A stretch of DNA of 55,878 bases, from assembly GCA_045577655.1 (NCBI GenBank), contig JAZNIU010000017.1:1-55878 (forward strand). Direction: 5' to 3'. Below the pieces are notes generated by a model. It had not been told where the DNA came from, made no database searches, and worked only from the letters and a program-made list of their open reading frames with translations. The position numbers and the translations under genes were made by a program. The DNA comes from Clostridia bacterium. Lineage in GTDB: Bacteria; Bacillota; Clostridia; RUG12999. Below, one piece after another: positions 1 to 55,878 of the stretch (its first letter is position 1; each line of letters begins with the position of its first letter).

Positions 1-790
1 TTTTTATCAGATAAACCCTGTTCAGACAGAAAAATTATATCAGCTTGCTGCAGAATGTGCAGGAGATTTAAAAGACAAGGTTGTGTTTGATTTATATTGC
101 GGCGCGGGAACAATTTCGCTCTTCTTATCAGAAAAAGCAAAAAAAGTTTACGGTGTTGAAATTGTACCCGAAGCAGTAGAAAATGCACATGAAAACGCAA
201 AGACAAACGGAATAAAAAATGCTGAGTTTGTTTGTGGTGATGTGCAGAAAATTATTGAAGAAATTTACGATACAGGCGTGCGTGCCGATGTTGTTGTTAT
301 GGACCCGCCGCGTAAAGGCAGTGACGAAAAAACACTTAATATAATCCTTGATATGAAACCTGAAAAAATTGTGTATGTGTCATGTAATCCCGCAACACTT
401 GCAAGGGATTTAAGAGTGCTTGAGGATGGTGGATATAAAACGGAAAAAGTAACACCGGTAGATATGTTTCCGCATACTTGCCATGTGGAGACGGTGGTAT
501 TGTTGTCCCGACTAAAACCTGACGATGTAATCGAAGTTGAGTTGAAATCAGAAGATTTGCACTTGACATCTATTGAGGTAAAAGCAACTTATCAGGAAAT
601 AAAGGATTATATTTTTAGAAAATACGGTTTTAAGGTATCAAGTTTATATATCGCACAGGTTAAACAAAAACTCGTACTACCAATGGGCACGAATTATAAC
701 ACAAGTAAAAAAGGAACAAAGGTTCCAATTTGCCCATCCGAAAAAGAAAAAGCAATTAAAGATGCACTAAAGCACTTCAAGATGCTGTAA
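1..790 (+). CDS. rlmD: 23S rRNA (uracil-C5)-methyltransferase RlmD/RumA, 5'-truncated by the window, with an element-derived C-terminal extension
   Basis: Frame is open from the window start ([13 protein letters not shown]...). SAM motif [15 protein letters not shown], catalytic [12 protein letters not shown] and [12 protein letters not shown] are present; about 94 extra aa follow HVETVVLL. Confidence 0.93.
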
Positions 791-799
791 GGAGATATT

Positions 800-1705
800 T
801 TGATTATGAAAGTGAATTTGATGACTTGGAATACTCGGTTGTACGAATATGGGAATATTATTGATCAACAGAAAAAGAAACCTGTAAAACCAATTGATGT
901 TATCAGAGATAACGCTGTTCTTGAGGTTATAAAGGACCATATTGATAAAAAAGAAAATGCTATTGCTGTATTGCAAGAGATTCCTCTTCGTAGCAACATA
1001 ACTAATAGAGAACATGAAATTTTTACCCTGATATGTGATACTTTCCCAGAAAAAGATTACACCATACTATATAATGTAAATGAAACAGTCAGAAATCAAA
1101 TAAAAATGACAGTTGTTATTTCGAAAAAAAACTTCGTTAAAAAAGATGAAGATGGAATAAATAGTAACAATAAAGACTACTGCAACTGCTTTGTTTCGTT
1201 TATGGTTGGTGAGTTGAAAATTTTGGCAGTACACCAATCGCTAAGAAAAGATGGATTTATAGAGGATAAGATAAAAGATACCAATTATAATCCAGATATA
1301 ATCATTGGTGATTTTAATGCAGGTGATTATAATAAAAGTAATGAAACGAAAGAGTTTCAGGAAAATCGCGAAAAATATAGGGACTTAATTAAGAAATACA
1401 CAGATAAAGTGAAAAAAGTTACATCAATAAATAATACTGAAATAGACCATATTTTGGTAAAAGATGGTCTAAATTTAAAAAATGAAAGTTGTTATGTTGA
1501 TGATAACAATATCCTTTCTGACCACTATCCAATATACTATAGTTTTGAGATTGAGCATTGCGAGAAATACTTGGATGCGGAGGAATATCCTGTTGATAAA
1601 GAAAAATATCCCTACGCCTATGAGTGCACAAAGTGTGAAAGAGTTGTAAAAAACGAAGAAATGTATGCTATACCCGATATGTGTGACGAATGTAGAAATG
1701 GGTGA
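800..1705 (+). CDS. Endonuclease/exonuclease/phosphatase (EEP) family protein with a Cys-rich C-terminal tail
   Basis: Motifs MTWN, LQEI, GDFN, IDHI, SDHYPI. RBS AAGGAG at 789-794; start could be TTG 800 or ATG 806. Tail contains CTKC and CDEC. Confidence 0.85.
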   Translation: MIMKVNLMTWNTRLYEYGNIIDQQKKKPVKPIDVIRDNAVLEVIKDHIDKKENAIAVLQEIPLRSNITNREHEIFTLICDTFPEKDYTILYNVNETVRNQIKMTVVISKKNFVKKDEDGINSNNKDYCNCFVSFMVGELKILAVHQSLRKDGFIEDKIKDTNYNPDIIIGDFNAGDYNKSNETKEFQENREKYRDLIKKYTDKVKKVTSINNTEIDHILVKDGLNLKNESCYVDDNNILSDHYPIYYSFEIEHCEKYLDAEEYPVDKEKYPYAYECTKCERVVKNEEMYAIPDMCDECRNG

Positions 1706-2388
1706 AATTTATGATTTATGTTTGTAGTGACATTCACGGATTTTATTCGGAATATTTAGACGCCATATCACTTTTAGGAAATAGCGATGAGTTATACATA
1801 ATAGGCGATGTTCTTGACAGAGGCAGTGATGGGATAAAAATCATTCAAGATATTATAAAGAGAGACAATGTTACTCTTGTCAAGGGAAACCACGAGTTAA
1901 TGATGCTGGAGATTTTTGAAAATATCCTTTTTAGTTTTGGCAATGGAAACGAGATACAGAGCATTATAGAGGAGGAACTCAAAATTTCTCAAATTGGTCA
2001 GGAGAAAACCTTGATTGATTTTTCCAAACTTGATAGATGCGAACAGAGTGAAATAATAAACTTTATAAAAAGTCTACCGCTTTATGAGGAAGTAAAAGTA
2101 AATGGTAGAAACTACATACTGGTACACGCTGGTATTCCTGATTTTGATGGGTTGCCAATCGAGTATTATGAGGAAAATGAACTTTTATTTGGACCTCACG
2201 ATTATAAAGAAATTCATTATGAGAATACTACGATTATTTGCGGGCATCTTCCTACGCGATTTATTGATGGCGCCACCCCTGATGTAATATACAGAGGTGC
2301 AGACACAATAAATGTTGATTGCGGCTTAGGATTTGGTGGACAACTTGGAGTATTATGTTTAGACACAGACGAAGAAATCTATTTTTAG
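1702..2388 (+). CDS. Calcineurin-like metallophosphoesterase (PPP Ser/Thr phosphatase family)
   Basis: SDIHG, GDVLDRG, GNHE, HAG, GHLPT, DCG motifs. GTG start overlaps the upstream TGA (alternative ATG at 1711). Confidence 0.88.
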   Translation: MKFMIYVCSDIHGFYSEYLDAISLLGNSDELYIIGDVLDRGSDGIKIIQDIIKRDNVTLVKGNHELMMLEIFENILFSFGNGNEIQSIIEEELKISQIGQEKTLIDFSKLDRCEQSEIINFIKSLPLYEEVKVNGRNYILVHAGIPDFDGLPIEYYEENELLFGPHDYKEIHYENTTIICGHLPTRFIDGATPDVIYRGADTINVDCGLGFGGQLGVLCLDTDEEIYF

Positions 2389-2422
2389 CGATTTAAATTG
2401 ACCATGTTGGGAAAACAAAAAT

Positions 2423-2458
2423 CACGTTGAGTGCGTTGCATTATTGTGCAGGAAATAA
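2423..2458 (+). pseudogene. Displaced original 3' end of rlmD (attR-like site)
   Basis: Translates as H-V-E-C-V-A-L-L-C-R-K-stop, the canonical RlmD C-terminus. Confidence 0.75.
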
Positions 2459-2500
2459 TATGCATATACTTCATTATTCATCAAAATAATACAAAAACTA

Positions 2501-2529
2501 TTGACTTTTTTTCTACATAATAATATAAT
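2501..2529 (+). promoter_or_regulatory. Sigma-A promoter of the T-box leader
   Basis: TTGACT (2501-2506), 17 nt spacer, TATAAT (2524-2529). Confidence 0.8.
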
Positions 2530-2541
2530 ATATTTCATAAA

Positions 2542-2812
2542 TGCGATGATCGGAAACAAGTAGCGCTGCAATTATGTTTTCAAGAGAACTGTCGGTTGGT
2601 GCGAGGCAGAAACAGTTGCAGAGGTGAATACATTCCGGGAGCAGTGCACCGAACGGCAAGGATTTTGCTTAGTAGGCTGCAACGGGAGCACCCGTTACAG
2701 TGCGGGGGCATAGTTCTTCTGTGCCTGAAAAGTGGTCGCATCTTTATGCGGCAATTGAGGTGGTACCGCGGATATAATTCCGTCCTCTGCAAAAAAATGC
2801 AGAGGGCTTTTT
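2542..2812 (+). promoter_or_regulatory. T-box riboswitch, predicted Tyr specifier (UAC)
   Basis: Stem I base CGGAA/TTCCG, AGTA S-turn, AGAGA box (2583), GGTGCGA loop (2598), GAA-TAC specifier (TAC at 2629-2631), T-box AATTGAGGTGGTACCGCG (2753-2770), terminator CCTCTGC-N8-GCAGAGG followed by a U-run. Confidence 0.93.
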
Positions 2813-2857
2813 GTTTTAGAAGCCCTGTGCAGATTTAAACAGGAAGGAAAGAAAAAT

Positions 2858-4495
2858 ATGCCTATTACCGAAATTTTACAAAAGAATGCAGATTTTTATC
2901 CCAACGATGTTTCCCTTGTTGAGATAAATCCGAAACTTGAAAACCAGACGAGGCTTACATGGAGGGAATATTCGCTGATAGAAACAAGTCCCAACGAAGC
3001 TTACAGAACAGAAATTACCTGGAGTCAGTTCAACAAAAAGGCAAACCGGTTTGCAAACCTTTTGCTGACAAAAGGCATTAAAAAGGGAGATAAGGTTGCC
3101 ATCCTTTTAATGAACTGTCTTGAATGGCTGCCCATTTACTTTGGTATTTTAAAAACGGGAGCGCTTGTTGTTCCGCTTAACTACAGATATACTTCTGACG
3201 AAATAAAATACTGTCTTAAACTTGCAGAGGCAGATGCCATTATTTTTGGTCCGGAGTTTATCGGCCGTGTTGAAGAGATTTTTAACAGAATACCCAAAGT
3301 TAAAGACTGGATTTATGTTGGCAACGACTGCCCGACTTTTGCACAGTCCTATGACAAGCTTGTAACCTACTGTTCATCATCGTCGCCGAAAATAGAACTG
3401 TCGGACGATGATGAGGCAGCAATATATTTTTCTTCCGGAACAACCGGTTTTCCGAAAGCTATTGTCCATGCACACAGAAGTCTGATGCATGCTGCCAGAA
3501 CGGAACAGGCACATCATTCCCAGACAAAAGAAGATGTTTTTCTGTGTATTCCGCCCCTTTACCATACAGGTGCAAAAATGCACTGGTTCGGAAGCTTTTT
3601 AGTTGGCGGCAAAGCTGTGCTGCTTAAAGGTATTAAACCGGAATGGATTTTAGACACTGTTTCCAAAGAAAAATGCTCAATTGTCTGGTTGCTGGTACCC
3701 TGGGCACAGGATATTTTAGACGCTATAGACAGGGGAGATATAAACCTTGAAGATTATGACCTTTCAAATTGGAGACTTATGCATATCGGAGCTCAGCCGG
3801 TGCCTCCGAGCCTCATAAAAAGATGGAAAAAGCTTTTCCCAAACCACGAATATGACACAAACTATGGTCTTTCTGAATCTATCGGACCGGGTTGCGTTCA
3901 CCTTGGAGTCGAAAACATTCATAAGGTTGGTGCTATCGGTAAAGCCGGTTTTGGCTGGGAGGTTTCCATTGTAGATGAAAACAAAAAACCGGTTAAAAAA
4001 GGTGAAATCGGTGAGCTTGCAGTTAAAGGACCTGGCGTGATGCTTTGTTATTTCAAAGACGAAAAAGCGACAAACGAAGTTCTTGCTGACGGTTGGCTCT
4101 ATACGGGAGATGTTGCCCAGGAGGATGAAGACGGATTTATTTTCCTTGTTGACAGGAAAAAAGACGTTATCATTTCGGGCGGAGAAAATATCTATCCTGT
4201 TCAGATTGAAGATTTTATCAGGAAAAATGATAAAGTAAAAGACGTTGCGGTAATTGGACTTCCGCATGCAAGACTTGGCGAAATTTCTGCAGCTGTTATA
4301 GAAGTTAAAGAGGGCTGCACGATGACTGAAGAAGAAGTTGAAGATTTCTGTTTTGATTTGCCAAGATACAAACGACCGGGTAAATTTATTTTTGCAGAGG
4401 TTCCGAGAAATCCGACCGGAAAAATTGAAAAACCAAAGCTCAGGGAAATTTACTGCGGCGAAAGTGTTGTTGCGCAACAAAATGAGATTAAATAA
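2858..4495 (+). CDS. AMP-forming acyl-CoA synthetase (ANL superfamily)
   Basis: YFSSGTTGFPK P-loop, YGLSE, WLYTGD, DRKKDVIISGGENIYP, PRNPTGKIEK. Confidence 0.92.
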   Translation: MPITEILQKNADFYPNDVSLVEINPKLENQTRLTWREYSLIETSPNEAYRTEITWSQFNKKANRFANLLLTKGIKKGDKVAILLMNCLEWLPIYFGILKTGALVVPLNYRYTSDEIKYCLKLAEADAIIFGPEFIGRVEEIFNRIPKVKDWIYVGNDCPTFAQSYDKLVTYCSSSSPKIELSDDDEAAIYFSSGTTGFPKAIVHAHRSLMHAARTEQAHHSQTKEDVFLCIPPLYHTGAKMHWFGSFLVGGKAVLLKGIKPEWILDTVSKEKCSIVWLLVPWAQDILDAIDRGDINLEDYDLSNWRLMHIGAQPVPPSLIKRWKKLFPNHEYDTNYGLSESIGPGCVHLGVENIHKVGAIGKAGFGWEVSIVDENKKPVKKGEIGELAVKGPGVMLCYFKDEKATNEVLADGWLYTGDVAQEDEDGFIFLVDRKKDVIISGGENIYPVQIEDFIRKNDKVKDVAVIGLPHARLGEISAAVIEVKEGCTMTEEEVEDFCFDLPRYKRPGKFIFAEVPRNPTGKIEKPKLREIYCGESVVAQQNEIK

Positions 4496-4512
4496 GGAAA
4501 GGGAAGTTTAAA

Positions 4513-6249
4513 ATGAAAGAATTGATGCTTGGTAATGCAGCTGTTGCAAGAGGGGCTTACGAGGCAGGGGTTACAGTTGTTGCTTCTTACCCCGGAACAC
4601 CCAGCACAGAGATTACCGAAAACATTGTTAAATATGACGAAATATATGCAGAATGGTCGCCCAACGAAAAAGTTGCGGCAGAAGTTGCTATCGGTGCGTC
4701 TATTGCAGGGGCAAGGAGCATGTCCTGTATGAAACACGTGGGTCTTAATGTTATGGCAGATCCGGTGTTCACTGTTAGTTATATCGGTGCAAACGGTGGG
4801 CTTGTATTTTGTGTTGCCGACGACCCGGGCATGCATTCTTCGCAGAACGAACAAGATTCAAGACACTATGCAAAAGCTTCTAAAATTGCAATGCTTGAAC
4901 CTGCTGATTCAGAGGAATGTAAAGAATATACAAAACTTGCTTTTGATATTTCGGAAAAATATGACACCCCTGTTTTCATAAGATTGTCTACAAGAGTTTC
5001 TCACTCGCAAAGTCTTGTTGAACTTGGCGAAAGAAAAGAAGCAGGACTTAAAAATTATGAAAAGAACATCGGCAAAAACGTTATGATGCCGGGTAATGCA
5101 ATCAAACGTCACGTTGTTGTTGAAGAAAGAATAGAAAAGTTAAAAGCACTCAGCGAAGAAACATCGCTTAACAGTGTTGAAATGAACGGTAGTGATATTG
5201 GCGTAATTTCTGCCGGAATTTCACATATGTATGCTAAAGAGGCTTTAGGCGACAGGGTTAACTACCTTAAACTCGGCATGGTATACCCTCTGCCGGAAAA
5301 ACTTATAAAAGATTTTTGCAGCAAATGTAAAAAAGTGTTTGTTGTTGAAGAACTTGATCCGGTGATTGAAGACCATTGTAAAGCCATTGGTGCAAATGTC
5401 AGCGGCAAGGAAAACTTTACTCTTTTAGGAGAATATACGCCGACTATGATAAGAAAAGCAGTGCTTGGCGAAAAATCTCCCGAATTTAATCAGGTAGAAG
5501 AAACAATTCCGGTTCGTCCGCCGGTAATGTGTCCGGGTTGTCCGCACAGAGGAACCTTTTATGTTCTTAAAAAGCTTGGACTTACTGTCAGCGGAGACAT
5601 CGGATGCTATACTCTCGGCGCGGTTGCACCTCTTGCAAGTATGGATACAACAATCTGTATGGGCGCTTCCGTCAGCGCGGCGCACGGTATGGCAAAAGCC
5701 AGAGGTGAAGAATTCAACAAAAAGCTTGTTGCTGTTATAGGTGATTCCACTTTTATGCATTCGGGTATTACAGGGCTTGTTGACATTGTTTACAATAAGG
5801 GAAACAATACGGTTATTATTCTTGATAACTCAATCACGGGAATGACCGGACATCAGCAGAATCCGACGACAGGATACACAATTAAAGGGGAAAGCACAAA
5901 CCAGGTTGACCTTATTGCACTTTGTCGCGGAATAGGGGTTGAGCATATTGTGGTTGCTGACCCGTTTGACATTAAAAACTTTGAAAAAGTTGTTAAAGAA
6001 GAAACAGAAAGAGAAGCTCCGTCGGTAATAATTGCGCAGCGTCCCTGCGCACTTCTCAAAACTGTTAAATATTCAGGTTTTTGCAAAATAACCGACAAAT
6101 GTAAAAAGTGTAAAGCCTGTATGAAAATTGGTTGTCCTGCAATTTCAATTAAAGACGGTAATGTTATGATTGACCAGAACCAGTGTAACGGTTGCGGACT
6201 CTGTACAAATCTTTGTCCGTTTGGTGCAATTGAAAAGGAGGAAAACTGA
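4513..6249 (+). CDS. iorA: Indolepyruvate:ferredoxin oxidoreductase alpha subunit
   Basis: LMLGNAAVARG, YPGTPSTEI, NEKVA, MKHVGLNV, SSQNEQD, CPGCPHR, GDIGCY, TPP motif GDSTF..DN, C-terminal 2x[4Fe-4S] domain. Confidence 0.95.
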   Translation: MKELMLGNAAVARGAYEAGVTVVASYPGTPSTEITENIVKYDEIYAEWSPNEKVAAEVAIGASIAGARSMSCMKHVGLNVMADPVFTVSYIGANGGLVFCVADDPGMHSSQNEQDSRHYAKASKIAMLEPADSEECKEYTKLAFDISEKYDTPVFIRLSTRVSHSQSLVELGERKEAGLKNYEKNIGKNVMMPGNAIKRHVVVEERIEKLKALSEETSLNSVEMNGSDIGVISAGISHMYAKEALGDRVNYLKLGMVYPLPEKLIKDFCSKCKKVFVVEELDPVIEDHCKAIGANVSGKENFTLLGEYTPTMIRKAVLGEKSPEFNQVEETIPVRPPVMCPGCPHRGTFYVLKKLGLTVSGDIGCYTLGAVAPLASMDTTICMGASVSAAHGMAKARGEEFNKKLVAVIGDSTFMHSGITGLVDIVYNKGNNTVIILDNSITGMTGHQQNPTTGYTIKGESTNQVDLIALCRGIGVEHIVVADPFDIKNFEKVVKEETEREAPSVIIAQRPCALLKTVKYSGFCKITDKCKKCKACMKIGCPAISIKDGNVMIDQNQCNGCGLCTNLCPFGAIEKEEN

Positions 6250-6250
6250 T

Positions 6251-6817
6251 ATGAGCGGAAAAATAATGATTGTTGGCGTTGGCGGACAGGGAACACTGCT
6301 TGCTAGCAGAATTCTCGGAGGTGCGCTTATAGGTGAAGGATATGACGTTAAGCTTTCCGAGGTGCACGGTATGAGCCAGAGAGGCGGAAGTGTTGTAACC
6401 TATGTTAAATATGATAAAAAAGTTTTTTCTCCCATAATTGACAAAGGGGAAGCGGACATAATTTTAGCTTTTGAAAAGCTTGAAGCATTAAGAGCACTCC
6501 CGTTCCTTAAAAAAGACGGAAAAATGATTGTTAATGACCAGACCATTGACCCGATGCCTGTTATAACAGGTGCTATGGAATATCCGGAAAATATCACGGA
6601 AAAACTTGAAAAAATTGTGGATTTAACAGTTGTTCCGGCGCTTAAACTTGCAAAAGAAGCGGGCAGCGCAAAAGCTGTTAACGTTGTCTTGATTGGCGTT
6701 ATGGCAAAGAATACCAAAATTCCGTATGAAAGATGGATTGAAACAATAAAAAATACTGTCCCACCGAAATTTTTGGAAATTAATCTGAAAGCTTTTGAGC
6801 TTGGATACAACTTTTAA
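6251..6817 (+). CDS. iorB: Indolepyruvate:ferredoxin oxidoreductase beta subunit
   Basis: GVGGQG and SEVHGMSQRGGSV motifs. ATG 6251 follows AAGGAGG. Confidence 0.95.
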   Translation: MSGKIMIVGVGGQGTLLASRILGGALIGEGYDVKLSEVHGMSQRGGSVVTYVKYDKKVFSPIIDKGEADIILAFEKLEALRALPFLKKDGKMIVNDQTIDPMPVITGAMEYPENITEKLEKIVDLTVVPALKLAKEAGSAKAVNVVLIGVMAKNTKIPYERWIETIKNTVPPKFLEINLKAFELGYNF

Positions 6818-6831
6818 CAGAGGTGTAAAAA

Positions 6832-8139
6832 ATGAGTTTTTATCAAACTGAAATTGAGTGTATGGACCGTGAGGAACTTAAAAAACTCCAGTCTGAGCGT
6901 CTGAAATGGCAAGTTGAAAGAATGTACGACAAAGTTTCGTTATTCAGAGAAAGAATGCAGGAAAAAGGACTTACTCCCGAAGACATTAAAAGTGTTGACG
7001 ACATTGTAAAACTTCCATTTTCATATAAGCAGGATTTAAGAGACTATTATCCATATGGGCTTTTTGCCGAGTCTATGGATAAAATTGTCAGAGTCCATGC
7101 TTCTTCCGGTACAACCGGCAAACAGATTGTTGTTGGTTATACAAGAAAAGATCTGGACGACTGGTCGGATTGCGTTGCCAGAATGCTTAGTGCAATAGGA
7201 GCATCAGAAGAGTCTTTTGTGCAGGTTTCTTATGGTTACGGACTGTTCACCGGCGGTCTTGGCGCACACGACGGAGCACAGAAAATAGGCGCAACTGTTA
7301 TTCCTACTTCTTCCGGTAACACGGCAAGACAAATTCAGACAATGATAGATTTTGGTTCTACAATTTTGTGCTGCACACCTTCCTATGCAATGTATCTTGC
7401 AGAAACAATTGAGGAAATGGGTGTCAAAGACCAGCTCAAACTTAAAGCCGGAATTTTTGGTGCTGAACCCTGGTCGGAAGAAATGAGAAAAACCATTGAA
7501 GATAAACTCGGAATTAAAGCGTATGATATATATGGCCTTTCTGAAATAATGGGACCGGGTGTTTCTTTTGAATGTGAACATCAGTGTGGAATGCACGTCA
7601 ATGAAGATATGTTTATTCCTGAAATTATCGACCCTGACACAGGCGAACCGGTTGAAGAAGGACAGTCTGGAGAACTGGTGTTTACAACAATTACAAAAGA
7701 AGGGTTCCCGCTTATACGCTACAGAACAAGAGATATTTGTTCTTTGAATTATGAAAAATGCAGCTGCGGAAGAACTTTTATCAGAATGAGAAAACCAACC
7801 GGCAGAAGCGATGATATGATGATTATCCGCGGTGTAAACGTTTTCCCGTCGCAGATTGAAGAAGTTCTGCTCAAGGTAAGTGGTGGAGAAATTTCTCCAA
7901 ACTATCAGATTGTTGTAGACAGGGTAAACAACACAGACACTCTTGATGTTAATGTTGAAATGAGCGAAAAACTCTTCTTTGACGATGTTAAATCAATCGA
8001 AAAGGTAGAAAGAACCATCACCGAACAGTTGAGAAATGTTCTTGGAATAGGGGCAAAGGTTCATCTTGTTAATCCAAAATCCATTGAACGTAGCGAAGGA
8101 AAAGCAAAACGTGTAATTGATAAGAGAAAAATACACTGA
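6832..8139 (+). CDS. paaK: Phenylacetate-CoA ligase (PaaK/PaaF family)
   Basis: DLRDYYPYGLFA, HASSGTTGK, YGYGLFTGG, GAEPWSE, YGLSEIMGPG, GRSDDMMIIRGVNVFPSQIE, SEGKAKRV. Confidence 0.94.
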   Translation: MSFYQTEIECMDREELKKLQSERLKWQVERMYDKVSLFRERMQEKGLTPEDIKSVDDIVKLPFSYKQDLRDYYPYGLFAESMDKIVRVHASSGTTGKQIVVGYTRKDLDDWSDCVARMLSAIGASEESFVQVSYGYGLFTGGLGAHDGAQKIGATVIPTSSGNTARQIQTMIDFGSTILCCTPSYAMYLAETIEEMGVKDQLKLKAGIFGAEPWSEEMRKTIEDKLGIKAYDIYGLSEIMGPGVSFECEHQCGMHVNEDMFIPEIIDPDTGEPVEEGQSGELVFTTITKEGFPLIRYRTRDICSLNYEKCSCGRTFIRMRKPTGRSDDMMIIRGVNVFPSQIEEVLLKVSGGEISPNYQIVVDRVNNTDTLDVNVEMSEKLFFDDVKSIEKVERTITEQLRNVLGIGAKVHLVNPKSIERSEGKAKRVIDKRKIH

Positions 8140-8157
8140 TTTGAAAGGATTGATTGT

Positions 8158-8583
8158 ATGTTTATAGAACAGATTTCCGTTTTTGTGGAAAACAAATTTG
8201 GACGACTTGCAAAAATTGTTGAACTTTTCAGTAAAAACGATATAAACTTAGGCGCACTTTCAATTGCAGACACAACAGATTTTGGAATACTCAGAATTAT
8301 TGTTGATAAACCGGACCTTGCGCTTAAAGTTCTTAAAGAAAACGGCATTACTGCAAAGAGCACGGAGGTTATTGCGGTTGCAATTGAAAATCAGCCGGGC
8401 GGACTTTCTAAAGTGCTTGATACACTCACCGAAAGCGAAATTGCTATTGAATATATGTATGCTTTTGTCGGTAAGGTTGAGGGGAAAGCGCTTATGGTAG
8501 TTAAAACAGACAAGATGGCCGAAACAGTTGATTCGCTTACCCAAAAAGGTGTTGAAATTTTTGAAAAATGTGCAATATTTTAA
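8158..8583 (+). CDS. Tandem ACT-domain (amino-acid-binding) protein
   Basis: QISVFVENKFGRL, SIADTTDFGILR, PGGL, IEYMYAF; typical partner of paaK/ior. Confidence 0.9.
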   Translation: MFIEQISVFVENKFGRLAKIVELFSKNDINLGALSIADTTDFGILRIIVDKPDLALKVLKENGITAKSTEVIAVAIENQPGGLSKVLDTLTESEIAIEYMYAFVGKVEGKALMVVKTDKMAETVDSLTQKGVEIFEKCAIF

Positions 8584-8601
8584 TTGAAAAGAGGAAATGA
8601 A

Positions 8602-9249
8602 TTGAGCAAAAAAAATAATATTTTATTGCCGGTATTTTCATTAGTTGTAGTTCTGCTCTTTTCGCTTATTCTTATTTTTCCGGGAACAAGAGAAGTATTT
8701 AAAGGGGCGTCCTCATCTCATCCTTTTATTATGGGATTTATAAAGTTTGCTTTTCTGGCAACGGTTGGTGAAATTCTTGCACTCAGAGTTGCCGCAAAGT
8801 GCTGGAAATCTCCGGTAAAAATCTTTGCACGGTTTGTTATTTGGGGGCTTATAGGCATCTGGATAACATATATGATGAAAATATTTTCTGCTGGCGTGGA
8901 TGGCCTCATGAAAAGCGGCATGCTTCCGGGCGAAGGCAGCACTTTCCTTAAAGCATTATACACAAGTGCTACAATGAATCTTACTTTCGGCCCGACTTTT
9001 ATGGCGGTACATAAATGCAGCGATAAATATCTTGAACTGAAAGACAGAGGAGAAAAAGAAATATCTGTCGGAAAAGTTGTGGAGGACATAGACTGGAAAG
9101 TTTTTGTTAAGTTCACGCTGTTTAAAACTGTGCCAATTTTCTGGATTCCGGCACACACAATAACCTTTATGTTGCCTGTTGAATATCAGGTAATAATGGC
9201 TGCAGCTCTTTCGCTGGCACTGGGGCTTATTCTCAGCATAAAAAAATAA
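8602..9249 (+). CDS. Membrane protein, Mpv17/PMP22-like
   Basis: Several hydrophobic helices; C-terminal FWIPAHTITFMLPVEYQV resembles the Mpv17/PMP22 signature region. TTG 8602 follows GAGGA. Confidence 0.6.
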   Translation: MSKKNNILLPVFSLVVVLLFSLILIFPGTREVFKGASSSHPFIMGFIKFAFLATVGEILALRVAAKCWKSPVKIFARFVIWGLIGIWITYMMKIFSAGVDGLMKSGMLPGEGSTFLKALYTSATMNLTFGPTFMAVHKCSDKYLELKDRGEKEISVGKVVEDIDWKVFVKFTLFKTVPIFWIPAHTITFMLPVEYQVIMAAALSLALGLILSIKK

Positions 9250-9253
9250 TACT

Positions 9254-9293
9254 AAGGCAGAGTGAAAGCTTATTTCCTCTGCCTTGTTTTTTT
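9254..9293 (+). terminator. Rho-independent terminator of the ior/paaK operon
   Basis: AAGGCAGAG...CTCTGCCTT followed by G and T7. Confidence 0.85.
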
Positions 9294-9328
9294 GCACATT
9301 TTTAGTATCTTTTAGAGACTCTTCAAAC

Positions 9329-9357
9329 TTGACATTTGTTCTGTTTTACTGTATAAT
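9329..9357 (+). promoter_or_regulatory. Sigma-A promoter
   Basis: TTGACA, 17 nt, TATAAT (perfect consensus). Confidence 0.85.
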
Positions 9358-9409
9358 AAAACAGAATGGATTTTTATGTCTTATAGTAAGAAAACGGAGG
9401 TGCCGGAAT

Positions 9410-10615
9410 TTGAAACGTGAACCTTTGAAGATGTTTATTATTCTGACAATAGTTGTATGTATCTTTGCTATTTGTATTGCTGCATATCTTATTGAACTGA
9501 GCACTGTTTCTGAATACGAGCCTACAGTTGTAAATACAGATAACTATGCAACAGAAAAAAATGCGCAGCACGATTATATAATCATTGACGTAAACGGCAA
9601 ATTTTCTTTTGCCGACAGAAACGGCAACAGAATTTTATCGCCCGAGTATGATGTGCTTTCTACTGCAGAAAATGGAATGTATTATTTCAAAAAAGATACA
9701 AAAAACGGTTTTCTCGGCAGTGACCTCGGACTTGTTTTTGAAACGGAAGATTTCATATCTACAAACGTAAGTGAAGAGTTTGTTATATACCATATTGGCG
9801 ACAAAAAAGGATTTATAAACATTTCAACCGGTGAAAAAATTGCCGCTCAGTATGATATGGTTTATGACTTTTCTGAAGGACTTGCTGCGGTTCAGATTGG
9901 CAATGCCACGGGATTTATTAACACGAAAGGCGAACTTGTTATTCCTTGTGAATATGCAAATAATGCAATTTATCAGTTCAAATCCGGACTTTGCAATGTT
10001 ATGACCCACTCGGATAAAGAAGAAAAACACAGATGCTACTACATAAACAAAAATGGCGAAAAAGCCATAGACGATGAATTTGATTATTGCATGCCTTTTA
10101 GCGAGGAACGTGCTTTTGTTTCAAAAGATGGTGTTTGGTACATAATAGATATTGAGGGAAAAAGAGTCGGAGAACTTGAGTTCGGCCCCTATGATACAAT
10201 GGCACCTACAGTGTTTAAAGAAGGCCATGCCGTTGTAATTTATGAGGGCAAATACGGCATTGTTGACCGTGACGGAGATTTTACAGTCAATCCAAAATAT
10301 GAAATGATTTCAGATATTTGCGATGGTTGTGCAGTTTTCAAACAAAATGGGCTGTTCGGGTATCTTAATGTAAAAGGGTCTGTTATAATTGCACCGAGGT
10401 TTGAAACTCTTGGTAATTACAAAAACGGATATGCTGTTTATTCTGACGACCATAAGTTTGGTGTTGTTGACAGAGGTGCAAATGTTATAGTTGCGCCTGA
10501 ATATGAAAACATTGTTTTGCTTGATAACGGTCTTATTAAAGCATCGAAAAATGATGGCGACTTGTTGTATCTCACCAAATACGGAAAAGTTATCTGGTCA
10601 GGTGCTGAAGAATAG
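9410..10615 (+). CDS. Membrane-anchored WG-repeat protein
   Basis: N-terminal TM helix; repeated units such as FSEGLAAV..GFINTKGELVIP and YGIVDRDG. TTG 9410 follows GGAGG. Confidence 0.85.
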   Translation: MKREPLKMFIILTIVVCIFAICIAAYLIELSTVSEYEPTVVNTDNYATEKNAQHDYIIIDVNGKFSFADRNGNRILSPEYDVLSTAENGMYYFKKDTKNGFLGSDLGLVFETEDFISTNVSEEFVIYHIGDKKGFINISTGEKIAAQYDMVYDFSEGLAAVQIGNATGFINTKGELVIPCEYANNAIYQFKSGLCNVMTHSDKEEKHRCYYINKNGEKAIDDEFDYCMPFSEERAFVSKDGVWYIIDIEGKRVGELEFGPYDTMAPTVFKEGHAVVIYEGKYGIVDRDGDFTVNPKYEMISDICDGCAVFKQNGLFGYLNVKGSVIIAPRFETLGNYKNGYAVYSDDHKFGVVDRGANVIVAPEYENIVLLDNGLIKASKNDGDLLYLTKYGKVIWSGAEE

Positions 10616-10630
10616 GAAAGAGGTAGTGCA

Positions 10631-11287
10631 TTGGAAAATGTTTTAATTGCAACTTTGGTTTCAAAGGTTATTGCTCTTCCTTTCATTTTTATCTGTCTCA
10701 CAGTACATGAGTTTTCTCATGGGTTTATGGCTTACAGATTAGGAGACACAACTGCAAAGGAAGCAGGAAGACTTACGTTAAACCCAATTTCGCATATTGA
10801 CTGGCTTGGCGTTTTAGCTATGCTTTTTCTTGGATTTGGTTGGGCAAAACCTGTGCCGGTTAATCCATACCGGTTTAAAAAAGCAGGAGCCCGCGGAATT
10901 GTGTGGGTCAGTCTTGCTGGGCCCGTTTCCAACATTATTTTTGCTTTTTTGATGCTTATAATCTGGAATATACTTGTTTTGTTTGCAGGCGACATTGCTG
11001 CAAACTATTATGTCAGCACAGTTGTTTCAACAATTGTCAGCTTAAACATTGGCCTTGCAGTTTTTAATCTTATTCCCATACCGCCGCTTGACGGGTCAAA
11101 GGTTTTGGAATATTTCTTGCCATATTCTGCAAGAAACTGGATGGCAAAAAACGGTAATTTTTTATATCTGATAATGATGCTTGCTGTTTTCAGCGGCGTT
11201 TTCAGCAGAATTATATCACCGGCAATAGGATTTATTTTTACTATGCTTTATAGGTTTGCACGGTTTATTATTTTATTGTTTATTTAG
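10631..11287 (+). CDS. Site-2 protease (M50 family intramembrane Zn metalloprotease)
   Basis: HEFSH, GRLTLNP, AGPVSN, FNLIPIPPLDG. Confidence 0.92.
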   Translation: MENVLIATLVSKVIALPFIFICLTVHEFSHGFMAYRLGDTTAKEAGRLTLNPISHIDWLGVLAMLFLGFGWAKPVPVNPYRFKKAGARGIVWVSLAGPVSNIIFAFLMLIIWNILVLFAGDIAANYYVSTVVSTIVSLNIGLAVFNLIPIPPLDGSKVLEYFLPYSARNWMAKNGNFLYLIMMLAVFSGVFSRIISPAIGFIFTMLYRFARFIILLFI

Positions 11288-11303
11288 AAGGAGAGGTTTA
11301 AAG

Positions 11304-12053
11304 ATGGAAGTTACGTTCAAAATTGAGACTTTTGAAGGCCCTCTTGACCTTTTGCTTCACCTTATACAAAAAAACAAGATGAACATAACGGATATACCCA
11401 TTGCGGAAATTACCGCTCAATATCTTGAATATCTTGAAAAGATGAAACAGTTTGATATGGAAATAACAGGAGAATTTCTTGTTATGGCGGCAACGCTTTT
11501 ATATATCAAATCAAAAATGCTTCTGCCAAAAACGGAAGAGGAAAAAGAAGAAGGCGACCCAAGGGCAGAACTTGTGGACAGGCTTATTGAATATGCAAAA
11601 TACAGGGAAGCGGTTGAATTTTTGACTCCACGACAGGAATCGGGGAAATATATGTTTAACAAACAACCGGATAATGTTAAATTACCGAAAGTTCGTTATG
11701 TTGATGCTAAATTTCCTATTTCGTTGCTCATAGAAGCGTTTGCGAATGTCATGGAAAATCAGGAACTCAGGAAACCCATCAAAAAAGAATCCTTTGATGT
11801 TATTGTGCAGAGAGAGGTTGTAACGGTTTCTGAATGTATAAATAAAATTTTTAAACTTTTTGAGCTGAAAGCCGATATTTATTTCAAAGATTTTTTTGAA
11901 GGTGTAACAACAAGAGCACAGGCTGTTTCGACTTTTCTTGCGATTCTTGAACTTATGCGCCATGGGGCGATTATACTTGTAGATGATACAGATTTATTAT
12001 TTAATTTAAGTGGTGAAGAAAATGAATTTGACTGGACTGGCAGCGACTATTGA
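11304..12053 (+). CDS. scpA: Segregation and condensation protein A
   Basis: FEGPLDLLLHLI, FLVMAATLLYIKSKMLLP, TFLAILEL. ATG 11304 follows AGGAGAGG. Confidence 0.95.
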   Translation: MEVTFKIETFEGPLDLLLHLIQKNKMNITDIPIAEITAQYLEYLEKMKQFDMEITGEFLVMAATLLYIKSKMLLPKTEEEKEEGDPRAELVDRLIEYAKYREAVEFLTPRQESGKYMFNKQPDNVKLPKVRYVDAKFPISLLIEAFANVMENQELRKPIKKESFDVIVQREVVTVSECINKIFKLFELKADIYFKDFFEGVTTRAQAVSTFLAILELMRHGAIILVDDTDLLFNLSGEENEFDWTGSDY

Positions 12054-12561
12054 GGCATTGCTTTTTGCGGCGGGGAAACCGCTTGAAATTGCTGAAATGG
12101 TTGAAATAACAGAACAAACAGAAATAAATATACTTGAAGCAATTAAATTCTTGAAAGAAAAACTTGAAAAAGAAGATAGTGGAATTTGTCTTATAAAGCT
12201 GGAAAATGCTTATCAGCTTACGACAAAACCGGCATACTATGAATATCTTGTAAAAATGGTTGCTCCTGCCCAGAAGAGTATGCTTTCGGGTGCAGCGCTT
12301 GAAACTCTTTCAATTGTTGCATATAATCAGCCGGTAACACGGTCAAGTATTGAATTTATTCGTGGAGTTAACAGTGATGGTGCACTTTCAAGACTTATTG
12401 AAAGAGGACTTGTTGAAGAATGTGGCAGACTTGATACTCCGGGAAAACCGTTGATTTATAAAACCACATCAGAGTTTTTAAAATGTTTTGGAATATCATC
12501 GCTTGATGAGCTTCCCGATATCAGCAATATACCGTTGCAGATGACATTTTATGATGTATAA
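12022..12561 (+). CDS. scpB: Segregation and condensation protein B
   Basis: IEALLFA, LSGAALETLSIVAYNQPVTR, IRGVNSD, PGKP, FLKCFGISSLDELP. Confidence 0.95.
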   Translation: MNLTGLAATIEALLFAAGKPLEIAEMVEITEQTEINILEAIKFLKEKLEKEDSGICLIKLENAYQLTTKPAYYEYLVKMVAPAQKSMLSGAALETLSIVAYNQPVTRSSIEFIRGVNSDGALSRLIERGLVEECGRLDTPGKPLIYKTTSEFLKCFGISSLDELPDISNIPLQMTFYDV

Positions 12562-12573
12562 GAGGGGATTTCT

Positions 12574-13155
12574 TTGATAATAACTTTTATTGTTATCCTT
12601 TTGTTGTTATTGGTGTTTCTGCTCAAACTGAGGATTTCCTATTCTTTTAGTGCAGACAATTTTAATTTTAAAAGTGATTTTAGTATCAGTATATTTTTTG
12701 GGAAACTTGTTCTTTTAAAACCTGGGAAAAAACCAAAAAAACAGACAAAAGAAAAAGAACCGTCAAAAAAGATGGATGCCGGAGCGCTTGGGAAAATTAA
12801 AAACGATATAGTTCCCATAGTTTACGACCTGTTTTGTGTTTTTAAAAAGCACTGTCGGTTTAGCCGGTTTGAAACAAAAATAAAACTTGCTTTGGAAGAC
12901 CCTATGAACAATGGAATTGCATATGGAATAGTAAGTGGTGTGTTTAATACTTTTTATGCATACATTTATGATTATGTTAAAAAGCCGGTACTTGACATTT
13001 CTTCTGATTTCAACAGTGGAGAGGGAGTTATTTTCACTCATAGTGGCGAGATAATTATAAGACCGTTAATTTTGGCGGTTAAGCTTGGAACCAATGTGAA
13101 GCTTTTAAAAAAAATAAAAGATACTATCCAGAAAATTAAAACGGAGGTTGAATAA
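12574..13155 (+). CDS. DUF2953/YtfI-like membrane-anchored sporulation protein
   Basis: N-terminal TM helix, EDP..GIAYG motif; conserved position between scpB and ytfJ. Confidence 0.65.
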   Translation: MIITFIVILLLLLVFLLKLRISYSFSADNFNFKSDFSISIFFGKLVLLKPGKKPKKQTKEKEPSKKMDAGALGKIKNDIVPIVYDLFCVFKKHCRFSRFETKIKLALEDPMNNGIAYGIVSGVFNTFYAYIYDYVKKPVLDISSDFNSGEGVIFTHSGEIIIRPLILAVKLGTNVKLLKKIKDTIQKIKTEVE

Positions 13156-13156
13156 T

Positions 13157-13558
13157 ATGGCAGAAAAATTAAATGAACTTATTACAAGTGCACTCAGCTC
13201 AATTAAAGGTATGGTAGATGTAAGTACTGTTGTGGGTGAAGCCATAACTGCGCCGGACGGCACGATTGTTATTCCGGTTACACAGGTTTCCTGCGGATTT
13301 GGTACAGGAGGGTCGGAAATTCCCACAGGCAAAATGAACAATGCCGGCACATATCCGTTTGGTGGTGGCAGCGGTGGTGGTGTGAAAATTAAACCGGTTG
13401 CTTTTCTGGTTATTGCAGGCGATAAAGTTCGTCTTATTCCCGTAACACCTGAAAACAGCACTTCTGTAGATAAAATTCTTGAACTTGTTCCCGATATGAT
13501 TGAAAAAGTTAATTCTTATATCAAGCACAGAAAAGAGTTAAAAGCAAAGGGCGAGTAA
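13157..13558 (+). CDS. ytfJ: GerW/YtfJ sporulation protein
   Basis: MVDVSTVVGEAI, IPVTQVSCGFGTGGSE, FGGGSGGG, PVAFLVI. Confidence 0.9.
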   Translation: MAEKLNELITSALSSIKGMVDVSTVVGEAITAPDGTIVIPVTQVSCGFGTGGSEIPTGKMNNAGTYPFGGGSGGGVKIKPVAFLVIAGDKVRLIPVTPENSTSVDKILELVPDMIEKVNSYIKHRKELKAKGE

Positions 13559-13606
13559 TAAAGATGAAAGGATTTCTCATATATATAAGTGAATATATAT
13601 GAGGAG
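13556..13606 (+). promoter_or_regulatory. Putative sigma-E-like promoter with an SD-sequestering hairpin upstream of the dacB-like gene
   Basis: TAATAAA-N15-CATATATA; inverted repeat CTCATATATAT/ATATATATGAG covers the GAGGAG SD. Confidence 0.5.
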
Positions 13607-13615
13607 TAATGTAAA

Positions 13616-14749
13616 ATGCAGAAAAAACTTACGGCTATATTGATGCTGATGATTACCCTGCTTGGACACTTTTCTGTCAGGGCAGATTATAATATAACGC
13701 CAACAGCAAAAGCCGCGGTTTTAATGGACGCCTGCACAGGAGCTGTTTTATACAGTAAAAATGCAAACGAGCGTCTGGGAATGGCAAGTACGACAAAAAT
13801 AATGACCGGTATTTTAGCGATTGAACATGGTAATCTCACTGATATTGTTACAATTCCGGATGAAGGAGAATGGGTTGAGGGGTCAAGTATTTATTTAAAC
13901 CCTAACGAAAAAATATCTCTAGAAACTTTGTTATACGGTTTGCTTTTAAAATCGGGGAATGATGCTGCAGTTGCAATAGGAAAACACATTTCCGGCAGTG
14001 AAGAGGCTTTTGTTAATCTTATGAATGAAAAAGCGGCAGAACTCGGACTTAAAAACACTCGTTTTGCAAATCCGCACGGCCTTTATCACGAAGAACATTA
14101 TACAACAGCATACGAGCTTGCTAAACTGGCGAAATATGCAATGGAAAATCCTGTTTTTGCACAGGTTGTAAATACGGCAACCTATAAAGAAAATCCTCCC
14201 GAAGACAGAAATGGAAGGGTTATTAGCAACGCCAACAAACTCATTTCAATGTTTGGCGATGCAATAGGCGTGAAACCGGGGTTTACTCCCGAAACGGGAA
14301 GAACCCTTGTCGGAGCAGCTGAGAAAAATGGAATGAAAGTTATAACGGTCACTCTCGATTGTCCTGATGACTGGAATGAACATCGCAATATGTTTGACTA
14401 TGCTTTTAATAATTTTGAAAAGAAAATTTTGTTTAAAAAAGGCGACAGCGTTGGTACTTTCAGAGTTTTGGGTGGAAACTATAACGAAGTGGGGCTTATT
14501 TCTGAAAACGAAATCTCCATGCTTGTTAAAAAGGGAGAATCTCCCGACTATAAAATAGAAATGGAACAAAAAACACTTGATGCTCCTGTGTTTAAAGGAC
14601 AGAAAGCAGGAGTTGCAAAGATCTGTTTGGGCGAAAAAGTTATTGGCGAAATTGAAATTGTTACAAACGGAGACGTTCCTGTTCGTGAAAAAAACTTTTT
14701 TAAAATTTTAGGTCAATTATTTCTTGCACTTTTTGGAGTAGGCGATTAA
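13616..14749 (+). CDS. D-alanyl-D-alanine carboxypeptidase (peptidase S11, DacB-like)
   Basis: Signal peptide, ASTTK (SxxK), SGN, KPG triad, PBP5 C-terminal domain. Confidence 0.92.
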   Translation: MQKKLTAILMLMITLLGHFSVRADYNITPTAKAAVLMDACTGAVLYSKNANERLGMASTTKIMTGILAIEHGNLTDIVTIPDEGEWVEGSSIYLNPNEKISLETLLYGLLLKSGNDAAVAIGKHISGSEEAFVNLMNEKAAELGLKNTRFANPHGLYHEEHYTTAYELAKLAKYAMENPVFAQVVNTATYKENPPEDRNGRVISNANKLISMFGDAIGVKPGFTPETGRTLVGAAEKNGMKVITVTLDCPDDWNEHRNMFDYAFNNFEKKILFKKGDSVGTFRVLGGNYNEVGLISENEISMLVKKGESPDYKIEMEQKTLDAPVFKGQKAGVAKICLGEKVIGEIEIVTNGDVPVREKNFFKILGQLFLALFGVGD

Positions 14750-14751
14750 AT

Positions 14752-15462
14752 ATGGAAATCAGATTACAAAAGTATATAGCTGATGCAGGGATTTGTTCAA
14801 GAAGAAAAGCAGAGGAACTTATTCTTGCCGGCAGAGTTAAAGTTGACGGTCAAACCATAACAGAGCTTGGAACTAAGGTTACCGGAGAAGAAACCGTTGA
14901 GGTTGACGGCAAAAAAATTAGTTCTGAAACAAAAAAATATTATATTATGCTGAATAAACCGTCAGGTTATATTACAACCACGTCAGACGCCCACGGCAGA
15001 CAGACTGTTATGGAACTTGTGAAAGACATAGACGCGAGGATTTATCCTATTGGCAGACTTGATGCCGACACGGAAGGACTGCTTCTTCTTACAAACGATG
15101 GCGACTTTGCCAATTCTGTTATTCATCCGTCAAAAAAACGCGAAAAGGTTTATATAGCAGAAGTTAAAGGGTTGCCTTCGCTTGATATCATTAAAATGCT
15201 TAAAAAAGGCGTTGATATCGGCGGATATATCACCAGACCCGCAAACGTCGAAATGCTGAAAGGAAATTCAGGCATTTCCACATTTAAAATTGGTATTACC
15301 GAAGGGAAAAAACGCCAGGTCAGACTGATGTTTGAAGTGGTGGGATACCCAGTTATTTCGCTCAAAAGGGTTGAAATAGGGCCAATAATGCTGGGAAACC
15401 TCCCGAGAGGTAAATGGAGACACTTGAGGAAAGAAGAGATTAAAAGATTATGTTCAAAATAG
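14752..15462 (+). CDS. rluB: rRNA pseudouridine synthase RluB/RsuA family
   Basis: S4 domain RLQKYIADAGICSRRKAE, LNKP, GRLDADTEGLLL, EGKKRQVR. Confidence 0.88.
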   Translation: MEIRLQKYIADAGICSRRKAEELILAGRVKVDGQTITELGTKVTGEETVEVDGKKISSETKKYYIMLNKPSGYITTTSDAHGRQTVMELVKDIDARIYPIGRLDADTEGLLLLTNDGDFANSVIHPSKKREKVYIAEVKGLPSLDIIKMLKKGVDIGGYITRPANVEMLKGNSGISTFKIGITEGKKRQVRLMFEVVGYPVISLKRVEIGPIMLGNLPRGKWRHLRKEEIKRLCSK

Positions 15463-15812
15463 CGCCTGTGGAAAAAAAAGATATAGAATATATGACAAAA
15501 TATTTGAATACCTCTGTCAACGGAATAATCCTTGCATGTTATGAGGGCGGTAAAATTACCGGCGGTGTTTGTTTTGATATTGACGGCGGTTGCGGATATC
15601 TTGACAGTTTAAAGGCAGAAGAAGAAATTATGGAGGAAATTATTTTAAAGGCAGCAATGAATTTCCTTGAACTTCATAAAATATACGAATTTTATGTCAA
15701 AGAGGAAACGCCTCTATATAAAAGACTTGATTTTAAAGTTTCAAAAAAAGACGGTTACAAAATGTTCGTTAATTTAGACGGATATTTTGATACACATAAA
15801 TGCACAGGTTGA
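15450..15812 (+). CDS. Hypothetical protein (possible degenerate GNAT-like fold)
   Basis: Overlaps the rluB stop, has host-like codon use and fills the operon gap. Confidence 0.7.
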
Positions 15813-15826
15813 AAGGAGTTTTAAAA

Positions 15827-16072
15827 ATGAGAGATACTCTTTGGTACAACGATGCCAACGAAAAGAAAAACAGAGTGGAAGAAATTATTTCCAAAATTTA
15901 CGAAGCACTGAATGAGAAAGGGTATGACCCTGTCAGCCAGATTGTCGGTTACATTTTGTCAGGCGACCCGACATATATCACCAGCCACAACGGTGCACGT
16001 GCGCTTATAACAAAGGTTGAACGTGACGAAATTCTTGAAGAGGTTGTTAAATTCTATCTTACAAAATTTTAA
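15827..16072 (+). CDS. IreB/ReoM family (UPF0297) protein
   Basis: [43 protein letters not shown] 15827 follows AAGGAG. Confidence 0.92.
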
Positions 16073-16085
16073 TCGGGTGGCAAAT

Positions 16086-17447
16086 ATGACATTAGAAGAA
16101 TACAAACAAGATATAAAAGGCAAAAAGGTTGCAGTTGTTGGTATTGGTGTCAGCAATATGCCGCTGATTGACTTTCTTTTGTCTTGCGGTGCAGAGGTTT
16201 TTGCGTGCGACAAAAACGAGAACATTGGTGAAAATGAAGAGTTGCTTCGAAGAAAAGGCGTTGAGCTAAAGCTTGGTGAAGCATATCTTGAAAACCTTGA
16301 TGCCGAAATTATATTTAAAACTCCCGGTATGAGACCGGACAACCCGGCACTTGTTTCCGCAAAGCAAAAGGGTGCTGAAATCACAAGTGAAATGGAACTG
16401 TTTTTTCAGCTTTGTCCTTGCAAAAAAATTGCAGTAACAGGCAGCGACGGAAAAACTACAACTACAACGCTGATATATAACATACTGACACAGGCGGGGT
16501 ATACTTGCCACCTGGGCGGTAACATCGGCAGGCCTCTTATCAGTGACATAGAAAAAATAAAACCCGATGATTTTGCAGTAGTTGAGCTTTCAAGCTTTCA
16601 GCTTTTTTCTATGAAAAAATCACCTGAAATTGCGGTTGTAACAAATGTTTCGCCAAATCATCTGGATTGGCACACCAATTATGATGAATATATTTTAGCC
16701 AAAAAGAATGTGTTTGCCTTCCAGGAAGAATCGGGGCTTCTGGTTGTGAATCATGACAACGACGTTTCTTTTTCCATGATGGAAGAAAGAAAAGGTGTCG
16801 GCAGATTTTTCAGCAGAAAAATGAAACCATTAAATGGTGCTTTTGCCGAAAATGGGGAAATTTTTATGTGCAACGCTGAAGAAACTGTGCGCATAATGAA
16901 TGAATCTGATATTAGAATTCCGGGAAAACATAACGTTGAAAATTATCTAGCGGCAATTGCTGCAGTTTATGATTATGTTTCGCCTGAAGATATAGCGTTT
17001 GTTGCAAAAAACTTTGGCGGAGTTGAACACAGAATAGAGTTTGTCCGTGAAATTGGCGGAATAAAATTCTACAATGATTCAATAGCGTCCAGTCCGACAA
17101 GGACAATAGCGGCACTTAATTCTTTTGACAAAAAACTTGTTTTGATTGCAGGCGGGTATGACAAAAAAATTCCGTTTGATGTGCTTGGAGAATATATCAA
17201 CAAAAAGGTTAAAGAACTTGTTCTTGTAGGACATACTTCCGAAAAAATCAAAAAAGCGGTTGTTGATGCGGGAAATAGTACAAAAATTACCCTTTGTGAT
17301 GAATTTGAACAAGCTGTTTTGTCTGCATATAACAAAGCCGAACCGGGCGATGTGGTGCTATTTTCACCTGCATGTGCATCTTTTGATTTGTTTAAAAATT
17401 TTATGGAACGCGGAAAAGCATTTAAAAATATAGTAAATAACATCTAA
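16086..17447 (+). CDS. murD: UDP-N-acetylmuramoyl-L-alanine--D-glutamate ligase
   Basis: VTGSDGKTTTT, GGNIG, ELSSFQL, PNHLDWH, HRIE, NDSIASSP, SPACASFD. Confidence 0.95.
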   Translation: MTLEEYKQDIKGKKVAVVGIGVSNMPLIDFLLSCGAEVFACDKNENIGENEELLRRKGVELKLGEAYLENLDAEIIFKTPGMRPDNPALVSAKQKGAEITSEMELFFQLCPCKKIAVTGSDGKTTTTTLIYNILTQAGYTCHLGGNIGRPLISDIEKIKPDDFAVVELSSFQLFSMKKSPEIAVVTNVSPNHLDWHTNYDEYILAKKNVFAFQEESGLLVVNHDNDVSFSMMEERKGVGRFFSRKMKPLNGAFAENGEIFMCNAEETVRIMNESDIRIPGKHNVENYLAAIAAVYDYVSPEDIAFVAKNFGGVEHRIEFVREIGGIKFYNDSIASSPTRTIAALNSFDKKLVLIAGGYDKKIPFDVLGEYINKKVKELVLVGHTSEKIKKAVVDAGNSTKITLCDEFEQAVLSAYNKAEPGDVVLFSPACASFDLFKNFMERGKAFKNIVNNI

Positions 17448-17458
17448 GGAGAAAAAAG

Positions 17459-19369
17459 ATGAAAGAAAAATTCTATATAACTACGGCCATTGCATATACT
17501 TCCAGAAAACCGCATATTGGCAATACTTATGAAATTGTTCTGACAGATGCAATTGCCCGCTACAAGAAAAAAAGGGGATATGATGTTTATTTTCTGACAG
17601 GTACAGACGAGCATGGACAGAAAATTCAGCAGGAGGCGGAGAAAAAAGGAATTACTCCGCAGGAATATGTTGACGGTGTTGCAGGAGAAATCCGTACAAT
17701 ATGGGACCTTATGAATACCACTTATGATAAATTCATAAGAACAACCGATGACTATCATGTTAAAGCTGTTCAGAAAATTTTCAAGAAGTTTTATGACCAG
17801 GGCGATATATATAAAAGCGAGTATGAGGGACATTATTGTGTTCCCTGTGAATCCTTTTTCACAGAAACACAGCTTGTAGACGGCAAATGTCCCGATTGCG
17901 GCAGAGAAGTTCAAAAAGCAAAAGAAGAGTCTTATTTCTTCAAGATGAGCAAATATCAGGACAAGCTCATGAAACACATTGAAGAAAACCCCGACTTTAT
18001 TCAGCCTGAATCCAGAAAAAATGAAATGGTAAACAATTTCTTAAAACCCGGACTTCAGGACCTTTGTGTTTCAAGAACATCTTTCACTTGGGGAATCCCC
18101 GTTGAATTTGACCCGGGACATGTTATTTATGTATGGATAGATGCTTTGTCAAACTATATAACTGCACTTGGTTATTCTCCCGATGAGCAGAGTGAACTTT
18201 TTGACAAATACTGGCCGGCAGATGTTCACGTTATAGGCAAAGATATTTTAAGATTCCACACAATTTACTGGCCGATTATGCTTATGGCGCTGGGGCTTCC
18301 GCTTCCCAAAAAAGTTTTTGGTCATCCGTGGCTTTTGTCGGGTGAAGACAAAATGAGCAAATCCAAAGGTAATGTTATTTATGCAGATGACCTTGCAGAC
18401 CTTTTCGGAGTGGATGCAGTAAGACACTATCTGCTCAGCGAAATGCCCTATGCAAACGACGGTACAATAACTTACGAAAATATAATTGCACGTTTTAATT
18501 CAGAACTTGCAAACACTCTCGGAAACCTTGTTAACAGAACAGTTTCTATGACAAACAAATATTTTGACGGCAAAATATTTAAACCGGAAAAACTTACACA
18601 GCTTGACGAAGAGCTTAAAAATGCTGCCCTTCTGGCAGTTAAAAATGTTGAAACTGCGATGGACAGCTACAAAACTGCCGACGCACTTGAAGCTATTTTT
18701 GTGTTTGCCCGTCGTTGCAATAAATATATTGACGAAACAACACCATGGGTTCTTGCAAAAGATGAAGCAGGCAAGGAAAGACTTAAAACCGTTCTTTATA
18801 ATCTTATCGAAGGTTTAAGATTTATTGCTGTTATGATTGAACCGTTCATGCCCGAAACAACCGGTAAAATACTTGAGCAGATAGGTTCGGACGAAAATAC
18901 ATGGGAAAGTCTTTCTGTGTTTGGAGAGCAGGAAGACCGTCAGGTTGGTGAGCAACAGGCACTTTTTGCAAGAATTGATGAAAAAGTTATGCTTGAAAAA
19001 ATTGCTGAAATGAACAAACCTGCAGCAGTAGAACTTAACCTTAAACCTGAAATTACAATAGAAGATTTTGCTAAAATTGATTTAAGAGCAGCAAAAGTTG
19101 TTGCAGCAGAAAAAGTTGAAAAAGCAAACAAACTCTTAAAGCTTACTCTTGACCTTGGTGGAAACGAGAGACAAATTGTGTCCGGAATTGCAGAAGGATA
19201 TACTCCTGAAACAATTATAGGAAAAACAATTATTGTAATAGCAAATCTCAAACCGGCAAAAATAAGAGGAATTGAGTCAAACGGAATGCTTCTTGCTGCC
19301 GATGGCGAAAAAGCTCCTGTTATCTGTGTTCTTGACGGAGATGTTCCGAGCGGTACGGTTATAGGTTAA
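17459..19369 (+). CDS. metG: Methionine--tRNA ligase
   Basis: PHIGN, TGTDEHGQKI, Zn-knuckle, YVWIDAL, KMSKS, C-terminal tRNA-binding domain. Confidence 0.97.
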   Translation: MKEKFYITTAIAYTSRKPHIGNTYEIVLTDAIARYKKKRGYDVYFLTGTDEHGQKIQQEAEKKGITPQEYVDGVAGEIRTIWDLMNTTYDKFIRTTDDYHVKAVQKIFKKFYDQGDIYKSEYEGHYCVPCESFFTETQLVDGKCPDCGREVQKAKEESYFFKMSKYQDKLMKHIEENPDFIQPESRKNEMVNNFLKPGLQDLCVSRTSFTWGIPVEFDPGHVIYVWIDALSNYITALGYSPDEQSELFDKYWPADVHVIGKDILRFHTIYWPIMLMALGLPLPKKVFGHPWLLSGEDKMSKSKGNVIYADDLADLFGVDAVRHYLLSEMPYANDGTITYENIIARFNSELANTLGNLVNRTVSMTNKYFDGKIFKPEKLTQLDEELKNAALLAVKNVETAMDSYKTADALEAIFVFARRCNKYIDETTPWVLAKDEAGKERLKTVLYNLIEGLRFIAVMIEPFMPETTGKILEQIGSDENTWESLSVFGEQEDRQVGEQQALFARIDEKVMLEKIAEMNKPAAVELNLKPEITIEDFAKIDLRAAKVVAAEKVEKANKLLKLTLDLGGNERQIVSGIAEGYTPETIIGKTIIVIANLKPAKIRGIESNGMLLAADGEKAPVICVLDGDVPSGTVIG

Positions 19370-19382
19370 TTGGAGAAAAGAT

Positions 19383-20150
19383 ATGTTATTTGATTCACAT
19401 TGTCATGTTGATGACGACAAATTTAATGAGGACAGAGAAGACCTCTTATCCACCCTGCCAAAACAAGGGATAGACTATATAATGAACATTGGCGCCGATA
19501 TGGAGTCTTCGCGTAAAGCGGTTGTACTTGCCAAAAAGTATCCCTATATCTATGCTTCCGTTGGTGTTCATCCCAGCGAAACAACAAATCTTTCCGAAAA
19601 GGATATGGACGAGCTTGCATTGCTTGCTACAGAACCAAAGGTTAAAGCAATTGGCGAAATTGGTCTTGACTATCATTATCCGGATACCAACAAAGAAATG
19701 CAGCATAAGTGGTTCAACCGTCAGATGGAACTTGCCATGGACCTTGGTATGCCGTTTATAATTCATGACCGTGAATCGCATTTCGATTGCATGGAAATTT
19801 TAAAGCGGTTTGATACAAAGAAAACGGGCGGGGTTATGCACTGTTTCTCGGGTAGTGTTGAAATGGCAAGAGAAGTTATTAAAATGGGTATGCACATTTC
19901 TTTTGCAGGTCCGATAACCTATAAGAATGCGGAAAAAGCCGTTAAGGTTGCTATGGAAATACCTATAGAGCACATTCTCATAGAAACAGACAGTCCTTAT
20001 CTTGCACCAACTCCAAAAAGGGGAGAAAGAAACAATCCGGCATATGTTCGGTTTGTTGCTGAAAAGCTTGCTGAGATTAAAAATATGCCTTTTGAAAAGG
20101 TTTGCGAGATAACAAAAGAAAATGCCAAGAATTTATTTGGTATTTTATAA
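19383..20150 (+). CDS. tatD: TatD family hydrolase
   Basis: DSHCH, GVHP, GEIGLDY, HDRE, HCF, ETDSPYL. Confidence 0.93.
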   Translation: MLFDSHCHVDDDKFNEDREDLLSTLPKQGIDYIMNIGADMESSRKAVVLAKKYPYIYASVGVHPSETTNLSEKDMDELALLATEPKVKAIGEIGLDYHYPDTNKEMQHKWFNRQMELAMDLGMPFIIHDRESHFDCMEILKRFDTKKTGGVMHCFSGSVEMAREVIKMGMHISFAGPITYKNAEKAVKVAMEIPIEHILIETDSPYLAPTPKRGERNNPAYVRFVAEKLAEIKNMPFEKVCEITKENAKNLFGIL

Positions 20151-20158
20151 AAAAACAC

Positions 20159-20187
20159 TTGAAATAATATATAATAAGTAGTAAAAT
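20159..20187 (+). promoter_or_regulatory. Sigma-A promoter of fba
   Basis: TTGAAA, 17 nt, TAAAAT. Confidence 0.65.
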
Positions 20188-20222
20188 ATTATAAGAAAAT
20201 AATAAAAAGGAGATATATTATT

Positions 20223-21152
20223 ATGCCACTTGTTACAACAAAAGAAATGTTTAAAAAGGCTTACGAAGGCGGCTATGCTATTGGTGCTTTCAACGTGAAC
20301 AACATGGAAATTGTTCAGGGTATCACCGAAGCTGCTCAGGAAGCAAATTCACCAATCATTCTTCAGGTTTCTGCAGGCGCAAGAAAATATGCGAAACATG
20401 AATATCTTATGAAGCTTGTTGAAGCTGCAGTTGCTGATACAGGTATTCCGATAGCTCTTCACCTTGACCACGGTGACAGCTTTGAAATTTGTAAATCATG
20501 TATCGACGGCGGTTTTACCTCTGTTATGATAGACGGTTCAAAATATTCTTTTGAAGAAAATATTGAACTTACAAAAAAAGTTGTTGACTATGCACATGCT
20601 CACGGTGTTGTTGTTGAAGGCGAACTTGGCAAACTTGCAGGCGTTGAGGACGATGTGAATGTTAAACCTGAAGATTCTTCCTACACAAAACCGGAAGAAG
20701 TTGAAGAGTTTGTTAAAAGAACAGGTGTTGACTCGCTTGCTATTGCTATAGGAACAAGCCACGGCGCTTTCAAATTCACAGGCGAAGCAAAACTCAGATT
20801 TGACATTTTAGAAGAGGTTGGCAAAAGACTTCCTCAGTTCCCGATAGTACTTCATGGTGCATCTTCTGTTTCCCAGGAATATGTTGAAATGATCAACACT
20901 TATGGCGGAAATATGCCCGGTGCGCAGGGTGTTCCCGAATCAATGCTCCGTCAGGCAGCAAAAATGGCTGTATGTAAAATCAACATTGACTCTGACATAA
21001 GACTTGCAATGACAGGTACAGTAAGAAAATATCTGCACGAGCATCCTGATCATTTTGACCCGCGTCAGTATCTCGCGGTTGCAAGAACAAGCATAAAAGA
21101 AATGGTTAAACACAAAATTGTTGACGTTCTTGGCAGTGATAATACTCTTTAA
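20223..21152 (+). CDS. fba: Fructose-1,6-bisphosphate aldolase class II
   Basis: GAFNVNN, HLDHG, VMIDGS, EGELG, GTSHG, VLHGAS, KINIDSD, FDPR. Confidence 0.95.
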   Translation: MPLVTTKEMFKKAYEGGYAIGAFNVNNMEIVQGITEAAQEANSPIILQVSAGARKYAKHEYLMKLVEAAVADTGIPIALHLDHGDSFEICKSCIDGGFTSVMIDGSKYSFEENIELTKKVVDYAHAHGVVVEGELGKLAGVEDDVNVKPEDSSYTKPEEVEEFVKRTGVDSLAIAIGTSHGAFKFTGEAKLRFDILEEVGKRLPQFPIVLHGASSVSQEYVEMINTYGGNMPGAQGVPESMLRQAAKMAVCKINIDSDIRLAMTGTVRKYLHEHPDHFDPRQYLAVARTSIKEMVKHKIVDVLGSDNTL

Positions 21153-21161
21153 TAAAAAAAT

Positions 21162-21191
21162 AAAAGCTGAGCAAATTGCTCAGCTTTTTTT
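21162..21191. terminator. Bidirectional intrinsic terminator
   Basis: AAAAGCTGAGCA-AAT-TGCTCAGCTTTT between convergent genes. Confidence 0.88.
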
Positions 21192-21200
21192 ATATCATTT

Positions 21201-21758
21201 TTAAAAAGAAAACAGTGCACCAACAAGTCCGCCAAGTGCAATATAGAAAATGGGGTGTAGTTTTATTTTGTTGGTAAGAATAAGCATAATAACAAAGAAA
21301 ACAGATGCTTTGACGTTTAAACTGAATAAACTTAAATCACTGATTGAATCGCTGCCAAATAGTGCAATTAAGAATATTCCCAGGCCGGCAGATGAAATCA
21401 TACCAAGAACAACAGGTCGAATAGAGTAGAATGCATTTTTTACAAGTGTGTTTTCTTTGAATTTTGCAAACACGCCCGCTACAATCAAAATAATTATTAT
21501 TGATGGGCAAATAAGCCCCATTGTCGCAGTAATTCCACCCAAAATTCCGGTTGCGTTAATTCCGGCATATGTTGCCATATTAACGCCAATAGGACCGGGC
21601 GTTGCTTCGGCAACCGCTATCATATCTCCCAGAATTTCTTTTGTAAACCATGTGTATTTTTCGGTTAGTTCGTATAAAAATGGAATTGTTGCAAGTCCGC
21701 CGCCGACGGCAAACAGACCTATTTTAAAATATTCAAGAAAAAGAGTTAAATATATCAT
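21201..21758 (-). CDS. Chromate transporter (short-chain ChrA family), subunit 2
   Basis: KIGLFAVGGG, AEATPGPIGVNMATYAG. Confidence 0.9.
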   Translation of the reverse strand: MIYLTLFLEYFKIGLFAVGGGLATIPFLYELTEKYTWFTKEILGDMIAVAEATPGPIGVNMATYAGINATGILGGITATMGLICPSIIIILIVAGVFAKFKENTLVKNAFYSIRPVVLGMISSAGLGIFLIALFGSDSISDLSLFSLNVKASVFFVIMLILTNKIKLHPIFYIALGGLVGALFSF

Positions 21759-22312
21759 GACTTTTTCCTCTCTTTCTTATAAAGCAGTCCGATGCAGGTT
21801 GAAAGTATAACCAGAATGATTGGCGAAACAGAAAGTATAAAGGAAAGCACAAATGAAACAATGGCAAGTGATATTGTGAATTTGTCCGAAAGTACTTTTT
21901 TTGCCATTGTGTAAACAGCGTTAAAAATAAAAACGGAAACAACAACTCTTATGCCGCTAAGTGCATGACCTACCACTTCATACTGAGAAAAGTTCTTGAT
22001 AAAGAGTGCAAGAATTGAAATTATGATTATAGGCACAAAAATAATGCCGAGTGTAGCAACAATTCCGCCAATTACACCTTTACGTTTATATCCGATAAAT
22101 GTTGCAGTGTTTACGGCAATTATTCCCGGAGTACACTGACCAATGGCATAATAGTCTAAAAGTTCGTCTTCTTCAACCCAATTTTTTTTATCGACAAGCT
22201 CTTGCTTCAAAATGGGAAGCATGGCAATTCCACCGCCAAAAGTTATTGCTCCAATTTTTGCAAAAGTGAAAAACAGAGTCCAGAGTTCTCTCAAAACCGG
22301 TCTTCCTTTCAA
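21755..22312 (-). CDS. Chromate transporter (short-chain ChrA family), subunit 1
   Basis: KIGAITFGGG, GQCTPGIIAVNTATFIG; ATGA overlap with its partner. Confidence 0.9.
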   Translation of the reverse strand: MKGRPVLRELWTLFFTFAKIGAITFGGGIAMLPILKQELVDKKNWVEEDELLDYYAIGQCTPGIIAVNTATFIGYKRKGVIGGIVATLGIIFVPIIIISILALFIKNFSQYEVVGHALSGIRVVVSVFIFNAVYTMAKKVLSDKFTISLAIVSFVLSFILSVSPIILVILSTCIGLLYKKERKKS

Positions 22313-22330
22313 TAGAATTTTACTGTAAAA

Positions 22331-22359
22331 ATTATACTATATAAGAATATTTTTGTCAA
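22331..22359 (-). promoter_or_regulatory. Sigma-A promoter of the chr pair
   Basis: Minus strand TTGACA, 17 nt, TATAAT. Confidence 0.8.
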
Positions 22360-22423
22360 CAAATAGTCAACGTATGTATAATATTTTTCACGTGAGAAAA
22401 AATATTTAAAAGGAGGAGATAAT

Positions 22424-23014
22424 ATGAATTTCAAAGAAAGTAAAACAAAAGAAAACTTAATGCGTGCATTTGCCGGAGAGTCGCAGGCAAGAAACCGTTA
22501 CACATTTGCGGCATCTGTTGCAAAGAAAAACAATCTGTATGTAATTGAAAGTGTGTTTAATTATACTGCAGGTCAGGAAAAAGAACATGCCGAAGTATTC
22601 TATAATCTGTTAAGTGAGTGTGCAGGCGAAACAATTGAAATTGACGGCACATATCCCGTGGATATTGACAACAATGTTGCAGGACTTTTAAAAAGTGCGG
22701 TACACAACGAAATGGAAGAATATGAAGATGTTTATAAATCTTTTGCAAACACTGCAAGAGATGAAGGGTTTGAAAACATTGCAATTAAATTTGAAATGAT
22801 TGCAGAAATAGAAAAAACACATGCTGAAAGATTTAAAAAGTTTTTGACGCTGCTTGAAAATGACAAACTGTTTCTTGACGAAACAAAAACAAAATGGATT
22901 TGTCTTAACTGCGGTCATATTTCGGAAACAAAAGGCGCTCCTGAAATTTGTCCTGTTTGTGACCATAACAAAGGATATTTTATCAGACACGGTCAGTCGC
23001 CGTACGAAAGCTAA
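22424..23014 (+). CDS. rbr: Rubrerythrin
   Basis: AFAGESQARNRY, EKEHA, EKTH, C-terminal CLNCG...CPVC rubredoxin domain. Confidence 0.92.
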   Translation: MNFKESKTKENLMRAFAGESQARNRYTFAASVAKKNNLYVIESVFNYTAGQEKEHAEVFYNLLSECAGETIEIDGTYPVDIDNNVAGLLKSAVHNEMEEYEDVYKSFANTARDEGFENIAIKFEMIAEIEKTHAERFKKFLTLLENDKLFLDETKTKWICLNCGHISETKGAPEICPVCDHNKGYFIRHGQSPYES

Positions 23015-23045
23015 AAAAAGGTGTAAAAATTTTTACACCTTTTTT
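23014..23045. terminator. Bidirectional terminator between rbr and eno
   Basis: Palindrome AAAAAAGGTGTAAAAATTTTTACACCTTTTTT. Confidence 0.85.
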
Positions 23046-24330
23046 ATATTGAATAAAACTTTGCTTTCTCGCCGAGTTCTTCTTCTATTCTTAAAAGTCT
23101 GTTGTATTTGGCACATCTTTCACTACGGGAGGGAGCACCTGTTTTTATCTGTCCCGATCCTAAAGCAACGGCAATGTCTGCAATGGTTGTGTCTTCTGTT
23201 TCACCGCTTCTATGAGAGATTATACTCTTATATTTGTTTTTGTGTGCCAGGTCGACAGCATCAAGCGTTTCAGTCAGTGTGCCTATTTGGTTTACTTTAA
23301 CTAAAATCGCATTTCCGCATGATAAATCAATTCCGGTTTTAAGTCTTTTAGAATTTGTAACAAAAAGATCGTCTCCAACAAGCTGAATTTTTTTGCCAAG
23401 TCGCTCGGTTAAAACTTTCCAACCGTCCCAGTCTTCTTCGGCAAGACCGTCTTCAATTGAAATGACGGGATGTTTTTCGCACAAAGAAGATAAATATTCT
23501 ATCATTTGCTCACGTGTTTTAAATTCGCCGCTTTTCCAGAACAAATATCCGTCTTTTCCGCTTGTTTTTGCTTCCTCAAACATCTCGGTTGATGCAACAT
23601 CAAGGGCAATTTTTATGTCTTTTCCCCATACATATTTTGCTTTTTCGGTGGCTTCGGCAATAAGTTCAATGGCTTCTTCGTCCGATGAAAGATTTGGAGC
23701 AAACCCACCTTCGTCACCAACGGCAGTAGAAAGCCCCTTTTTCTTTAAAACTGTTTTAAGACTGTGAAAAATCTCTGAACAGCATCTCAGGCAAGAAGAA
23801 AAATTGTGAGAAGCAGAGGGAACAATCATAAATTCCTGAATGCTTAAATTGTTGTCAGAATGTTTGCCGCCATTTAAAATATTCATCATAGGAACAGGGA
23901 GAATATGTGCATTTGTTCCGCCGATATAGTTGTAAAGACTTGTGCCGAGCGAAAGTGCTGCTGCTCTTGCACAGGCAAGAGAAACTGCCAAAATGGCATT
24001 TGCGCCTAAATTTGATTTGTTTTCTGTTCCGTCAAGTGAAATCATTTTACTGTCAATCAGGGATTGGTCAAGCACATTCATTCCAACGATGTTTTTTGCT
24101 ATAATCATATTGATATTATCGACCGCTTTTTTAACGCCCTTGCCTAAAAAAGCATTTCCGTTGTCTCGAAGTTCAACCGCTTCAAAAGCACCGGTAGAAG
24201 CACCTGAAGGGACAGAAGCTCTGCCCACTGCACCGGTTTCTGTGCAAACATCTGCTTCAACAGTCGGAATACCCCTGGAATCAAGTATTTGTCTGGCAAA
24301 AACATGTGTTATTTTAATTTTTCTGAACAT
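23044..24330 (-). CDS. eno: Enolase
   Basis: [56 protein letters not shown]. Confidence 0.96.
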
Positions 24331-24384
24331 AAAAAATACTCCTTTCATATGAAAGGAGTATTCCCAAAAAATTAAATTTTAGTC
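24331..24384 (-). promoter_or_regulatory. 28-bp perfect palindrome containing the eno SD, followed by a U-run; overlaps a possible sigma-F-like promoter
   Basis: AATACTCCTTTCATATGAAAGGAGTATT at 24335-24362; minus strand GACTA-N14-GGGAATACT upstream. Confidence 0.55.
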
Positions 24385-25890
24385 AATAAGACTTTTTCCT
24401 GCCATTTCAGCGGGCTGCTCAATGCCTAAAAGCTCGAGGATTGTGGGAGCAATATCTGCAAGTTTTCCCTCATGAAGTTTTGCATCGTCTTTACCAATGA
24501 GAATAAAAGGAACTTTGTTTGTTGTGTGCGCTGTGAATGGACCACCGTCTTCGTCAACCATACAGTCTGCGTTTCCATGGTCGGCAGTTATAAGAACTTT
24601 TCCGCCTAGAGAAAGGATTTTATCAACGATTTTTTGTGCGCAACAGTCAACTGTTTCAACCGCTTTAACAGCTGCTTCCATATAACCGGTGTGACCAACC
24701 ATATCACAGTTTGCAAAGTTTAGAATTATAACATCATAAAGGTCGGAATCAATTCGTTTAAGAGCTTCTTCGGTTACTTCATAAGCGCTCATTTCCGGTT
24801 TTAAATCATAAGTAGCAACTTTAGGTGAGGGGATAAGGGCGCGGTCTTCACCGTCATATACCTTTTCTTCACCGCCGTTGAAGAAGAATGTTACATGAGC
24901 ATATTTTTCTGTTTCGGCAATTCTGAGCTGAGAAAGACCGTTTTTGCTTAAAATTTCGCCAAGAGTGTTTGTAAGACTTTCCGGTTTGAATGCAATTTCC
25001 ACATTAGGCATGCTTGCGTCGTATTGTGTCATGCAAACATAATTTATTTTAGAAAATTTCTCACGGTCAAAACCGTCAAATTCAGAGTCAACAAAACATC
25101 TTGTAATTTCTCTTGCTCTGTCGGGTCGGAAGTTGAAGAAAATAAAACTGTCTCCTTCGTCCACACCAGCATTTTTGCAACAAACAGTAGGGATTACGAA
25201 TTCATCATAAATTTCTTTTTTATATGACTCGGCAACTGCATCGGCAGCAGAAGGATTTTCTTCACCTTTGCCGAGAGCGATGGCATTGTATGCAAGGTTA
25301 ACTCTGTCCCAACGCTGGTCGCGGTCCATTGCATAATATCTGCCCATAACTGTTGCTATCTTCCCAACGCCGATTTTCTTCATTTCTTCTTCAAGTTCAA
25401 GAACAAAGCTGTGTGCAGAGTTGGGAGGAACGTCACGGCCATCAAGCAAACAGTGAACATAAACTTCGGTAAGACCAAGTTTTTTAGCAAGAGTCAAAAG
25501 TGCATAAAGATGAGTATTATGGCTATGAACACCGCCATCTGACAAAAGTCCTGCAAGGTGAAGCTTTGTTCCGTTTTTGATACAAGATTCAATGGCAGAC
25601 ACAAGAACTTTGTTTTCAAAAAAGTCGCCGTCGGAAATTGATTTTGTAATTCTTGTAAGTTCCTGATATACAACTCTTCCTGCACCAATGTTTGTGTGGC
25701 CAACTTCGGAATTGCCCATCTGACCATCAGGAAGACCAACATCCATTCCGCTTGCACTGATAAGGGTGTTAGGATATTTTTTAAGATAACTGTCCATGAC
25801 AGGAGTTTTTGCCATATAAATTGCATTATTTTCGCCGGGAGCAGCAACTCCGTAGCCATCAAGTATCATAAGACATAATGGTTTTTTCAT
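24379..25890 (-). CDS. gpmI: 2,3-bisphosphoglycerate-independent phosphoglycerate mutase
   Basis: ILDGYG, GQMGNSEVGH, SDGGVHSH, DGRD, GRYYAMDRD, ETEKYAHVT, DMVGHTG, ADHGN. Confidence 0.96.
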   Translation of the reverse strand: MKKPLCLMILDGYGVAAPGENNAIYMAKTPVMDSYLKKYPNTLISASGMDVGLPDGQMGNSEVGHTNIGAGRVVYQELTRITKSISDGDFFENKVLVSAIESCIKNGTKLHLAGLLSDGGVHSHNTHLYALLTLAKKLGLTEVYVHCLLDGRDVPPNSAHSFVLELEEEMKKIGVGKIATVMGRYYAMDRDQRWDRVNLAYNAIALGKGEENPSAADAVAESYKKEIYDEFVIPTVCCKNAGVDEGDSFIFFNFRPDRAREITRCFVDSEFDGFDREKFSKINYVCMTQYDASMPNVEIAFKPESLTNTLGEILSKNGLSQLRIAETEKYAHVTFFFNGGEEKVYDGEDRALIPSPKVATYDLKPEMSAYEVTEEALKRIDSDLYDVIILNFANCDMVGHTGYMEAAVKAVETVDCCAQKIVDKILSLGGKVLITADHGNADCMVDEDGGPFTAHTTNKVPFILIGKDDAKLHEGKLADIAPTILELLGIEQPAEMAGKSLID

Positions 25891-25915
25891 TTTATATTTT
25901 CCTTTCTGCAATTTG

Positions 25916-25939
25916 AAAGGGCGAAAAATCGCCCTTTTT
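25916..25939. terminator. Intercistronic stem-loop between tpiA and gpmI (weak terminator or mRNA stabiliser)
   Basis: AAAGGGCGA-AAAA-TCGCCCTTT. Confidence 0.5.
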
Positions 25940-25949
25940 GCTAAATTAT

Positions 25950-26702
25950 TTAGTTTGCGGCGTAAGCGATGGCAGCAAACTTTTCGGCAACAAGGGAAGC
26001 ACCGCCGATAAGACCACCGTCAATATCCGGCTTTGCAAGAAGTTCAGCGGCGTTTTTTTCGTTCATGCTGCCGCCATACTGAATTGTAATTTCTTCTGCA
26101 ATGTCATTAGAATAAAGCTGCGAGAGAACATTTCTTATACCGAAGCACACTTCCTGAGCCTGGTCTGATGTTGCAGTTTTTCCTGTGCCTATAGCCCAGA
26201 TGGGTTCGTAAGCAATAATTATTTTCTTTGCAAGGTCAGGTGAAATGTCCATAAATGCTTTTTTAATCTGCATAGAAATAAGGTCCATTGTAACGCCGGA
26301 TTCCCTTTCTTCCAGACTTTCGCCAACACATACAATGGGAACAAGACCTTTTTCAAGTGCTTTTTTTGTCTTTAAGTTAACAGTTTCGTCTGTTTCGGCA
26401 AAATACTGTCTTCTTTCAGAATGACCGATAATAACATATTTAACGCCGATGTCCAGAAGCATATCTGCACTTACCTCGCCGGTGTATGCGCCCGAGTCTT
26501 CAAAGTAAAGATTTTCGGCACCAATTTCCACGTGTGTATTTTCTGCAGCTCTAACAGCTTCAGAAAGACAGAGAAAAGGGGTGCAGCATACAACGGTGCA
26601 AGAAGAATTTTCTGTTGCGTCGGCAATTTCTTTTACAAAATTGTATGTCTCGGAAGGAAGTTTGTTCATCTTCCAGTTTCCTGCAATAACAGTTTTTCTC
26701 AT
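25950..26702 (-). CDS. tpiA: Triosephosphate isomerase
   Basis: AGNWKMN, GHSERR, AYEPIWAIGTG, YGGS, GGASL. Confidence 0.97.
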   Translation of the reverse strand: MRKTVIAGNWKMNKLPSETYNFVKEIADATENSSCTVVCCTPFLCLSEAVRAAENTHVEIGAENLYFEDSGAYTGEVSADMLLDIGVKYVIIGHSERRQYFAETDETVNLKTKKALEKGLVPIVCVGESLEERESGVTMDLISMQIKKAFMDISPDLAKKIIIAYEPIWAIGTGKTATSDQAQEVCFGIRNVLSQLYSNDIAEEITIQYGGSMNEKNAAELLAKPDIDGGLIGGASLVAEKFAAIAYAAN

Positions 26703-26726
26703 TTTATATTTCCTTTTCTAAAAAAC

Positions 26727-27926
26727 TTATTTATCGTTAAGAGCTACAATGCCGGGGAGGTCTTTTCCTTCAAGGAATTCGAGAGAAGCACCGCCGCCTG
26801 TTGAAATGTGGCTCATTTTGTCGCCAAGACCGGCCTGGTTTACGGCTGCAACAGAGTCGCCGCCGCCGATAATTGTTGTTGCATCAATTTCAGAAAGAAC
26901 TTTTGCTATTGCGTTTGTACCTTTTGCAAAGTTGGACATTTCAAATACGCCCATAGGTCCGTTCCACACAACAGTTTTTGCTTCGCGGACTGCATCAGCA
27001 TAAAGTTTAATTGTTTCTTCGCCGATGTCAAGACCCATCCAACCTGCTTCAATTTCGCCACGACCAACGGTTTTGTACTCTGCATCGTTTGAAAATTCTT
27101 TAGCGACTACTGTATCAATAGGCAGAAGAAGTTTAACATTTTTGTCTTTGGCTTTCTGAACCATTTCGTTTGCATAGTCGAGATAATCAGCTTCAAGAAG
27201 AGAATTGCCGATTTCTTCGCCGGCAGCTTTCATGAATGTATAAGCCATACCGCCGCCGATTATAAGTGTATCTACTTTTTCAAGAAGATTGTTTATAACA
27301 GAAATTTTGGATGAAACTTTAGAACCGCCGAGAATTGCAACACAAGGACGAACAGGGTTATTAACAGCGTTTCCTAAAAATTCAATTTCTTTTTCGATAA
27401 GGTAACCGCAAACAGATTCACCTTCAATAAATTCTGTTACACCTACGGTTGAACAGTGTGCTCTGTGCGCGCTGCCGAAAGCATCGTTTACAAAAACATC
27501 TGCAAGAGATGCGAGATCTTTTGAAAAGCTTTCAACATTTTTTGTCTCTTCTGCTCTGAAACGTGTGTTTTCAAGAAGAACAACATCGCCGTTTTTCATA
27601 TTGTTTACAGCAGCTTTTGCATTTTCGCCGACAACGTTTGTGTCTGCAGCAAAAACAACTTCTTTGCCTAATTTTTCAGATAATTTTTTTGCAACGGGAG
27701 CAAGAGAAAATTCAGGTTTTGCTTCTCCTTTGGGTTTGCCGAGATGAGAGCAAAGAATAACTTTTGCACCATTTTCGATTAAGTATTTTATTGTTGGAAG
27801 AGCGCCGTTAATACGGGTCTCGTCAGTGATGTTTCTGTTTTCATCAAGCGGAACGTTAAAATCGCATCTTACCAGAACTTTTTTTCCTTCGACAGAAACA
27901 TTTTCAATTGTTTTTTTGTTCAACAT
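26727..27926 (-). CDS. pgk: Phosphoglycerate kinase
   Basis: [53 protein letters not shown]. Confidence 0.97.
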
Positions 27927-27960
27927 ATATAACACACCTCTCTAAGCAATTTATATAACT

Positions 27961-27989
27961 ATTTTATACCATATTATAGTATTTTTCAA
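27961..27989 (-). promoter_or_regulatory. Sigma-A promoter of the pgk operon
   Basis: Minus strand TTGAAA, 17 nt, TAAAAT. Confidence 0.65.
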
Positions 27990-28086
27990 GTAAAAATATA
28001 TAATTCATAAAAAAAGCACAAAATATTCGACAATTTACTTTAAATTGTGTGTAAAATAACTGTTTTTACGATTATTTTAAATTTAC

Positions 28087-28115
28087 TTGCAAAGAGGAGA
28101 GAAATTTGCTATAAT
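28087..28115 (+). promoter_or_regulatory. Sigma-A promoter of rmuC
   Basis: TTGCAA, 17 nt, TATAAT with extended TGn. Confidence 0.75.
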
Positions 28116-28147
28116 ATATCATGAAAAAATTTTGGTGGTGAAATGCT

Positions 28148-29344
28148 ATGAATACTTTTTTTGCAGCAATGCTTTCTCTAAATGCAATACTTCTAATTGT
28201 TATTTTATCCGTTGTTTTTATAAAAGGCAAAGATAAAACAAATGTTGATGCTGTTATAAGAGAGGAAAATTCCAGACTCAGAACTGAAATAGACAAAAAA
28301 ATTGGAATATTTGAAAATAATGTTATTACAAGACTGGAAAACAGTTCCGGCAACCAGACAAAACAGCTCAGTGAGGTAACAAAAACCAATAACGAGGTTA
28401 TGAAAAATCTCACTGAAATGATGGAAAATAAAATGAATGTTTTGAGCAAAAACAACGAGCAGAAGCTTGAAGAAATGCGCAAAACAGTTGATGAAAAGTT
28501 GCATCAGACTTTGGAAACCAGGCTGACCGAGTCTTTTAAAACAGTTAGCGACCGACTTGAACAGGTGTATAAAGGTCTTGGAGAAATGCAGACGATTGCC
28601 CAAGGAGTAGGGGACCTTAAAAAAGTTATGAGCGGAGTTAAAACCAGAGGGATTCTTGGGGAACTTCAGCTTTCAAATATTATTGAACAGATTCTTACTC
28701 CGTCGCAGTATGAAAAGAATATTGCTTTAAAACCTGGCAGCAGAGATGTTGTGGAATTTGCAATTAAACTGCCGGGGAAAAATTCTGACCCGGTATATAT
28801 TCCTGTAGATGCAAAATTTCCTATGGAATCATATCATAGACTTTTAGACGCTTATGACGCAGGGGATGTTGACCTTGTGAATTCTGCCACAAAAGAAATA
28901 GAACAGGCGATTAAAAAGTCGGCAAAAGATATTTTGGAAAAGTACATATACCCACCCGCAACCACCGATTTCGGTATAATGTTTTTGCCGATTGAAGGGC
29001 TTTATGCAGAGGTTGTCAGAAACACTGTTTTATTTGAAACCTTGCAGAACGATTATAAAATTCTTGTTGCCGGTCCGTCCACTTTTTCTGCTCTTTTAAC
29101 AAGCTTGCAAATGGGATTTAAAACCCTTGCTATAGAAAAACGTGCTGCAGATGTATGGAACGTTCTTGCAACGGTTAAAACTGAATTTGTTAAGTTCTCT
29201 GATGTTCTTACAAGTGCACAGAACCGCATAAATCAGGCTAACAATGAAATTGACAAGCTTGTTGGTGCAAGAACTAAAAAAATTATGGTTCAGCTTAACA
29301 AAGTAAGCGACACAGACGACGCAAAAGAAATGTTGGAGGAATAG
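28148..29344 (+). CDS. rmuC: DNA recombination protein RmuC
   Basis: N-terminal TM helix and coiled coil, KTRGILGE, VEFAIKLP, PVDAKFP, MFLPIEGLYAE, GPST. Confidence 0.92.
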   Translation: MNTFFAAMLSLNAILLIVILSVVFIKGKDKTNVDAVIREENSRLRTEIDKKIGIFENNVITRLENSSGNQTKQLSEVTKTNNEVMKNLTEMMENKMNVLSKNNEQKLEEMRKTVDEKLHQTLETRLTESFKTVSDRLEQVYKGLGEMQTIAQGVGDLKKVMSGVKTRGILGELQLSNIIEQILTPSQYEKNIALKPGSRDVVEFAIKLPGKNSDPVYIPVDAKFPMESYHRLLDAYDAGDVDLVNSATKEIEQAIKKSAKDILEKYIYPPATTDFGIMFLPIEGLYAEVVRNTVLFETLQNDYKILVAGPSTFSALLTSLQMGFKTLAIEKRAADVWNVLATVKTEFVKFSDVLTSAQNRINQANNEIDKLVGARTKKIMVQLNKVSDTDDAKEMLEE

Positions 29345-29347
29345 AAA

Positions 29348-31606
29348 TTGATTAAATTATTTGAAAAAGGTGCATATTTGTGTGACGGTAAGCCTGTTAG
29401 CGAGTCGGAGCTTATAAACAAAGACAAAAGTGTTTCCAAAAAGGGAACAATGGCGTATAAAATTCTTACTGCCCATAACACATCAGGCAACGATGAAAAA
29501 CTTAAAATCAAGTTTGATGTTATGGCATCGCACGATATTACGTATGTCGGAATAATACAGACTGCAAGAGCAAGCGGGCTTGAAAAGTTTCCTGTTCCGT
29601 ATGTTTTGACAAACTGTCACAACAGTCTTTGTGCAGTTGGCGGCACAATAAACGAAGACGACCACGTTTTCGGGCTTTCTGCAGCAAAAAAATATGGCGG
29701 AATTTATGTTCCTGCACACCAGGCGGTTATTCATCAGTTTATGAGAGAAATGTTTGCCGGATGCGGCAAAATGATTTTAGGTTCGGACAGCCATACAAGA
29801 TATGGTGCGTTTGGTACAATGGCTATCGGCGAAGGCGGCCCGGAACTTGTTAAACAGCTTCTTGAAAAAACCTATGATATTGACTATCCTGAAGTTGTGA
29901 TGATATATCTTGAAGGTGAACCGGTAAACGGCGTTGGACCTCAGGACGTTGCACTTGCAATTATCGGAGAAGTTTTCAAAAACGGATATGTAAAAAACAA
30001 GGTTATGGAATTTGTTGGTCCGGGAGCTTTAAAACTCAGTATGGATTTCCGTATCGGCATTGATGTTATGACAACAGAAACAACCTGTCTATCTTCTGTA
30101 TGGGCAACTGACGATAAAACAAAACAGTATCTTAAGATACACGGAAGAGAAGAGGCATATAAACCTATGGCTCCGGAAGAAGGAGCATATTATGACGGCG
30201 TGGTTGTTGTAAACCTTTCCAAAATCAGACCAATGATTGCAATGCCTTTCCATCCCAGCAACACATACACCATTGATGAAGTTAATAAAAATGCAAAAGA
30301 CATTCTGCACGAGGTTGAAGTTCAGGCAAAAGCACAGCTTGACTCTCCAAACATCGATTTTAAACTCACAAACAAAATTGTTGATGGCAAAATTGTTGTT
30401 GACCAGGGTGTTATTGCAGGATGTGCAGGCGGTGGATTTGAAAACCTTGTATATGCCTCGGAAATACTTGCAAATAAGAGTATTGGCAATGGCGAATTTG
30501 CGCTTAGTGCATATCCGGCAAGCCAGCCTGTCTTTTTAGAGCTTGTTAAAAACGGTGCAATAACAAAGCTTATGTCGGCGGGTGTTACTGTCAGAACGGC
30601 ATTTTGCGGACCTTGTTTCGGAGCAGGGGATGTTCCTGCAAATAATGCACTCAGTATCAGACATTCAACAAGAAACTTCCCCAACAGAGAGGGGTCAAAA
30701 CCCGGACAGGGACAGATTTCCTCGGTTGCTCTTATGGATGCCCGTTCAATCGCAGCTACAGCAGCAAACGGTGGTGTGCTTACTCCTGCAACAGAGCTTG
30801 ATATTTCTTTTAAAATGCCGGAATACAGCTTTGATGACTCTGCATACACCAGTAGACTCTATAATGGTTTCGGTAAAGCAGATGAAAATGCTGAACTGAA
30901 ATTTGGTCCAAATATTGCTGACTGGCCTGAGATGTCAGAGCTTACTGACAATTTAATCTTGAAAGTTGTCAGTGAAATACACGATCCGGTTACAACAACA
31001 GACGAGCTTATTCCCTCGGGAGAAACATCTTCCTATCGTTCAAACCCGCTTAAACTTGCGGAATTTGCACTTTCAAGAAAAGACCCTGAATATGTTGGTA
31101 AAGCGAAGAAAGTTCAGGTCTATGAAAAAGAAAGACTTGCGGGCAAAAATCCTGAAACGGTAGACGACGAAATAAAGAATGTGTTTGACAAAATCAGAAA
31201 AATTGTTCCCGGCATAGTTCCTGAAGAAACAGCAATCGGCAGTACAATTTTTGCTGTGAAACCGGGTGACGGCTCTGCAAGAGAGCAAGCAGCTTCCTGC
31301 CAAAAAGTACTTGGCGGTTTTGCCAATATTGCAAACGAATATGCAACGAAAAGATACAGAAGCAATCTTATAAACTGGGGTATGATACCGTTTGTTATTG
31401 ACGGAGATAATCTTCCTTTTAAAAACGGCGATTATATTTTTGTTAAAGATGTTAAAAATGCTATTAAAAACAAGCAGGATAAATTTGATGCATATATCGT
31501 AAATGATGATATGAAATCCTTTGAACTTAAAATTTCTGACTTAACAGATGACGAAAGAGAAATCATTCTCTCCGGATGTCTTATAAATTTTTACAAAAAA
31601 AAGTAA
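29348..31606 (+). CDS. Aconitase-family hydratase (YbhJ-like)
   Basis: SHDIT, NCHNS, GSDSHT, GCAGG, FCGPCFG, RNFPNR, TTTDE, GSAREQA. Confidence 0.88.
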
Positions 31607-31614
31607 AAAAACTA

Positions 31615-31643
31615 TTGATATCTAAAACAAAACGTGTTATAAT
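31615..31643 (+). promoter_or_regulatory. Sigma-A promoter of secG
   Basis: TTGATA, 17 nt, TATAAT with extended TGn. Confidence 0.75.
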
Positions 31644-31678
31644 ATGATATTATAATCAAAAAAATTCGGAGGTATTTT

Positions 31679-31930
31679 ATGAATACAGCAATGACAATCG
31701 TGGGTATATTACATATACTCGTTTCCATCGTTATTATTCTGCTCATTTTGCTCCAGTCCGGAAAAGCTGCAGGTTTGTCCGGTGCAATCAGCGGCGCGGC
31801 AGATTCTTTCTTTGGAAAAAACAAGGGCAGAACACTTGATGCAATTTTTGCAAGATTCACAAAGATATGTGCAGTTGTTTTTCTTCTCACTTCTTTGTTC
31901 CTTGCGTATGGTGATTCTGTTATAAAGTAA
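31679..31930 (+). CDS. secG: Preprotein translocase subunit SecG
   Basis: Two TM helices, LLQSGKAAGLSGAISG, GKNKGRTLD..FT. Confidence 0.93.
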   Translation: MNTAMTIVGILHILVSIVIILLILLQSGKAAGLSGAISGAADSFFGKNKGRTLDAIFARFTKICAVVFLLTSLFLAYGDSVIK

Positions 31931-31972
31931 TATAACGCTTTCAGCAGATTTTTTGGCTGAATAAAAAAGAAT

Positions 31973-32004
31973 AAAAGCATCCTTAATTTTTCAGGATGCT
32001 TTTT
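31973..32004. terminator. Bidirectional terminator between secG and spoVAC
   Basis: AAAAGCATCCT...AGGATGCTTTT. Confidence 0.85.
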
Positions 32005-32018
32005 GTTTAATAGTCTTC

Positions 32019-32450
32019 TTATTTGAAGAAAAAGTGCAATAACCCGATTATTACGGATGAAATTGTTCCGTAGACAATAACCGGTCCGGCTATTGCGAAC
32101 ATTTTTGCGCCAACTCCCATTACATATCCATCACTTTTAAATTCCATCGCGGGAGAAACTATTGAGTTTGCAAAACCGGTAATTGGTACGGCTGTTCCGG
32201 CACCTCCGTGCTTACCGATCTTATCGTAGACACCAAGACCGGTGAGGAGGGCTCCGATAAAAATTAAAAGAATTGATGTGTAGGAAGCAGCAGTTTTTTC
32301 CGGCATATCCATTGAAAGAAAAAACTGTCTTACAACCTCGCCGACAGTGCAGATTGTTCCGCCGAACAAAAATGCTTTCGGAATGTTAAGATACCACTTT
32401 GAACCGGGTGATTTTTTCTCAACAAGTCTGCTATATTCTTTTTTGTTCAA
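32019..32450 (-). CDS. spoVAC: Stage V sporulation protein AC
   Basis: AFLFGGTIC, LTGLGVYDKI, GAGTAVPITGFANS, GAKMFAIAGPV. TTG 32450 follows GGGGGTG. Confidence 0.92.
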   Translation of the reverse strand: MNKKEYSRLVEKKSPGSKWYLNIPKAFLFGGTICTVGEVVRQFFLSMDMPEKTAASYTSILLIFIGALLTGLGVYDKIGKHGGAGTAVPITGFANSIVSPAMEFKSDGYVMGVGAKMFAIAGPVIVYGTISSVIIGLLHFFFK

Positions 32451-32599
32451 ACTATCACCCCCGTGCATACAAATATTTTTCCTGAACTTTTTTTAGGAAC
32501 GGAAGACAGTGCTCCGAGATAGACCAAAAAGACTAAAAGTATACTTAGAAGTATTGCACAGAATATATTTAACAAACGATATTTATTTTTTGATTGCAT
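32447..32599 (-). CDS. Small 50-aa single-TM protein (absent from the ORF track)
   Basis: MQSKNKYRLLNIFCAILLSILLVFLVYLGALSSVPKKSSGKIFVCTGVIV*; SD GAAAGGA; its TGA overlaps the spoVAC TTG start. Confidence 0.65.
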   Translation of the reverse strand: MQSKNKYRLLNIFCAILLSILLVFLVYLGALSSVPKKSSGKIFVCTGVIV

Positions 32600-32689
32600 A
32601 ACAGTATCCTTTCATACTTTGTATTATTAGCCTTTCAAATAGTAAAAAAAATATACCTATCGCTTTTTAAGAAAAAGGGAGGACTAAGC

Positions 32690-33358
32690 TTGATTTCAAA
32701 CGACTGGAATGAAGTTTTAAAAGAAGAGTTTCAAAAAGACTATTTTAAAAGGATTTTTGCTTTTCTGGAAAATGAATATAATACCAAAAAAATTTTTCCG
32801 CCCAAAGACAAAATCTTTTCTGCACTTGAATTTTCATCTTTTTCGGAAACAAAAGTGGTTATTTTAGGGCAGGACCCGTACCATGGCGAAGGACAAGCTC
32901 ATGGACTTTCTTTTTCAGTTCCTCCTGGAATTGAAGTGCCCCCATCTCTTAAAAATATGTTTAAAGAACTGCAGAGTGACGTTGGTTTTGCTATTCCCAA
33001 CCATGGATATCTGATTGACTGGGCAAAACAGGGCGTGTTGCTTCTTAATGCGACACTGACAGTTGAAGAGGCGAAAGCAAATTCGCATTTAAAAATCGGC
33101 TGGACCACGTTTACCGATAAAATAATAGAAAAATTAAATGAGAGAAAAGACCCTGTCATCTTTGTTCTTTGGGGAAACAATGCCAGAGACAAACTTTCTC
33201 TTATCACTTCTCCGCAGCATTTTGTATTGTGTGCAGCCCATCCAAGTCCGCTCTCTGCAAGTCGTGGTTTCTTTGGCTGCAGACACTTTTCAAAGATAAA
33301 TACCATTTTAAAATCTTTAGATAAACAGCCGATAAACTGGAAACTTGAAATGATATGA
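32690..33358 (+). CDS. ung: Uracil-DNA glycosylase (family 1)
   Basis: GQDPYH, QAHGLSFS, PPSL, GVLLLN, HPSPLS. TTG 32690 follows GGAGG. Confidence 0.95.
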   Translation: MISNDWNEVLKEEFQKDYFKRIFAFLENEYNTKKIFPPKDKIFSALEFSSFSETKVVILGQDPYHGEGQAHGLSFSVPPGIEVPPSLKNMFKELQSDVGFAIPNHGYLIDWAKQGVLLLNATLTVEEAKANSHLKIGWTTFTDKIIEKLNERKDPVIFVLWGNNARDKLSLITSPQHFVLCAAHPSPLSASRGFFGCRHFSKINTILKSLDKQPINWKLEMI

Positions 33359-34125
33359 ACATAAAAGAAAAAATTAAACTTTCGGCAGAAAAACTTGGAA
33401 TTGATTGTTGCGGTGTTACAAACTACTGTTGCAACAGTTTTATTGTTTGTCTTTTTCCATACTATATTTCATTTGAAAAAGGCAATATTTCACGATATGC
33501 TGCAGTTAAAGACTATCATAAGATTTGCAAACAATATCTTGTGCAGATTGCTGAAAATGCTGATATTACTGATTATGATGTGTTTGCAGACATTTCACCC
33601 TATAACGAAAGAGAACTTGCAAAAAATGCAGGACTTGGCGTTATTGGCAAAAACGGTCTCTTAATTAACAAAAAATATGGAAGCTATGTATTTATTGGAC
33701 TTATTCGTTTAAATAAAACTCTTTTGGAAGAAGACATGCCTTGCACAGAACAATGTCTTGAGTGCGGCAAATGCGTAAAAGGATGTCCGACAGGCGCATT
33801 GGCAGACGACACTTTTTTAAAAGAAAAATGTTTGTCTCACATAACCCAAAAAAAAGGCACGCTTTCGGGATGGGAAGAAGAAATGATTAAAACGGGCGGT
33901 ATGGTCTGGGGATGCGACAGATGTTCAGAAAACTGTCCGATGAACAAAAACGTGCAGGAAACACCAATCAAAGAATTTAAAGAAGACATTTTAAAATCTG
34001 TCTTTTTAAAAGATATATGTGATTTATCAAACAAAGAATTTCTGGAAAAATATTCAGAAAAGGCTTTTACTTGGCGTGGAAAGTCTGTGCTAAAACGAAA
34101 TTGCAAAATAATAGAAGAAATATAA
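33355..34125 (+). CDS. queG: Epoxyqueuosine reductase QueG-like Fe-S protein (short form)
   Basis: ISRYA..DYH, AGLGVIGKNGLLI..YGSYVF, CLECGKCVKGCPTGAL, CLSHITQ, WGCDRCSENCPMN. Confidence 0.8.
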   Translation: MNIKEKIKLSAEKLGIDCCGVTNYCCNSFIVCLFPYYISFEKGNISRYAAVKDYHKICKQYLVQIAENADITDYDVFADISPYNERELAKNAGLGVIGKNGLLINKKYGSYVFIGLIRLNKTLLEEDMPCTEQCLECGKCVKGCPTGALADDTFLKEKCLSHITQKKGTLSGWEEEMIKTGGMVWGCDRCSENCPMNKNVQETPIKEFKEDILKSVFLKDICDLSNKEFLEKYSEKAFTWRGKSVLKRNCKIIEEI

Positions 34126-34157
34126 TATGTGCCTAACATGGCGGAAAGGAAATTGAT

Positions 34158-35660
34158 ATGGCTTTTTATTTCAAAGAACCTTCACACACTTTTGGAGAAT
34201 ATCTGCTTGTACCGGGTTATTCTTCCGACAAATGTATCCCTGCAAACGTTGATCTTTCAACACCACTTGTAAAATATAAAAAAGGGGAAGAATGTCCCCT
34301 TAAAATAAACATTCCTCTTGTCTCTGCTATCATGCAGTCTGTTTCTGACGATCGTATGGCAGTTGCACTTGCAAAAGAGGGCGGTATTTCCTTCATTTAT
34401 GGTTCACAGTCTATAAAAGACGAAGCAGAAATGGTAGCAAGAGTTAAAAACTATAAAGCAGGATTTGTTACAAGCGATTCTAACATCACTCCTGATGCTA
34501 CTCTTCAGGATGTTCTTGACTTAACAGAAAAAACAGGACATTCCACTATCGCTGTAACAGAAGACGGCAGTGCAAACGGAAAACTTATCGGTATTGTTAC
34601 AAGCAGAGATTATCGTATAAGCAGAATGACAACCGACATCAAAGTTTCCGAGTTTATGACAAAGTTTGAAGACCTTGTTTTTGCTTATGACGGAATCTCT
34701 CTTGCAGAAGCAAATGATGTTATTTGGGAAAACAAATTAAACCAACTGCCGATTATCACAAAAGACGGTCATCTTAAACATATGGTTTTCAGAAAAGACT
34801 ATTCTTTCCATAAGGAAAACAGACTCGAACTTCTTGATTCGTCAAAAAGATATATTGTAGGAGCCGGAATTAACACAAGAGACTTTGCGGAAAGAGTACC
34901 TGCGCTTATTGAAGCAGGTGCAGATGTTCTTTGTATTGACTCTTCCGAAGGTTTTTCCGAATGGCAGAAGATAACACTTGATTATATTAAAAAGAATTAT
35001 GGCGACTCCGTTAAAGTGGGTGCAGGCAACGTTGTTGACAAGGAAGGATTTTTGTTCCTCGCTGAAGCAGGTGCAGATTTCATAAAAGTTGGTATAGGCG
35101 GCGGTTCAATCTGTATCACCCGTGAACAAAAGGGTATAGGTCGCGGACAGGCTACAGCTCTCATAGAGGTTGCCGAAGCAAGAAACGAATATTATGAAAA
35201 AACAGGCATATACATTCCTATTTGTTCTGACGGTGGTATTGTTTACGATTATCATATGACACTTGCACTTGCAATGGGAGCAGACTTTATTATGCTCGGA
35301 AGATATTTTGCAAGATTTGATGAAAGCCCCACAAACAAACTCAACATCAACGGAAGTTATGTTAAAGAGTATTGGGGAGAAGGTTCAAACAGAGCAAGAA
35401 ACTGGCAGAGATATGATATGGGCGGAGACAAAAAGCTTTCTTTTGAAGAGGGCGTTGATTCTTATGTTCCATATGCAGGAAGCCTTAAAGACAACGTAAC
35501 ACTCTCTCTTAACAAGGTTCGTTCTACAATGTGCAACTGCGGAGTTCTTTCTATTCCCGAACTTCACGAAAAAGCAAAGCTTACTCTTGTTTCGGCAACA
35601 AGTATTGTTGAAGGCGGAGCTCACGACGTTATCCAGAAAGAAAAACAAAATATTAACTGA
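34158..35660 (+). CDS. guaB: IMP dehydrogenase
   Basis: PLVSAIM, CBS pair, [24 protein letters not shown]. Confidence 0.93.
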
Positions 35661-35663
35661 TTT

Positions 35664-35693
35664 AAAAACCCGAACTCTCGTTCGGGTTTTTTT
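35664..35693. terminator. Bidirectional terminator
   Basis: AAAAACCCGAAC-TCTC-GTTCGGGTTTTT. Confidence 0.88.
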
Positions 35694-36519
35694 ATATATA
35701 AAAATCATGTTCGCCGATAGTTGTAAAATAGTCTCTGTTTTCCGGTATCCACAGACTTTGCGACTTTTCAGGGTTTAAAAAGTAGAGACACTCTCCGACC
35801 ACGTTTTCGCCCTCAAGACAAAGCTTTGCAGCAAGATATGAATCACGGCTTGGTTCTTTATATATCGTACCGTTTGCAACAGGTTGAAACTGAACACCAA
35901 ATTTTTTGTCAAAGATTACAGAATATATGGTGTTGGGATAGTTTTCGTGTTTTACCCGATTTAAAACTACATTACCAACAGCGATTTTCCCATCCATTGA
36001 CTGAGTTTCACTTTCGGCAGAAATAATTTTGGCGAGCCAGTAAATTTCATCATCGCTATATGCTCTTTTAAGAATTATTTCGTCCGGCAAAGTTATTTGG
36101 TCGCATGTTAAAATGACAGTAAAATAGTTTTCCTCCCAATCAACTTCGGCCCCCATATTTTCTGCAAGAAACCGTAGCGGCAAATAGCTTCGATCGTCAA
36201 AAATTTTTGCATTGCCGCGGATTTCGGTTTCTATTCCGTTGACAATAGCTGTGCTTTCGTTTATTTTGAAAGTAAAAATATTTCCGTTGTGCAAAACAGT
36301 TACCTGCTTGTTTGCTTCATCCCAGACAACATCTGCAGAAAAAATTTCACAAAATAACCTGACAGGAAGATATGTAGTCCCGTTTAAAAGAATAGGTTTT
36401 GATGAGAAGTTTATATATTCGTTATTAAATTTAACCGATACAGGTATATCTCTTGCAAAAGCATACATTCCTACAATAAACAAAAAGATTATAGAACAAA
36501 AAAGAAGTTTTAATTTCAT
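35692..36519 (-). CDS. Secreted cell-wall hydrolase (SleB/Hydrolase_2) with copper-amine-oxidase N-terminal (stalk) domain
   Basis: Signal peptide; GTTYLPVR and RSYLPLRFLAE stalk repeats; LAKIISAES, AVGNVVLNRV..YPNTI, QF, LYFLNP, IGEHDFY. Confidence 0.88.
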   Translation of the reverse strand: MKLKLLFCSIIFLFIVGMYAFARDIPVSVKFNNEYINFSSKPILLNGTTYLPVRLFCEIFSADVVWDEANKQVTVLHNGNIFTFKINESTAIVNGIETEIRGNAKIFDDRSYLPLRFLAENMGAEVDWEENYFTVILTCDQITLPDEIILKRAYSDDEIYWLAKIISAESETQSMDGKIAVGNVVLNRVKHENYPNTIYSVIFDKKFGVQFQPVANGTIYKEPSRDSYLAAKLCLEGENVVGECLYFLNPEKSQSLWIPENRDYFTTIGEHDFYI

Positions 36520-36569
36520 AAAAAACACCTCCGGTTATTAAGTATAACTTAAAGTCGGAGGTGTTTGCA
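36520..36569 (-). promoter_or_regulatory. Hairpin and U-run sequestering the SD of the hydrolase gene (probable mfd terminator)
   Basis: AAACACCTCCG (36523-36533) / CGGAGGTGTTT (36556-36566). On the minus strand GGAGGTG is in the 3' arm, followed by T6 and ATG. Confidence 0.65.
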
Positions 36570-36610
36570 ATGTAAAGATTATCCTAAAAATATATAAAAA
36601 TCCTGAAATG

Positions 36611-39600
36611 TTATTTTTCTTCAGAATATTCAATATATTTTTCCAGAATTTGTTTAACGGTGGAAAAAATTGTGTCGGGGGAAGAGGGAATGCCCGATAC
36701 CGAAAGGTATGGTTTTGCTCCGCCGCTAAAAAATATTCTACCAGGTAAGAAGGAAGCGAGTTTCATTATTATATTGCCGTCAATGTTGGAAGACGGATCG
36801 AAAATTAACAGAATTTTTGCGCCTTTTTGAGAAACTTCGCAAAAACCGGCTCTTGATGCAAGAGAACGGATAAGAGAGATTTCTATAAGATTAACAACAC
36901 TTTTCGGTGGAGCGCCAAACCTGTCAATTATTTCATCAATAACAGATTCTTTGTCTGACTCGCTGCAAATAGAAGCGATTTTTTTATATATTTCAATTCT
37001 TATATTGTGAGAAGAAATATATTCTTCCGGAATAAAAGCATCTGCTTTTATGTCCACGGAAGTTAAAACATCCTGCTCTTCGGGCAAACCTTTAGCGTCT
37101 GCAACGGCATCTTTAAGCAGTTTGCAGTACATATCATATCCTACCGCGTCCATATCACCGTGCTGTTCAGCACCAAGCATATTTCCGGCACCTCTGATTT
37201 CAAGGTCGCGCATTGCAATTTTAAAGCCGGAACCAAACTCTGTAAATTCGCGTATTGCTGTGAGCCTTTTTAAAGCCGTTTCGGTAAGTGCTTTGTCTTT
37301 TCTGTAGGTCAGATACGCATAGGCAACTCTGTTTGAACGACCAACTCTTCCTCTGAGTTGATAGAGCTGAGACAGACCCATCTGGTCTGAGTTTTCAATT
37401 ATTATGGTGTTGATATTTGGAATATCAAGTCCGGTCTCTATTATGGTTGTACAAACCAGGATGTCTATGTCTCCGTTTAATGTTTGCATCATAACATCTT
37501 CCAGCTCGCGTTCGCTCATCTGACCGTGACCAACGGCAATCCGCGCATTTGGTGCCATTTCCTGAAGCCTGTTTGCAACCTTGTATATTCCTTCAACACG
37601 ATTATATACATAATAAACCTGACCGTTTCTTCCAAGCTCTTTTAAGATGGCATCTCTTACAACAGAATTGTCATATTCCAGAATATATGTCTGAACGGGA
37701 TATCTGTCTTCGGGTGGTTGAGCGATTATACTCATATCACGGACACCTACGAGGGACATGTGAAGAGTTCTGGGAATTGGTGTAGCCGAAAGTGTTAACA
37801 CATCAACGTCCTTTTTAAGCTCCTTTATAAGCTCTTTGTGGGTCACACCAAAACGTTGTTCTTCGTCAATTATAAGAAGACCGAGGTTTTTAAACTTAAT
37901 ATCTTTTTGCAAAATGCGGTGTGTGCCGATTATAACGTCAACTTCGCCGGTAGCAATTTTTTCTGCAATTTTTTTCTGCTGCGCACTTGTGCGGAATCGG
38001 GACATCATCTCAACGTTAATGGGGAAGTCCTGCATACGCTGAACAAATGTGTTAAAATGTTGTTGTGCAAGTATAGTGGTAGGAACAAGGTATGCAACCT
38101 GTTTGCTGTCCATGAGAGCTTTAAATGCTGCGCGAAGAGCAACTTCCGTCTTGCCGAATCCAACATCGCCACAAAGAAGTCTGTCCATAGGAAGCTCGCT
38201 TTCCATATCTTTTTTAACTTCTTCTATGCATTTGAGCTGGTCAGGCGTTTCTTCATACTGAAAGTTATCTTCAAATTGTTTCTGCCAATCATTGTCTGGC
38301 GAAAAAGCAAACCCTTTTTGCTGCGAACGGGCACTGTATAGTTTGATAAGACGGTCAGCTACATCTTTAAGAGATTTTTTAACTTTGTTTTTTACTCTTG
38401 AAAATTCAGCTCCGCCCATTTTGTTTAATTTGACTTCGTGTCCTTCGCCCGTCATATATTTATTGACGGCGTCAAGAGAGGTTGCAGGAACATATAAAAT
38501 GTCTGCACCTTTATATTTAATTTTAAGATAATCTTTTGTAAGTCCGTCTACAACAATTCGCTCAAGTCCGAGATATTGACCAATTCCGTGAACCTGGTGA
38601 ACAATATAGTCGCCCTCCGAAAGGTCAGCAAAAGATTTGATTTTTATTCCCGGCATTGAAGAAGCAGTTTTTCGGTGTTTTATAGCGCCAAAAGCTTCTG
38701 ATGAAGAAATAACCGCAACGCCAACAAGCGGATATTCAAAGCCTTTTGAAATGTTGCCCGTTGTGACAACTGTTTCTCCGGGATTTGCAAAACGACTTTC
38801 TATAGATAATACAGCAGTGATGTTGTTGTCTGATAATGTTTTGTAAAATGCTTCTGCTCTTGTTTTACTTCCTGAAAGAATGGTTATTGCATAATTCTTA
38901 TCTTTCCAGTGTTTAATATCTGTTAAAACAAGGTCTAACTTTCCGCTATATGACGGTATGCTGCGCGATGCAATATTAAACATATGTGTTTTCTTGAAAA
39001 GTCCGCTGTCGGAAGAAATATTGTCAAGAGCGATTATGGTCAGCGGAAGGGAAGAGATGGATTTTTTAATGTTAGAAACATAAAGTCCGTCAAGTATTGG
39101 CATTGAACCGTTTTCCGCAAAAGATGTAACGTTATTTAAAATTTCTGTGTTGTAGTTTACTTCCGCTTCTTTTATCCCTGACGGATAATTTAAAAACAAG
39201 GTAAAATTTTCATCAAGATATTCAAGAACTGACGGTATATTTTTATAAATCAGCGGAAGATATCTGTCAAGTGCAGGGAAATAGATGTGTTCGTTTATCA
39301 TCTCAAGATCTCTGTTTGTCCATTCGGCTTCAGGATATTTTGACAGGCTTTCATAAAGCCCATCAAAGTCTTCGCAAATAAGCTCGCGACAACATGATAT
39401 TTTGCATGAACCAACCGAATTTTCCGAAAGCTGAGTTTCCGGGTCAAAAAGACGTATGGTATCAATTTCGTCGTCAAAAAGCTCAATTCTGACGGGTTTT
39501 TCATTTGTTGGCGGGAAAATATCAATTATTCCGCCGCGAAGAGAAAACTGGGATTTTCCTTCAACCATATCGCAACGTTTATATCCCATCTGAATAAATT

Positions 39601-40054
39601 TTTCTGCAATGTTGTCAATAAACACAATATCTCCCGGTTTATAGACCGTTAAATGTTGTTCATAGAGTTTGCGTGGGAGAGTGTACTGCATCACAGACTG
39701 AGCTGTTGCAATTACAACAATGTCTTCCTCAGACAAGATGCGGTCCAAAACGGCAATTCTTGTTGTTGAAAGCTTCATTTCCGCAGTTTCTATATTATGA
39801 AAAATATATTCTTTTGCTGGGAAAATAACAATTTTTTCGGGAGAAATGTAGAAAGACAAATCCTCTTTTAAAATTCTTGCATCATACATATTTTCAACAA
39901 TTATAAAAGCTTTTTTGGACGTTTTTTCTAAAAAAGAATATAGAAAATCGGCACGTGCAGAAGTTGTTATGCCTGTTACAACAATTTTTGAACAGGCAAG
40001 CTTTGACGCGCCAATAATATTATCAAATTCTTTCATTCTTTCCAGATTATGCAT
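36611..40054 (-). CDS. mfd: Transcription-repair coupling factor
   Basis: RGGIIDIF, CarD-like domain HQVHGIGQY, DRLLCGDVGFGKT, DEEQRFG, SATPIPRTL, QLRGRVGR, TRG motif DLEIRGAG. Confidence 0.97.
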   Translation of the reverse strand: MHNLERMKEFDNIIGASKLACSKIVVTGITTSARADFLYSFLEKTSKKAFIIVENMYDARILKEDLSFYISPEKIVIFPAKEYIFHNIETAEMKLSTTRIAVLDRILSEEDIVVIATAQSVMQYTLPRKLYEQHLTVYKPGDIVFIDNIAEKFIQMGYKRCDMVEGKSQFSLRGGIIDIFPPTNEKPVRIELFDDEIDTIRLFDPETQLSENSVGSCKISCCRELICEDFDGLYESLSKYPEAEWTNRDLEMINEHIYFPALDRYLPLIYKNIPSVLEYLDENFTLFLNYPSGIKEAEVNYNTEILNNVTSFAENGSMPILDGLYVSNIKKSISSLPLTIIALDNISSDSGLFKKTHMFNIASRSIPSYSGKLDLVLTDIKHWKDKNYAITILSGSKTRAEAFYKTLSDNNITAVLSIESRFANPGETVVTTGNISKGFEYPLVGVAVISSSEAFGAIKHRKTASSMPGIKIKSFADLSEGDYIVHQVHGIGQYLGLERIVVDGLTKDYLKIKYKGADILYVPATSLDAVNKYMTGEGHEVKLNKMGGAEFSRVKNKVKKSLKDVADRLIKLYSARSQQKGFAFSPDNDWQKQFEDNFQYEETPDQLKCIEEVKKDMESELPMDRLLCGDVGFGKTEVALRAAFKALMDSKQVAYLVPTTILAQQHFNTFVQRMQDFPINVEMMSRFRTSAQQKKIAEKIATGEVDVIIGTHRILQKDIKFKNLGLLIIDEEQRFGVTHKELIKELKKDVDVLTLSATPIPRTLHMSLVGVRDMSIIAQPPEDRYPVQTYILEYDNSVVRDAILKELGRNGQVYYVYNRVEGIYKVANRLQEMAPNARIAVGHGQMSERELEDVMMQTLNGDIDILVCTTIIETGLDIPNINTIIIENSDQMGLSQLYQLRGRVGRSNRVAYAYLTYRKDKALTETALKRLTAIREFTEFGSGFKIAMRDLEIRGAGNMLGAEQHGDMDAVGYDMYCKLLKDAVADAKGLPEEQDVLTSVDIKADAFIPEEYISSHNIRIEIYKKIASICSESDKESVIDEIIDRFGAPPKSVVNLIEISLIRSLASRAGFCEVSQKGAKILLIFDPSSNIDGNIIMKLASFLPGRIFFSGGAKPYLSVSGIPSSPDTIFSTVKQILEKYIEYSEEK

Positions 40055-40067
40055 ATTAAACTGCCTT

Positions 40068-40628
40068 TCAGTTTAGTTTGTTCATTGCATATTGTGTTCC
40101 TTCGGAAATAATCAGTTCAACAGCCTTTGAAGCATTTTTCACCGTATCTCTCAAAACTTCAATCTCTTGTTTTGTAAGCTTTTCAATCACGTGATCAGCA
40201 ATATCTTTTGCAGAATTTTCCGGCATGCCGATACCAATTCTTACACGGGGAAAAGCATTGCTGTTTAACAAATATATGATGTTTTTTATTCCGTTATGTC
40301 CACCGTCGCTGCCCGAGGGACGAATACGGAGTTTCCCCAGAGGAATACTTATGTCGTCAAAAATTACAATAAGATTTTTTTCTTCAACCTTATAAAAATT
40401 AAGAATTTCACGAACAGCCTCACCGCTTAAATTCATAAAAGTCTGCGGCTTTACTAAGACAACTTTTTCACCGGAGATTGTACCTTGACCGTAAACGGAT
40501 TTAAAACCGAGACGGTTGATGGGAATATTAAAGTCGCTGCTTATCTGGTCAATTGCGATAAACCCCATATTATGCCTTGTAGTTTCATATTTTGGTCCGG
40601 GGTTGCCAAGACCAACGATAATATACAT
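40068..40628 (-). CDS. pth: Peptidyl-tRNA hydrolase
   Basis: IVGLGNPG, TRHNMGF, KPQTFMNLSG, GGHNG. Confidence 0.96.
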   Translation of the reverse strand: MYIIVGLGNPGPKYETTRHNMGFIAIDQISSDFNIPINRLGFKSVYGQGTISGEKVVLVKPQTFMNLSGEAVREILNFYKVEEKNLIVIFDDISIPLGKLRIRPSGSDGGHNGIKNIIYLLNSNAFPRVRIGIGMPENSAKDIADHVIEKLTKQEIEVLRDTVKNASKAVELIISEGTQYAMNKLN

Positions 40629-40650
40629 ATTAAATCACTCCAATAATATG

Positions 40651-40680
40651 AAAAATGCGACAAGCCAAATGACTTGCCGC
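40651..40680 (-). terminator. Terminator downstream of tRNA-Pro
   Basis: Minus strand GCGGCAAGTC-ATTT-GGCTTGTCGC followed by ATTTTT. Confidence 0.65.
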
Positions 40681-40685
40681 TCCTA

Positions 40686-40762
40686 TGGTCTGAGTGGGGA
40701 GACTTGAACTCCCGGCCTCTAGAACCCCATTCTAGCGCGCTACCAAACTGCGCCACACCCAG
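40686..40762 (-). tRNA. tRNA-Pro (GGG), CCA encoded
   Basis: CTGGGTG acceptor stem, D-loop AGTTTGGTA, anticodon arm CTAGA-ATGGGGT-TCTAG, GTTCAAGTC T-loop, ACCA 3' end; 77 nt. Confidence 0.95.
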
Positions 40763-40797
40763 ATATCTCAGGCGGCTTTCCTTAACCGCCGTAGATT

Positions 40798-40826
40798 ATT
40801 ATACACCATACAAGAGGAAAAATCAA
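40798..40826 (-). promoter_or_regulatory. Sigma-A promoter of the tRNA
   Basis: Minus strand TTGATT, 17 nt, TATAAT. Confidence 0.7.
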
Positions 40827-40853
40827 GAGGAAATTTAATTTTTTTGAAATTTT

Positions 40854-43217
40854 TTATTTTAGTTCAACAATGGTTACACCCGTGTCTCCTTCGCCATAAG
40901 AGCCAAGCCTGAAATTTTTGACAAATTTGTTGTTCCTGAGATATTCGTGAACAGCCGCACGCAGAGCGCCGGTACCCTTACCGTGAATAAGAGAAACTTG
41001 TTTGAGAGAGGCAAGTAAACAGTCGTCAATAAATTTGTCTGTTTCCATAATGGCTTCGTGTGCCATAAATCCGCGCAGGTCAAGCTCGGTGTTGATTTTT
41101 AAGCTTTTTGAAGACAGGGAAGAACGTGTTTTTATAATTTTCTCTCCCTCTTTGTCGTATTTCTTTTCCTGTGCAGGCATAACATCCGAAACATTTGTTT
41201 TAACCTTTATAATACCTACCTGAACACTGAATTCGCCGTTGGAATTTGGAAGTGATATTACATCTCCCGTCTCATCAAGCGACAGAATTTTAACTTTCAT
41301 ACCAAGACGGATATCTTCTGCTTTTGTATTAGATTTAACCTTTTTAGCAGCAAGCTTTTTGTCAAAATTATCACTCTTGTCTTTCATTTTGTGTTGAAGC
41401 TTTTCCATCTCGGCAAGATGATTTTTGCCGGAAAGCTGAAGTTTTCGGAACTCTTTCAAAATGCTGCTTGTTTCTTCCTTTGCATTCTCAACTATGTTTC
41501 TTGCCTTTATTCTTGCATCTTCAAGTATTTTATTTTTCTTTTCGTCAATTTTGCGTTTTTCTGCCTCAATTTCCTGACGAATTTTTTCTGCCTCGCGAAG
41601 CAACTTATCTGCTTCAGAATTCCTAGCACCCAGTTCATCACGTTTTGTTTCAAGCTCTGTCACAATATCTTCAAACTTTACCGAATCGGATGAAATTCTT
41701 TTTTCGGCACCTGAAATTATATATTCTGAAAGACCAAGACGTTTAGAGATGGCAAAAGCATTACTTTTGCCGGGGATTCCGATAAGTAGACGATAGGTTG
41801 GTTTTAGCGTTGAAACATCAAATTCACAGGAGGCATTTTCAACTCTGTCCGTTGAAAGAGCATACATTTTAAGTTCGCTATAGTGTGTTGTTGCAACAGT
41901 TTTTGCACCGAATTTTTTAACAGTTTCAAGAATCTCAATTGCAAGAGCGGCACCTTCTACCGGGTCTGTTCCGGCGCCAAGCTCGTCAAACAAAACAAGG
42001 GAGTTTGGCATAACATTTTTAAGAATATCCACAATGTTGACCATGTGAGAGGAGAAAGTGCTGAGGCTCTGTTCAATGCTCTGTTCATCTCCGATGTCTG
42101 CAAAAATATTTTCAAAAACAGGCATATGTGTACCGATTTCTGCCGGAATGTGAAAACCTGATTGACACATGATGGACAAAAGTCCTACTGTTTTAAGCGA
42201 GACGGTTTTACCGCCCGTGTTCGGACCGGTTACAACAAGGGTGTCAAAATCTTTTCCGAGAGTTACATCAATCGGAACAACCTGTTTTGTTGCTATAAGA
42301 GGATGCCTTGCCTGAACAAGACATAAAATCCCTTCCTGGTTCAGTTCTGGACAGATGCATTTCATTTTATTTGAATAGGAAGCTTTTGCAAACAAAACAT
42401 CAAGGCGGACTATAACATCATAGTTAATTATAATATTTTCGCCAAATTCTGCTACTTTAGAAGAGAAATCAGCTAAAATACGTTCAATTTCCCGTTCCTC
42501 TTCGATGGATATATCTTTAAGTTCATTATTAATCTGAACAATCGCAGCAGGTTCAATAAACACAGTTGCTCCGGTTGCGGAAGAGTCGTGAAGTAAACCG
42601 GGTACATTACTTCTATTTTCGTTTTTAACTGGCAAAACATATCTGTCGCCGCGCATTGTGACAATAGGTTCCTGCAAATATTTTGACACAGAAGGGGAGT
42701 GTATCATTGAATTTAAGGTATCTTTTATTTTATTGTTTAATGTGTTCTTTTTTCTTCTTAAAGCAGCAAGCTGCGGACTTGCACTATCTGCAACAAGCTC
42801 TTCGCTTATAAAAGAAGAAGTGATTTCAGATGAAAGTTTTTTGTTTACCATAATCGCAGAAGCTATTGCAGACAAAATGGGAAGCTTGTCTGTTTTTGAA
42901 ATAAAAGCTAAAAGCTGTGATGATACTCTAAGGACTGCACCAATGTTCATAAGTTCTTTAATGGAAAGAATTCCTTCCATCTGAGCCCGTTTAACCGAAG
43001 CGTACACAGGATGTACCGGCGCAATGGGGGGATGAGCATACATAGCAAGCATAGATGAAGCCTGAGATGTTTCTTCCTGCATTGTTTTAACTTCTTCAAA
43101 GTCGGAAGATGGAACCAATGAAAGTATAATCTCTTTTGACTGAGCGCAGGCAGCATAATCGCTCGCTGCACTTAGTATTTTATTAAATTCAAGCACTTTT
43201 AAAACTTTCTTGTTCAT
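40854..43217 (-). CDS. mutS2: Endonuclease MutS2 (RqcU)
   Basis: ARHPLI, TGPNTGGKT, DIGDEQSIEQSLSTFSSH, DELGAGTDP, TTHY, C-terminal Smr domain LDLRG..HGKGTG. Confidence 0.96.
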   Translation of the reverse strand: MNKKVLKVLEFNKILSAASDYAACAQSKEIILSLVPSSDFEEVKTMQEETSQASSMLAMYAHPPIAPVHPVYASVKRAQMEGILSIKELMNIGAVLRVSSQLLAFISKTDKLPILSAIASAIMVNKKLSSEITSSFISEELVADSASPQLAALRRKKNTLNNKIKDTLNSMIHSPSVSKYLQEPIVTMRGDRYVLPVKNENRSNVPGLLHDSSATGATVFIEPAAIVQINNELKDISIEEEREIERILADFSSKVAEFGENIIINYDVIVRLDVLFAKASYSNKMKCICPELNQEGILCLVQARHPLIATKQVVPIDVTLGKDFDTLVVTGPNTGGKTVSLKTVGLLSIMCQSGFHIPAEIGTHMPVFENIFADIGDEQSIEQSLSTFSSHMVNIVDILKNVMPNSLVLFDELGAGTDPVEGAALAIEILETVKKFGAKTVATTHYSELKMYALSTDRVENASCEFDVSTLKPTYRLLIGIPGKSNAFAISKRLGLSEYIISGAEKRISSDSVKFEDIVTELETKRDELGARNSEADKLLREAEKIRQEIEAEKRKIDEKKNKILEDARIKARNIVENAKEETSSILKEFRKLQLSGKNHLAEMEKLQHKMKDKSDNFDKKLAAKKVKSNTKAEDIRLGMKVKILSLDETGDVISLPNSNGEFSVQVGIIKVKTNVSDVMPAQEKKYDKEGEKIIKTRSSLSSKSLKINTELDLRGFMAHEAIMETDKFIDDCLLASLKQVSLIHGKGTGALRAAVHEYLRNNKFVKNFRLGSYGEGDTGVTIVELK

Positions 43218-43240
43218 AAAGTTCTCCATTCAGTTAGCAC

Positions 43241-43267
43241 AAAATCCCCGAAAGCACGCTTTCGGGG
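43241..43267 (-). terminator. Stem-loop/terminator after degV
   Basis: CCCCGAAAGC/GCTTTCGGGG inverted repeat with ATTTT tail on the minus strand. Confidence 0.6.
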
Positions 43268-43274
43268 GGGTGTT

Positions 43275-44138
43275 TTAAGGTTTGGTATAATATAAAACGC
43301 CGGTAAGTCCAGGGCCGGTATTTAAAAGAATTGTCGGACCGATTTTTGCAAGAGGAGCATTTTCAATTCCAAAGGTTTCGCTTAGTGCCTTTTTCATTTC
43401 ATCGTTCTTTTGCTGGTCGCCGCCGTCGATGATATATAATGGCAACCCTTTTTCAAAACCTGTATTTTTCAAGAGCTCCATAATGCGCGGTACAACTTTT
43501 TTGCTGCCGCGGACCTTTTCAAGAGAATTTATAACACCGTCGTCAACTGTTAAAATTGGTTTGATGTTAAGGATTTCTCCAATTGCTGCAACGGCAGGTT
43601 TAATTCTTCCGCCTTTTTTCAAAAACTTGAGTGTATCGGTAACAAAAAAGGCATTACCGGAAGACAAAATTTCGTTTATTCTGTTTAATATTTCTTCTTT
43701 CGATGAGCCTGATTCTGCCATCTGGGCAGCTTCTATAACAGCTCTACCGTAAACATAGGTATATATTTTCGAGTCGATGATTTCAATGTCACAGTCGCCC
43801 TCGTCAAGCAAATACTGTTTTGCAAGATTTGCGGTCTGGAAAGTTCCGCTACCTGATGAAGAAATAGTAAAACAAATGATTTTATATCCATCGTTTGTCC
43901 ATTTTTTAAAACGCTCTATAAAAGTATCAAGACTGGCTTGTGCAGTCGAAAACTTCGTATTATCATCACATGTTTTTAAAATTTCGCAAAACTGTTCAGC
44001 CGTCATTTCATAATAGTCTTTATATGTTTTATCATCTACAGTGATAAGCACAGGGATGATGTCTATATCATATTTATCAACAAGTTCTTTCGGAATATCT
44101 GAGCTGCTGTCTGAAATAATTTTAAATTTATCCGCCAT
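43275..44138 (-). CDS. DegV/FakB fatty-acid-binding protein
   Basis: IISDSSSD, STAQ, SSSGSGT, IIDS, LKKGGRI, LNIKPIL, GPG. Confidence 0.92.
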   Translation of the reverse strand: MADKFKIISDSSSDIPKELVDKYDIDIIPVLITVDDKTYKDYYEMTAEQFCEILKTCDDNTKFSTAQASLDTFIERFKKWTNDGYKIICFTISSSGSGTFQTANLAKQYLLDEGDCDIEIIDSKIYTYVYGRAVIEAAQMAESGSSKEEILNRINEILSSGNAFFVTDTLKFLKKGGRIKPAVAAIGEILNIKPILTVDDGVINSLEKVRGSKKVVPRIMELLKNTGFEKGLPLYIIDGGDQQKNDEMKKALSETFGIENAPLAKIGPTILLNTGPGLTGVLYYTKP

Positions 44139-44170
44139 GCGTTATTCCTCCAAAAAAATATATCATATAT

Positions 44171-44199
44171 ATTATATTTATAAAATGATATATTGTCAA
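44171..44199 (-). promoter_or_regulatory. Sigma-A promoter of degV
   Basis: Minus strand TTGACA, 17 nt, TATAAT. Confidence 0.8.
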
Positions 44200-44219
44200 G
44201 AGACAACGTTTGTTATTAT

Positions 44220-44864
44220 TTATTCAGCAGAAACATTGTTTTCTTTGCAATTTATTAACTCAATTTTAGAAATGGAAATTTCAAACGCTGTTTTAGTTAC
44301 AATTTCTTCTTCGCTGAGCTTTTTCTGATATTCTCTGCTTTGAATCCTTCCGGAAATTTCAATGTTGTCGCCGACCGAAAGGGTAGAAGCATACTTTGCA
44401 TTTCTGCCCCAGGCAATGCAGGGAATATAATCGGATTTTCCGTATGCACGGTTAGTTGCAAGAATTATATCTGCGATTTCTCTGCCGAAAGGAGTGGTTC
44501 TGTATATTACAGGCTTACATATGTATCCATTTAGAAAAATTGAGTTTGCGTCTGTTTCAAGTGCAGACTCGTCAATATTAACTAAATCCTGCGCAAAAAG
44601 AGTAAGAATAAGCTTATTTCCGATTCCCGAATAGTTGTTATATGAACGGTACTGTCCTGTTGCCTGAACATATGAACCTTTTGATGTGTTTGCAAAATTC
44701 AAAAGCTTTTCTGACAGTGTGACGTTTATTATATCACAGCTTCCGCTAAGCCTTTTTACTTTAATGGGAAAAACATAAAAGGTTTCGTCAAGCAGGCTAT
44801 GGCTGATTTTTGGGTCTTCTGTAATTTCTCCCCTAAGCATTGCATAGTTATTTGTTGTTTCCAA
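44220..44864 (-). CDS. Clostridial two-OB-domain single-stranded DNA-binding protein
   Basis: RLSG..D, GQYRSYN, YRTTPFGREIAD, NRAYGKSDYIPCIAWGRNA, GRIQSREY. Confidence 0.88.
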   Translation of the reverse strand: METTNNYAMLRGEITEDPKISHSLLDETFYVFPIKVKRLSGSCDIINVTLSEKLLNFANTSKGSYVQATGQYRSYNNYSGIGNKLILTLFAQDLVNIDESALETDANSIFLNGYICKPVIYRTTPFGREIADIILATNRAYGKSDYIPCIAWGRNAKYASTLSVGDNIEISGRIQSREYQKKLSEEEIVTKTAFEISISKIELINCKENNVSAE

Positions 44865-44886
44865 TCAAATCATTCCTTCCTGTGTT

Positions 44887-45342
44887 TTATAATTTAATTT
44901 TATTTAGCAGTTTCAAAGGTACGTCGCACAAAAGTGCAACAGAAAGTAAAATTGATGCCGTTACTGTGTCTAACATAAGTCCATCAATTTCAAACGGAAT
45001 CTCAAGTGGAGGAATTTTTTTGCCGCCAAGTGTAAAAAGTGACCGCTGCAGGCAAAATACACCTCCATTTTCGGATATACTGGACAGAGTAACGGTGTCT
45101 TTTGTTGATAAACCACAAGTAATTATTTTGCAGTTTTTATCTTTTGTTTTAAAAAGATTTCCTTTGTTTTCGGATGAAACAACTGCAAATTTACATTCTG
45201 GGAATTTGTTTCTGTTTCCCATAACAGAAATATCTGCATAAGAAATGTCAAAATTGTCCTGAATATCTGCAGTAACGTTAACAGACGCTAAAAATTGTTC
45301 CAGTAGTTTTTTAAGATTTTTGTCGCAAAGTATTTTACACAT
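44887..45342 (-). CDS. Hypothetical protein
   Basis: ATG 45342 follows AAGGAG; contains IITCGLSTKDTVTLSSI and CLQRS. Confidence 0.7.
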   Translation of the reverse strand: MCKILCDKNLKKLLEQFLASVNVTADIQDNFDISYADISVMGNRNKFPECKFAVVSSENKGNLFKTKDKNCKIITCGLSTKDTVTLSSISENGGVFCLQRSLFTLGGKKIPPLEIPFEIDGLMLDTVTASILLSVALLCDVPLKLLNKIKL

Positions 45343-45343
45343 T

Positions 45344-46129
45344 CTATTCTCCTTGTTTAGAGCTGTTTGCGGGGATTTGTTTTCCTGCGTTATCAATGGT
45401 ATAATTTTCTGTATAAATAAGTTCTGAAACGGGCACAAAATTAAATCCTTTTTCCTTCAGCATTGGAAGAAGTTTTTCTAATGCCGCCGGAGTATTTTTT
45501 GCTCCGTTATGGAAAAGCAAAATTGAACCGTTTTTTGTTTTAGATAACACTCTTGAACATATTTCGTCCACCGACAAATCTTTCCAATCCAAACTATCAA
45601 CGTTCCATTGGATAACCTTGTAACCATTCTTGTTTGCGGTCTTTATAACCTCGTCCGTATATTCACCATATGGCGCACGGAATAATTTTTTACTAGTACC
45701 GGTGATGTCAGAAATTTTATTTTCGCAATCTGAAATTTCTTTCATAATTTGCTCCTCGCTTAACCCGGTAAGATGTGCATGGGTGTCCGAGTGATTGAGA
45801 ATTTCATGGCCTGCATCACTGAATTTTTTAACAGATGCGGGGAATTTGTTTATAAAGCCTCCTACCATAAAGAAACTTGATTTTGCTTGATTTTTATCAA
45901 GAATTGAAATAAGCTGGTCGGTGTCTTCGTCGCCCCAGGCGGCATCAAATGTGAGGGCAATTTTAGGTTCCTCTGTTTCTACACAATATATTGGCAATGT
46001 TTCTTCATAGGAAGCTGTTGTGAAAACGGCATTTCCAAACCCGTTTCCAACAACAAAAATCCCAACAAGTGCAAGAAATATGGTGGAATATAGAATCAGA
46101 GAATTTTTTGTTATAACAAATACTTTCAA
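45344..46129 (-). CDS. Polysaccharide deacetylase (PdaB-like)
   Basis: N-terminal TM helix, LPIYCV, ALTFDAAWG, NHSDTH, FRAPYG, WNVDSLDW, LFHN. Confidence 0.9.
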   Translation of the reverse strand: MKVFVITKNSLILYSTIFLALVGIFVVGNGFGNAVFTTASYEETLPIYCVETEEPKIALTFDAAWGDEDTDQLISILDKNQAKSSFFMVGGFINKFPASVKKFSDAGHEILNHSDTHAHLTGLSEEQIMKEISDCENKISDITGTSKKLFRAPYGEYTDEVIKTANKNGYKVIQWNVDSLDWKDLSVDEICSRVLSKTKNGSILLFHNGAKNTPAALEKLLPMLKEKGFNFVPVSELIYTENYTIDNAGKQIPANSSKQGE

Positions 46130-46167
46130 AATGTTTCCTCCTTAAATTTTGGAATAACAATATATAT

Positions 46168-46827
46168 TTATTCACGGAGGTGGCGAGTAATACATATTTT
46201 TATTATTACGTCGTCTAAACATTTTTCAGTTAATAACAGTGCAGTGTTTAAAAGACTTTGTGAATCTATCTTGATAGGGAAAAAGGAATCTTTTATTTCA
46301 TATTCACATAAATAAACATTATCCACGGGAAGAGACCTGCTCAGGTCAATTAAAAATACATTTTTACTCAATGCGGGCAAAAATCCATCCCAATAAAGCA
46401 CAAGCCCCTCATGAACTCTTGAAACTACAGGAATTGCAATGCCGCATTTTTTCAGAAAATAGTCCGTAGTGTCATGTGCATCTTCCGACCGGGCAAGAGA
46501 AACAGAGTATCCATTTGTAAATAACTCCAAAAACAAATCGATTTTTGAAAAATTTTTTTCAAAACAAAAGACAATGTTTTGGTTTCTAACAATTGATTTT
46601 TCTTTAATAAACTTGGAAATGATTTTTAAAATAATACCTTTATCAGGGAAAGTGGCTGTTTCGTCAATAGATATAATAGAATTTTTTCGGGATATTTTAT
46701 TTATTTTTTTGTTACTCATATCCGACGGAAACACAAAAAAATGATTATTATTTTTGAAATTAAAAATATCCGGTTTTTTTATAATTCTGTTATTTTTTTT
46801 GCTTTTATCAATATATCCAAAATTCAT
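46168..46827 (-). CDS. Hypothetical AT-rich protein
   Basis: 219-aa ORF with GGTG SD, co-oriented with the pdaB-like gene; no recognisable motif. Confidence 0.65.
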   Translation of the reverse strand: MNFGYIDKSKKNNRIIKKPDIFNFKNNNHFFVFPSDMSNKKINKISRKNSIISIDETATFPDKGIILKIISKFIKEKSIVRNQNIVFCFEKNFSKIDLFLELFTNGYSVSLARSEDAHDTTDYFLKKCGIAIPVVSRVHEGLVLYWDGFLPALSKNVFLIDLSRSLPVDNVYLCEYEIKDSFFPIKIDSQSLLNTALLLTEKCLDDVIIKICITRHLRE

Positions 46828-46958
46828 TTATTCACCGCCAAAATAAGAAAAAGAAAAAAATTTAAATTACCCTTGCATTTTAAGTATCTGTTGATGTATA
46901 ATATATAGTATGACATTTTTATATTTATATTCGTTTTTGAAAGGATTTGGTGATTATT

Positions 46959-47162
46959 ATGGCAAAAATTACAAAAGACACAATTATTGCAGATGTTCTT
47001 AAAATTAGCACAGAAACAGCTCCCTTCTTTTTTGAGATAGGAATGCACTGCCTCGGTTGTCCTTCGGCAAGCGGTGAAACAATCGCACAGGCTTGTGCAG
47101 TTCATGGTGTTGATGCAGATGAACTCATAAACAAATTAAACAATTTTTTAGCTGATAAATAA
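46959..47162 (+). CDS. DUF1858 domain protein
   Basis: ITKDTIIADV, GMHCLGCPSASGETIAQACAVHGVD. Confidence 0.88.
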   Translation: MAKITKDTIIADVLKISTETAPFFFEIGMHCLGCPSASGETIAQACAVHGVDADELINKLNNFLADK

Positions 47163-47200
47163 ATTTTTATATTATTATCGGATATTTGAGGTAAAGTTTA

Positions 47201-48415
47201 ATGAACAATAAGCGCAGCGTTGTTTTTTCAGTTATAATTACATTTATTCTTACAGTAACGATTACTCTGGGCGGCGTGTATGTTTACCAGTCGGGCGCAC
47301 TTTTGAAGTATGGAATTCCAATGCCTGACGGAACCGCCAGCACTATACGTGCAGCAGAAGAGATAATTGATACAATGTATTATGAGGAAGTGGACAAAAC
47401 TACATTGTATAACGGCGCTGTTAAAGGTATGCTTGAAGCTATCGGTGACGAATATACATGGTATGTTGACGAAGATTCCTATGAAAATCTTTCTGTTGAT
47501 ATGAGCGGAGAGTATACCGGCATCGGTGTTACTGTCACCATTGACGCCGCAGACAGACTTATAACTGTTATTTCTCCCATTGAAGATACTCCTGCGTACA
47601 AATTCGGAATTAAACCGGGCGACAAAATTTTGTCTATAGATTCAGTTGTTGTTTCTCAAGATAATTATCAGGAAGCAATCAATATTATGCGCGGAAGCGT
47701 TGAAGATGTCGGCAAAAATGTTGAGCTTGTTATTAAAAGAGCTGAAACCGGACTTACAGAAAAAATTTCGCTTGTTCGCGAAAGAATTGTTCTTAAAACT
47801 GTTAAACACAAAAAATTGCCCTCAAACATTGGTTATATCAGAATAACAAGTTTTGACGAAAAAACTCATAACGAGTTTAAAACTGCTTTAGACGCGCTTT
47901 CCTACACTTCATTGGACGGACTTGTTATTGACCTCAGAAATAATGGCGGCGGAACACTCACATCAATGCAGGAAATTGCAGATATATTGTTGCCGGAAGG
48001 AATTATTACTTATTTTGAATATAAAGACGGAAGAAAACAATATTTCAGGTCTACAGAGGGTCATATTGACATTCCTTTGTCAATTATAATAAATGGCTCA
48101 TCGGCAAGTGCTTCAGAAGCTTTGTCCGGTGCAGTCAGAGACCACGGCAGAGGCACTCTTGTGGGTGAAAAATCTTTTGGAAAAGGAATAGCACAATCTG
48201 TATTTCCTTTTGCAAAGACCGACAAGGGAATGACCGCAATTTATTTAACCACTGCAAAATATTACACGCCGGCAGGCGAATGCATCCATAAAATCGGAAT
48301 TACTCCAGATATAGTTGTTTCTCTCCCTGAAGAGTTTAAAAATGCAAATATAGACGAACTTACACTTGAACAGGATACACAGCTCAAGGCTGCCTGGGAA
48401 AACCTGTTAAAATAA
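47201..48415 (+). CDS. C-terminal processing peptidase (S41, CtpA-like)
   Basis: PDZ domain GIG, IGYIRITSF, DLRNNGGG, SASASE, GEKSFGKG, TTAKYYTP, GITPD. Confidence 0.93.
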   Translation: MNNKRSVVFSVIITFILTVTITLGGVYVYQSGALLKYGIPMPDGTASTIRAAEEIIDTMYYEEVDKTTLYNGAVKGMLEAIGDEYTWYVDEDSYENLSVDMSGEYTGIGVTVTIDAADRLITVISPIEDTPAYKFGIKPGDKILSIDSVVVSQDNYQEAINIMRGSVEDVGKNVELVIKRAETGLTEKISLVRERIVLKTVKHKKLPSNIGYIRITSFDEKTHNEFKTALDALSYTSLDGLVIDLRNNGGGTLTSMQEIADILLPEGIITYFEYKDGRKQYFRSTEGHIDIPLSIIINGSSASASEALSGAVRDHGRGTLVGEKSFGKGIAQSVFPFAKTDKGMTAIYLTTAKYYTPAGECIHKIGITPDIVVSLPEEFKNANIDELTLEQDTQLKAAWENLLK

Positions 48416-48489
48416 TTTTGTTTATTTTGGGAAATATAACTTATATCTTCTCGTTTGGATGTTAATGGCGAAAGGAAAGGTATATTTCT

Positions 48490-49332
48490 ATGTTTAAAAT
48501 AGTGCGAAAAGTTGTTTTAAATCCAAGTGTAACAAGAATGGATATCTATGCCCCGAGAATAGCAAAGAAAGCTAAACCGGGGCAATTTATCATACTCAGG
48601 GTTAATGAATATGGGGAAAGAATACCACTAACCGTTGCTGATACCGATAAAACAGCAGGTACCGTTACAATCATTTTTCAAATTGTTGGCAAAACAACTT
48701 CTGTTTTAAATAAACTTGAAGAAGGGGACAGTATACTTGACTTTGTTGGTCCGCTTGGAGTTGCTTCTCATCTTGACGGCTACAAAAAAGTTGCTGTTAT
48801 AGGCGGCGGCCTTGGTACTGCGATTGCATATCCGCAGACAAAAGCTCTCCATCAACTTGGCAGCGAAGTTCATGCTATTTCAGGTTTCAGAAATACCGAA
48901 CTTATAATCCTTGAAGAGGAGCTTAATGCAGTTGCGGATAAAACTGTTATTATGACAGATGACGGTTCTAACGGAAACAAAGGTTTTGTTACTGATGCTC
49001 TGAAAACTCTTATTGAAGAGGGAAATAAATATGACCTTGTCATTGCAATCGGTCCGCTTGTTATGATGCGGGCTGTTTGTAATTTAACAAAAGAATACGG
49101 AATAAAAACAATAATAAGCATGAACCCTATAATGATAGACGGAACAGGTATGTGTGGCGTTTGCCGTGTTACTGTTGGCGGAGAAACAAAGTTTGCCTGT
49201 GTTGATGGTCCTGATTTTGACGGTCACCAGGTTGATTTTGATGAAGCTATCAGAAGGAGCCGTATTTACGCCGACCAGGAAAAACTTTCTAGAGATGAAG
49301 ATTGCAACCTTATGAAAAAGGAGGTTGAATAA
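48490..49332 (+). CDS. nfnA: NfnA/SudB-type FAD/[2Fe-2S] electron transfer subunit
   Basis: PGQF, ERIPLT, GPLG, GGGLG, TDDGS, MIDGTGMCGVCRV, CVDGPDF. Confidence 0.85.
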   Translation: MFKIVRKVVLNPSVTRMDIYAPRIAKKAKPGQFIILRVNEYGERIPLTVADTDKTAGTVTIIFQIVGKTTSVLNKLEEGDSILDFVGPLGVASHLDGYKKVAVIGGGLGTAIAYPQTKALHQLGSEVHAISGFRNTELIILEEELNAVADKTVIMTDDGSNGNKGFVTDALKTLIEEGNKYDLVIAIGPLVMMRAVCNLTKEYGIKTIISMNPIMIDGTGMCGVCRVTVGGETKFACVDGPDFDGHQVDFDEAIRRSRIYADQEKLSRDEDCNLMKKEVE

Positions 49333-49333
49333 T

Positions 49334-50725
49334 TTGGCTAATATGAATCCCGAGGTTACTCCAATGCCTCAACAGGCACCGGATGTGCGAAATAAAAACT
49401 TTTCCGAAGTTGCTTTAGGATATACAACCGAGCTTGCTATAGAAGAGGCTACTCGCTGCCTTCAGTGTAAAGAACCGCCTTGTGTAAGAGGGTGTCCGGT
49501 AAATGTAAGAATACCTGAATTTATAAAAGAAATAACAAATAACAACCTTGAAAATGCTTTTAAGATTATTTCTACCACAAATGCACTTCCTGCTGTCTGC
49601 GGGAGAGTTTGCCCTCAGGAACAACAATGTGAGGGAGTTTGTGTAAGAGGTATAAAGCATCAATCTGTCGGGATTGGCAGGCTTGAAAGATTTGTTGCCG
49701 ACTGGGCAAGAGAAAATGGAATCAGCAATTCTTTTGACGTTAAGAAAAACAATATTAAAATGGCGGTTATAGGCGCCGGTCCTGCCGGGCTTACCTGTGC
49801 CGGAGATTTGGCAAAACTTGGATATGATGTAACGATTTTTGAAGCGTTCCACGTTCCCGGCGGGGTTTTAATGTATGGAATTCCACAGTTCCGGTTGCCC
49901 AAAGAAATTGTTGAACGTGAAATTAACACACTAAAAGAACTTGGTGTTAAAATAGAACTTAATTCAGTTGTTGGCAGAATTTTTTCTATTGACGAACTTT
50001 TTGAAGAAGGATTTAGGTCGATATTCATTGGAACAGGAGCAGGATTACCATCTTTTTTGAATATTCCTGGAGAAAACTTAAATGGCGTTTTTTCAGCAAA
50101 TGAATTTTTAACACGAATAAATCTTATGAGAGGGTATAAATTCCCTGATTATGACACACCGATAAAAGTTGGCAAAACAGTTGCAGTTATTGGTGGCGGA
50201 AACGTTGCTATGGACGCTGCACGCTGCGCTAAACGTCTGGGTGCAGATAACGTTTATATTGTTTACAGAAGAAGTGAGGAAGAACTGCCTGCAAGAAAAG
50301 AAGAAGTTGAACACGCACGAGAAGAAGGTATTGAGTTTAAACTGCTCAACAATCCTATAGAGGTTATTGGCGATGAAGCAGGCAATGTTACCGGACTTAA
50401 ATGTGTTAAAATGGAACTTGGTGAGCTTGATTCTTCCGGTAGAAGAAATCCTGTTGAAATAAAAGGAACGGAATATACAATTGATGTTGATTCTGTTATA
50501 ATAGCAATAGGCCAAAAACCCAACAAACTTATAAAAGAAACAACACCTGGGCTTAATTCCAAAGACTGGGGAGGAATTGTTGCTGACGACGAAACCGGTG
50601 CTACTTCCAGAGAAGGCGTTTTTGCAGGCGGAGACGCTGTTACCGGTGCTGCAACGGTTATTCTTGCTATGGGTGCAGGAAAATCGGCGGCAAAAGCAAT
50701 GGACGATTATGTAAAATCATTATAA
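49334..50725 (+). CDS. nfnB: NfnB/SudA-type (glutamate synthase beta-like) oxidoreductase
   Basis: RCLQC..C..GCP, CGRVCPQE..C, GAGPAG, YGIPQFRL, GGGNVAMD, GGDAVTG; paired with the nfnA-like gene. Confidence 0.82.
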   Translation: MANMNPEVTPMPQQAPDVRNKNFSEVALGYTTELAIEEATRCLQCKEPPCVRGCPVNVRIPEFIKEITNNNLENAFKIISTTNALPAVCGRVCPQEQQCEGVCVRGIKHQSVGIGRLERFVADWARENGISNSFDVKKNNIKMAVIGAGPAGLTCAGDLAKLGYDVTIFEAFHVPGGVLMYGIPQFRLPKEIVEREINTLKELGVKIELNSVVGRIFSIDELFEEGFRSIFIGTGAGLPSFLNIPGENLNGVFSANEFLTRINLMRGYKFPDYDTPIKVGKTVAVIGGGNVAMDAARCAKRLGADNVYIVYRRSEEELPARKEEVEHAREEGIEFKLLNNPIEVIGDEAGNVTGLKCVKMELGELDSSGRRNPVEIKGTEYTIDVDSVIIAIGQKPNKLIKETTPGLNSKDWGGIVADDETGATSREGVFAGGDAVTGAATVILAMGAGKSAAKAMDDYVKSL

Positions 50726-50754
50726 AAGAAGGGTCGTTATGACCCTTCTTTTTT
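50724..50754. terminator. Bidirectional terminator
   Basis: AAAAGAAGGGTC-GTTAT-GACCCTTCTTTT, overlapping the stops of both convergent genes. Confidence 0.85.
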
Positions 50755-52071
50755 GGTTTCTATAAAAACATATTTGCTTAAAAACAAAAGCGTAATAACG
50801 TTTGGAAAAATCATTAGTCCATTTAAAATGTCAGAAACAGACCAGACAATTTCGAGACTTAAAACTGACCCAATGTATATGGCAAAAGAATATAAAATTT
50901 TATAACAAAGGATAGGGGATTTCTTCTCTCCAAAAAGATATTCTACGGCTTTTTCACCATAGAACCCCCAACCTAAAATGGTTGCAGCGGCAAAGAAAAC
51001 TATAGATAGTGCAATAAACGTTTCGCCAAACTCTCCGAAAACCGTTTTATATGCTGCCATTGTTAGCTCAATTCCGCTGATATTCTCTGAAAGAAGTTTT
51101 CCACCGTCTGCAGTAAGTATTACAAGACCTGTCATTGTGCACATAACCACTGTGTCAAGAAAGACTTCAAAAATCCCCCAAAGACCTTGCTTTTCGGCTG
51201 AATTTGTATTTGCAGATGCATGTGCAACCGGGGCAGATCCCATACCGGCTTCATTTGTAAAAACACCACGGGCAATGCCAAATTTTACTGATTTTGATGT
51301 TAAAAAACCAAAAACTCCCGACGATGCAGAGGAGACACTAAAAGCGTCATTTATAATTAAACTTACAGCAGCCGGAATTTGTTTTATGTTTAAAAAAAGA
51401 AATAATATTGTACCGAGTATAAAAAAGGCAGCCATTATGGGAACAATTATCTCATTTGCAGCAGCAATTTTTTTTGCACCGCCTATCATAATTATAAAAC
51501 ATATAATCGTCAAAAAAAAACCGACGGCTTTTGGTGACAAACCGAAGCTGGAGTTTAATGCTGTTGATACAGAGTTTGCCTGAACAGAGTTTCCGATTCC
51601 GAAAGATGAAAAAAGCAGCAAAACTGCAAAAATAGTACCAAGCAATTTTAGTCCCAGTCCTTTTTCAATATAGTACATAGGACCGCCGGAAAACAGGCCG
51701 TTTTTTGTAACTTTACGGTATTTGACAGCAAGTACAACTTCTGCATATTTTGTCATCATACCGAAAAATGCACTAATTACCATCCAGAACAGTGCACCGG
51801 GACCTCCAAAAGAAATTGCGGTTGCAACACCGGCAATGTTGCCCGTCCCAATTGTTCCGGCAAGGGCTGTTGACAGCGCCTGGAATGGTGAGATGCTGTT
51901 ATTATCTTTCGGTTTTTTAAATATTGAAAGAGCAGTGTTTTTGAACCAATAGGGGAAACGTCTGAATTGAAAAAAACCTGTACCAACTGTAAAATATATA
52001 CCGGTAAAAATAAGTAGACTGATTGTCGCCGGCCCCCACACAAAATTGTTTAAATAATCTAATGTTTTCAC
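50737..52071 (-). CDS. Alanine/glycine:cation symporter (AGCS family)
   Basis: ISPFQAL, GTIGTGNIAGVA, GGPGALFWM, GGPMYYI, RGVFTNEAGMGS, EVFLDT. Confidence 0.93.
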   Translation of the reverse strand: MKTLDYLNNFVWGPATISLLIFTGIYFTVGTGFFQFRRFPYWFKNTALSIFKKPKDNNSISPFQALSTALAGTIGTGNIAGVATAISFGGPGALFWMVISAFFGMMTKYAEVVLAVKYRKVTKNGLFSGGPMYYIEKGLGLKLLGTIFAVLLLFSSFGIGNSVQANSVSTALNSSFGLSPKAVGFFLTIICFIIMIGGAKKIAAANEIIVPIMAAFFILGTILFLFLNIKQIPAAVSLIINDAFSVSSASSGVFGFLTSKSVKFGIARGVFTNEAGMGSAPVAHASANTNSAEKQGLWGIFEVFLDTVVMCTMTGLVILTADGGKLLSENISGIELTMAAYKTVFGEFGETFIALSIVFFAAATILGWGFYGEKAVEYLFGEKKSPILCYKILYSFAIYIGSVLSLEIVWSVSDILNGLMIFPNVITLLFLSKYVFIETKKEGS

Positions 52072-52099
52072 GCCAAACTCCAGTATGTTTTTTATTTAA

Positions 52100-52128
52100 A
52101 CTGTATGTGGAGATGACAACATTTATTA
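52100..52128 (-). promoter_or_regulatory. Putative sigma-E promoter of the AGCS transporter
   Basis: Minus strand TAATAAA-N14-CATACAGT, matching sigma-E spacing and near-consensus boxes. Confidence 0.6.
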
Positions 52129-52130
52129 CA

Positions 52131-52376
52131 TCAGAAAAAATCGATAGTATTTTTTTTAAGCCCCTCAACCGCTTTATCAATTCTTGATTTTGCTTCGTCG
52201 CCGGATTTGCTATCTTCAATATAGCGTATTATATTGTTTCTTTCCTCCTGAGACAGTCTTGTGAAATGGTGAAGAGCAATTTCATTTTGATACAATGCCA
52301 TGCCAAATCCAATAGGCATATCAAGACCACTTGGGTCGGGATTTTTACCAATTCCAACAAAAACTTTATCCTGCAT
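52131..52376 (-). CDS. Small hypothetical protein (YdeI/OmdA-like helical domain)
   Basis: GGAGG SD; pattern P..F..AL..N..A...F..LS......I..I...K...E...RI.KA...L. Confidence 0.7.
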   Translation of the reverse strand: MQDKVFVGIGKNPDPSGLDMPIGFGMALYQNEIALHHFTRLSQEERNNIIRYIEDSKSGDEAKSRIDKAVEGLKKNTIDFF

Positions 52377-52428
52377 TTTTTCTTTTCCTCCAATAAAAAT
52401 TTATATAATTTTAGTATTTCTAAAATGT

Positions 52429-52457
52429 TTGACAATAATTCATATTTAATATATAAT
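52429..52457 (+). promoter_or_regulatory. Sigma-A promoter of the amidohydrolase gene
   Basis: TTGACA, 17 nt, TATAAT. Confidence 0.8.
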
Positions 52458-52493
52458 TTAATTAAAGAATTTAATGGAAAGGTTATTCGTTTT

Positions 52494-53777
52494 ATGAATA
52501 TTCTTATAAAAAATGCAACCATTATTCCTGCGGACGGAAAAACCAGTTTTCTGGAAAAACAGCATATTGTCATTGAAGGTAATACAATAACAAGTGTTAC
52601 CGGTGATGTTCCCGACGGGAAGTATGAGATTATCGATGCAAAAGACGGCATTGTTATGCCTGGCCTTGTAAATGCTCATACCCATTCTCCCATGTCTCTT
52701 TTAAGAGGTTATGCAGACGGTTTGCCGCTTGAAAAATGGCTTAATGATTATATTTTCCCAAAAGAATCACTGCTTACTTCACAAGATATTGTTCCTTCTG
52801 TGCTTGTAAGCATAATGGAAATGATTTCTTCCGGCACAACGCTTTTTGCCGATATGTACGATTTTGCGGAAGAAATTGCTGATGCTGTTGAAATGTCTGG
52901 CATAAAAGCTTTAATTTCAAGAGGAACAACCTATTTTGACCCATCTGTTTCTTTTTCTAAGCACCAAGGTGCTATCGAAGCGAAAAATCTTCTTAAAAGA
53001 CATGGTAGTGCAAATGGCAGAATAAAAGTTGGTTTTGCTCCGCATGCTGTTTACACAACAACTCCGGAATTTATTAAATATTATTCGGATTTGGCTTATG
53101 AAAACAATACAATTTTACATATTCATTTGTCCGAAACTATAAAAGAAAATGAGGAGTGCAAAAACAAATATGGTAAAACTCCCGTAGAGCTTTTGGAAAG
53201 CATTGAAGCATTTAAAGCAAAGACACTTGCAGCACATTGCGTTCATTTAACCGAAAATGACATGCAGATTTTAAGTGACAGAAACGTTTGTGTTGCACAT
53301 AACCCTACAAGTAATTTAAAGCTTGGAAGCGGAATTGCCGACACTGAAAAAATGCTTGAAAAGGGGATTGATATTTCTTTGGGAACAGACGGAGCTTCCA
53401 GCAATAACAGTTTGAACATGCTAAAAGAGCTTCAACTTGCGGCACTTGTTCCTTGCGGAAAAAGCATTAATCCGACAGCAGTTTCTGCCCAAAATGTAAT
53501 TGACTGGGCAACAAACGCTTCGGCTCTTGGATTTAACGATACAGGCGAAATTGGGCCGGGGAAGAAGGCAGATGTTGCAATTTTTTCCAAAGATGCACCT
53601 AATATGACGCCTTGCCACAACCCTGTTTCTGCTATTTGTTATTCCGCAAACAGCTCAAACCTTGATTATCTGCTTTGCGACGGTAAAATGATTTATAAAA
53701 AAGGTGAATTTATAACTATTGACAAAGAAAAAGTATTTTTTGAGTTTAACAAATCTATAAAAAGAATATTTAACTGA
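52494..53777 (+). CDS. Amidohydrolase, 5-methylthioadenosine/S-adenosylhomocysteine deaminase-like
   Basis: PGLVNAHTH, LLRGYAD, APHAVYT, HIHLSET, AAHCV, HNPTSNLKLGSG, GTDGASSNN. Confidence 0.88.
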   Translation: MNILIKNATIIPADGKTSFLEKQHIVIEGNTITSVTGDVPDGKYEIIDAKDGIVMPGLVNAHTHSPMSLLRGYADGLPLEKWLNDYIFPKESLLTSQDIVPSVLVSIMEMISSGTTLFADMYDFAEEIADAVEMSGIKALISRGTTYFDPSVSFSKHQGAIEAKNLLKRHGSANGRIKVGFAPHAVYTTTPEFIKYYSDLAYENNTILHIHLSETIKENEECKNKYGKTPVELLESIEAFKAKTLAAHCVHLTENDMQILSDRNVCVAHNPTSNLKLGSGIADTEKMLEKGIDISLGTDGASSNNSLNMLKELQLAALVPCGKSINPTAVSAQNVIDWATNASALGFNDTGEIGPGKKADVAIFSKDAPNMTPCHNPVSAICYSANSSNLDYLLCDGKMIYKKGEFITIDKEKVFFEFNKSIKRIFN

Positions 53778-53814
53778 AAAAGTTTTCATACTACCCAATA
53801 AAAAGGGGTGGTAT
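53764..53814 (+). promoter_or_regulatory. Sigma-G-type promoter of gpr with an SD-sequestering hairpin
   Basis: GAATA (53764-53768), 18 nt, CATACTA (53787-53793); ATACTACCC/GGGTGGTAT inverted repeat covers the SD. Confidence 0.7.
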
Positions 53815-53817
53815 CTT

Positions 53818-54756
53818 TTGAAAAATGTTCAGACTGACCTTGTTGTTGAAGCCCACGAAGATTATATGGAAAACAAAGCCGAAGATGCCGGCGGGGTGGA
53901 AAGCAGCGTTGTCAATATTGGTGATATAAAAAAGACGATTGTAAAAATAACTTCCGAGTCAGCAGAAAAATTATTACAAAAAAAACGCGGAAATTATGTT
54001 ACCATTGAATTTGAAAAAATTGATTACATGAATGATGACCAGATTGACAAGCTTGAAGAAATAGTTACTGACGAAATATTTCTTCTTCTTGAAAAAAGAA
54101 AAATCGGGCCAGACGAAAATGTACTTGTTGTAGGATTGGGGAATAAGGATATAACGCCTGACGCACTTGGGCCTCTTACCGTTTCAAAACTTGAAGTTAC
54201 CAGACATCTATTTGACGTTATTCCAAAACTCTCTAAAGAAAATTTTCGGCCCGTAAGTGCAATTTCTCCAGGGGTTCTTGGCAGCACGGGAATTGAAACC
54301 CAGGAAATAATCAAAGCAATTATAGAAAAAACAAAACCATCTGCCGTTATTGCGATAGACGCACTTGCTTCCAGGAGTACAACGAGACTTGGTAGAACAA
54401 TCCAGCTCGCAGATACCGGAATTTGCCCCGGCTCGGGTGTTGGAAACAAGAGAAAAGGACTTAATTTTGAGTCGCTTGGAATTCCGGTTATAGCGCTTGG
54501 AGTCCCCACCGTTGTTGATGCTGCAACCGTTGCAGACGATGCAATAGAAACGGCGATAGTAAGCATTAAAAACAAATTACCCGACCTTTCAGATCTGCTC
54601 GATTCCTTTAACGCGGACGAAAGATATAATTTTTTAAGACGTTCAATGGGTGATGAGGCAGCGGACATGATGGTAACCCCGAAAGAAATAGATTCTATTA
54701 TGAACAAAATTTCATCCCTTTTGGCTGATGGTATTAACTGTGCGCTTCAAAGGTAG
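53818..54756 (+). CDS. gpr: Germination protease (GPR endopeptidase)
   Basis: QTDLVVEA, LVVGLGN..ITPDALGP, VTRHL, PGVLGSTGIET, IDALASR, PGSGVGN, GVPTVVDA, VTPKEID. Confidence 0.95.
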   Translation: MKNVQTDLVVEAHEDYMENKAEDAGGVESSVVNIGDIKKTIVKITSESAEKLLQKKRGNYVTIEFEKIDYMNDDQIDKLEEIVTDEIFLLLEKRKIGPDENVLVVGLGNKDITPDALGPLTVSKLEVTRHLFDVIPKLSKENFRPVSAISPGVLGSTGIETQEIIKAIIEKTKPSAVIAIDALASRSTTRLGRTIQLADTGICPGSGVGNKRKGLNFESLGIPVIALGVPTVVDAATVADDAIETAIVSIKNKLPDLSDLLDSFNADERYNFLRRSMGDEAADMMVTPKEIDSIMNKISSLLADGINCALQR

Positions 54757-54765
54757 GAGGAAAAT

Positions 54766-55878
54766 ATGTATTTATTAGAAAGACCTGTTACCGACCTTAA
54801 AGGTGTTGGCGAAAACAGGGCAAAACTATTGTCAAAACTTAAAATTAAAACCATAAACGACCTGCTTTTTTACTTTCCGAGATATATCGAGGACAGAAGT
54901 AAAACGCAGCCGATTTTTTCTTTGACGGATGGTGTCAGCACCACCGTCAGGGCGGTTGTTGCCGGTAGACCGCAAAAAATGGTTATACGAAAAAATCTTA
55001 CGATATATACTATGCCTGTCCGCGACAATTCAGGTACAATGTATATGATCTGGTATAACAATAAGTATATCGAAAATGCATTTGTAGTTGGTAAAGAATA
55101 TAATTTTTTTGGAAAAACAGAAATCAAGTATGGCAAAAAACAAATGGAAAATCCAACTTACGAAGCATCCGATAAGGTTCTTCATACCGGCAGAATTGTT
55201 CCGGTTTATCCTCTGACAGAAAATCTTCATCAAAAATCCATCAGAATGATTATGAAAGAGTGCGTTGATGGAACAGTAGGGAACATTAACGATTATCTGC
55301 CTGCTTATATAAGAGAAAAATATGGCATTTGTGAACTGAATTTTGCATTGTCTGCAATACATTTCCCTGCGACTGCGGAAGAATATGAAATGGCAAGAAA
55401 AAGATTTATTTTTGAAGAATTTCTTTTTCTGCAGTTTGGTATGTTACATATAAAAAAATCAAAAAAAGATGTACAAGTTAAACCGATAAATACAGAACCA
55501 ATAAGCGATTTTACAAAAAATCTGTCTTTTACACTTACAAATGCGCAAAAAAAAGTAATTGGTGAAATTTCAGCAGATTTTTCTTCCGGAAAACCAATGA
55601 ACAGACTTATTCAGGGTGATGTTGGATCGGGGAAAACAATAGTGGCTTTCGCCTCAATGTTTGCCGTAAGGGAAGAGGGCAGACAAGCTGTTTTGATGGC
55701 ACCCACAGAAGTTTTGGCGAAACAACATTTTCTTTCTGCTCATGACTATTTTGAGAAAGATGAAATCGTTTTTTTAAGCGGCAGTATGTCCGCAAAGGAA
55801 AAGAAACTTTCTTTTGAAAAAATAAAAAGCGGGCAAGCGAAAATTATTGTCGGTACGCACGCACTTTTAGAAGATAAT
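54766..55878 (+). CDS. recG: ATP-dependent DNA helicase RecG, 3'-truncated by the window
   Basis: ATG follows AGGAGG; LKGVGE, DLLFYFPRYIEDRS, IVPVYP, IHFP, RFIFEE, FTLTNAQ, MNRLIQGDVGSGKT, MAPTEVLAKQH, VGTHAL. Confidence 0.94.
   Translation, partial: MYLLERPVTDLKGVGENRAKLLSKLKIKTINDLLFYFPRYIEDRSKTQPIFSLTDGVSTTVRAVVAGRPQKMVIRKNLTIYTMPVRDNSGTMYMIWYNNKYIENAFVVGKEYNFFGKTEIKYGKKQMENPTYEASDKVLHTGRIVPVYPLTENLHQKSIRMIMKECVDGTVGNINDYLPAYIREKYGICELNFALSAIHFPATAEEYEMARKRFIFEEFLFLQFGMLHIKKSKKDVQVKPINTEPISDFTKNLSFTLTNAQKKVIGEISADFSSGKPMNRLIQGDVGSGKTIVAFASMFAVREEGRQAVLMAPTEVLAKQHFLSAHDYFEKDEIVFLSGSMSAKEKKLSFEKIKSGQAKIIVGTHALLEDN

Follow-up and report, generated by a model that had tools for sequence, protein, structure and literature searches.

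The operon at positions 2501-9293 of the window, the 55,878-nt stretch of DNA from a Clostridia bacterium that was analysed here, appears to encode an arylacetate salvage pathway under the control of tyrosine starvation. In the reading we favor, with a probability of roughly 0.7, a Tyr T-box switches on genes that convert an arylacetate, chiefly 4-hydroxyphenylacetate, to its CoA ester and then, through the indolepyruvate:ferredoxin oxidoreductase (IOR) IorAB, to 4-hydroxyphenylpyruvate, the immediate source of tyrosine. Support for this reading comes from the conservation of the Tyr T-box, the transporters found in related operons, the AMP-forming nature of the ligases and the lack of Pta and kinase genes. 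We observe directly the RNA elements, the families to which the genes belong, their layout as a single unit and the conservation of the link to the Tyr T-box. Rumen and gut anaerobes can use arylacetic acids to make phenylalanine and related amino acids, a capacity followed in labelling work since the 1960s; we know of no assignment so far, in Firmicutes, of the genes responsible or of their control. Annotation routinely treats IOR genes as catabolic.

The regulatory region, like the genes it precedes, lies on the forward strand. It begins with a sigma-70-type promoter, TTGACT-17-TATAAT (2501-2529), which agrees with the consensus at 11 of 12 positions and ends 8 nt before the start of the T-box match. 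The leader (2537-2790), of the class I transcriptional type, is matched by the Rfam covariance model RF00230 over its full length (model 1-219 of 219; 128 bits against a gathering score of 93, E 4e-28). Structural alignment places UAC (Tyr; 2629-2631), and no other codon, at model positions 92-94, on the 3' side of the specifier loop, with GAA on its 5' side and, on its 3' side, an A followed by a helix. In the fold, the UGGU at 2761-2764 is part of a 7-nt antiterminator bulge, UGGUACC (2761-2767), and is complementary to the A73-CCA end of tRNA-Tyr; the tRNA-Tyr gene of this genome encodes its CCA end and has a GTA anticodon and A73 as discriminator. The 3' arm of the antiterminator (2779-2790) and the 5' arm of the leader terminator (2782-2791) share nucleotides 2782-2790, and the two structures compete. 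The terminator (2782-2817) consists of a hairpin with a 10-bp stem (2782-2807) and a U run; its folding energy is -17.8 kcal/mol, against -10.9 for the antiterminator, and as stable a fold was reached by none of 200 shuffles (z -4.6). All this agrees with the preliminary description, which, from the letters alone, had claimed a consensus promoter, a full T-box (proposing an Infernal-type RF00230 search as the check), a UAC specifier at 2629-2631 and a UGGU bulge suited to A73 of tRNA-Tyr; its picture of six close-set genes followed by one terminator likewise holds.

On sequence and fold, then, the leader is a canonical transcriptional T-box riboswitch reading tRNA-Tyr, and tRNA-dependent antitermination is predicted. 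The founding example of Tyr-specifier class I transcriptional T-boxes is the Bacillus subtilis tyrS leader. The window's element has the attributes of this class (full-length RF00230 match, UAC followed by a purine, UGGU facing A73-CCA, competing terminator) and differs from classical members in its cargo, an acid-CoA ligase/IorAB/PaaK/ACT set rather than tyrS, a gene of tyrosine biosynthesis or an ordinary amino-acid transporter.

Downstream of the leader, six genes are separated by 17, 1, 14, 18 and 0 nt. The first (2858-4495) encodes a FadD-like AMP-forming acyl-CoA ligase of 545 aa with AMP-binding and AMP-binding_C domains. This protein falls under all NCBIfam cut-offs, and its nearest solved structures are FadD13, FadD5, feruloyl-CoA synthetase and 4CL; with fatty-acyl, feruloyl and coumaroyl ligases as its nearest solved relatives, its substrate is not readable from sequence. 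Gene context shows it to be the operon gene most constantly linked to the T-box, and we regard it as a candidate 4-hydroxyphenylacetate-CoA ligase. The next two genes encode the alpha subunit IorA (4513-6249; POR_N, TPP_enzyme_C and Fer4 domains) and the beta subunit IorB (6251-6817), whose ATG lies 1 nt past the iorA stop; both pass their equivalog cut-offs (TIGR03336, 739.5 bits against 650.9; NF005325, 285.2 against 230). They are followed by an AMP-forming arylacetate-type CoA ligase of 435 aa with an AMP-binding_C_2 domain (6832-8139), which we file as PaaK-family rather than PaaK since it misses the cut-offs of both TIGR02155 (543.1 against 646.3) and NF041878 (549.1 against 700). A 141-aa protein with a pair of ACT domains (8158-8583; PF19571 ACT_8, 110 bits) comes next. 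A domain search of the six reading frames revealed no Pta, acyl kinase or ADP-forming ligase family; the ligases are AMP-forming only. The operon contains no aminotransferase gene, and genes for class I/II aminotransferases are found elsewhere in the genome, as the preliminary description had supposed.

The last gene (8584-9249) encodes a membrane protein of 221 aa, or 215 aa if translation starts at 8602, with four or five hydrophobic segments. It reaches the cut-off of no Pfam or NCBIfam family; PF04117 (Mpv17/PMP22) matches it weakly, at 19 bits against a gathering score of 27. This weak match is common to 28 of 28 homologues, and a feature search run on a homologue named Mpv17/PMP22 clusters (0.95-0.97). 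The protein has 2056 homologues at E <= 0.001, and the best 120 of these 2056 are mostly unnamed or "hypothetical". The distant resemblance to Mpv17/PMP22 is best taken as a likeness; that the protein might serve as an uptake channel is a speculation. The operon closes with an intrinsic terminator (9253-9293; hairpin 9253-9286 and U run, -18.9 kcal/mol, z -5.0), which was identified from sequence and fold, its over-long loop having escaped the simple terminator scan.

The association of a Tyr T-box with these genes recurs across different gut and rumen Clostridia. Sixty relatives yielded 40 IorA loci, and in 8 of these a T-box lies upstream, on the same strand as the operon. Among 80 loci with a homologue of the FadD-like ligase, 75 have at least 350 nt of visible upstream sequence, and 43 of these carry a T-box on the same strand. 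Fifty-one operon leaders were aligned, namely the window's own, those of the 8 relatives and 42 from further loci. UAC is invariant in all 51, with Stem I identity to the window of just 52-72%; the base that follows it is usually A (38 leaders), otherwise C (7), G (5) or U (1). The 4-bp helix immediately 3' of UAC is 95.5% paired and shows changes on both sides in 4 of its 4 pairs, a covariation score reached by none of 500 shuffles, and helices slid by 1-3 columns pair at 27-59%. These pairs were counted on helices from the Rfam alignment; RNAalifold, run on a MAFFT alignment, recovered the distal Stem I helix and no other. The retention of UAC throughout, together with the covarying helix, indicates that the specifier is under selection and is no relic. 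Within the article texts searched, we found no published link between a Tyr T-box and ior.

Gene content around the core is more variable. Where sequence extends far enough downstream, iorA follows the ligase gene in 51 of 61 loci. Both ends are visible in 59 ligase loci. Forty-nine of these are linked to ior, 18 of them lacking a T-box; in a further 8 neither ior nor a T-box is present, and in 2 a T-box occurs with no ior adjacent. Contexts of the ligase homologues that lack ior are heterogeneous (aldo-keto reductase, ECF S component, DUF1893, pyrBI, MBOAT and others) and give no clue to the substrate. The paaK-ACT pair is optional, being present in 17 of the 29 T-box loci that extend far enough downstream, and the ACT gene follows paaK in 29 of 30 loci. 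A sodium:solute symporter gene is the first of the operon in 6 of the 8 relatives and is present in 22 of the 43 T-box loci. This symporter is closest to the PutP/PanF models, not to ActP, and may therefore carry tyrosine or another substrate. A CitMHS transporter gene stands at the end of one relative's operon (G006), and an Mpv17-like gene occurs within 3 other operons.

The following sequence of events can be proposed. When tRNA-Tyr(GUA) is uncharged, its anticodon would pair with UAC in the specifier loop and its free A73-CCA end with the UGGU of the bulge. Stabilised by the tRNA, the weaker antiterminator would then prevail over the stronger terminator, and RNA polymerase would read through to produce a single six-gene transcript. 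An arylacetate released by neighboring fermenters, chiefly 4-hydroxyphenylacetate, would be imported, in most relatives through the sodium:solute symporter and here perhaps through the Mpv17-like protein. Either or both of the AMP-forming ligases, FadD-like and PaaK-like, would convert the acid to its CoA thioester, and IorAB would carboxylate the thioester reductively, with CO2 and reduced ferredoxin, to 4-hydroxyphenylpyruvate. An aminotransferase encoded outside the operon would complete the synthesis of tyrosine. The ACT protein plausibly confers amino-acid feedback on the PaaK-type ligase, although this is a guess. In this scheme we infer, from the genes and their control, which substrate is used, that the reaction runs reductively and what the transporter and the ACT protein do.

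The salvage route would not replace de novo synthesis. The preliminary description had proposed to check whether genes for the shikimate pathway, pheA or tyrA are missing; the predicted de novo aromatic route is complete, with two DAHP synthases, aroB, aroQ, aroE-aroK, aroA, aroC, a chorismate mutase-prephenate dehydratase (CM-PDT) and tyrA. Matches to PDH_N (tyrA) and chorismate synthase (aroC) were also found in 8 of 8 operon-bearing relatives. The biosynthetic interpretation put forward in that description keeps its regulatory logic, the Tyr signal being conserved; a gene deficiency of the kind to be checked is not supported. Auxotrophy for tyrosine, or dependence on salvage, was considered and is rejected in view of the shikimate, pheA and tyrA genes. 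Since the genome has the whole route, salvage would be a second and cheaper supply of tyrosine beside an intact pathway. A comparable arrangement is known from Methanococcus maripaludis, where IOR gives aryl acids entry to a second pathway for aromatic amino acids (Porat et al., as cited in PMC4162585). In both, IOR and the activation of aryl acids from outside would serve biosynthesis next to a de novo route, and the gene content and regulation seen here fit such a pathway. The present operon differs in its bacterial host, its tRNA-sensing riboswitch, the extra FadD-like ligase and the transporter slot.

One could envision that the T-box truly reads tRNA-Tyr but that tyrosine acts as the sole sentinel for a general salvage of arylacetates, phenylacetate giving phenylalanine, indoleacetate tryptophan and 4-hydroxyphenylacetate tyrosine, with two ligases dividing the substrates. 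The presence of two different ligases within one operon and the optional nature of paaK-ACT would suit such a scheme; in addition, PMC13285125 reports phenyl-, hydroxyphenyl- and indolepyruvate as substrates of characterised IORs, and activity on PA, HPA and IA for the ligases and kinases that were assayed. We consider this unlikely, however, as none of the 51 leaders carries a Phe or Trp specifier ahead of the unit, and in this genome Phe-type T-boxes precede other genes, pheST and probably one for a DAHP synthase. That the signal is for tyrosine only, while Phe-type T-boxes serve other genes, argues for a Tyr-directed core of ligase and IOR. It is quite improbable, in our judgment, that the T-box gates some Tyr-related uptake or activation whose ligase product is not handed to IOR (an aryl-CoA for another use, for instance), with ior-paaK-ACT merely co-transcribed or served by promoters of their own. 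The 2 T-box-symporter-ligase units without adjacent ior and the 8 loci with the ligase alone in unrelated contexts would speak for such uncoupling, as would weak promoter-like matches within the operon; these, however, are no commoner than in shuffled sequence (26 against 19.8 +/- 4.1). Moreover, the gene gaps do not exceed 18 nt, the terminator scan found no site on the + strand between 2807 and 9250, and iorA usually stands next after the ligase gene.

A catabolic operon, in which tyrosine or arylpyruvate is oxidised to arylacetyl-CoA and the T-box follows some other logic or is a relic, seems to us very improbable indeed. The customary annotation of IOR would favor it, and the IOR of Bacteroides thetaiotaomicron is reported to participate in the conversion of phenylalanine to phenylacetate (PMC13285125), from which it follows that an IOR beside an AMP-forming ligase can run oxidatively in vivo. 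Nevertheless, turning on tyrosine breakdown with uncharged tRNA-Tyr would be self-defeating, the selection acting on the specifier is at odds with a relic, and the operon offers no ATP-yielding exit from the CoA ester. The same source describes the catabolic conversion of HPP to HPA as the work of an oxidoreductase, a phosphate acyltransferase and a kinase, and defines the route by an oxidoreductase beside PF01515 and PF00871, or beside the ADP-forming ligase PF13607; all three families are absent from the six reading frames. Its Clostridium scatologenes example, the oxidative Stickland route HpdDEFG-HpdJ-HpdK, interconverts the metabolites of the present scheme, from 4-hydroxyphenylpyruvate by way of the CoA ester to 4-hydroxyphenylacetate, but employs a four-subunit VOR-like enzyme with phosphate acyltransferase and kinase, and growth on tyrosine induces it. 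The IorAB of the window operon, in contrast, has two subunits, the ligases are AMP-forming and the switch is one for starvation. Similar in gene content are the Bacteroides loci in which IOR adjoins a PaaK-type AMP-forming arylacetate-CoA ligase, and for which the authors suggested a biosynthetic role. These belong to Bacteroidota, and PMC13285125 mentions no T-box; the Tyr T-box described here thus adds independent regulatory evidence on direction.

That dozens of species maintain a tyrosine-starvation switch before the ligase and IOR genes argues, on regulatory grounds, for biosynthesis as the direction, and the conserved unit provides a defined gene set with which arylacetate salvage can be tested. 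The modelling of gut arylacetate pools, which include 4-hydroxyphenylacetate, the precursor of p-cresol, would also change: some Clostridia would consume arylacetates, turning these acids back into protein and fixing CO2 in the process. It is tempting to go further, to a proposal we hold at somewhat under even odds. In this 1.3-Mb gut Clostridium, T-boxes might form a general acid-salvage regulon, half of the six (Tyr and, probably, Val and Ile) switching on acid-CoA ligases that feed reversed 2-oxoacid:ferredoxin oxidoreductases and so fix CO2 onto neighbors' fermentation acids under amino-acid starvation, in a cell that retains de novo synthesis of the aromatic amino acids at least. In that case the FadD-like protein would represent a 4-hydroxyphenylacetate-CoA ligase not described before, and the Mpv17-like one a channel for arylacetates in bacteria. 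The assembly has six T-boxes, with a UAC specifier in the operon leader only; tyrS (contig C9) has no T-box upstream. Three of the six gate acid-CoA ligases, two of them (contigs C55 and C26, with probable Ile/Val specifiers) preceding acyl-CoA synthetases fused to an HTH-cupin region, and one of these units continues into a three-subunit 2-oxoacid:ferredoxin oxidoreductase. These putative branched-chain acid salvage units resemble the window operon in the order T-box, acid-CoA ligase, oxidoreductase, and differ from it in the cupin-fused ligase, the three-subunit VOR-type enzyme and the specifiers.

The tyrosine unit opens with a near-consensus promoter found by motif scan (TTGACT-17-TATAAT, 2501-2529, + strand), which ends eight bases before a T-box leader (2537-2790, +) matching the Rfam model RF00230 over its full length (model positions 1-219; 128 bits against a gathering score of 93). 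The Rfam alignment places UAC (2629-2631, +) in the specifier loop where the codon belongs, with GAA on its 5' side, A on its 3' side and the closing helix next. Further on, an antiterminator of -10.9 kcal/mol presents the seven-base bulge UGGUACC (2761-2767, +). The leader terminator, followed by a U run (2782-2807, +; -17.8 kcal/mol, z -4.6), folds better than any of 200 shuffled sequences; its 5' arm shares bases with the 3' arm of the antiterminator, and it is the stronger of the two folds. The assembly has a single tRNA-Tyr gene (contig C45), with the anticodon GTA, A73 as discriminator and CCA encoded in the gene, and it thus matches the switch at both points of contact. A preliminary description made from the sequence alone had proposed a UAC specifier and a UGGU bulge suited to A73 of tRNA-Tyr; the structural alignment keeps the codon in its slot, and the folded bulge and the genomic tRNA bear out the second contact. 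As a switch, the leader is an ordinary member of the known T-box family.

The link between this switch and its genes extends well beyond the window. We sought IorA orthologues in 60 relatives, fetched 40 surrounding loci and searched these with a T-box profile built from the six T-boxes of the source genome; eight of the 40 have a T-box upstream on the operon strand. A ninth match (L049, 870-638, -) is on the other strand and is the leader of a divergent gene; it has another specifier and points away from that locus's own Tyr leader. In another locus, a T-box with a different specifier directly follows the ACT gene of the Tyr unit (L151, about 6201, +). A scan of species-representative genomes found 583 relatives of the unit's first gene product, a 545-aa ligase; the best 80 of these loci, at 74-87% identity, all come from metagenome-assembled genomes of gut, rumen or faecal Clostridia. 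Within those best 80, 75 loci leave at least 350 nt visible 5' of the first operon gene, and a same-strand T-box is present in 43 of them. Where both ends are visible (59 loci), T-box and ior genes occur together in 31, ior without T-box in 18, T-box without adjacent ior in two and neither in eight, so that about a third of the ior-linked loci (18 of 49) have no T-box. The ior unit is also patchy within the genus: IorA orthologues occur in two of five same-genus genomes (G002 and G005), and the other three (G001, G003 and G004; 96, 97 and 80% complete) gave weak paralogue matches alone (E about 1e-8).

We aligned 51 leaders: the window's own, the eight found in relatives, and 42 complete ones drawn from the ligase loci. 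UAC occupies the specifier columns in all 51; the base 3' of it varies (A in 38, C in seven, G in five, U in one), and in four leaders a single additional base separates GAA from UAC. Identity to the window's leader in Stem I is just 52-72%. The 4-bp helix anchoring the codon is 95.5% paired, with both-sided changes in all four pairs, and its covariation score was reached in none of 500 shuffles. Sliding the structure by one to three columns, a control that preserves relatedness, leaves 27-59% of positions paired, against 93% for the real structure, which is somewhat favored because it derives from the way Rfam aligns the window's leader. Since UAC is invariant at such low Stem I identity and the anchoring helix covaries, these alignments indicate that the Tyr reading of the leader is under selection across many genera.

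Six open reading frames follow the leader, with intergenic gaps of 17, 1, 14, 18 and 0 nt. They encode, in order and all on the + strand, the 545-aa ligase of the ANL superfamily (AMP-binding and AMP-binding_C domains, under every NCBIfam cut-off), IorA (TIGR03336, 739.5 bits against 650.9), IorB (NF005325, 285 bits against 230), a ligase of the PaaK family (543 bits, where the equivalog cut-off is 646), an ACT-pair protein (PF19571) and a 221-aa membrane protein that reaches the cut-off of no family. The nearest solved relatives of the first ligase are fatty-acyl, feruloyl and coumaroyl ligases. A motif scan found no terminator-like site on the + strand inside the six-gene unit, which ends at a strong hairpin and U run (9253-9293, +; -18.9 kcal/mol, z -5.0). 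The arrangement described beforehand, a promoter, six close-set genes and one terminator, proved right in every detail checked.

Across related operons, the order T-box, ligase, iorA, iorB forms a conserved core. The paaK-ACT pair is optional: of the 29 T-box loci whose downstream sequence reaches far enough, 17 have it. In 29 of 30 loci, paaK is followed by ACT. The operon opens with a sodium:solute symporter in six of the eight relatives, and 22 of 43 T-box loci have such a gene; the symporter of the relatives is nearest to the PutP/PanF models, not to ActP, and could carry tyrosine itself. One relative has a CitMHS transporter as its last operon gene. In place of these transporters, the window, the same-genus genome G005 and three other loci have the Mpv17-like membrane gene. 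One genus has an Amidohydro_2 gene (PF04909) between symporter and ligase (L043, 2031-2822; L047, 2027-2818; L045, 1938-2741); a locus from the ligase scan (L138, about 5208) also has one in the same place in a Tyr T-box operon. The conserved core and the variable transporter slot therefore describe a unit that joins a starvation switch to a membrane protein, an acid-activating step and indolepyruvate:ferredoxin oxidoreductase (IOR).

The assembly has six T-boxes in all, the Tyr leader among them. One with specifier CUC (Leu) precedes an isopropylmalate-synthase-like gene and one with UUC (Phe) precedes pheST. A third (C36; 1501-1750, -, in L004) precedes an AroFGH-type DAHP synthase gene (380-1489, -); its specifier register is ambiguous, being UCC by the Rfam alignment and UUC (Phe) with one more helix base pair, and the latter suits the cargo better. 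Two more precede cupin-fused acyl-CoA synthetases. On C55 (L160, C55:13100-22500), a T-box at about 99-343, probably with specifier GUA (Val), heads genes at 309-8094: a 791-aa cupin and AMP-ligase fusion, then a CN-hydrolase, a CbiA-like ATPase, a three-subunit 2-oxoacid:ferredoxin oxidoreductase and a Cys/Met PLP enzyme. This looks like a branched-chain counterpart of the Tyr unit. On C26 (L161, C26:3000-9400), the T-box probably has AUC (Ile) as its specifier and lies before a gene (3722-6142, -) for an 806-aa HTH, cupin and AMP-ligase fusion; this gene stands alone, with FeoB downstream. As tyrS (C9) has no T-box, no Tyr-type T-box was found in the assembly apart from the leader of the Tyr unit. 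Acid-CoA ligases are gated by three of the six T-boxes, a parallel that makes a route from fermentation acid to amino acid more credible for the Tyr unit.

The preliminary description held that the operon runs biosynthetically, from 4-hydroxyphenylacetate through its CoA ester to 4-hydroxyphenylpyruvate and tyrosine. That interpretation is supported in part. We consider this salvage mechanism as a whole probable, at roughly 0.7; the reductive direction of IOR and the identity of the substrate are inferred. According to passages of a 2026 study (PMC13285125), catabolic arylpyruvate oxidoreductases are partnered by phosphate acyltransferase, acyl kinase and ADP-forming ligase families. The window's operon differs from the catabolic systems described there, as a domain search found none of these families in its six ORFs. 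The same passages suggest that a Bacteroides IOR lying next to an AMP-forming arylacetate-CoA ligase may be biosynthetic, as in methanogens; they also report the IOR of B. thetaiotaomicron in the conversion of phenylalanine to phenylacetate. In Methanococcus maripaludis, aryl acids feed a second aromatic amino acid pathway via IOR (Porat et al., as cited in a passage of PMC4162585). Our literature search, whose scope excluded older T-box regulon surveys and supplements, found no T-box tied to an indolepyruvate oxidoreductase or phenylacetate-CoA ligase, and a broader one, on T-boxes with ferredoxin oxidoreductases or reductive carboxylation, returned nothing on the subject as judged by titles and the start of abstracts. 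What is new is the cargo of the T-box, together with its implication for the direction in which IOR runs in gut Clostridia.

The salvage proposal gains from the conserved, selected Tyr link but not from the suggestion that shikimate, pheA or tyrA genes might be missing, for these are present. The source genome, 98% complete at 1.33 Mb in 57 contigs, encodes two DAHP synthases, of which one follows a T-box. Contig C4 carries aroB and aroA, C38 carries tyrA, and on C41 are aroC, aroQ, an aroE-aroK fusion and a gene for chorismate mutase-prephenate dehydratase. All eight operon-bearing relatives have matches to PDH_N and chorismate synthase. Salvage would therefore be a second, cheaper supply and not a substitute for a lost pathway, a situation resembling that of M. 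maripaludis. The aminotransferase expected elsewhere in the genome has at least four candidates, full-length class I/II genes outside the operon. The C41 cluster is adjoined by an MFS transporter gene (L158, 3762-4958, -) whose product weakly resembles the 3-phenylpropionate transporter (75 bits to NF008346, whose cut-off is 259).

The 221-aa membrane protein has 2056 homologues at E <= 0.001, and names among the best 120 are mostly absent or "hypothetical"; one source assigns one homologue to the Mpv17/PMP22 family. PF04117 matches below threshold in all 28 aligned members (best E 4e-4; 19 bits for the window's protein, where the cut-off is 27), and a feature search started from a homologue led to clusters named Mpv17/PMP22. 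Hydropathy indicates four or five hydrophobic segments. Among the 60 relatives, G005 alone has the gene, and there it shares a contig with the ior fragment. As the transporter slot is filled differently in different operons, we would guess at a role in arylacetate entry. This large Mpv17/PMP22-like family has members in Clostridia and Bacteroidota and lies outside the coverage of Pfam.

Beyond the operon end, a perfect promoter (TTGACA-17-TATAAT, 9329-9357) serves the next gene, which encodes a 443-aa WG-repeat protein (PF14903, 9284-10615). The promoter falls within the mechanically called start of that gene, whose true start probably lies downstream of it. Elsewhere in the window, a tRNA gene (40689-40762, -; 59.9 bits to the Rfam tRNA model) has GGG in its anticodon loop and is probably a tRNA-Pro.
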